Assembly: GCA_042217695.1 (NCBI GenBank)
Contig: JBDGSE010000002.1
Coordinates: 1-28,857 of the forward strand
DNA length: 28,857 nucleotides
Direction of reading: 5' to 3'
From: Candidatus Nanohaloarchaea archaeon
Lineage (GTDB): Archaea; Nanohalarchaeota; Nanosalinia; Nanosalinales; Nanosalinaceae
Below are positions 1 through 28,857 of the stretch, piece by piece. The first letter of the stretch is position 1. Each line of letters opens with the position of its first letter. The translations under genes were made by a program, and so were the position numbers. Below the pieces are notes generated by a model that did not search any database, was not told the origin of the DNA, and saw only the letters and a list, made by a program, of their open reading frames with translations.

Positions 1-14
1 TTGTTGTTAGACAT
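1..14 (-). CDS. 5' end of a gene running off the left edge (partial, unknown product)
   Basis: ATG at 14 (ATGTCTAACAACAA), GTGGT SD-like motif just upstream, and TTTAAA TATA-like box at ~36-41. Only a few codons are visible. Confidence 0.35.
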
Positions 15-90
15 ATTACCACTCTACAGGTAAACTTTAAATAGGTGGTGAGCCGTACCGAAAAGTATTAAAGGCGATTTTCTGCTTCCT

Positions 91-756
91 CTAGAAACCG
101 GCTAAACCGTTTTTCCGGAGGCTGTACGCCTGGTCGCCGACTATGACGTGGTCCAGCACACGGACGCCGAGTCTCTCACCCAGCTCCCGGGCCTCCCGTG
201 TGGCCTGGAGGTCTGCCTCTGTCGGCCTCGACTTCCCCGAAGGGTGGTTGTGCGCTATTATTACTGCAGCTGCCTTCGAAACTATTCCGCGTCGGAACAG
301 CTTTTTCAGGTCCATTTCCACCGAGTCGATGCCTCCCGTGTACTCCTCCTCCGTGATCAGGTGGTTCCCCGAGGACAGGTAGAACGTCCTCAGGCGCTCC
401 TCTTTCAGGAACTTCATGTCTGCGACCCGGTCCATCACGTCTGCCAGGGTCTCCAGCTTCTCCTTCTCCGATTTCTTGGTGCGGAGCGCCAGTTCTCCCA
501 CTGCCTTCAACTGACCTGATTTTACCTGTGAGATGCCTTCGAAGCCCTCCAGCTGTTCGCGTTCCACCGTCGCCAGGTCGGCCAGGGCGAAACGGTTCAG
601 TATCTCGGCGGCAAGTTCCTTCACGTTTTTTCCCGAAGTTCCAGTTCTAAGTACTATAGAGAGCAGTTCCACGTCTGAAAGATTGGAGACGCCGATATCC
701 TCCATCTTTTCACGGGGTCGCTCTCCCTGAGGCAGGTCTTTAATCCTGTAATCCAC
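91..756 (-). CDS. radC: RadC-family JAB/MPN domain protein
   Basis: N-terminal ERPREK..LSDVELL..LRTG, helix-hairpin-helix region, JAB motif HNHPSG...PTEAD and LDHVIVG; GTG start. Confidence 0.93.
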   Translation of the reverse strand: MDYRIKDLPQGERPREKMEDIGVSNLSDVELLSIVLRTGTSGKNVKELAAEILNRFALADLATVEREQLEGFEGISQVKSGQLKAVGELALRTKKSEKEKLETLADVMDRVADMKFLKEERLRTFYLSSGNHLITEEEYTGGIDSVEMDLKKLFRRGIVSKAAAVIIAHNHPSGKSRPTEADLQATREARELGERLGVRVLDHVIVGDQAYSLRKNGLAGF

Positions 757-834
757 GTTTTCCTGTTTAAATTTCTGGTATAAATAGATGGTTGCAGCGT
801 CAGAGCTAAAAGATTTCTTTCCCGAGTCAGGGGT

Positions 835-1614
835 GTGAAAGATATCCTGGAAGACCCGGTTTTTGAAGAGGCCGCGGAACTCCTGCGGGAGTACCTTTCA
901 AGGGAATACACTGTCCAGATCAACGGCCTCTGCTCTGTGAACTACCAGGGCCGGGCGAAGTCAAAGCTCGACCGGGGTGAACGTCTGGTGATCAAGAAAC
1001 AGGACTCCGCCCTTCTCGTCCATGGGCCTGAAAACTACCAGCCGAAGAACTGGCAGCCGGAGGTCGATTCCTACAGTGTTTCTGTGGACGACGACTCGGT
1101 GGTCCTGAAGGCGGAGAGAAACGATCCGGAGGAGGTCGTGGAGATACGGTTCGAGGACATCGATCTTGTAACCGTGGACCAGCTGGTGGACAAGTCCGAC
1201 CTGAAGATACGCGGCCACGAAGTGGATATACATGAATCCATCGAGGAGGACCCGGAGATAGTCGAGGAGGAACTGAAGGTCATCGAACGCGAAAGAGAGA
1301 CACCGGCAGGTTTCATCGATGTTTTCGCCCGGGACTCGGAGAACCGTTACGTTGTTATCGAGGTGAAACGCAACCCGGACTACAACACCGTTCTGCAGTT
1401 ACAGCGCTACGTGGACGAGATAGACGAGGAGTTCCAGGGTGAGGTCCGCGGGATACTTGTCGCACCCAAGATGACCCAGAAAGTTCTGAACTATCTGGAA
1501 GAACGCGACCTTGAATTCGTGGAGGTAGACATGGCCGAGGTCATCGCGTCCTATGAAGCGCTGGACCGGTCGCAGAAAGGGCTTGAGGACTTCGGCGCGA
1601 AGTACTCGACGTAA
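835..1614 (+). CDS. nucS: Mismatch-specific endonuclease NucS/EndoMS
   Basis: CSVNYQGRA..L..GERLVIKKQD..LLVH...PKNWQP; RecB-like G.IDVF...VVIEVKR and QL.RY; C-terminal PIP-box-like QKGLEDF. Confidence 0.93.
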   Translation: MKDILEDPVFEEAAELLREYLSREYTVQINGLCSVNYQGRAKSKLDRGERLVIKKQDSALLVHGPENYQPKNWQPEVDSYSVSVDDDSVVLKAERNDPEEVVEIRFEDIDLVTVDQLVDKSDLKIRGHEVDIHESIEEDPEIVEEELKVIERERETPAGFIDVFARDSENRYVVIEVKRNPDYNTVLQLQRYVDEIDEEFQGEVRGILVAPKMTQKVLNYLEERDLEFVEVDMAEVIASYEALDRSQKGLEDFGAKYST

Positions 1615-1636
1615 AAATAAAAAGAGGGAAAGTTTT

Positions 1637-1834
1637 CTAGAAGTCGTAGTGGATCCAGTACCGCTCGATCTGTTCGGCGTTCAGCCAGTGGACCTTGTCG
1701 TCCGCATCCACCTTTATGATGCCGTCTCCAAGGAACTCCGAGTTGTGCCTGTGGATCTCCGCCTCATCGCCGGAAGCGGTCCTTATCATGACTTCTCCGG
1801 TCTCCTCGACCTTCTCCTTGATCTTTTCGTACAT
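1637..1834 (-). CDS. Small acidic hypothetical protein (65 aa)
   Basis: ATG at 1834 preceded by AGGTGA SD (1840-1845); acidic composition like neighbours; T-rich tract after the stop. Confidence 0.75.
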   Translation of the reverse strand: MYEKIKEKVEETGEVMIRTASGDEAEIHRHNSEFLGDGIIKVDADDKVHWLNAEQIERYWIHYDF

Positions 1835-1898
1835 AGAATTCACCTGTAGAACTGTTTCTCACGAAGAGTCAAAAAGCTGTGCCGATATTCCCTGAAAC

Positions 1899-3869
1899 AT
1901 GTGTGGGATCGCGGGCGGAGAGAAAACTGAAGAATTGCTCGAACATCTACAGCACCGCGGAGTTTCTTCAGCTGTGGAGAAAGAAGGGTTCCCGCTGGGC
2001 CACATCCTTCACCCCGTTGTCGGAGAGGTCGAACAACCTCTCCAGGGCGCGGGAACACTGGTGGCGAACTGCGAGATATACAACTGGAGGGAACTCGCCT
2101 CCGAGTACGGGTTCGATGTAAGAAACGATGCCGAACTCCTGCTGGAGATGCTGGATGAAAAAGGCGTGGACGCTCTGGAGGAACTGGACGGCATATACGC
2201 CCTTGCGTACCGGCGCGACGGCGAATTAATCCTTGCTAGAGACCTCCTCGGGGTGAACCCGGTATGGTTTTCCGAGGAGCCGTTTGCTTTCGCCTCCGAA
2301 AAACAGGCGCTCGAAAAGCAGGGGATGGAGGCCCGTGAACTTCATCCCCGCCAGGTACTGAAGTACGATACCGGGACCGGGGAACGGGAGTTTGAAAGGA
2401 GAGACTTCTTCGAGGTCAGTGTCGAAGACAGGGGGCTTGAGGAGACCGCGGAAGAGATAAAGGATCTGTTCCTGGAGGCGGTGGATAAACGGGTCCCGGA
2501 TGGAGAGCTCGCCCTGCTGTTCTCCGGCGGCGTCGACTCCACCATGGTGGCGGCCGCACTGCAGGAACTCGGGAAGGACTTCACGGCCTACACCGCAGGG
2601 ATACAGCATGGTAACGTTAACGCCCCGAGAGACGTGGAGTGGGCTGAAAAAGTCGCTGAACAGATGGATATAGAGCTCCGGGTCCACGAGTCAGACCTCG
2701 AGGAGGTCGAGTCCTCACTTGAAGATATCACGGGCTGGATCTCTTCCACCAGCGTAGTAAAAAACGGGGTTGCGCTGCCTTTCCATCACGCACTGATGCG
2801 AAACCCGGAGGTTTCCAGCAGCTCCGGAAACTCTGAAAGTGTTTCATCGCGGGGAGACGAAAAGGTGGTTCTCTCGGGCCTGGGCTCGGAACAGCTCTAC
2901 GCCGGTTACGCCCGTATGCAGAACTACCTGAACAGGGAATGTATCTCCGGTTTAAGGTCTCTGTTCCACCGCGACCTCTACCGCGACAACGTCATCTCGT
3001 TCCGGAACGGCTACGAACTCCGGCTGCCGTTCCTCGACCAGTCCCTTGTAAAACATGCGTTGACCGTCCCGGAAGATCACAAGGTTAGGGACGACTACCG
3101 TAAATACGTGTTGAGAAAAGCGGCGGAAAAGCTTGGTGTCCCGGAGGAAGTGGCCTGGAGGAAGAAGACCGCGGCCCAGTACGGCAGCAATTTCGACAAG
3201 GCCATCGACCGGCTGGCAAAGGATGCTGGGTACAGCCACAAGCAGGAGTACCTGAACTCTTTCTACTCCCGGCCCAACAACAAACTGGTCGCGTTGAGCT
3301 CCGGCGGCAAGGACTCGAACGCCGCCCTTTATCGTGTGAAACGCAGGAACAACGAGATCTCATGTATACTTAACATGAGGAGCGAGAACCCTGACAGCTA
3401 CATGTTCGATTCGAGGGAGTCGCAGACGGTGAGAAAACAGGCGGAGGAACTCGGCGTCCCGCTCATCACGCAGGAGACCGCGGGCGAGAAAGAGAAAGAG
3501 CTGGAAGACCTTGAATCAGGGTTGAGAAGGGCCGTGAACCGTTTCGATGTTGAAGGGGTTGTCGCCGGTGCGCTTGCCTCCACATACCAGCGTGACCGCG
3601 TGGAAAAAGTCGCGGAGCGCGTGGGGCTGAAAGTGTTCGCTCCACTCTGGCAGGAGGACCAGGAACGTTACATACGCTGGTTGATCCGGGAGGGCTTCGA
3701 GATAGAGATAACAGAGGTCGCGGCAAGAGGGCTCGACGAGTCCTGGGAGGGAAAAATCCTCGATGAAGGTTCTGTCGAGGAACTTATCGAGCTTTCCAGA
3801 GAATACGGTTTCAACGCGGCAGGTGAGGGAGGAGAGTATGAGACCCGGGTAACCGGGTTCCCCTCCTAG
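1899..3869 (+). CDS. asnB: Asparagine synthetase (glutamine-hydrolysing) fused to C-terminal diphthine-ammonia ligase (Dph6/DUF71) domain
   Basis: Ntn MCGI start, HRG, NCEIYN, ARD.LGVNP, SGGVDS, SGLGSEQLYAGY, LRLPFLD, KYVLR, WRKKTAAQYGS; then second PP-loop SGGKDS, SYMF and GEGGEYET typical of Dph6. Confidence 0.92.
   Translation: MCGIAGGEKTEELLEHLQHRGVSSAVEKEGFPLGHILHPVVGEVEQPLQGAGTLVANCEIYNWRELASEYGFDVRNDAELLLEMLDEKGVDALEELDGIYALAYRRDGELILARDLLGVNPVWFSEEPFAFASEKQALEKQGMEARELHPRQVLKYDTGTGEREFERRDFFEVSVEDRGLEETAEEIKDLFLEAVDKRVPDGELALLFSGGVDSTMVAAALQELGKDFTAYTAGIQHGNVNAPRDVEWAEKVAEQMDIELRVHESDLEEVESSLEDITGWISSTSVVKNGVALPFHHALMRNPEVSSSSGNSESVSSRGDEKVVLSGLGSEQLYAGYARMQNYLNRECISGLRSLFHRDLYRDNVISFRNGYELRLPFLDQSLVKHALTVPEDHKVRDDYRKYVLRKAAEKLGVPEEVAWRKKTAAQYGSNFDKAIDRLAKDAGYSHKQEYLNSFYSRPNNKLVALSSGGKDSNAALYRVKRRNNEISCILNMRSENPDSYMFDSRESQTVRKQAEELGVPLITQETAGEKEKELEDLESGLRRAVNRFDVEGVVAGALASTYQRDRVEKVAERVGLKVFAPLWQEDQERYIRWLIREGFEIEITEVAARGLDESWEGKILDEGSVEELIELSREYGFNAAGEGGEYETRVTGFPS
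2795..2848. repeat. 54-bp four-block palindromic element inserted in-frame in asnB
   Basis: GATG-C-GAAACC cgga GGTTTC-N11-GAAAC tctgaaagt GTTTC-ATC; same architecture as 9620-9670 and 24969-25016. Confidence 0.7.
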
Positions 3870-4186
3870 AGCACCTCGAACTGTCTCAGCAGCCCGGTTA
3901 AACCGACGAATATCAGCAGTATGCCTCCGAGCTGCGGTATCACTGAGTAGAGGCGAGGCCATACGAACGGCAGGTGGTACTGGACCACCGCGAGATCCAT
4001 GACCTCGGATACCGCTATGAGGAAGAGTCCCACGACTGAAAGCGTGGAGAACTCTCTTATCGCCCCGCCGACCTCTGATTCAAGGGACTGGTGAATCCTC
4101 CACTGTTTCGCAAGGAAGTAGACCACGACTCCGATAACGGCGAACTGCATGACCCAGTCGACCGGCAGGTAACCTACTGCACTCAT
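3866..4186 (-). CDS. Small 3-TM membrane protein
   Basis: Three hydrophobic segments; start overlaps the upstream stop; convergent CTAG stop overlap with asnB. Confidence 0.75.
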   Translation of the reverse strand: MSAVGYLPVDWVMQFAVIGVVVYFLAKQWRIHQSLESEVGGAIREFSTLSVVGLFLIAVSEVMDLAVVQYHLPFVWPRLYSVIPQLGGILLIFVGLTGLLRQFEVL

Positions 4187-4506
4187 TCTATATCACCGAA
4201 CCTCCTGAAGTATTTCTGGGTCGCCCAGAACAGCATCACGTATCCGAAGAGTTCAAAGCTGGCGACCATCGTCCTCAGGGACGGTGAGTACATGATGGGC
4301 TGGAAGATGTGGTACACTGCATGGAGTGTATGGGCGAACTGCGCCACGGTCAGGAACACGACTCCTATGAACGCCGAGGTGAATACGTGATCGGCTCCCA
4401 GCTGCCTCCACGACTTGAAGAGAGCGTAGCTCATTGCGAGAGTTACCAGGGCCAGCAGCATCGAACCAGGGATGCACAGACACGTGAGCGGAAGCAGTGC
4501 TACCAT
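4183..4506 (-). CDS. Small 3-TM membrane protein (His-rich second helix)
   Basis: Three hydrophobic segments with HTLHAVYH; overlapping starts and stops with neighbours; AGGGG SD-like motif. Confidence 0.75.
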   Translation of the reverse strand: MVALLPLTCLCIPGSMLLALVTLAMSYALFKSWRQLGADHVFTSAFIGVVFLTVAQFAHTLHAVYHIFQPIMYSPSLRTMVASFELFGYVMLFWATQKYFRRFGDIE

Positions 4507-4925
4507 ACCCCTCTTTCACCCCGGTAGTATCCTGCTGCGAGCCCAAGCAGCATCCAGCCTCCAACGGCGTAGTACATCGTCGTGGTGGACAGCACCGCCG
4601 TCACCTTGGCCAGCGCCAGGAACTTCAGGACGGAGTAGGTGAAACCTCCGGCTATGAACCCTATCGAGGGTATCATCACCGCCTTTTCTGGCCACATCGG
4701 TATATCCCAGAAGAAACCGAAGGAGAGGAATCCTCCGACCACTATCCAGATGAATGCCCACCAGGACGCCGTCTGTATGTTGCTGAGAGGTATCTTGCCT
4801 TCCACCGTCTTCTGGCTGTAGGTGCTTTCCTGCTTGGCGGGCAGGTCGTGAGCAAACCAGCCGTAGAGACCTACCAGCGTACTTACCAGCACGAAGACCG
4901 TGACGACCTTGTAAAGATTTTTCAC
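4500..4925 (-). CDS. Membrane protein, C-terminal half resembling an EamA/DMT repeat
   Basis: About four TM helices; YSVLKFLALAKVTAVLSTT..YAVGGWMLL resembles the DMT signature; TTTAAAAA box ~25 nt upstream of the GTG. Confidence 0.6.
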   Translation of the reverse strand: MKNLYKVVTVFVLVSTLVGLYGWFAHDLPAKQESTYSQKTVEGKIPLSNIQTASWWAFIWIVVGGFLSFGFFWDIPMWPEKAVMIPSIGFIAGGFTYSVLKFLALAKVTAVLSTTTMYYAVGGWMLLGLAAGYYRGERGVW

Positions 4926-4961
4926 ATACTCAGTTTTTCAGACTCCTTTTTAAACCGTAGT

Positions 4962-4994
4962 TGACTGGGAAGTAACCTGGTTACCGGACAGTCA
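4962..4994. promoter_or_regulatory. 33-bp dyad-symmetric site upstream of the membrane-protein operon TATA box
   Basis: TGACTG-ggaa-GTAACC-t-GGTTAC-cgga-CAGTCA; could be an operator or a terminator hairpin. Confidence 0.4.
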
Positions 4995-5690
4995 GGTCGC
5001 ATCCTCCTCCCAGCCCTCTGTCACGATGCGTTCTTCTTCGACACCCCTGTCTTTCAGTAACTCTTCGGCGTCCACCACGGCCTGGGGCACACCACAGACG
5101 TAGAATATCCTGTCATCAAACGAGTCGAGCACTTCGGGAAGATGTTCCTGTATGTGGCCCTCTCTCCCCGACCAGGATTCATCGCTCAGCGAGTACACGA
5201 CCTCGAGTTCCGGGTGCTCCGCCTCGAGCTGGTCCAGGGTCTCCTGGAAGAGCAGGTGTTCTCGTGTCTTCTCCCCGTGGAAATACCAGGCCTTCCCGGA
5301 GCCATTCTCCAGGTAGTCTTTCAGCATCACGAACATCGGGGTGGCTCCCGTGCCTGTGGATATGAAAACTGCGTCTCTGTCGTAGTCGCGGATGTAGAGG
5401 TTGCCCTCTGGTTCCTCCACCTCGACCTCATCGCCGATTTCGCGGTCGTGCATCCAGACAGAGGCATTCCCGTCCTCGTACCTTTTTATGGCGAGAGTGA
5501 ACCTGTCCTCGCCGGGCAGGTTCGTCGGTGTGTACGGCCGGACAACTTCCTCCCCGTCTTTATCGAACCTTATGTGGGTGTGCTGACCCGGTTTGAAATC
5601 CCATTCATCGTTCTCCAGCCGGAGCAGGAACTGTTTTACCTCGGGCGTTATCTTTCTCCAGGATTCAAGTGTTGCGGTGTCCCAGGACAT
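4992..5690 (-). CDS. FAD/NAD(P)-binding oxidoreductase, ferredoxin-NADP reductase family
   Basis: FKPGQH, RPYT, IKRYEDG.AS.WMH, TGTGATPM and YVCG motifs. Confidence 0.92.
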   Translation of the reverse strand: MSWDTATLESWRKITPEVKQFLLRLENDEWDFKPGQHTHIRFDKDGEEVVRPYTPTNLPGEDRFTLAIKRYEDGNASVWMHDREIGDEVEVEEPEGNLYIRDYDRDAVFISTGTGATPMFVMLKDYLENGSGKAWYFHGEKTREHLLFQETLDQLEAEHPELEVVYSLSDESWSGREGHIQEHLPEVLDSFDDRIFYVCGVPQAVVDAEELLKDRGVEEERIVTEGWEEDAT

Positions 5691-5728
5691 GTATTGGAAT
5701 TAAATACTACATTTATCCATCTTTTGGC

Positions 5729-6208
5729 TCAGACCAGAAGGGCCACGAGGAATGCCACGAGTATCGAACCGGTCAGCAGCGCCTGGAACAGCCCCGAGGC
5801 CAGAACTCCCGCGGTTCCGTACACCGCTGCCTTTACACTGGATTCGTGCTCTCCCGTCCTCAGGTACTCCCGGATGAATACGGTCCCGGCGATACCGATC
5901 AGAAGCCCTGCAGGACCTGAAACAAGCATCAACAGGAAACCGGCGATAGCGGCCATCGCTGTCGTCCGGGTCGAGGCACCTCCCTGCTTCGCGGCTATCG
6001 CACCGCCGAACCAGTCCACCAGCAACGCCAGCACACCGATTCCCAGGGTTCCCGCGAGGAAAAATATTCCCGGGCGGGTAAAACCGGTGCTCCACCAGTA
6101 AAGCAGTATCCCGAGTATCGAGAAAGCGGCACCCGGCGCCATCGGCGTGAAACTGCCGATAACTCCCAAGACCAACAGGGCAACAGCCAACAGTATAAAC
6201 AGGTTCAT
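5729..6208 (-). CDS. DUF456 family membrane protein
   Basis: G..GSF.P..PG, D.....I.AK.GGAS, GP.GLL.G..G.VF..EY pattern. Confidence 0.85.
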   Translation of the reverse strand: MNLFILLAVALLVLGVIGSFTPMAPGAAFSILGILLYWWSTGFTRPGIFFLAGTLGIGVLALLVDWFGGAIAAKQGGASTRTTAMAAIAGFLLMLVSGPAGLLIGIAGTVFIREYLRTGEHESSVKAAVYGTAGVLASGLFQALLTGSILVAFLVALLV

Positions 6209-6250
6209 GTTATGAAAAGCCCGGTCCAGTATTAAATCAGTGATGAATTC

Positions 6251-6279
6251 AGAAAAGAGAGGGTTCGGTTTGAACCCTC
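6251..6279 (-). terminator. Hairpin plus pyrimidine tract downstream of tRNA-Lys
   Basis: Minus strand GAGGGTTC-aaacc-GAACCCTC followed by TCTTTTCT. Confidence 0.5.
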
Positions 6280-6304
6280 AGATACTGTCAACTGCTATGG
6301 CAGT

Positions 6305-6498
6305 TGGGCCAGACGGGATTTGAACCCGCGACCACTTGGTAACTCTTCTGGACGCCTCTGACTTGAAGGCCATGCTGTTCGCATGGTGTCTTGCCGACCT
6401 CTATGAGGTCTTCTGCTCCAGAAAACCGTTTCCGGTTTTCGTAGGATGGGCGTAACCAGTTAAGAGCCAAGCGCTCTGCCAGACTGAGCTACCGGCCC
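6305..6498 (-). tRNA. tRNA-Lys(CUU) with 120-nt intron at position 37/38 (exon 1 6498-6461, intron 6460-6341, exon 2 6340-6305)
   Basis: GGGCCGG acceptor pairs with CTGGCCC; D-arm GCTC..GAGC; anticodon stem CTTGG/CCAAG with CT-CTT-A^A loop; T-arm GCGGG TTCAAAT CCCGT; relaxed bulge-helix-bulge (CTCT/AGAG) at the junctions; CCA not encoded. Confidence 0.93.
6420..6443. repeat. CGAAAACC-N-GGTTTTCT hairpin inside the tRNA intron
   Basis: Minus strand TACGAAAACCG gaaa CGGTTTTCT; nearly identical to 6523-6545. Confidence 0.75.
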
Positions 6499-6562
6499 TT
6501 GTAGTCGGGCTGCCGCTCATGTAGAAAACCGTTGCGGTTTTCGTACTGAGCTACCGGCCCTT
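6483..6562. repeat. 18-bp direct repeat of the tRNA 5' end (6483-6500 and 6545-6562) flanking a 44-bp hairpin-containing insert
   Basis: ACTGAGCTACCGGCCCTT occurs twice; the spacer contains AGAAAACCGttgCGGTTTTCGT. Confidence 0.88.
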
Positions 6563-6590
6563 CGCTGTGTTTTACTCAGGGTGAAAAACC

Positions 6591-6600
6591 TTTTTATAAA
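6591..6600 (-). promoter_or_regulatory. TATA box for the tRNA-Lys transcript
   Basis: TTTATAAAAA on the minus strand, ~30-40 nt upstream of the duplicated tRNA 5' copy. Confidence 0.6.
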
Positions 6601-6622
6601 AAAGGAAAAAGGCTGCAGAGGA

Positions 6623-7087
6623 TTATTCCTCTCTCACCACTACTGTGCCTGCCAGCCTGTCAAAAAGCCGCTGTCTTCGGTCGCTCGCTGCCATTGATAG
6701 CAGGGCGACCAGGTAGGCGATCCAGCTGTATGCTGCCACTCCGGGCAAGTTCCTTATAAGTGCGGAAACAGTGTCCAGGGTCTCTCCATCTTCCTGGACT
6801 ACTTTTATACCCAGGATCCGTTTCCCAATGGTCTGGCCATCCCATATCGCCTCCAGGATAAAGCTGTATCCTACAAGTGCTGCGGTCGCGATTAACAGCC
6901 CGATACCGGTGAATAATCCTGCTATAGCACTTTCCGAGCCTCCAGCTGCAGCACCGATTCCGGCGAAAATGAAGATGGTTATAAAGGAGATGAATCCTAT
7001 GAGGAGCAGGTCGATTATCTGTGCGCCTACCCTTGAACCGATCACATCGGTGTCCTGTCTCTCAGGCGGTCCACTGTAACCTGCCAT
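6623..7087 (-). CDS. RDD family membrane protein
   Basis: R..AQIID, GQTIGKRILGIKVV, RN, RQRLFDRLAGTVVV. Confidence 0.92.
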   Translation of the reverse strand: MAGYSGPPERQDTDVIGSRVGAQIIDLLLIGFISFITIFIFAGIGAAAGGSESAIAGLFTGIGLLIATAALVGYSFILEAIWDGQTIGKRILGIKVVQEDGETLDTVSALIRNLPGVAAYSWIAYLVALLSMAASDRRQRLFDRLAGTVVVREE

Positions 7088-7144
7088 GTACACTGTTTTA
7101 GACAGTTTTTCTAAAAAACCGTTCTTACAGGTTATATGGTTCTG

Positions 7145-7699
7145 TTAATCCAGAAGCTCGGTCTTCCGGACCTCCAGTTCCCGGAACGGATATATCTCGT
7201 TCGCAAGGTCTCTCATCTCCTTCTGGAGTTCGTCCATGAAGATGTTCTCCATGAACTCCTGGTAGGCCTGTTCCGAAGCGCGCTCATCTATAAGGTCGGA
7301 GAGCTCGTGTCGGACAGAACTCAGTGTTTCGCTGGAGGTCTTCCTGAGAGTTGCGCCGACCAGTTTTACCCTCACCGTTCTACCGTCATCGGTCTCGGTG
7401 TCGTGTACCAGGTCGAACCTGTCGGAGCGTTTCCTGACTATCCGGGAGACAAATTCCGAGGAGCAGGACATCCCCCGTATCTCGGAGAAGGCTTTGTTGC
7501 CCTCGACCTCTGTTACCTGGAGTTCGACGTCTACATAGTATTTGCTTGCGCCGTCCATGAGTTCGTCAAGTCCTTCCTTGACAGTTCTTCCTACAACCTG
7601 GGACTCCCTCTCTGCAGGTGTTTCTGCTATGGTGTCCACCGAGAATATGTCCGGTGCCTGTATCTCATACCAGTTTTTCTGGATAAGTGCCTTGGCCAT
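7145..7699 (-). CDS. rps3ae: 30S ribosomal protein S3Ae (eS1)
   Basis: K.WYEIQAP..F, ETPA....VVGR, IYPFRELEVRKTE; conserved position downstream of rps15-GAN. Confidence 0.95.
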   Translation of the reverse strand: MAKALIQKNWYEIQAPDIFSVDTIAETPAERESQVVGRTVKEGLDELMDGASKYYVDVELQVTEVEGNKAFSEIRGMSCSSEFVSRIVRKRSDRFDLVHDTETDDGRTVRVKLVGATLRKTSSETLSSVRHELSDLIDERASEQAYQEFMENIFMDELQKEMRDLANEIYPFRELEVRKTELLD

Positions 7700-7748
7700 A
7701 GTCTTCCTCGGGGGTTAAAACTTTATAAACGGTGTTCCCGGTCCTGCT

Positions 7749-9122
7749 TCATAACCGTTCCGCTACTTTTTCGTCGAGGAGGTCAATGAACTCCTGTTTG
7801 TGTTCCTCCGGTATCTTGGCGCCGGCGGCGATATTGTGGCCTCCGCCTTCCCCGTCCAGTTCCTGGGTGATGCCCTCGATGACCTCTCCCAGGTTGAGTC
7901 CGTTTTCCACTACCTGCTTGGTGGCGCGGGAGGAGACTTTGAGTTTGCCGCGTTCGGCTTCCGCGACCCCCATAACAACGGGTGAAGAAAAGAAACCGTT
8001 GCTCATCGTGATTGTGGTGACTGTCCCTATAAAGTTCTCGTCTATGTTGCTTCCGCCGTCTATCACGCCTATGTTCTTCTCGTAGACTACGTCCTCGTTG
8101 TCGCGGTTGTCTTCGACGTAGGACAGCGCGGAGGAGATCGCCCTCCCGTATTTATTGGATATCTTTTTCGCGAGTTCCAGGTCCTCATCCAGCAGAATCT
8201 TCACGCCTTTCTCCGGTTCGCCGAGGCGTCCGCAGGCGTTTATTATGGTGGAGAACTCGTCGATACCGTGGCCGTTTTCAAGGACGTAAACGTTTCTCAG
8301 AAGGTCTTCTACGTCGTATCCCTGCTTTATCAGCCCCTGGATTATCTTCTTTTCTTCCTGTTCGTCCAGTTCTTCCAGGGTCTTGAAGTCGCCGTTCTTT
8401 CTTATGTCGACGCCCACGGACTTGAGAAACTGGATCGCGCCGGACTCGTTGTTGGTTATCCCGTCCAGATACGGGTCGGAGGTGTACATCAGTGATTTAT
8501 GGACCGGTTTCGTGGAGCGTCCGTAGAGGTCGAGTCCTTTCCGCTTGTGTATAAGGTCGTGGTCCTCCGCGTCTTCAAGGAGGTGTTCGTTCAAACCCAT
8601 GAACTCGCCGTCCTGTTTCTGCATATCTCCGGTCGCGCCTATCAGCGCTATCGGCACGAGGTCGTAGTTGTCGGGGTCGACCGCCTTCGCGAGAAGGTAG
8701 GTCATGCCGGCAGCGGAAATCGCCTCCCCGCCGTCGTGCCCGAGGAAGTGAGGGTTCAGGTGGATGAATTCTTCGGAGGTCTCTCCCTCCTCAAGTTGCG
8801 GGCTGTGGTGGTCGGATACTATGACTTCTTTGCCCGCTTCTTCAACAACCAGTTCCTGTATGTCGCCGGATTTTCCCGAGCCGATGTCCACGAAGAGCAG
8901 GAGCTCCTCGTCCTCTTCCGCGAGTCTTTCGACGTCTTCACGGTAGAGCTGTTTCAGTATCTCGTACTCAAAATCTTTTCCGAGCCGTTCCAGCATCTCG
9001 TGGGCTATCGCCGTCGCGGATATGCCATCCGCGTCGTACTGCCCGATCAACCGGATCTTGCCCTCGAATCCTTCAAGCCTCTCGGCCGCTGGTTCCGCGG
9101 CCTCCAGAATATCTTTGACCAT
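7749..9122 (-). CDS. DHH-family RecJ/Cdc45-like nuclease (GINS-associated nuclease, GAN)
   Basis: DADGISA, D.GSG, SDHH, LNPH..G.DG, GATGD.Q, NACGR, GGGH.IAAGA; lies between rps15 and rps3ae as archaeal GAN genes do. Confidence 0.88.
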   Translation of the reverse strand: MVKDILEAAEPAAERLEGFEGKIRLIGQYDADGISATAIAHEMLERLGKDFEYEILKQLYREDVERLAEEDEELLLFVDIGSGKSGDIQELVVEEAGKEVIVSDHHSPQLEEGETSEEFIHLNPHFLGHDGGEAISAAGMTYLLAKAVDPDNYDLVPIALIGATGDMQKQDGEFMGLNEHLLEDAEDHDLIHKRKGLDLYGRSTKPVHKSLMYTSDPYLDGITNNESGAIQFLKSVGVDIRKNGDFKTLEELDEQEEKKIIQGLIKQGYDVEDLLRNVYVLENGHGIDEFSTIINACGRLGEPEKGVKILLDEDLELAKKISNKYGRAISSALSYVEDNRDNEDVVYEKNIGVIDGGSNIDENFIGTVTTITMSNGFFSSPVVMGVAEAERGKLKVSSRATKQVVENGLNLGEVIEGITQELDGEGGGHNIAAGAKIPEEHKQEFIDLLDEKVAERL

Positions 9123-9160
9123 CTATGAACGACTTCTCCCTGCAGATATTTGAAGCTTCC

Positions 9161-9592
9161 CTACCGTTCGTAGGACCAGTCTTCCGGTATGTTTCCGTTT
9201 TCCCTGTGGTAGTTCGCCAGTCTCCGGATCTTTGCCTCTGTAAGTTCGAGGCGTCTCTCCGTCTGGAGGTCGTTCGGGTTATCGTCCAGGTGGTCTGCCA
9301 TGGAATCCGCCTTTTCAAGCAGGTTCTGGAGGTCTTCCGGCATATCGTCTGCCACGCCTTCTTCCTCCAGGATATCGGTCACCTTCATCCCGGTGAGAGT
9401 CTTCACGCTCGGGATGCCGTAGGTGTCTCTCAGCTTGAGACCTATCTCGGAGGGCGAAAGTCCCTCTTCCTTCAGCTTCACGACGAGCTCCTTCACCTCT
9501 TTCTCGTCGTAGTCGGTCCACCTTGGAGCTTTTTCGGATACAGGGTTTGAAGAACCGGATTCTCCTCTTCCGTCAGAATGCATTCTCGCCAT
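9161..9592 (-). CDS. rps15: 30S ribosomal protein S15 (uS15)
   Basis: MARMH..GRG.SGS..P, IG..LRD.YGIP.VK, PEDL.NL, E.KIRRL..Y; ATG at 9592 with AGGTGA SD at 9598-9603. Confidence 0.96.
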   Translation of the reverse strand: MARMHSDGRGESGSSNPVSEKAPRWTDYDEKEVKELVVKLKEEGLSPSEIGLKLRDTYGIPSVKTLTGMKVTDILEEEGVADDMPEDLQNLLEKADSMADHLDDNPNDLQTERRLELTEAKIRRLANYHRENGNIPEDWSYER

Positions 9593-9817
9593 CGAACTCA
9601 CCTGGAGAGCTCGGTCATTTCGAAAACCCGTGGGTTTTCTGCAAACACAGAAACTCCGTAGGCGTTTCGAGTTTTAAGCCGCGTGTCGGTCGAGGTTTTG
9701 GAAAGGTCGAAAATTTGCGATGTAGGTGTGCTTGATAGCATGTTTAATCACGTTGCCGATCCGGGAAAGCTCCCACTTGCCCGGTCTAGACTTACTGGGG
9801 GAGTAAAATCTTTTAAA
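9593..9817 (-). promoter_or_regulatory. rps15 promoter (TTTAAAA at 9811-9817) and ~190-nt structured 5' leader
   Basis: Unusually long non-coding gap in a very compact genome; stems such as CCGGG..CCCGG; TATA-like box right after the bud32 stop. Confidence 0.5.
9620..9670. repeat. 51-bp four-block palindromic element in the rps15 leader
   Basis: TCGAAAACCC gt GGGTTTTC tgcaaacaca GAAAC tccgtaggc GTTTCGA. Confidence 0.75.
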
Positions 9818-9819
9818 CT

Positions 9820-10383
9820 CTATTTGTAGCGGCCGCGGGACTCCACTTCCTCCAGCTGTTCAAGGACTTTCTCCGAGTCCTCGTATCTGGAGTAACCCTC
9901 AACGAATTCGTCCCAGGCCTCGTCCGCTATCTCGGGATGCGAGGACTCCAGAACCTGTTTCAGGAGATGGATGTCGACCGCCTTGTCCTCGATGCGGTGA
10001 GAACGGAAGGACAGTCCGAAGTCTATTATCCCCAGTTCGTCGCCCATTATGGCGTTGCTGGTGGTGAGGTCGCCGTGGATTATGTCCGTGGAGTGCATGT
10101 AGGCCACGTTTCTCCCGTATTCCTCCAGGTGTCCGGGCTCGATCACCTGTTTAAGAGGTTTGCCCTCGAGTTTCTCCATCGTCAGGGTGTATTCCTCCAC
10201 GTTTTCTATCTCGGGCGCGGTGACGCCGTGTTTTCTTGCCTTCTTCATTATCCGGGCCTCGGTCTTCGTGCGTTCCTCCCTTATCTTTTCATCCAGTTTC
10301 GGGTGGCGGTAACCCTTCCTTTCTCGGGTTTTGACCACCTCTTCGTTGATGGTGACGGTGGCTTCGGCCCCTCTGAGTTCCAT
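9820..10383 (-). CDS. bud32: KEOPS complex kinase/ATPase Bud32
   Basis: GAEA, K.YRHP.LD..IR..RT..EARI, HGDLTTSN, IDFGLS, EDKAVD, C-terminal RGRY. Confidence 0.95.
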   Translation of the reverse strand: MELRGAEATVTINEEVVKTRERKGYRHPKLDEKIREERTKTEARIMKKARKHGVTAPEIENVEEYTLTMEKLEGKPLKQVIEPGHLEEYGRNVAYMHSTDIIHGDLTTSNAIMGDELGIIDFGLSFRSHRIEDKAVDIHLLKQVLESSHPEIADEAWDEFVEGYSRYEDSEKVLEQLEEVESRGRYK

Positions 10384-10416
10384 GGAGTGGAGATGGGGGA
10401 GGAACTCTGAAAAACT

Positions 10417-12066
10417 CTATCCTTCACGGGATTCGAGGTAGCGGCGGACCTCGAGCAGGTTTTTGCGCCTGAGCTCCTCCCTGTACTGCTCTTTCTGCAT
10501 CACCCCGAGCACGTGGTCGACCAGCTGTTCAGAGGCCAGAAGTTTAGAGACTGCTACGTAGAGGGCACCGTCCTCCATCAGCTCGGAGGCTTCTTCTACA
10601 TTCTCGGACCTGAGTATTATGTCCGCGTCCGTGTCCAGGTGGAGTATCCTGCGGGAGACCTTCCCGATGGGGATAGTGGAGATAATCAGTTCCGCGTCCC
10701 CGTAGCTGGCTCTTTCCCATGTCTCCAGATGCATCACGTCGCCGAAAACGTAGTTCTCCTCCTTTTTCATCGCATCCTCGACTTTTTCCGGGTCGTTCTC
10801 CACCACCAGAAACTCCTGGCCCTCCTCGTTAAGTGCCTCTGCCAGCCTCCGTCCCTGGGTGTCGTAACCTGCAAGTATGACGTGGTTCTCCATTTCCGTA
10901 CCTGATTCGGAGTTCTTCATGTCCTGCCGGGTGCTGAAGAGGTCGTGGCTGGAGAGCAGACGGTAGAGCTCCTCCGCATGCCTGCTTGTGTACGAGGACG
11001 TTATCATGGTGAGGGTGGCGGCAAGTATGATGGACTGGAATATGGCCGGGTCCATCCTGCCCGCGAGGAGGCCCTGAATCGCGATTATCAGTGCGAATTC
11101 TGATACCTGGTCCAGGCTGAAACCGGTGAGGTACGCGGTCCGGGAGTCGAAGCCCTGTTCGATGAGGGAGACAGCCGTCACTACAGGTTTGAATACTGCA
11201 GTTATCACCGCCAGGAACAGGGAGGCGAGTATAACCTTCATCGACGGGATGTTTATCAATGCGCCGAGTGTCACGAAGAATATCGCGGAGAAGAAGTCCT
11301 TCAGCGAGCCGACGGTATCCAGGATTTCAAGGTTGTGCGGGAACTTTGCGACCGCGATTCCCGCGGCGAAGGAACCTACGACAAGCGAGAAACCGCCGAG
11401 TTCGGCCAGGGCCGCGAATCCTCCCAGGGTAGCCAGGCTTATCAGCATCAGGAGCTCCTGTGAGCCCTCCGCGAGTTTCGCCACGTGGTCAAAGATGTAG
11501 CGCTGGGTGAAGAGTGCGAAGGCTATCAGGCCAAAGCCGAACGCCAGGTTCTGGATTATGTTGGCCGGGCGGTAAACCGCAGAGCTGAGGGCGATGACCG
11601 CGACTATCGCGAGTATGTCCTGTATAAGCTGGGTGGACTCCGCCAGCCTTCCGTGAAGCAGGTCCATCCTGACGTCCTCGCTTATCAGCTGCAGCCCGAC
11701 AATGGAAGAGCTCAACGAGGCGGCGATGCTGAAGTAGAGTGCGTTCAGGTGGCTGAAACCGAGAGCCCATGCGGTAAGGTATCCAAGCAAACCGATTGAT
11801 GCGACCTGTACAGTGGTGGTTGCCTGGCTTTCCCTTGCCACGGTCTTCAGCCTTTCGGGGTCCAGTTTCAGCCCGAATATGAACACGAGGAAGGCGATAC
11901 CCAGCTGGGTCAGGCCCATCACCTGGCTGCTGTCGATGAAACGTCCCACGAGGATGCCCGCAAGTATGTAGGCCGGTATCGCCGGGTGTTCGAACCGGTC
12001 CAGTATAAGCAGCAGTACCGACGAGACGACGAAGATCAGTGTGAGAGTGTGTACCAGTTCAGTCAT
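10417..12066 (-). CDS. CPA2/Kef-type cation:proton antiporter with C-terminal RCK (TrkA-N) domain
   Basis: PAYILAGIL, LGIAFLVF.FGL, QDILA, GSFAAG, LKDFF.AIFFV..G, QVSEFA; RCK ENHVILAGY...FGD. Confidence 0.92.
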   Translation of the reverse strand: MTELVHTLTLIFVVSSVLLLILDRFEHPAIPAYILAGILVGRFIDSSQVMGLTQLGIAFLVFIFGLKLDPERLKTVARESQATTTVQVASIGLLGYLTAWALGFSHLNALYFSIAASLSSSIVGLQLISEDVRMDLLHGRLAESTQLIQDILAIVAVIALSSAVYRPANIIQNLAFGFGLIAFALFTQRYIFDHVAKLAEGSQELLMLISLATLGGFAALAELGGFSLVVGSFAAGIAVAKFPHNLEILDTVGSLKDFFSAIFFVTLGALINIPSMKVILASLFLAVITAVFKPVVTAVSLIEQGFDSRTAYLTGFSLDQVSEFALIIAIQGLLAGRMDPAIFQSIILAATLTMITSSYTSRHAEELYRLLSSHDLFSTRQDMKNSESGTEMENHVILAGYDTQGRRLAEALNEEGQEFLVVENDPEKVEDAMKKEENYVFGDVMHLETWERASYGDAELIISTIPIGKVSRRILHLDTDADIILRSENVEEASELMEDGALYVAVSKLLASEQLVDHVLGVMQKEQYREELRRKNLLEVRRYLESREG

Positions 12067-12143
12067 GGTTATCCCTCCATGAAGTATAGAGCTGTGCTCG
12101 ACCCGCGTAGTGGGTCATTGCGTGTGAACCGAGCGTAACCAGT

Positions 12144-13823
12144 TCAGTCACTGTTGCCACCCCATTCGATGCGTTCGACGTCTCTCTCGACTTCTTCCAG
12201 GAACAGGTCGCGGTCCTCCAGGTAGAGCTTGACGTACTCGCTCATCTTGTCCCCGGTCAGCACGTTCTTCTGTATAACGTAGTGAGCACCCATATCGTAT
12301 AATTCGGCGGCTTGGGCCATGCTTTCCGCTCTCGCGAAGACGGTGGTGTCTCTTGGTGCGTCCTCCAGGATGTGGAGGTTTACCTCATGGTCGCTGGCGA
12401 CGCAGAGCACGAAATCCGCCTTTTTCAGGTTCGCCGCCTTCCTTATCTCGCCGTGCCGGAAATCACCGTAGACGTACTCGTAACTCGAACCGGAAAGCTT
12501 CTGGGTGTTGGAGGGGTCGTTGTCCACCACGACTATCTGGTCGTATTCCTCCTCCAGTATGGAGAGACTTCTCCGGGCCATCTCGTCGTAACCGGCGACC
12601 ACCACATGGTCCTCCAGATGTCTCACGTCCACGTCACTCTTCTCCTCGGAGTCTATCCTCGCCAGTAACGGCTTTAACCGCCGGTATATCTCCTCGTTAT
12701 ACGTGATGAGGTACGAGGAGCCTCCCATGGTTATTATCGCGACCAGGCTGAGGAAGCCGAGCACCTCCTGCGAGATAAACCCGCTGGAGACGCCTACAGC
12801 CCCGAATATCAGTGCGAACTCGCTTATCTGGCTCTTGTTGAGGCTGGCCTTGAGGGAGGTCTCCGGGGTAAACTTGGCCTGATCCACGAGGAAAAACAGT
12901 ATGCCTATCTTGGCAGCCATGAATACGATGGAGGCTATCACCGCCTCCACCCAGTAACTGCTGAACGCCGAGCCCGTGATGCTCAGGCCGATGTTTATGA
13001 AGAACACGGCCATCAGGAAATCGGTCAGCGGTCTCACGCGTTCCTGCAGCTCGTGGCTGTAGGGTATCTGCGCCAGGCTTATCCCCGCGATAAAGGCGCC
13101 TATCTCCATCGATATACCGAGTTTCCCGGCCGCGGATATCAGGAGGAAGGCCCAGGCAACTCCATGCACAAAGAAGGCGTGTTCGTTGCTGGATATCTCC
13201 CGGAAAAGCCGTGGCAGGAAGTAGCGTGAGGAGAGGTAGGAAAGCCCTCCTATGACTGTTACAACTGCGGCAACCTCCAGCAGTCCTATCGCGATCCCGG
13301 AGAGGGTGGTGGCTCCTGTCGCCAGGATGGCCATCAGTACCACCACGACCAGGTCCTCCACGAGGAGTATGCCGACATCCATCTTTCCCGGGAGCGTTGA
13401 AATCTCGTCTTTGTCCGCCAGAAGCTTTACAACTACCGCTGTCGACGAATACATGGAGGCCCCGGCTATGAACAGCGATTCGATGAGGCTGAAGCCGAGG
13501 AACTGTGCCGTGAAGTACGCCACTGCTGCCACCAGGGCCATCTGGCCCGCAGCTATAAGGGCGACCGGTCTGAATATCTCCCGTATCTCGTCAAGTTTCA
13601 TCTCCAGACCGATAAGGAACAGAAGGAATGCAAGCCCCAGTTCGGAGAGTAGCTCGGTTGAAGGAGTTTTCTGTACTATTGCGAGTCCAACAGGTCCGAG
13701 AACCATACCTGTTACTATGTAGGCCGTCAGCGTGGGCTGCCTGGTCTTCCGGGCGACTATACCGAGGACTGCAGCAACTATTATCGCCACTACAAAAGTT
13801 TCTGCTCCGGAGACCGCCGCCAT
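12144..13823 (-). CDS. CPA2/Kef-type cation:proton antiporter with C-terminal RCK domain (paralogue)
   Basis: QP...AYIVTG..LGP, ELGLAFLLFLIGLE, SSTAVVVKLL, EDL, GAFIAG, SQISEFA; RCK HVVVAGY...YGD. Confidence 0.93.
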   Translation of the reverse strand: MAAVSGAETFVVAIIVAAVLGIVARKTRQPTLTAYIVTGMVLGPVGLAIVQKTPSTELLSELGLAFLLFLIGLEMKLDEIREIFRPVALIAAGQMALVAAVAYFTAQFLGFSLIESLFIAGASMYSSTAVVVKLLADKDEISTLPGKMDVGILLVEDLVVVVLMAILATGATTLSGIAIGLLEVAAVVTVIGGLSYLSSRYFLPRLFREISSNEHAFFVHGVAWAFLLISAAGKLGISMEIGAFIAGISLAQIPYSHELQERVRPLTDFLMAVFFINIGLSITGSAFSSYWVEAVIASIVFMAAKIGILFFLVDQAKFTPETSLKASLNKSQISEFALIFGAVGVSSGFISQEVLGFLSLVAIITMGGSSYLITYNEEIYRRLKPLLARIDSEEKSDVDVRHLEDHVVVAGYDEMARRSLSILEEEYDQIVVVDNDPSNTQKLSGSSYEYVYGDFRHGEIRKAANLKKADFVLCVASDHEVNLHILEDAPRDTTVFARAESMAQAAELYDMGAHYVIQKNVLTGDKMSEYVKLYLEDRDLFLEEVERDVERIEWGGNSD

Positions 13824-14395
13824 TAATTCAGCACTTCTTCAAGGTCCTCTTTCGAGACGGGACCTCTACGATGAATAACTATCTCCGAGTTCTTAACTTC
13901 TGCGATAGTCGAGGTCTTCCTGTGTTCAAGCCGGCCGTGGTCGATGACATGGTCCGCCTCTTCCAGGAGTTCGTCCGCGATATCCTCCACAGAGTAGGAG
14001 GTCTCTTCGCCGGAGATGTTGGCCGAGGTCGCGGTCACCGGTGTCTCCGCCAGGGAACGGGCCAGCGAACTGGAGGACACACGGAAAACGAACTTCTCGT
14101 TCAGGACATCCGGCACCGGATCTTTCTTCTCTGCCACGAGTGTCAGGGGGCCGGGCATGAACTCCTCCACGATCTCTTTCTCTTCGCGGGAAAGCTCCGC
14201 GTACTCTTCGGCCTGGGACAGACTCTTCACTATCACTGTCAGCCCTTTCTCTTTCGGACGTTTTTTTGCCTCGTACACCTTTTCCACCGCTTCCTCGTTT
14301 AGTGCGTCCGCCGCGATCCCGTAAGCGGTCTCCGTGGGATAGATAACGAGTTCCCCGCTTCTTATCGATTCTCTTGCGGCCTCTAGGTCTCCCAT
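13823..14395 (-). CDS. sua5: L-threonylcarbamoyladenylate synthase (YrdC/TsaC domain only)
   Basis: YPTETAYGIAA, K.RP..K.L, PGPLTLV, TSANISG, STI; no C-terminal SUA5 domain (190 aa). Confidence 0.93.
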   Translation of the reverse strand: MGDLEAARESIRSGELVIYPTETAYGIAADALNEEAVEKVYEAKKRPKEKGLTVIVKSLSQAEEYAELSREEKEIVEEFMPGPLTLVAEKKDPVPDVLNEKFVFRVSSSSLARSLAETPVTATSANISGEETSYSVEDIADELLEEADHVIDHGRLEHRKTSTIAEVKNSEIVIHRRGPVSKEDLEEVLN

Positions 14396-15354
14396 TCTAC
14401 TTCCACCTCGTCAGGCCGCCAGTCCGGCTTCTTCGCGGAATCCTCCACAGAGGTCTCATTTCCTGCCTTCAGTTCGAGGAGGCCCTGGTGGGCTATCATG
14501 ACTCCGTTGTCCATGCAGTACTCTTTCGGCGGGAAGTAGGCCTCTGCGCCCCGCTCCTCTGCCATCGTCCTCACCATCTCACGCAGCCGGGAGTTCATCG
14601 CCACTCCTCCGGTAAGTAAAGCTTCTTCAGAGTCTTCCTGCGCCATCGCTCTTTCCAGTGCCTCAACGACAGCGGCAAAGGCGTGTTCCTGGAAACTGTT
14701 TGCGATCATCTCGTCATCGATATCCCCGATCTTTCTCTGGGCCTCCGTGACCAGTCCCGAGAAAGAGAAGTCCATGCCTTTTATCGGGTAGGAAAGTTCG
14801 ACTATCTCGTCGGTTTTCTCCGCCAGTCTCTCGATTTCCGGGCCGCCGGGGTGCGGGTAACCCATCGAGCGGGCGAGCTTGTCCAGCGCGTTCCCAAGCG
14901 CCACGTCAAGGGTCTCACCCACTATCCGGTAACGACCCGCTCTCAAGTCAAGTATCTGGGAGTTCCCTCCGGAGAGGTAGAGCGTTGTCGGGTTCGATGC
15001 CCCGGTGGTCCTCGTGCCTATGGAAACATGTGCCACGCAGTGGTTCACCCCTCTGAGGGGCAGGTCGTGTTTCCTGGACAGGGACCGGGCCATCACTGCC
15101 CCTGTGTCAAGACACTGTGGTATCCCCGGGCCCTGGGCGAAAGCTATTCCATCGATGTCGTCCATCGGGACCTTGTCGTTTACCTCGTTTAGTAACTGTA
15201 AGGCGTTCTGGTAGTGGTGTTCCGCGGCTTTCCTTGGGTGTATGCCGCCCTCCTCGGGCTCGAACATCGACTTCCTCGACGCGAGCACTTCCTCCTCGTC
15301 CACCACACCGATTCCCAGCGTGTGTGCCGTCGACTCGATCCCCAGGACTTTCAT
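14383..15354 (-). CDS. kae1: KEOPS tRNA N6-threonylcarbamoyltransferase Kae1
   Basis: LGIESTAHT, GGIHPR.AAEHH, GPG, VNHCVAH, SGGNSQ, GETLD.A.GN.LDK, SFSG, GGVAMN, DNG.MIA. Confidence 0.96.
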   Translation of the reverse strand: MKVLGIESTAHTLGIGVVDEEEVLASRKSMFEPEEGGIHPRKAAEHHYQNALQLLNEVNDKVPMDDIDGIAFAQGPGIPQCLDTGAVMARSLSRKHDLPLRGVNHCVAHVSIGTRTTGASNPTTLYLSGGNSQILDLRAGRYRIVGETLDVALGNALDKLARSMGYPHPGGPEIERLAEKTDEIVELSYPIKGMDFSFSGLVTEAQRKIGDIDDEMIANSFQEHAFAAVVEALERAMAQEDSEEALLTGGVAMNSRLREMVRTMAEERGAEAYFPPKEYCMDNGVMIAHQGLLELKAGNETSVEDSAKKPDWRPDEVEVEWET

Positions 15355-15450
15355 AACTGGAAATGTTGGATGGAAGAGTTAAAAATAGGTGCAGGACGGT
15401 AAGGGTCTGGAGTTAAAACGTTTCACGAAGAATACAGGGACGTGAGCTCG

Positions 15451-15852
15451 ATGGACATCCTCGGGGAGGACCCCGAAGATATAACTCTCTGGGTCAGGCA
15501 GAAACTGGGATCAGGTAGCTATGAGCTGCTGGAGGCGGGAAGCGGTGTGGACATGTCTCCGTTCGACGGCAGCTGGGAGGCCTACCGCGTGTTTCTCTCC
15601 GACGGGGCTGTTTCCACGGAGGACTGGGACAACACCTTCGGCGAGTACCTGATGGTGCATGTCTATGACTCCCGGGAGGACGCCGACTGGTCCAGGAAAC
15701 TTCGTCTTTACGGCGGAGATTCGAGGGATTCCCGCGGATACTTTGAGAGGATTGTCAACGACTGGGATTTTATAATGGAGAAAGAAGCCGCTCCCGGCCC
15801 TGACGGTGTTAACAGGCTGGAAGTGGGCGGAAAGGAATACGTCTGGCGTTGA
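15451..15852 (+). CDS. Hypothetical acidic protein (alternative GTG start at 15442)
   Basis: Fills the gap between kae1 and rps27ae; acidic composition; TTAAAA box ~25-35 nt upstream. Confidence 0.65.
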   Translation: MDILGEDPEDITLWVRQKLGSGSYELLEAGSGVDMSPFDGSWEAYRVFLSDGAVSTEDWDNTFGEYLMVHVYDSREDADWSRKLRLYGGDSRDSRGYFERIVNDWDFIMEKEAAPGPDGVNRLEVGGKEYVWR

Positions 15853-15863
15853 AAATGGCCGGG

Positions 15864-16013
15864 CTACTCGTGCTTCGTGTATCCGCACTTGCCGCAGCTC
15901 TTCCGGTTCTCGTGTTCCGCCAGGAAGGAGCCGCACCGGGGACACTTCTCGCCCTCGTAGCTTCCGTCCTCACTGTACTTCTCGTAGACCGCTACAGTTT
16001 CATGCTTGGCCAT
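15864..16013 (-). CDS. rps27ae: 30S ribosomal protein S27ae (eS31), 49 aa, absent from the ORF track
   Basis: Manual translation [67 protein letters not shown] zinc ribbon; follows rps24e. Confidence 0.95.
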
Positions 16014-16019
16014 CGTATC

Positions 16020-16472
16020 TCACTCCAGCTTGTTCTCAAGCCATTCTTTCAGGGTTTTCCTGTCCTTGCCTTCTTTCTCGGCCTCTAGAGCAGCCCTGTA
16101 GTCTGGTTCCTCCATCTCCTTCAGGGCGTCCTTCGCCTCGGTGATGGTCCCGGAAACGATGTCCTCGTATTCTGCCGTTGCTCTTCCGGTGCTCTCTGTC
16201 TCCCCGGAATCTTCGATGGCTGCTTCCTCGAGGTCCTCGTCGTATTCGAACTCTGCCTGGACCTTTAACCGGGCCACGGAGTTCTTGCTGCCGAAACCTG
16301 TCAGCACATCGACTACCTCCACTTCTTCCTTGCTGACTCCGTTTTCGGCGGTGAACCGGCTCTTGACGTCTTCCTTGCTTGGAGTGGGTTCGCCCTCGTG
16401 CTCGATGTCGAGTTTTACCTCGCGCCTGTCGAGCAGCGGGTTCTCCTTCACTGATCGGATTGCTACGTTCAT
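16020..16472 (-). CDS. rps24e: 30S ribosomal protein S24e (eS24) with C-terminal helical extension
   Basis: ENPLLDRREV, H.GEPTPS, T.FG; about 60 extra C-terminal residues. Confidence 0.92.
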   Translation of the reverse strand: MNVAIRSVKENPLLDRREVKLDIEHEGEPTPSKEDVKSRFTAENGVSKEEVEVVDVLTGFGSKNSVARLKVQAEFEYDEDLEEAAIEDSGETESTGRATAEYEDIVSGTITEAKDALKEMEEPDYRAALEAEKEGKDRKTLKEWLENKLE

Positions 16473-16477
16473 AGTAT

Positions 16478-16666
16478 CTATTTCACCCTTATCGCGTATC
16501 TTCCAGGTGTCTGGATGTTCAGTTTTTCGGCTATCTCGGAGTCGTCAGGGTCGTAGATGACCACGAGTCCGCTGTAGGATTCGGAGAGATCGTTGTTCTT
16601 GCATACGGGACACTCGGTCTCGTCCTCTACAAGGCGGTGACAGTTTTTACACGCGCGTTCTACCAT
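16478..16666 (-). CDS. spt4: Transcription elongation factor Spt4 (RpoE'')
   Basis: ACKNCH...CPVC....LS....G.V.I.DP..SEIA.KL.I..PGRYAIRV. Confidence 0.96.
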   Translation of the reverse strand: MVERACKNCHRLVEDETECPVCKNNDLSESYSGLVVIYDPDDSEIAEKLNIQTPGRYAIRVK

Positions 16667-16669
16667 GTT

Positions 16670-17239
16670 CTACTCCTCCTCTTCCTCTTCTTCCTCGGCT
16701 TCTTCCTCGTAGAGTTCTATCCATTCCTCTTTGCCGAGTCCGGGCTGTCTCATCGTTAGGTTTATCTTGTTGGTGTCCTGCTTTTCGAGCGAGACAGCTA
16801 TTATCCTTGCGGTCACCAGGTCGCCTTTTTCCAGGGAGAGCTCGTTTTCGTCCGAGACGAGCCGGGACTGGTCCTCGTCCAGGTTGACGTATTCGTCCAT
16901 TATCTGGGAAACGTGGCAGAGACCGTCGAAAGGCCCTATCCGGACGAACGCCCCGAAGCTGGTGACGTCTACTACCTCCCCGAACACTACCTCGTGCATC
17001 TCCGGCTGCCATACGATGGCCTGATACTCCACATCGTAGTGCACTCCAGGGTCTTCCGGTTCTATATCTCCTCCTTCAACCTCCTGGATGTCTTCGACAC
17101 CGATCACGACGCCGGTGTCCTCGAATATTTTTCCTTCTACTTCTTCTTTTAGTCCAGCCTGCACGCTGTCTTTTACCTCGTCTCCAAGGTGTTCTGGAGG
17201 TACTCTTACTGAGTCTTCAAGGGTCATTCGTTTGTACAT
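16670..17239 (-). CDS. rpoE1: DNA-directed RNA polymerase subunit E' (Rpo7)
   Basis: D.VRVPP..LG, EVV.GEVVDV..FGAFVRIGP.DGL.HVSQI.D, LTMRQPGLGK.EW; poly-Glu tail. Confidence 0.96.
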   Translation of the reverse strand: MYKRMTLEDSVRVPPEHLGDEVKDSVQAGLKEEVEGKIFEDTGVVIGVEDIQEVEGGDIEPEDPGVHYDVEYQAIVWQPEMHEVVFGEVVDVTSFGAFVRIGPFDGLCHVSQIMDEYVNLDEDQSRLVSDENELSLEKGDLVTARIIAVSLEKQDTNKINLTMRQPGLGKEEWIELYEEEAEEEEEEEE

Positions 17240-17330
17240 GTTCTCTACCTCTTGGCGGGGGGAAAACGGTCGAGAGAACGAGACGCGTTCTCCTGCCCCT
17301 GTGGAACATTTAACAGGTTGACGACAATTT

Positions 17331-17711
17331 TTAAAACCCTACCGTAGAGCGGTTCACTGCTTCAAGGTGGTTTCCGCTCCTGATTATGACGAGTTCGCGT
17401 CCCCTGTCCAGCAGTCTCTGCTTTAACTCGCGGTCGTTTGTAGCCACCACGTAGTCTTCCGATACACGGACCACTAGGTCGTCCACATCTCCCTCGCCCT
17501 CGGTCTCCAGGACCTCGATGTCCTGGGTCTCCAGCAGGCGTTCCACGAGATCGGTGTACTTTCCGGATTCGATGCTTTTCGCCTCCTGCACCGCGTCGTC
17601 CAGCGTATACAACTCGTGTTCGGGGTACAGCCGCTCCAGTTCGTCGAACATCGGCAGGGAGAACTGGAAGGGTGCCACCAGAAAGTTGGTGTCCAGCAGG
17701 ATCTTCTTCAT
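17331..17711 (-). CDS. PIN-domain protein (Fcf1/Utp24-like)
   Basis: ILLDTNFL..P.QF, VDD, VATND.ELK.RL; conserved position between eif2g and rpoE1. Confidence 0.9.
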   Translation of the reverse strand: MKKILLDTNFLVAPFQFSLPMFDELERLYPEHELYTLDDAVQEAKSIESGKYTDLVERLLETQDIEVLETEGEGDVDDLVVRVSEDYVVATNDRELKQRLLDRGRELVIIRSGNHLEAVNRSTVGF

Positions 17712-17763
17712 ACCGCTTAATTGGAAGGGAAATCCTAAAAACTTGGACCGGGTTAACAGCTCT

Positions 17764-18693
17764 ATGACAAAAAATATAGGCGTATTGTGGGATGAATCCG
17801 TCCAGTCCGGGCGTGAGGAACCGTTCGAGAAAGACGCCTGGAACTCGGAGTACAGGATTTTCAGTGATATCGCGGGGAGACATGGCCTGAGGTTCTACCT
17901 TGCGGAGTACACCGAGTATGAGGAAGGTGTCCTGGGGGAGGCCTACACTGTAGAGGAGGGGGAGTGGGTCGTCGTGAACGACGTCCGTATAGAGGGTGTG
18001 TTCGACAAGTTCCTGTTCAACGAGGAGACCTTCGATCTGAAGAAGAGGATGGCCGAAGAGGTCGGCATACTTAACGACCCGGAACTCGAGAGATTATGCA
18101 AGGACAAGCTTGAGACCGCCGAAAGGTTTTCCCGGGTACCGGAGACCAGGAAGGCCACAGAGGAGAACATCACGGAGTTCCTGGAGGACGGTAAAGCGGT
18201 GGTGAAGCCCAGGTACGACTTCGGTGGTCGCGGAGTACAGATAATCGGCTCGATGGATGAACTGGAGCCGGTCGACCCCGAGAGGGCAGTGGTGCAGCGT
18301 TTCATCGATACCTCCGGCGGTATACCGGGTACAGGATACGACGGTGTCCACGACCTGAGAGCCTATGTGGTGGATGGCGAGCTGACATTCGGCCTGGTCA
18401 GGGTGCCCGAGGAGGGCCTGGTAAGCAACGTTGCGCTTGGAGGGAGCCAGTTCCTGTTCCCGGCGGAGGATTTCCGGGACGATGCGCTGGAACTGGTCGA
18501 CCAGGTGAAGGAGGAGCTTTCTGTTTTCTCGCCGGCGATGTATTCCGTGGATATGGTGTATGACGAGAACGGCACGGTGTGGATAGTCGAGCTTAACTCC
18601 AAGCCGGGGCTCAGTTTTTACAGCGACCAGGAGATGAAAGAGGCGGTGTTAAAAACCGTGGAAAGGCTTTGCTCCGGACTGGAACGCATCTAG
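17764..18693 (+). CDS. ATP-grasp ligase, YheC/YheD- or RimK-like
   Basis: ATG at 17764 (the ORF-track start overlaps the PIN gene); CKDKLET, VVKPRYDFGGRGV, VVQRFID, HDLR, SNVALGG, YSVD, ELNSKPG. Confidence 0.88.
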   Translation: MTKNIGVLWDESVQSGREEPFEKDAWNSEYRIFSDIAGRHGLRFYLAEYTEYEEGVLGEAYTVEEGEWVVVNDVRIEGVFDKFLFNEETFDLKKRMAEEVGILNDPELERLCKDKLETAERFSRVPETRKATEENITEFLEDGKAVVKPRYDFGGRGVQIIGSMDELEPVDPERAVVQRFIDTSGGIPGTGYDGVHDLRAYVVDGELTFGLVRVPEEGLVSNVALGGSQFLFPAEDFRDDALELVDQVKEELSVFSPAMYSVDMVYDENGTVWIVELNSKPGLSFYSDQEMKEAVLKTVERLCSGLERI

Positions 18694-19760
18694 AGCTCTT
18701 CGACGTCTTCCTCCAGCATCCTGGAGGCCTCTAATCTCAGCTTCTTCGCCTGCCGGAGGTCTATCCGGGAACCGTTCTGCATCCTGCCTGATAGAGGAGA
18801 GTAACGGGAGTACTGTATACCCATCTCGTCGAGGTAGTTTCTCACCCCGGGCGATTTCAGACCCTTCTTTGACGCGTTCCGGGAGAGTTCCTTGACCCTT
18901 TCGAACTCCGGCAGCACGAGTTTTTCCCTGTCGTTCTCCCCGCCCGGCACGACCTCTTTCCGCTGTGACTCGAGGAGAATCCTCTGTACGTCCTCCACCA
19001 GTTTCAGGGTCTCGCTGGGAAGGGTGGCGTCCGGGGACCTGTACTCGACTGTGGGGAACTGGTCCCGGAGCCTTATCGGTGTCCAGATAGACCTGTCGGG
19101 GTGGTAGTGTTCCAGGAACTTTTCCTCGGGTATCCCTGCCTCCAGGGCGCCCTCCCTGAATTTTTCAAACGCGTCATTTATCCTCTGCTTCCATTCGTCC
19201 ACCGAGTCGGTGTACTCCCATAGAGAGACGGATTCCGGGAACTTCGGGTCCCAGCTGTAGCGGTAGACCCAGTTCCGCATCGAGGACGCGTTGTTCCTGC
19301 CCTGGTGGTATGGTGAGGCGTTCAGAAGGGCGAATGCGGGGTCCAGAGCGGTCAAAACGTTTAACTGGTCTTTCACGTTCTCCTTCTCGAAGTGGATGTG
19401 GGTGCCGGCCCTGGCGAGTTCTCGCTCTATCTGGATGTCCTCTGGGTTGAACTTCTTCATCATCTCGAGGCGTTCGGTGTCGAGCAGTTCTATCCCGTCG
19501 TGTTTCAGGGGAGTCCCCAGCGGAACAATTTTCAGGCCGTGTTTCCGGGCGTGTTCGATGACTCGCCGTGTCTTCTGTTTTATGTCCCCCCTCAGGCCGT
19601 CGACGGTTTCATGTGGCTCGGATTTTATCTCGGCGATGCATGTCGCGAACTCCGGGGCCGCGAATTCCAGCTCGCCGGTGATAGGCTCTGCGCTGGTAAG
19701 TTCTCCAGAACGGTTGACCGTGAAGTATTCCAGTTCGATACCTTTCCTGATACAGGCCAC
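18690..19760 (-). CDS. Glutamate-cysteine ligase family 2 (GCS2/YbdK-like carboxylate-amine ligase)
   Basis: GIELEY, EF....EIKS.PH, PLGTP, AGTHIHF, L.ALDPAFAL.NASPY..G, WTPIRLR..FPTVEYRSPDATLPS. Confidence 0.9.
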   Translation of the reverse strand: MACIRKGIELEYFTVNRSGELTSAEPITGELEFAAPEFATCIAEIKSEPHETVDGLRGDIKQKTRRVIEHARKHGLKIVPLGTPLKHDGIELLDTERLEMMKKFNPEDIQIERELARAGTHIHFEKENVKDQLNVLTALDPAFALLNASPYHQGRNNASSMRNWVYRYSWDPKFPESVSLWEYTDSVDEWKQRINDAFEKFREGALEAGIPEEKFLEHYHPDRSIWTPIRLRDQFPTVEYRSPDATLPSETLKLVEDVQRILLESQRKEVVPGGENDREKLVLPEFERVKELSRNASKKGLKSPGVRNYLDEMGIQYSRYSPLSGRMQNGSRIDLRQAKKLRLEASRMLEEDVEEL

Positions 19761-19761
19761 C

Positions 19762-20646
19762 TCACTCTTCCCGGGCCATAGCCCTTTCGTGCAGGAACTC
19801 GACTATACCGAGGATGATGTCCTCGTCCACTATCTCGTTTATCTCCTCGCTGAGCCCGAACTGCGCCGCGTTCATCTCGAGCACAAAGATGTCGTCCTCC
19901 GACTCTATGATGTCTGCCCCGCTGATACCCGCTCCGATCGCCCTTGCCGCCCTGATGCCGGTGTCCCGCATCTCGTCTGTCAGTTCGACTTTCAACCGTT
20001 CTCCGCCGGCGCCGATGTTGGAGCGCCACTCGCCCTCGTCCGATGAGGAGCGCTGGTACGCGACGACATGGTCTCCTATCACGATGACGCGGTTGTCGGT
20101 GCCCGAGTGCTCCATGTACTCCTGCAGGCATATGTCCTGTTCGAACGCCTTCATGGTGTCCATCACGGGTTTCAGTTCGGACTCGGAGGAGGCACGCATA
20201 ACTCCCTCTCCTCCTCCACCGGTTATAGTCTTCATTATTATGGGGTATCCAAGTCTTTCCGCGGCCTCGACCGCGGTATCCGGCGACAGCGTGTAAACAC
20301 TGTCCGGGACGTTCAAACCGTTTTCTGCCAGGATCTTCATGGTGTAGAACTTGTTGGTCATCACCGCGAATGTGTCGTCTGAAAGCGGGGTTAGAACACC
20401 GGAGTTGTTCAGTATCTCTGCCAGGTGTTCCGCGAAGTAGACCTCCTCGTCGGAGTGTCGCAGGTAGGCCACGTCGAACTCTGTTATGTCGGTGCCCTTG
20501 TAGAGCACCTGTGTCTCCTCGGGGCCGTAGATGAATTTCAGGCCGTCCGCCGGGACCGCGAGCACCGTATCGAATATCTCTTCTGCGCGTTCTATCATCA
20601 GCTGGTGGGTGGTGGAGTACTCGCCGTACACTATAACCATTTTCAT
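19762..20646 (-). CDS. RimK-family alpha-L-glutamate ligase (ATP-grasp), motifs intact
   Basis: NKFYT..L...GL.VP, PIIMK...GGGGEGV, LQEY, D.RV.VIG, WRSNIGAGG, GADII, LEMN. Confidence 0.9.
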   Translation of the reverse strand: MKMVIVYGEYSTTHQLMIERAEEIFDTVLAVPADGLKFIYGPEETQVLYKGTDITEFDVAYLRHSDEEVYFAEHLAEILNNSGVLTPLSDDTFAVMTNKFYTMKILAENGLNVPDSVYTLSPDTAVEAAERLGYPIIMKTITGGGGEGVMRASSESELKPVMDTMKAFEQDICLQEYMEHSGTDNRVIVIGDHVVAYQRSSSDEGEWRSNIGAGGERLKVELTDEMRDTGIRAARAIGAGISGADIIESEDDIFVLEMNAAQFGLSEEINEIVDEDIILGIVEFLHERAMAREE

Positions 20647-21453
20647 CTATTTTTCCTCCCTCAGCACGTCGGCAACGGTTTCGTAGGCGTTTTTACCCGA
20701 GAGTTCTGTGTAGAGCCCGAGGTCGGGATTGGGGTTCACGTCCTCCACCTTGTCTCCCCGGAGGAGTACCTCTGCCACGGGTGTCCCGATGGCCTTCCGT
20801 GTCTTGAGAACCGTTTCCTTCTTTTCCTGGGATACGGTATGGTACTGGAGGTTGTCGTCGGAGAACTGCCATCCCTCGGAGTTGTCCGCCAGTGATATCA
20901 CGCTGTCGCCCGCTACCAGGCACCGGTACCTGTCCCCGCTCCGGAGTTCCTGGAAGAGCACGAACTGGTTGCCGCGGTCGATGCCCTCGGCGAATTCCTG
21001 TATCTCCTCCACGGTCTCCAGGCGGGTCTTTTCGGTCTCCACGGATTCGTCGAACTTTCGGGCCACGAGAGGACCCTTTATGTGCCGTTCGATATTACGG
21101 GAGGCCTTTTCCGTGGCCACTACCGCGGTCTTCGGCGCCGGCACGTCTTTCTCGTGTAATACGTGGTAGAGGTAGTTCTTCTTCGACATTATGAAGAATC
21201 CTGTCGAGGGATAGTTCAGCCGGACACCCATCTCCTCTATCATCTCGAGGGCGACCCGTCCGAAAAGTGCGTTCTCGGTTGGTATCTCCGCGAAGACGGC
21301 GTCGTATTCTGAAACCGAGCTGCCGTTGAACTTGACGTCTGCCTCCCCGTCGATTACTTCTGGAGCCAGCGCCTCTATATCTATGTGCTCGGTGTCGTCG
21401 AACAGCGAATCGAACTCCGGGTGTTCGCTACCCGTTATGGTGAGAAGCTTCAT
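20647..21453 (-). CDS. RimK-like ATP-grasp paralogue with degenerate catalytic motifs
   Basis: KKNYL...L....VPAPKT, LFQE, YRCLV.G, DVNPNP retained; no Gly-rich K..GxxGxGV loop and no WRSN..GG loop. Confidence 0.8.
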   Translation of the reverse strand: MKLLTITGSEHPEFDSLFDDTEHIDIEALAPEVIDGEADVKFNGSSVSEYDAVFAEIPTENALFGRVALEMIEEMGVRLNYPSTGFFIMSKKNYLYHVLHEKDVPAPKTAVVATEKASRNIERHIKGPLVARKFDESVETEKTRLETVEEIQEFAEGIDRGNQFVLFQELRSGDRYRCLVAGDSVISLADNSEGWQFSDDNLQYHTVSQEKKETVLKTRKAIGTPVAEVLLRGDKVEDVNPNPDLGLYTELSGKNAYETVADVLREEK

Positions 21454-21533
21454 TTTTTGTGGTACCTCGGGCTTAATGCCTTTGGAACTCTACGTAGTCA
21501 ACGGGTTTACCAGCTGTTAAATGCGTTACGGTA

Positions 21534-23069
21534 CTATCCCTCATCCTCTTCTTCCCCCTCAGGATGCCATACGCGGGTTATCTTGTCGTTTCCGCGCCAC
21601 TCCTCAACGTACTTGTTCATGGACGAGGGCATGGCGTCCTTCAGTATCCTTCCCTGCCGCAGGATCTTCCTGAGCCGGGCCTCCAGGGTCTTTGAAAGCT
21701 CGTCGTAGTAGTTCTTGTCGGCGTATATCAGGTCGTTCTTGATACGCCAGTAAGCGGTTGTGCCCTTCGGTGCCGCGACGATGTATCCCCGGGAGTGATC
21801 GAACTCCGCCATCGCGTCCAGGAGCCGTTCCTTGTCGATGTAGTACACGCCGCCTTTCGTGCCGCTGGGATCCATGACGAGGATTTCGTTGCCCTCGACT
21901 CCTACCGCGAGGACGAAGTGGCCGGCGTTCGCATCAGGGAATATCTCCGGCTTGTAGAAGTTGGGTACTATCAGGGCGCCGTCGTTGAACCAGGCCTTGA
22001 ACTCGTCTCCCAGGTCGGAGACCTTGTCGTACTCCACGAATGCGGCCCTGACATCGTTGTTGGTGAGTTCCTCGACCGATTCCATGAGTCCTTCTACCTC
22101 GGTGCCCTCCTCTTCCGTGGTGCCGGCCGCGTCGCCTATCTCGTCCTGGCTGTACCTGTAGCCAAAGATCTCCAGCGCCATCTCCATCGAGGCCGGGCCG
22201 CAGTACGCCGGGTGCTGGGCCACGAAGTACGAGGTTATGTCCTCCAGTGTCTCGAGGTCGCTCTTGGTTCTCTTCAGCTTTATCGACGACTTCATTATCT
22301 CTCTGTTGGGCGTTAACAGCGTGTACCCCGAGTTCGTGTCCACCGCTGTTGAAAACATCGTCACCTCTCTTATCTCGCCGGGCTCATCCTGTATGTTCAC
22401 CTCTTCGCCCGGACGGACCATCCGCGAGTTCTTCAGGTATATCCCTGCGGCAAAGTTCTGGAACAGGTCCTTGAAGCCGTAGAAGAGGAGTCCGGCCACC
22501 AGGAATGCTATAGCCCATGAAGAAGCGTTTATCAACTGGTTTATTATCGTCTGGCCTATGCCGAGCTGGTCCAGCATTATCTGGAGCAGTATAAGATACA
22601 GGAAAGCCTTTATTATGCCTGATATCAGGTTGAAGGCCTGGGATGAAAGTCCTGCCTCCCGGAAGTAGTTTTTGATGCCTATAGTATTGAGGAAGTCCAG
22701 GGTTACCTTGGCGAACACGTTTATCGTTATAACGCCGAGTATACCTATCAGGAAGACCGACAGCAGCCGCGGGATGAACTCTGTAACCCGGAGGTAGAGC
22801 TGTTCGGTTAACGCCGAGTTGAGGTAGAACAGCGCCATCGCTATGACGCCGGCGTCCATGAGGTACGATGCGTACTGTATGCGTTCCTCTTTCCGGGTTA
22901 CGTCCTTCTTGGTGGCGGATTCCCTGGCCAGCGAGATCCTTCTCAGAACGAGACTGGTCACCTTTACGGATAGATGGCCGGCTACCAGTATGAACAGGGT
23001 TACAAGCAGTCTCACGGTCGTGTTCTCCTGCAGCACGAAGTTCAGCAGAGAATTCAGGAGGCCGGCCAT
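21534..23069 (-). CDS. MscS-family small mechanosensitive channel fused to a C39-like/papain-fold cysteine peptidase domain
   Basis: About five N-terminal TM helices; MscS TM3/beta signature KDLFQNFAAGIYL...VRPGEEV.I....GEI.EV.MFST......G....PN; then Q-x4-CGPAS, GHFVL.VG and VMDP catalytic motifs. Confidence 0.88.
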   Translation of the reverse strand: MAGLLNSLLNFVLQENTTVRLLVTLFILVAGHLSVKVTSLVLRRISLARESATKKDVTRKEERIQYASYLMDAGVIAMALFYLNSALTEQLYLRVTEFIPRLLSVFLIGILGVITINVFAKVTLDFLNTIGIKNYFREAGLSSQAFNLISGIIKAFLYLILLQIMLDQLGIGQTIINQLINASSWAIAFLVAGLLFYGFKDLFQNFAAGIYLKNSRMVRPGEEVNIQDEPGEIREVTMFSTAVDTNSGYTLLTPNREIMKSSIKLKRTKSDLETLEDITSYFVAQHPAYCGPASMEMALEIFGYRYSQDEIGDAAGTTEEEGTEVEGLMESVEELTNNDVRAAFVEYDKVSDLGDEFKAWFNDGALIVPNFYKPEIFPDANAGHFVLAVGVEGNEILVMDPSGTKGGVYYIDKERLLDAMAEFDHSRGYIVAAPKGTTAYWRIKNDLIYADKNYYDELSKTLEARLRKILRQGRILKDAMPSSMNKYVEEWRGNDKITRVWHPEGEEEDEG

Positions 23070-23089
23070 AACTACCTAATCTCGCTCGC

Positions 23090-23100
23090 TATTATAAAAA
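23090..23100 (-). promoter_or_regulatory. TATA box for the mscS-peptidase gene (probably leaderless transcript)
   Basis: TTTTTATAATA ~21-31 nt upstream of ATG 23069. Confidence 0.55.
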
Positions 23101-23106
23101 CCTGCG

Positions 23107-24297
23107 TTAATCCGTGGATTTGATCCTGCCGTGGCCGATAAGACGCCAGCGAGACCCTATCTGCCGTGAGATGGCCACGCGGTCTCCCTCTTCCGCACAG
23201 ACAGGGACTTTCAGGTCCAGTTTCACGTTTTTACCGGCCTGTGTGACTATCCCCGCGGACTTGTTGGTTCCAACGTTCAGCATCAGGGCCTCGTTCTGCT
23301 TGATGTTCTCGATCTCATCCTCGTTCTCGGCGCCCACGAGCCGTTCCATCAGGTTGGCCTCTATCGTCAGGCTGTCCGTTACAGGAGGGAGGTCCTCTTT
23401 CTTTCCGAGCACGTTGCCAGAGAGGCCGTCGGACTTGGTCAGCGCCGGGTCCAGAGAGGTCTCCACGGCGAGAAGACCGCCCGGTTTACCGGTGTCCACA
23501 GGTTTCTGGCCCTGCATGATGGACTCTACTTCGGTTGTGATGGGCTCCCATTTGTCCTCTCCTGTCCTTACACCGGGCCGGATCTCGACCTCGTCTCCGA
23601 CGTCGAGTTCTCCCTGGACGAGACTTCCCCCGACAACGCCTCCCCGCAGGTCTTCTGCCCCGGTCCCCGGCTTGTTTATGTCGAACGAACGTGCAACCAG
23701 CATCCGTGGTTCTCCGTCGGGTCTCTCCGGGGTCGGGAGGTTTTCATCGATGGCCTCAAGTAAAAGGTCTATATTGACGTTGTGCTGGGCAGATACAGGT
23801 ATGACGGGTGCGTCTTCCGCGACCGTTCCCTCTGTAAACTCCTTTATCTGTTCGTAGTTCTCCCTGGCTGTTTCCTCGTCGACAAGGTCTATCTTGTTCT
23901 GCACGATAACTATGTTTTCGACCCCGATGATATCCAGTGCGGCCAGGTGTTCACGGGTCTGGGGCTGCGGACACTCCTCGTTTGCAGCTATGACCAGTAT
24001 CGCGCCGTCCATAATCGCGGCTCCTGAAAGAACATTGGCCATCAGTGTTTCGTGTCCTGGGGCGTCTACCAGCGAGAGTGTCCGTACCTCATCGCCGTTT
24101 CCCTCGACGTTGAGTTCGCCGCTGTCGTCCTCGTAGTATGTGACATCGGCGTATCCGATCCTTATCGTTATACCTTTCTTCAGCTCCTCGCTGTGTTCGT
24201 CGGTCCATTTTCCGGATAGAGCGCGTGTCAGTGTTGTCTTTCCATGGTCGACGTGGCCGACCAGTCCTATGTTTACTTCAGGTACCCCTTCGCTCAT
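23107..24297 (-). CDS. eif2g: Translation initiation factor 2 subunit gamma (aIF2-gamma)
   Basis: [63 protein letters not shown]. Confidence 0.97.
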
Positions 24298-24587
24298 AAC
24301 AAATCATCCTCGGAAACTGTTATAGGTTTAGTCCTGTGAGGCACGGAAATCCTGTACATCCGGTCGCTGACCGCGATACTTCTCAGCGTCATCCTTTCCT
24401 CGATTTCCGCGGGTTCGCTGCCGTACTCCACGGGTTCGTCCTCCATGTACTGGAAACCGAGGGATGCGTCCGTCCAGTCCTTTAATTCGCTGTCCTCAAG
24501 TACCCGGGATGCCTCTTCTACAGGGCCGAGAGCCTTCTCCAGCTGGTCTAGCGCTGCCGTGGTATAGTACTCGGTTACCAGGCCCAT
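24294..24587 (-). CDS. Hypothetical acidic protein (97 aa)
   Basis: Fills the rps6e-eif2g gap; stop overlaps the eif2g start (ATGA). Confidence 0.7.
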
Positions 24588-24595
24588 TGGAGGAG

Positions 24596-24964
24596 CTATT
24601 CTTCTTCCTGGAGCAGTTCTTCCACGGTTTTGCTGCCTTCCTCCACTACAGAGGTGTTCAGCTGCTGTATCTCGCCTGAGACGGTGTTCCCGCGGACGGA
24701 TTTCCTTCTCCTCATGCCGTCCTCTGACCCGTTGAAACCGGCCCCCTCTTCCAGGAGCACACGTTTCCTCTCCGAACCCTCGATGGAGGGCCTCATCGGG
24801 AAACCGTCCTCGTCGCTTCCACCCGTGATCTCCAGGGTGTAGCCGTCGAGTCCGATTATCCCGCCGTCGAATTCTTCACCGATTTTCTTTCCGATCAACT
24901 GGGTAGAATCTTCGACCTCCTTCTGGAAGGTCTCCCCGTCCTGCGTTCCGATTGTAACTTCCAT
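24596..24964 (-). CDS. rps6e: 30S ribosomal protein S6e (eS6)
   Basis: IGKKIG....G..IGL.GY.LEITGGSD..GFPMR, G.RRRKSVRGN, I.QLN. Confidence 0.96.
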   Translation of the reverse strand: MEVTIGTQDGETFQKEVEDSTQLIGKKIGEEFDGGIIGLDGYTLEITGGSDEDGFPMRPSIEGSERKRVLLEEGAGFNGSEDGMRRRKSVRGNTVSGEIQQLNTSVVEEGSKTVEELLQEEE

Positions 24965-25020
24965 TATCCGAAAACCTCCGTGGTTTCCTGGTAAGCCAGA
25001 AATCCTGTTAATTTCGTCAT
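24964..25020 (-). other. 18-codon upstream ORF (MTKLTGFLAYQETTEVFG) translationally coupled to rps6e
   Basis: AGGTGG SD 5 nt before ATG 25020; TAA overlaps the rps6e ATG (TAATG). Confidence 0.45.
24969..25016. repeat. Four-block palindromic element immediately upstream of rps6e
   Basis: CGAAAACC tccgt GGTTTCC tggtaagcca GAAAT cctgtta ATTTCG. Confidence 0.7.
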
Positions 25021-25132
25021 AGTTTCCACCTGCTCAGCTATAGGACCGAGCAATTCGGTATTGTTCAGAAAACTTTTTCAATACTGACACGCTGTCAGGT
25101 ATTTTTATTCGATTGTAACCCAGTTGAGAGTT

Positions 25133-26563
25133 ATGAGAGGTTCGGTGACTTCGCGGCTGGTCGGCCGCCTTTTACAGGTCTACTCTGTCCTGGTGGCTGC
25201 CCCGCTCTTCATCGCCGTTTACTACGGCGAGACCATGAGCACGGTCTCGGGGTTCGCTATAGCCGCAGCGACCTCTCTTTTCGCGGGCTACGCCCTCTGG
25301 TACCTGGGCGAACCAGAGGAACCCTCCACGCAGGAAGCCCTGTTTGCCACCGTCTTCGGATGGTTCCTCGCGGTTGCGATAGGGGCCATCCCGCTGCTAA
25401 AGTTCATGCCGGTTGTCGACGCGTTTTTCGAGGCTGCGGCAGGTTTGACCACTACGGGGATATCGATGCTGCTGGCGCCCGGATCGCTGCCTCACTCCAT
25501 ACTCTTCTGGCGCGCCCTTATGCAGTGGGTGGGAGGTCTCGGTATACTGACCTTCTTCATAGCGATAATCCGGGAATCAGGCGGTATATCCAGGAGGCTG
25601 TTCTCGGCCGAGGCCCATAAGACAGATCCTGGTTCGATAAGGCCTTCCCTCAGGAAATCGGTTATAGATCTCTGGAGGGTCTACGGGTTCCTGACCGTGG
25701 TGATAATGACCGTCTACATCGCGCTCGGCATGCCTGTGTTCGACTCGGTGGCCCACGCATTCACCGTGCTCTCCACGGGTGGTTTCTCCACAGTGGGGGC
25801 ATCCATCGCAGGATTCAACTCCATGGCTATCGAGGCCGTGACGGTACTTTTCATGTTCATAGGTGGTGTAAACTTTGTTTTGCTTTACAGGTTTCTCCGG
25901 GCCGACCCGCGTCCACTCTTCAAAAACTCCGAGTTCAGGCTCTACCTACAGATATTTGCGCTCCTGACCGCGGTAAACTTTGCAGATATCGTCTCGCGCT
26001 ACGGTATACAGGAGGGCCTACTGAACGCTGCTTTCCAGTCCGCCACCCTGATCTCCTCGACAGGTTACAGCAATATGTCCATAACCGCTTTCTCGCTTCC
26101 CCTGCTCTCGATTTTCCTCGGGGTGATGTTCATCGGTGGTTCCCTTGGTTCGACCGCGGGAGGTCTCAAGATTTTCCGTCTCAAGACCATGATAGAGCTG
26201 CTGAAGACCCGGATAAAGGCTTATTCGCTGCCTGAGACCGCGGTGAATGAGGTAAAGATCGATGGAGAGATACTGTCCCGGTCTGCGGTCAGGACGATCT
26301 CGGTACTGTTCTTCACATGGCTTGCCGTGGTGTTCGCCGGGACAGTTTTCACGGTTTTCGCGGACAGCCTGACATTTTTCCAGGCTCTTTCCGGGGTTCT
26401 GTCCTCGGCGGGCAACATGGGTCCCGTGTACATGAGCGGCGAACAGCTGGTGGGTCTGTCCGCTGCCACGAAACTGGTGTGGCTGGTGGTGATGATAGCC
26501 GGTCGCCTCGAGATGCTGCCGTTACTGGCATTATTTAATACAGGGATTCTCAAAAACAACTAG
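25133..26563 (+). CDS. trkH: Trk potassium uptake system membrane subunit TrkH
   Basis: DAFFE...G.TTTG.S, WR...QW.GGLGI, STGGFS, SSTGY, MFIGG..GSTAGG.K..R, GNMGP, M..GRLE; alternative TTG start at 25124. Confidence 0.95.
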   Translation: MRGSVTSRLVGRLLQVYSVLVAAPLFIAVYYGETMSTVSGFAIAAATSLFAGYALWYLGEPEEPSTQEALFATVFGWFLAVAIGAIPLLKFMPVVDAFFEAAAGLTTTGISMLLAPGSLPHSILFWRALMQWVGGLGILTFFIAIIRESGGISRRLFSAEAHKTDPGSIRPSLRKSVIDLWRVYGFLTVVIMTVYIALGMPVFDSVAHAFTVLSTGGFSTVGASIAGFNSMAIEAVTVLFMFIGGVNFVLLYRFLRADPRPLFKNSEFRLYLQIFALLTAVNFADIVSRYGIQEGLLNAAFQSATLISSTGYSNMSITAFSLPLLSIFLGVMFIGGSLGSTAGGLKIFRLKTMIELLKTRIKAYSLPETAVNEVKIDGEILSRSAVRTISVLFFTWLAVVFAGTVFTVFADSLTFFQALSGVLSSAGNMGPVYMSGEQLVGLSAATKLVWLVVMIAGRLEMLPLLALFNTGILKNN

Positions 26564-26565
26564 AG

Positions 26566-27225
26566 ATGTATGTCGTCATAATCGGGATAAACACTCTGTC
26601 CAGAAGGCTTGTAGACCGGCTGGAAGGCAGGCATGATGTGGTGGTGGTCGACGAGGACGAGGACAAGTGCAAGAGACTGTATTCCTCGACCGGGGCCACC
26701 GTCATAAACAAGTCGCCGACCACTCTGTCCGCCCTGGAAGATGCAGGGATAACATCGGCGGATGCTTTGATCGCCACATTGAAGGACGACAACCAGAACA
26801 TGGTCGTATCGTCCCTCGGGAAAAAGTATGGCGTGCCCAAGGTGATAGCGCGATTAGAGGACGACGAATACTTCGAGGCATTCCAGATAATAGGCGCGGA
26901 GACCATCGGCCACACAGACATACTTCTATCCGAGTTCCTCTCTGCGGTGGAACACCCGTACCTGGTTAAGCTGGCGAACCTTTCCAACGGCCGGCAGATA
27001 CTGAAGGCGTCGATAGAAGAGGATTCCCGCCTCGTCGACAAGTCGGTCGGCGCGATAAAGGAGGAGGACACCTTCCCTGAAGAGTTCGAGATCGTCTCTG
27101 TTATACAGGACGAGGAGACCTACGTCGGAGAACTCAACCTCAAGGTCGAAGAGGGCACAGAACTTGTGCTGATAGGGCCGGAGGAAGAGAAAGGCCGGCT
27201 GGACCACTTCTTCCAGAACCAGTGA
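26566..27225 (+). CDS. trkA: Trk potassium uptake regulatory subunit TrkA (RCK_N + RCK_C)
   Basis: MYVVIIG, HDVVVVD.D, L..AGI..ADA.IA...DD..N, GVPKVIAR; directly follows trkH. Confidence 0.9.
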   Translation: MYVVIIGINTLSRRLVDRLEGRHDVVVVDEDEDKCKRLYSSTGATVINKSPTTLSALEDAGITSADALIATLKDDNQNMVVSSLGKKYGVPKVIARLEDDEYFEAFQIIGAETIGHTDILLSEFLSAVEHPYLVKLANLSNGRQILKASIEEDSRLVDKSVGAIKEEDTFPEEFEIVSVIQDEETYVGELNLKVEEGTELVLIGPEEEKGRLDHFFQNQ

Positions 27226-27272
27226 ACGATGGAGGCAAGATATTTTTCTTCTTTCCACCAAAACAGTAGAGT

Positions 27273-28670
27273 GTGACAGCGATAGTCTGGATCCGGCGCT
27301 CGATGAGAGAACATGACAACACCGCGCTGGTGGAGGCCTCGAGAGCTCACGACAGGATAATCCCTGTGTACATCATCGACGAGGACTACTTCTCGAAGCA
27401 GACGCTGGGATATCCCCGGGTAAAGTTCTGGCATGACTCGCTTGCCGAATTCAGGGAGTCGATGGAGGAGAAGGACAGGGATCTTGTCGTGCGGAAGGGT
27501 AAACCGGTGGACGAACTGGAGAAAATCATCGAGGAGACCGGGGCCGATGAACTCTACTTCAACAGAGATTACTCGCCGTACGCCAGGGATAGAGACCACG
27601 AAGCGAGGAAGCTAGATGCGGAGGTCAGGGAACTCAAGGACCTCGTGATGTTCGACCGGAAAGAGATAACCACGAACAAGGGCGGGGCCTACCAGGTCTA
27701 CAGTTACTACCGCGACAAATGGTTCGACAGGGAAAAACCCCGTCCGGCGAACCCGGGGAAATACGGTACACCGGACATAGAGTCCAGCGAGATCCCCTCT
27801 GTGGAGGAACTCGGGTACGACAGGCCGGAAAATCTTGAATGGACCTGGGAGCCCGGCAGGGAAGGAGGGAAAAAGAGACTGGAACAGTTCAGGGAAAAGA
27901 TATCGGAGTACGACGAAGACAGGGACTACCCCGCGAAAGACGCGACATCGAAGCTATCTCCCCACCTCAAGTTTGGGACAATATCCGTCAGAGAGGCGTT
28001 CTGGGCTGCTGAAGGCATGAAGGCCCGTGGGGCCTCTGGGGAAGGCGTCCGGGTCTGGCAGGAGGAGCTGGCCTGGAGAGACTTCTACTTCCAGCTACTC
28101 TGGCACTTCCCCCGCACGGTCGAGGAACCTTTCCAGGAACAGTACTCCAGCATCGAATGGGGCTGCCCGGAGGAAAACTGGCAGAGATTTATCCAGGGAA
28201 AGACAGGTTTCCCGTTCATCGACGCCGGGATGCGCCAGTTGAGAGACACGGGCTGGATGCACAACCGTTTGAGGATGGCCGCCACCAGCTTCGCCGCGAA
28301 AGACCTGAAGATCGACTGGAGAAAACTCCACGGATACTACTCCAGGATGTTCGTCGACGCCGAACTCGCCTCTATGATCGGCGGCATCCAGTGGGCCTAC
28401 TCCATCGGAACCGATGCACAGCCCTACTTCCGCGTCTTCAACCCGTGGACCCAGGGCGAGAAATGGGATCCCGACGGAGAATACATCCGGGAACACGTTC
28501 CCGAGTTGAGAGACGTTCCCGACGAATACATTCACCGACCCCAGGAAATGCCCTCCCAGGTTCAAGAAGAGACCGGGGTCAGGATCGGAGAGGACTACCC
28601 CGAACCGTTGGTGGACCACGCGGAGGAAAGAGAGTCCGCCATAAAGATGTTTGAAAACGCGCGCGAATAG
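27273..28670 (+). CDS. phr: Deoxyribodipyrimidine photolyase (CPD photolyase/cryptochrome family)
   Basis: W.RR..R.HDN.AL, RDYPA...TS.LSPHLKFG.IS.R, EL.WRDFY, GKTGFP.IDAGMRQL..TGWMHNR.RM, DAQPYFRVFNP..Q.EK.DP.G.YI. Confidence 0.95.
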   Translation: MTAIVWIRRSMREHDNTALVEASRAHDRIIPVYIIDEDYFSKQTLGYPRVKFWHDSLAEFRESMEEKDRDLVVRKGKPVDELEKIIEETGADELYFNRDYSPYARDRDHEARKLDAEVRELKDLVMFDRKEITTNKGGAYQVYSYYRDKWFDREKPRPANPGKYGTPDIESSEIPSVEELGYDRPENLEWTWEPGREGGKKRLEQFREKISEYDEDRDYPAKDATSKLSPHLKFGTISVREAFWAAEGMKARGASGEGVRVWQEELAWRDFYFQLLWHFPRTVEEPFQEQYSSIEWGCPEENWQRFIQGKTGFPFIDAGMRQLRDTGWMHNRLRMAATSFAAKDLKIDWRKLHGYYSRMFVDAELASMIGGIQWAYSIGTDAQPYFRVFNPWTQGEKWDPDGEYIREHVPELRDVPDEYIHRPQEMPSQVQEETGVRIGEDYPEPLVDHAEERESAIKMFENARE

Positions 28671-28775
28671 CCAAAAACTATTAACCCCGGCAGAGACTCA
28701 ATAAAAACTAGAGGAAACCCAGTTACAGTTACTTAAACATTCGACTCGTTAATACAACTATATACTTCGGTCGCG

Positions 28776-28857
28776 GTGGTAAACATCAGGAACTCCCATA
28801 CTTCCAAGCTAGCAATACTGGCCGTCCTCACACTTCTAACCCTCGGAACCGTTTCGG
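28776..28857 (+). CDS. 5' end of a secreted or surface protein (partial, signal peptide)
   Basis: GTG-initiated open frame MVNIRNSHTSKLAILAVLTLLTLGTVS...: basic n-region followed by hydrophobic h-region; runs off the window. Confidence 0.5.
   Translation, partial: MVNIRNSHTSKLAILAVLTLLTLGTVS

Follow-up and report, generated by a model that had tools for sequence, protein, structure and literature searches.

Five genes occupy one contiguous block of the window (the whole 28,857-nucleotide stretch of nanohaloarchaeal DNA that was analysed), bounded by the genes for eIF2-gamma (23107-24297, minus strand) and for a PIN-domain protein (17331-17711, minus), the latter followed by rpoE1, rpoE2 and rpS24e. 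The eIF2-gamma gene lies 37 nt upstream of the first core gene (21534-23069, minus), which encodes a 511-aa fusion of an MscS-like channel, a phytochelatin-synthase (PCS)-like papain domain and a helical tail. It is followed by the genes for a 268-aa pseudo-RimK that has lost its catalytic motifs (20647-21453, minus), a 294-aa RimK-family alpha-L-glutamate ligase with intact ATP-grasp motifs (19762-20646, minus) and an accessory 356-aa GCS2/YbdK-like carboxylate-amine ligase with a GTG start (18690-19760, minus), the successive gaps being 80, 0 and 1 nt. A second accessory gene, for a YheC/D-like ATP-grasp ligase (17764-18693, plus; 309 aa when read from its ATG at 17764), runs convergently and its stop codon overlaps that of GCS2 in a CTAG at 18690-18693. 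All five open reading frames of the original prediction, its gaps of 0-1 nt among pseudo-RimK, RimK and GCS2, and the stop overlap were recovered. In nanohaloarchaea the surroundings of the block comprise eS6, eIF2-gamma, PIN and rpoE1. Whether a conserved archaeal operon is interrupted here was checked in one genome without the block, G033, where a single ORF of about 100 aa lies between eIF2-gamma and PIN.

Nanohaloarchaeal genomes measure about 1 Mb and encode few biosynthetic pathways. The fusion gene is present in 64 of 70 nanohaloarchaeal genomes and in all 64 it is contiguous with the pseudo-RimK and RimK genes, which together with it make up the core, so that the linkage is not a matter of chance. 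The fusion domain is kept in 27 of the 28 near-complete genomes and pseudo-RimK in every core locus. Co-conservation of the channel-peptidase fusion with the RimK pair is thus as expected, but the five genes do not form one system: GCS2 is found at the locus in 13/70 genomes, and the full set of five is present in 8 of the 64 with the fusion. The proposed neighbourhood check for co-occurrence came out positive for the fusion and the RimK pair but did not support a five-gene set. The three-gene core is also carried by two distant archaeal genomes (L130 and L132), there without eS6, eIF2-gamma, PIN or rpoE1 as neighbours; their RimK groups with nanohaloarchaeal RimK and their pseudo-RimK with pseudo-RimK (support 99/96 and 100/99). 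The RimK of G014 groups with the RimK of another family. Transcription of the locus genes in Ca. Nanohalococcus occultus is documented in Table S1 of PMC10266531.

The 294-aa protein is, as judged from its sequence, a predicted RimK-family ligase with intact motifs. It scores 144.3 bits with TIGR00768 (cut-off 143.4), and its closest solved relatives are the RimK proteins of Pseudomonas and E. coli. The ATP-grasp motifs (K99, K139, the Gly loop, D184/R186, R208-S-N210, D245 and E257-x-N259), positions which we take to be catalytic, are invariant in 34/34 aligned orthologues. Pseudo-RimK has no Pfam match and reaches 32.3 bits with TIGR00768 against the same cut-off of 143.4. The Gly-rich loop, R-S-N, E-x-N and a counterpart of D245 are all missing from its orthologues, so the earlier description of a degenerate RimK paralogue fits. 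With the glutathione synthetase GshB models (NF003573/TIGR01380), RimK scores 51.2 bits and the YheC-like protein 29, where 272 would be needed. The CDC123-type R2K Pfam family has no match at E 0.01 among the window proteins. A CDC123-like action on eIF2-gamma was rejected on this ground and on the position of the L130/L132 loci away from eIF2-gamma, and survives only within the protein-tag reading weighed below.

The channel part of the fusion (22281-23069, minus; aa 1-263) consists of transmembrane helices and an MscS beta-domain. The beta-domain is recognized by PF00924 at aa 201-263 (33.9 bits, cut-off 20.2), and a profile search matches E. coli MscS at E 3e-11. The alpha/beta cage domain that closes the C-terminus of MscS has no match in the fusion, the MscS matches stopping at profile position 264-270; MscS structures of 171-174 aa are also among those matched. 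After the beta-domain, in both the profile matches and the structure model, stands the papain domain; the fusion thus shares the membrane helices and beta-domain of the family and has an enzyme domain in place of the alpha/beta domain. It may differ further from MscS, with its Gly/Ala-rich pore helix, in the conserved bulky residues of its own (W/Y185, F196 and Y/F/W197; the alignment to E. coli TM3 is gapped). The C-terminal tail (21537-21758, minus) contains a conserved stretch, aa 436-482, which may be a docking site for the RimK pair.

The papain-like domain (21759-22250, minus; aa 274-437) is matched by Peptidase_C39_2 at 38.4 bits (cut-off 24), which outscores the phytochelatin synthase family PF05023 (23.1 bits for the whole protein and 25.8 for the domain alone, cut-off 24.9). 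Its closest solved relative by both sequence profile and fold is nevertheless the Nostoc phytochelatin synthase: Alr0975 matches positions 6-164 of 168 at E 1.2e-9, and 2bu3 is the top Foldseek match (E 5.7e-8). This agrees with the transpeptidase-type enzyme foreseen in the original prediction. Residues Q285, C290, K373, H384 and D400 align with Q64, C70, R173, H183 and D201 of the Nostoc enzyme, the labels C70, H183 and D201 being taken from the profile alignment with Alr0975 and the roles of Q64 and R173 from the available text of PMC3855540. A Gln-Cys-His-Asp set is therefore present in PCS register, with a basic residue opposite Arg173 (Alr0975/NsPCS; 2bu3, 6tho; PMC3855540, in the text available). 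The locus domain departs from Nostoc PCS in its identity of about 20%, in its fusion to a channel and in having no counterpart of the substrate-site residues K206/Y207 in the Alr0975 alignment; R173 of that site pairs with Lys373. A bacteriocin-type C39 peptidase was rejected as closest relative, as the ComA/PCAT1 matches span only positions 7-63, at E 2e-3 or worse; a Pfam search of the fusion found no ABC domain of the kind present in bacteriocin C39 exporters.

The fusion of this genome carries the intact Gln-Cys-His-Asp set. Among the 64 nanohaloarchaeal genomes with the fusion, the Cys-His pair is intact in 32 and broken in 32, so that trimming at the channel, as originally envisaged, finds no support as a general feature. 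In the broken copies conservation of the two active-site regions falls from 0.82 to 0.48 and from 0.67 to 0.36, with no such relaxation in the channel and the tail (mean identity of aa 436-482 is 0.67 in intact and 0.65 in broken copies), and the basic residue at position 373 is retained in 30/31.

The accessory genes share a glutamate theme, which supports the theme first proposed for the block. GCS2 scores 50.2 bits with PF04107 (cut-off 21) and matches the YbdK profile at E 2.8e-6; its score with TIGR02050 (57 bits) is below the threshold of 176.4. Residues E9, E11, E44, H121, R232, E239 and R241 are invariant in 7/7 sequences, and all 13 genomes with the gene carry it in this one position and have the catalytic pair intact. 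In 18 other intact-pair genomes a DUF1611-like gene directly follows RimK instead. In fold, its product resembles DUF1611 proteins as well as the N-acetyltransferase DgcN (Z 17.8, 16.2 and 15.6), but dethiobiotin synthetase scores level with them (Z 17.1) and nothing matches the N-terminal domain of the product; in L189 a homologue lies between argG and argC. The YheC-like protein scores 38.8 bits with PF14398 (cut-off 26.8), its best stretch covering only aa 261-302, and the Atlas clusters nearest to it bear RimK, GSH-S and YheCD labels together. Loci contain zero to three copies of this gene, and it is missing from 5 of the 13 GCS2 loci. A MATCAP carboxypeptidase is found in 21/22 broken-pair as compared to 4/15 intact-pair genomes of the first set; according to the available text of PMC10499314, MATCAP/TMCP enzymes are deglutamylases. 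AstE/AspA and N-formylglutamate amidohydrolase (FGase) genes also occupy the slot.

The state of the catalytic pair is coupled to the neighbouring gene. GCS2 (13) or the DUF1611-like gene (18) directly follows RimK in 31/32 intact-pair and 0/32 broken-pair genomes, with 15/15 against 0/22 in the first set and 16/17 against 0/10 in the set fetched later. With the eIF2-gamma tree as a species proxy, 10 of 11 independent pairs are concordant (p=0.002; a first test, too small at 34 rows, gave 5 pairs and p=0.0625 and was rerun with 56 rows). On the fusion gene's own tree, from which the fragments in G007, G020 and G044 were omitted, the coupling takes only 8 changes, 4 of them forced (p=0.125, not significant), and an N-terminal-only tree forces 2. 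Since the own-gene tree needs so few changes, the species-tree count is inflated by transfer of whole cassettes. The single exception, G068, has an intact pair and neither partner; it has a second, unlinked YbdK-like family, which was rejected as an explanation because the same family turned up in 4 of the 14 genomes with a broken pair that were searched for it. Outside nanohaloarchaea the coupling was not found (31/31 intact, GCS2 in 5/31 and the DUF1611-like gene in 2/31, in incomplete genomes).

The fusion is intact in all 31 full-length distant loci, from Woesearchaeota-, Micrarchaeota- and other archaeal-labelled genomes, and 29 of these lack an adjoining RimK. A halophile-only system is thereby rejected, and a hypersaline-specific origin finds no support. 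A RimK match exists somewhere in 27 of the 31 genomes. Most distant RimK loci among those listed adjoin a RimB-type aspartic protease (at least 13 such ORFs were aligned, and 3/3 scanned are PF05618), and in G081-G083 the order RimB-pseudo-RimK-RimK mirrors fusion-pseudo-RimK-RimK. RimB itself is found in 1/70 nanohaloarchaeal genomes and not in this one, by a search that matched in 2/14 controls. In the favoured model the fusion would occupy the place which RimB holds in other DPANN archaea.

It seems about evenly balanced whether the locus encodes a membrane-anchored RimK module that writes and erases small glutamate peptides, a reading that draws on the conserved core, the RimK motifs, pseudo-RimK, the PCS-like domain, the partner coupling and the near absence of RimB. 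RimK and pseudo-RimK would form a mixed oligomer docked to the channel's conserved tail, and RimK would extend an acceptor at its C-terminus by alpha-L-Glu. Where the pair is intact, the acceptor would be an N-capped glutamate, with GCS2 giving gamma-Glu-X or the DUF1611-like protein giving N-acetyl-Glu, and the PCS-like domain would take off or transfer C-terminal residues via an acyl-enzyme. Where it is broken, the domain may act as a scaffold or ligand-binding module, trimming being left to MATCAP or AstE/AspA. The likeliest use, a glutamate or anion store let out at the channel, is the weakest step and we regard it as doubtful. In its fullest form this would be a DPANN machine joining channel and enzyme: an MscS-like ring with PCS-like domains in place of the cage would scaffold RimK and pseudo-RimK, an N-capped oligoglutamate would serve as anion and osmolyte store with tension-driven release of glutamate or the peptide through the pore, and lineages would have switched repeatedly between active-domain versions (with GCS2 or an acetyltransferase of the DUF1611-like kind as primer) and dead-domain versions (trimmed by MATCAP); in all its parts this appears rather unlikely. 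For export, MscCG of Corynebacterium glutamicum offers a precedent of glutamate passing an MscS-type channel (PMC8060640, in the text available).

RimK and RimB act on ribosomal protein S6 in Pseudomonas. It is conceivable, if unlikely, that the RimK pair likewise tails a protein, namely eS6, RpoE1, eIF2-gamma or the acidic tail of the channel itself, and that the PCS-like domain or MATCAP removes the chain. The closest solved relatives of the locus RimK, the RimB genes beside related DPANN RimKs, and the position of the nanohaloarchaeal block among eS6, eIF2-gamma, PIN and rpoE1 all point this way, as does the cutting of polyglutamyl chains from a protein by MATCAP (PMC10499314, in the available text). 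At least 5 Glu occur in the last 8 residues in only 5 of the 1423 stop-to-stop frames of at least 150 aa in this genome, RpoE1 and the fusion among them. However, the L130/L132 triplet stands apart from these proposed targets, GCS2, DUF1611-like, AstE/AspA and FGase proteins are small-molecule enzymes by family, and the window proteins lack an R2K match.

Also unlikely, in our judgement, is a thiol cycle resembling that of glutathione or phytochelatin, in which gamma-Glu-Cys made by GCS2 would be extended with Gly or Glu by an ATP-grasp enzyme and the product stripped or polymerised by the PCS-like domain. PCS does act on glutathione, and all 13 locus GCS2 genes accompany an intact pair; section 8 of PMC10266531, in the text available, calls these ATP-grasp genes GshAB and lists GrxC and GloA for those genomes too. 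The reading lies near that published annotation. Against it, GCS2 is in only 13/70 genomes, the DUF1611-like gene replaces it in 18 with an intact pair, five GCS2 loci have no YheC-like gene, and the PCS residues Lys206/Tyr207 are unmatched. GCS2-family and ATP-grasp ligases, as in GshA/GshB synthesis, are present in this genome, but the GshB scores (51 and 29 bits against 272) are far off and GCS2 is accessory; the paper's own table classes the two GshAB-labelled genes of Ca. N. occultus as ATP-grasp, and in the fusion of that species, P0119, the catalytic positions are occupied by Ser and Arg. The glutathione annotation of the locus genes thus fits poorly. Very improbable is mere neighbourhood, with the channel-peptidase and the RimK pair doing separate jobs and whole-cassette transfer creating the coupling. 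The 29 of 31 distant fusions without RimK alongside, the non-significant own-gene tree and the clustering of the G014 RimK would agree with this; the triplet order held in 64/64 nanohaloarchaea and two distant genomes, the sparing of the tail during repeated decay of the active site and the at least 4 changes forced even on the fusion gene's own tree argue against it.

The proposed write/erase module has its nearest precedent in the synthesis and removal of poly-alpha-Glu by the RimK-RimB(-RimA) system, where, in Pseudomonas and for E. coli RimK, a motif-intact RimK is likewise paired with a protease (PMC11957791; PMC10092738; PMC12239564, in the text available). The locus differs in having a papain-like rather than aspartic protease, a pseudo-RimK, a membrane channel and swappable accessory genes, with RimB in only 1/70 nanohaloarchaea. 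In the rlo operon of P. aeruginosa (RloA/RloB/RloC), RloB is described as having seven helices and a domain in the periplasm (PMC12239564, in the available text); by these descriptions it is set apart from the MscS-like channel here, whose extra domain follows the beta-domain and is intact in half of the genomes. In the available text of PMC10266531 the fusion goes simply under the name of an MscS channel, and pseudo-RimK is labelled hypothetical. A literature search on RimK, MscS/PCS or C39 fusions and DPANN, a scope outside which subscription papers and preprint supplements fall, found no description of the module.

If the write/erase model holds, it would give a first function to a lineage-wide nanohaloarchaeal module, provide an MscS-type channel that has an enzyme built in, assign a role to the conserved pseudo-RimK and a function in prokaryotes to the MATCAP family, and replace the published glutathione annotation. 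Two cultivated species provide a natural comparison, since the catalytic set is intact in the record named Ca. Nanohalovita haloferacivicina and broken in that named Ca. Nanohalococcus occultus.

The block at 17764..23069 contains five open reading frames, namely a fusion of an MscS-like channel with a papain-like domain (21534..23069, minus strand), a pseudo-RimK (20647..21453, minus), RimK (19762..20646, minus), GCS2 (18690..19760, minus) and a convergent YheC/D-like ATP-grasp (17764..18693, plus), with gaps of 80, 0 and 1 nt and a 4-nt stop overlap, in line with the original prediction. Family scans assigned an MscS beta-domain and a C39-like domain to the fusion; the pseudo-RimK is a RimK-like match below threshold, RimK scores at threshold, and the remaining two genes match GCS2 and YheC/D-like ATP-grasp. 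Close homologues carry the source name Nanohaloarchaea. The cytoplasmic part of the fusion has a profile match in 64 of the 70 genomes of the phylum (27 of the 28 near-complete ones), and loci were read from all 64: 37, window included, in a first set and 27 in a later one. The order fusion, pseudo-RimK, RimK is present in 64/64 genomes with the fusion, four of these core loci spanning two contigs and two stopping inside RimK, and the block sits between eIF2-gamma and PIN/rpoE1 wherever contigs extend far enough. The slot after RimK differs in content from locus to locus and can hold GCS2, up to three convergent YheC-like genes, MATCAP (PF08014), AstE/AspA (PF24827), a DUF1611-like P-loop protein and additional RimK paralogues; locus-family GCS2 is found in 13/70 genomes, in the slot every time. 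The module is real and conserved across the phylum as a three-gene core, but the proposed five-gene unit does not hold, GCS2 and a YheC-like gene being both present in 8/64 loci.

In most loci the block is flanked by two Kef-type K+/H+ antiporter genes in tandem and by a TrkH/TrkA pair (window 10417-13823 and 25124-27225); G033, a genome without the block, has the TrkH/TrkA and antiporter surroundings as well. The gene at 1899-3869 of the window encodes a fusion of a diphthamide synthase domain with an asparagine-synthase/glutamine amidotransferase domain. Loci L049, L051, L052, L055, L058, L059, L060 and L063 (families f3 and f4) carry a second, divergent MscS gene of ordinary length upstream of rpS6e, and f4 loci a distinct third RimK clade. 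L058:7402-10351 (G030) holds, in the same orientation as the core, an additional RimK and MATCAP, and besides these another RimK paralogue and AstE/AspA. The eIF2-gamma frame at L056:14520-17588 (G011) is 1022 aa, probably through an intein insertion.

The top fold match of the fusion model (mean pLDDT 75.8, pTM 0.41) is the Nostoc phytochelatin synthase (PCS) Alr0975 (E 5.7e-8, ~20% identity). A profile built from 32 intact domains matches Alr0975 over almost its full length (E 1.2e-9) and ComA-type C39 over one third of the length (E 2e-3). In the alignment to Alr0975, the catalytic residues of PCS have Q285, C290, H384 and D400 as their counterparts. K373 falls opposite PCS Arg173, a second-substrate-site residue (PMC3855540). 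Because Pfam by itself scored C39_2 above Phytochelatin, the domain is predicted to work like PCS rather than assigned to that family. Fusion C-termini in L051, L057, L058, L060 and L061 (f4, some f3), among the sequences listed, share a short conserved (L/I)DEF ending.

In the first set, 15/37 genomes have both Cys290 and His384. Each of the 15 carries a partner gene, GCS2 in 7 cases and the P-loop gene in 8, and neither gene occurs in any of the other 22. In the later set, either partner accompanies 16/17 intact copies and 0/10 broken ones, the broken class taking in four copies with Cys kept and His lost, and absence referring to the whole genome for GCS2 in all and for the P-loop gene in 9/10 broken copies (G044 at the locus only). 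G068 is a real exception, with an intact pair and neither partner. On the eIF2-gamma tree (57 rows, 56 scored) there are 14 state changes, 11 of them forced, and 10/11 independent pairs agree with none disagreeing (p=0.002); on the fusion's own tree with active-site columns removed (61 rows) there are 8 changes, 4 forced (p=0.125). Taken together, the two trees argue that repeated loss and cassette transfer both occurred, and statistical support for the coupling is moderate. Sequence around Cys and His is relaxed in broken copies, the channel and tail remaining unrelaxed. MATCAP is present in 21/22 broken versus 4/15 intact genomes, lying away from the locus in those four. A second, unlinked YbdK-like ligase family of 516 aa occurs at L101:1339-2886 (G068) and in G005, G009, G018 and G024.

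The P-loop protein (model pLDDT 93.6) adjoins ESM Atlas clusters with DUF1611 in 11-16% of members, and its C-terminal domain matches the DUF1611 structures 2g0t and 2obn, DgcN (7xrj) and dethiobiotin synthetase (Z 15.6-17.8); dgcN is described as the key gene in a D-Glu pathway (PMC12363236). One homologue lies between argG and argC (L189:1492-2523, genome G099), a placement that would fit a putative role in glutamate N-acetylation; the L189 gene itself is a possible stand-in for glutamate N-acetyltransferase.

Outside the nanohaloarchaea, a whole-library search returned many full-length fusions (intact set in 31/44 aligned). A genome scan, whose patterns favour an intact Cys, gave at least 51 loci. 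Long matches make up at least 31 of these, and the labels on their genomes are Woesearchaeota, Nanoarchaeota, Micrarchaeota, Nanohalarchaeota, Methanosarcinales or 'archaeon'. Among the long matches listed, distant fusions are intact in 31/31 and alone in 29/31; L130 and L132 carry the fusion, pseudo-RimK, RimK and N-formylglutamate amidohydrolase, with a YheC-like gene additionally in L132. RimK matches occur in 27/31 distant genomes, mostly adjoining a RimB-type protease among the loci read, and in G081-G083 RimB is accompanied by RimK and by a pseudo-RimK of separate origin; RimB is found in 1/70 nanohaloarchaeal genomes. Since GCS2 matches number 5 and DUF1611-like matches 2 among the 31 distant genomes, the coupling appears to be a nanohaloarchaeal feature and RimK the wider partner.

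In the literature searched no description of the module was found; PMC10266531 (section 8, supplement) names the fusion an MscS channel and two ATP-grasp genes GshAB, glutathione-making. Its table gives RPKM for Ca. N. occultus of 3506 (eIF2-gamma), 3484 (channel), 486, 995, 769, 479 and 160 (PIN), and by gene order the four middle rows would be pseudo-RimK, RimK, YheC-like and MATCAP; a search for a matching table on the second strain gave none. Precedents exist in RimK/RimB and rlo systems (PMC11957791, PMC10092738, PMC12239564); deglutamylation by TMCP is described in PMC10499314, MscCG in PMC8060640 and CDC123 in PMC4431377. Compared with known RimK write/erase systems, the module is a new variant, distinguished by its unusual channel-enzyme fusion.

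We give about an even chance to a RimK system anchored at the channel, in which glutamate peptides would be built onto a capped primer and trimmed by the PCS-like domain, or by MATCAP where that domain is dead. Polyglutamylation of a protein is a rather unlikely candidate, a thiol cycle is also an unlikely one, and it seems very improbable that the channel-peptidase and the RimK pair are neighbours only.

The pseudo-RimK of the tandem RimB, pseudo-RimK, RimK loci L155, L157 and L159 clusters apart from the nanohaloarchaeal one, and RimK/pseudo-RimK pairs therefore probably arose twice. Woesearchaeota-type RimK (L156, L158, L160-L165, L170-L179) has a C-terminal extension of ~70 aa. Fusions in L102, L103, L107 and L108 are 70-74% identical to a query from a Woesearchaeota-named cluster although the records are titled 'uncultured Methanosarcinales', and the labelling may be in error.
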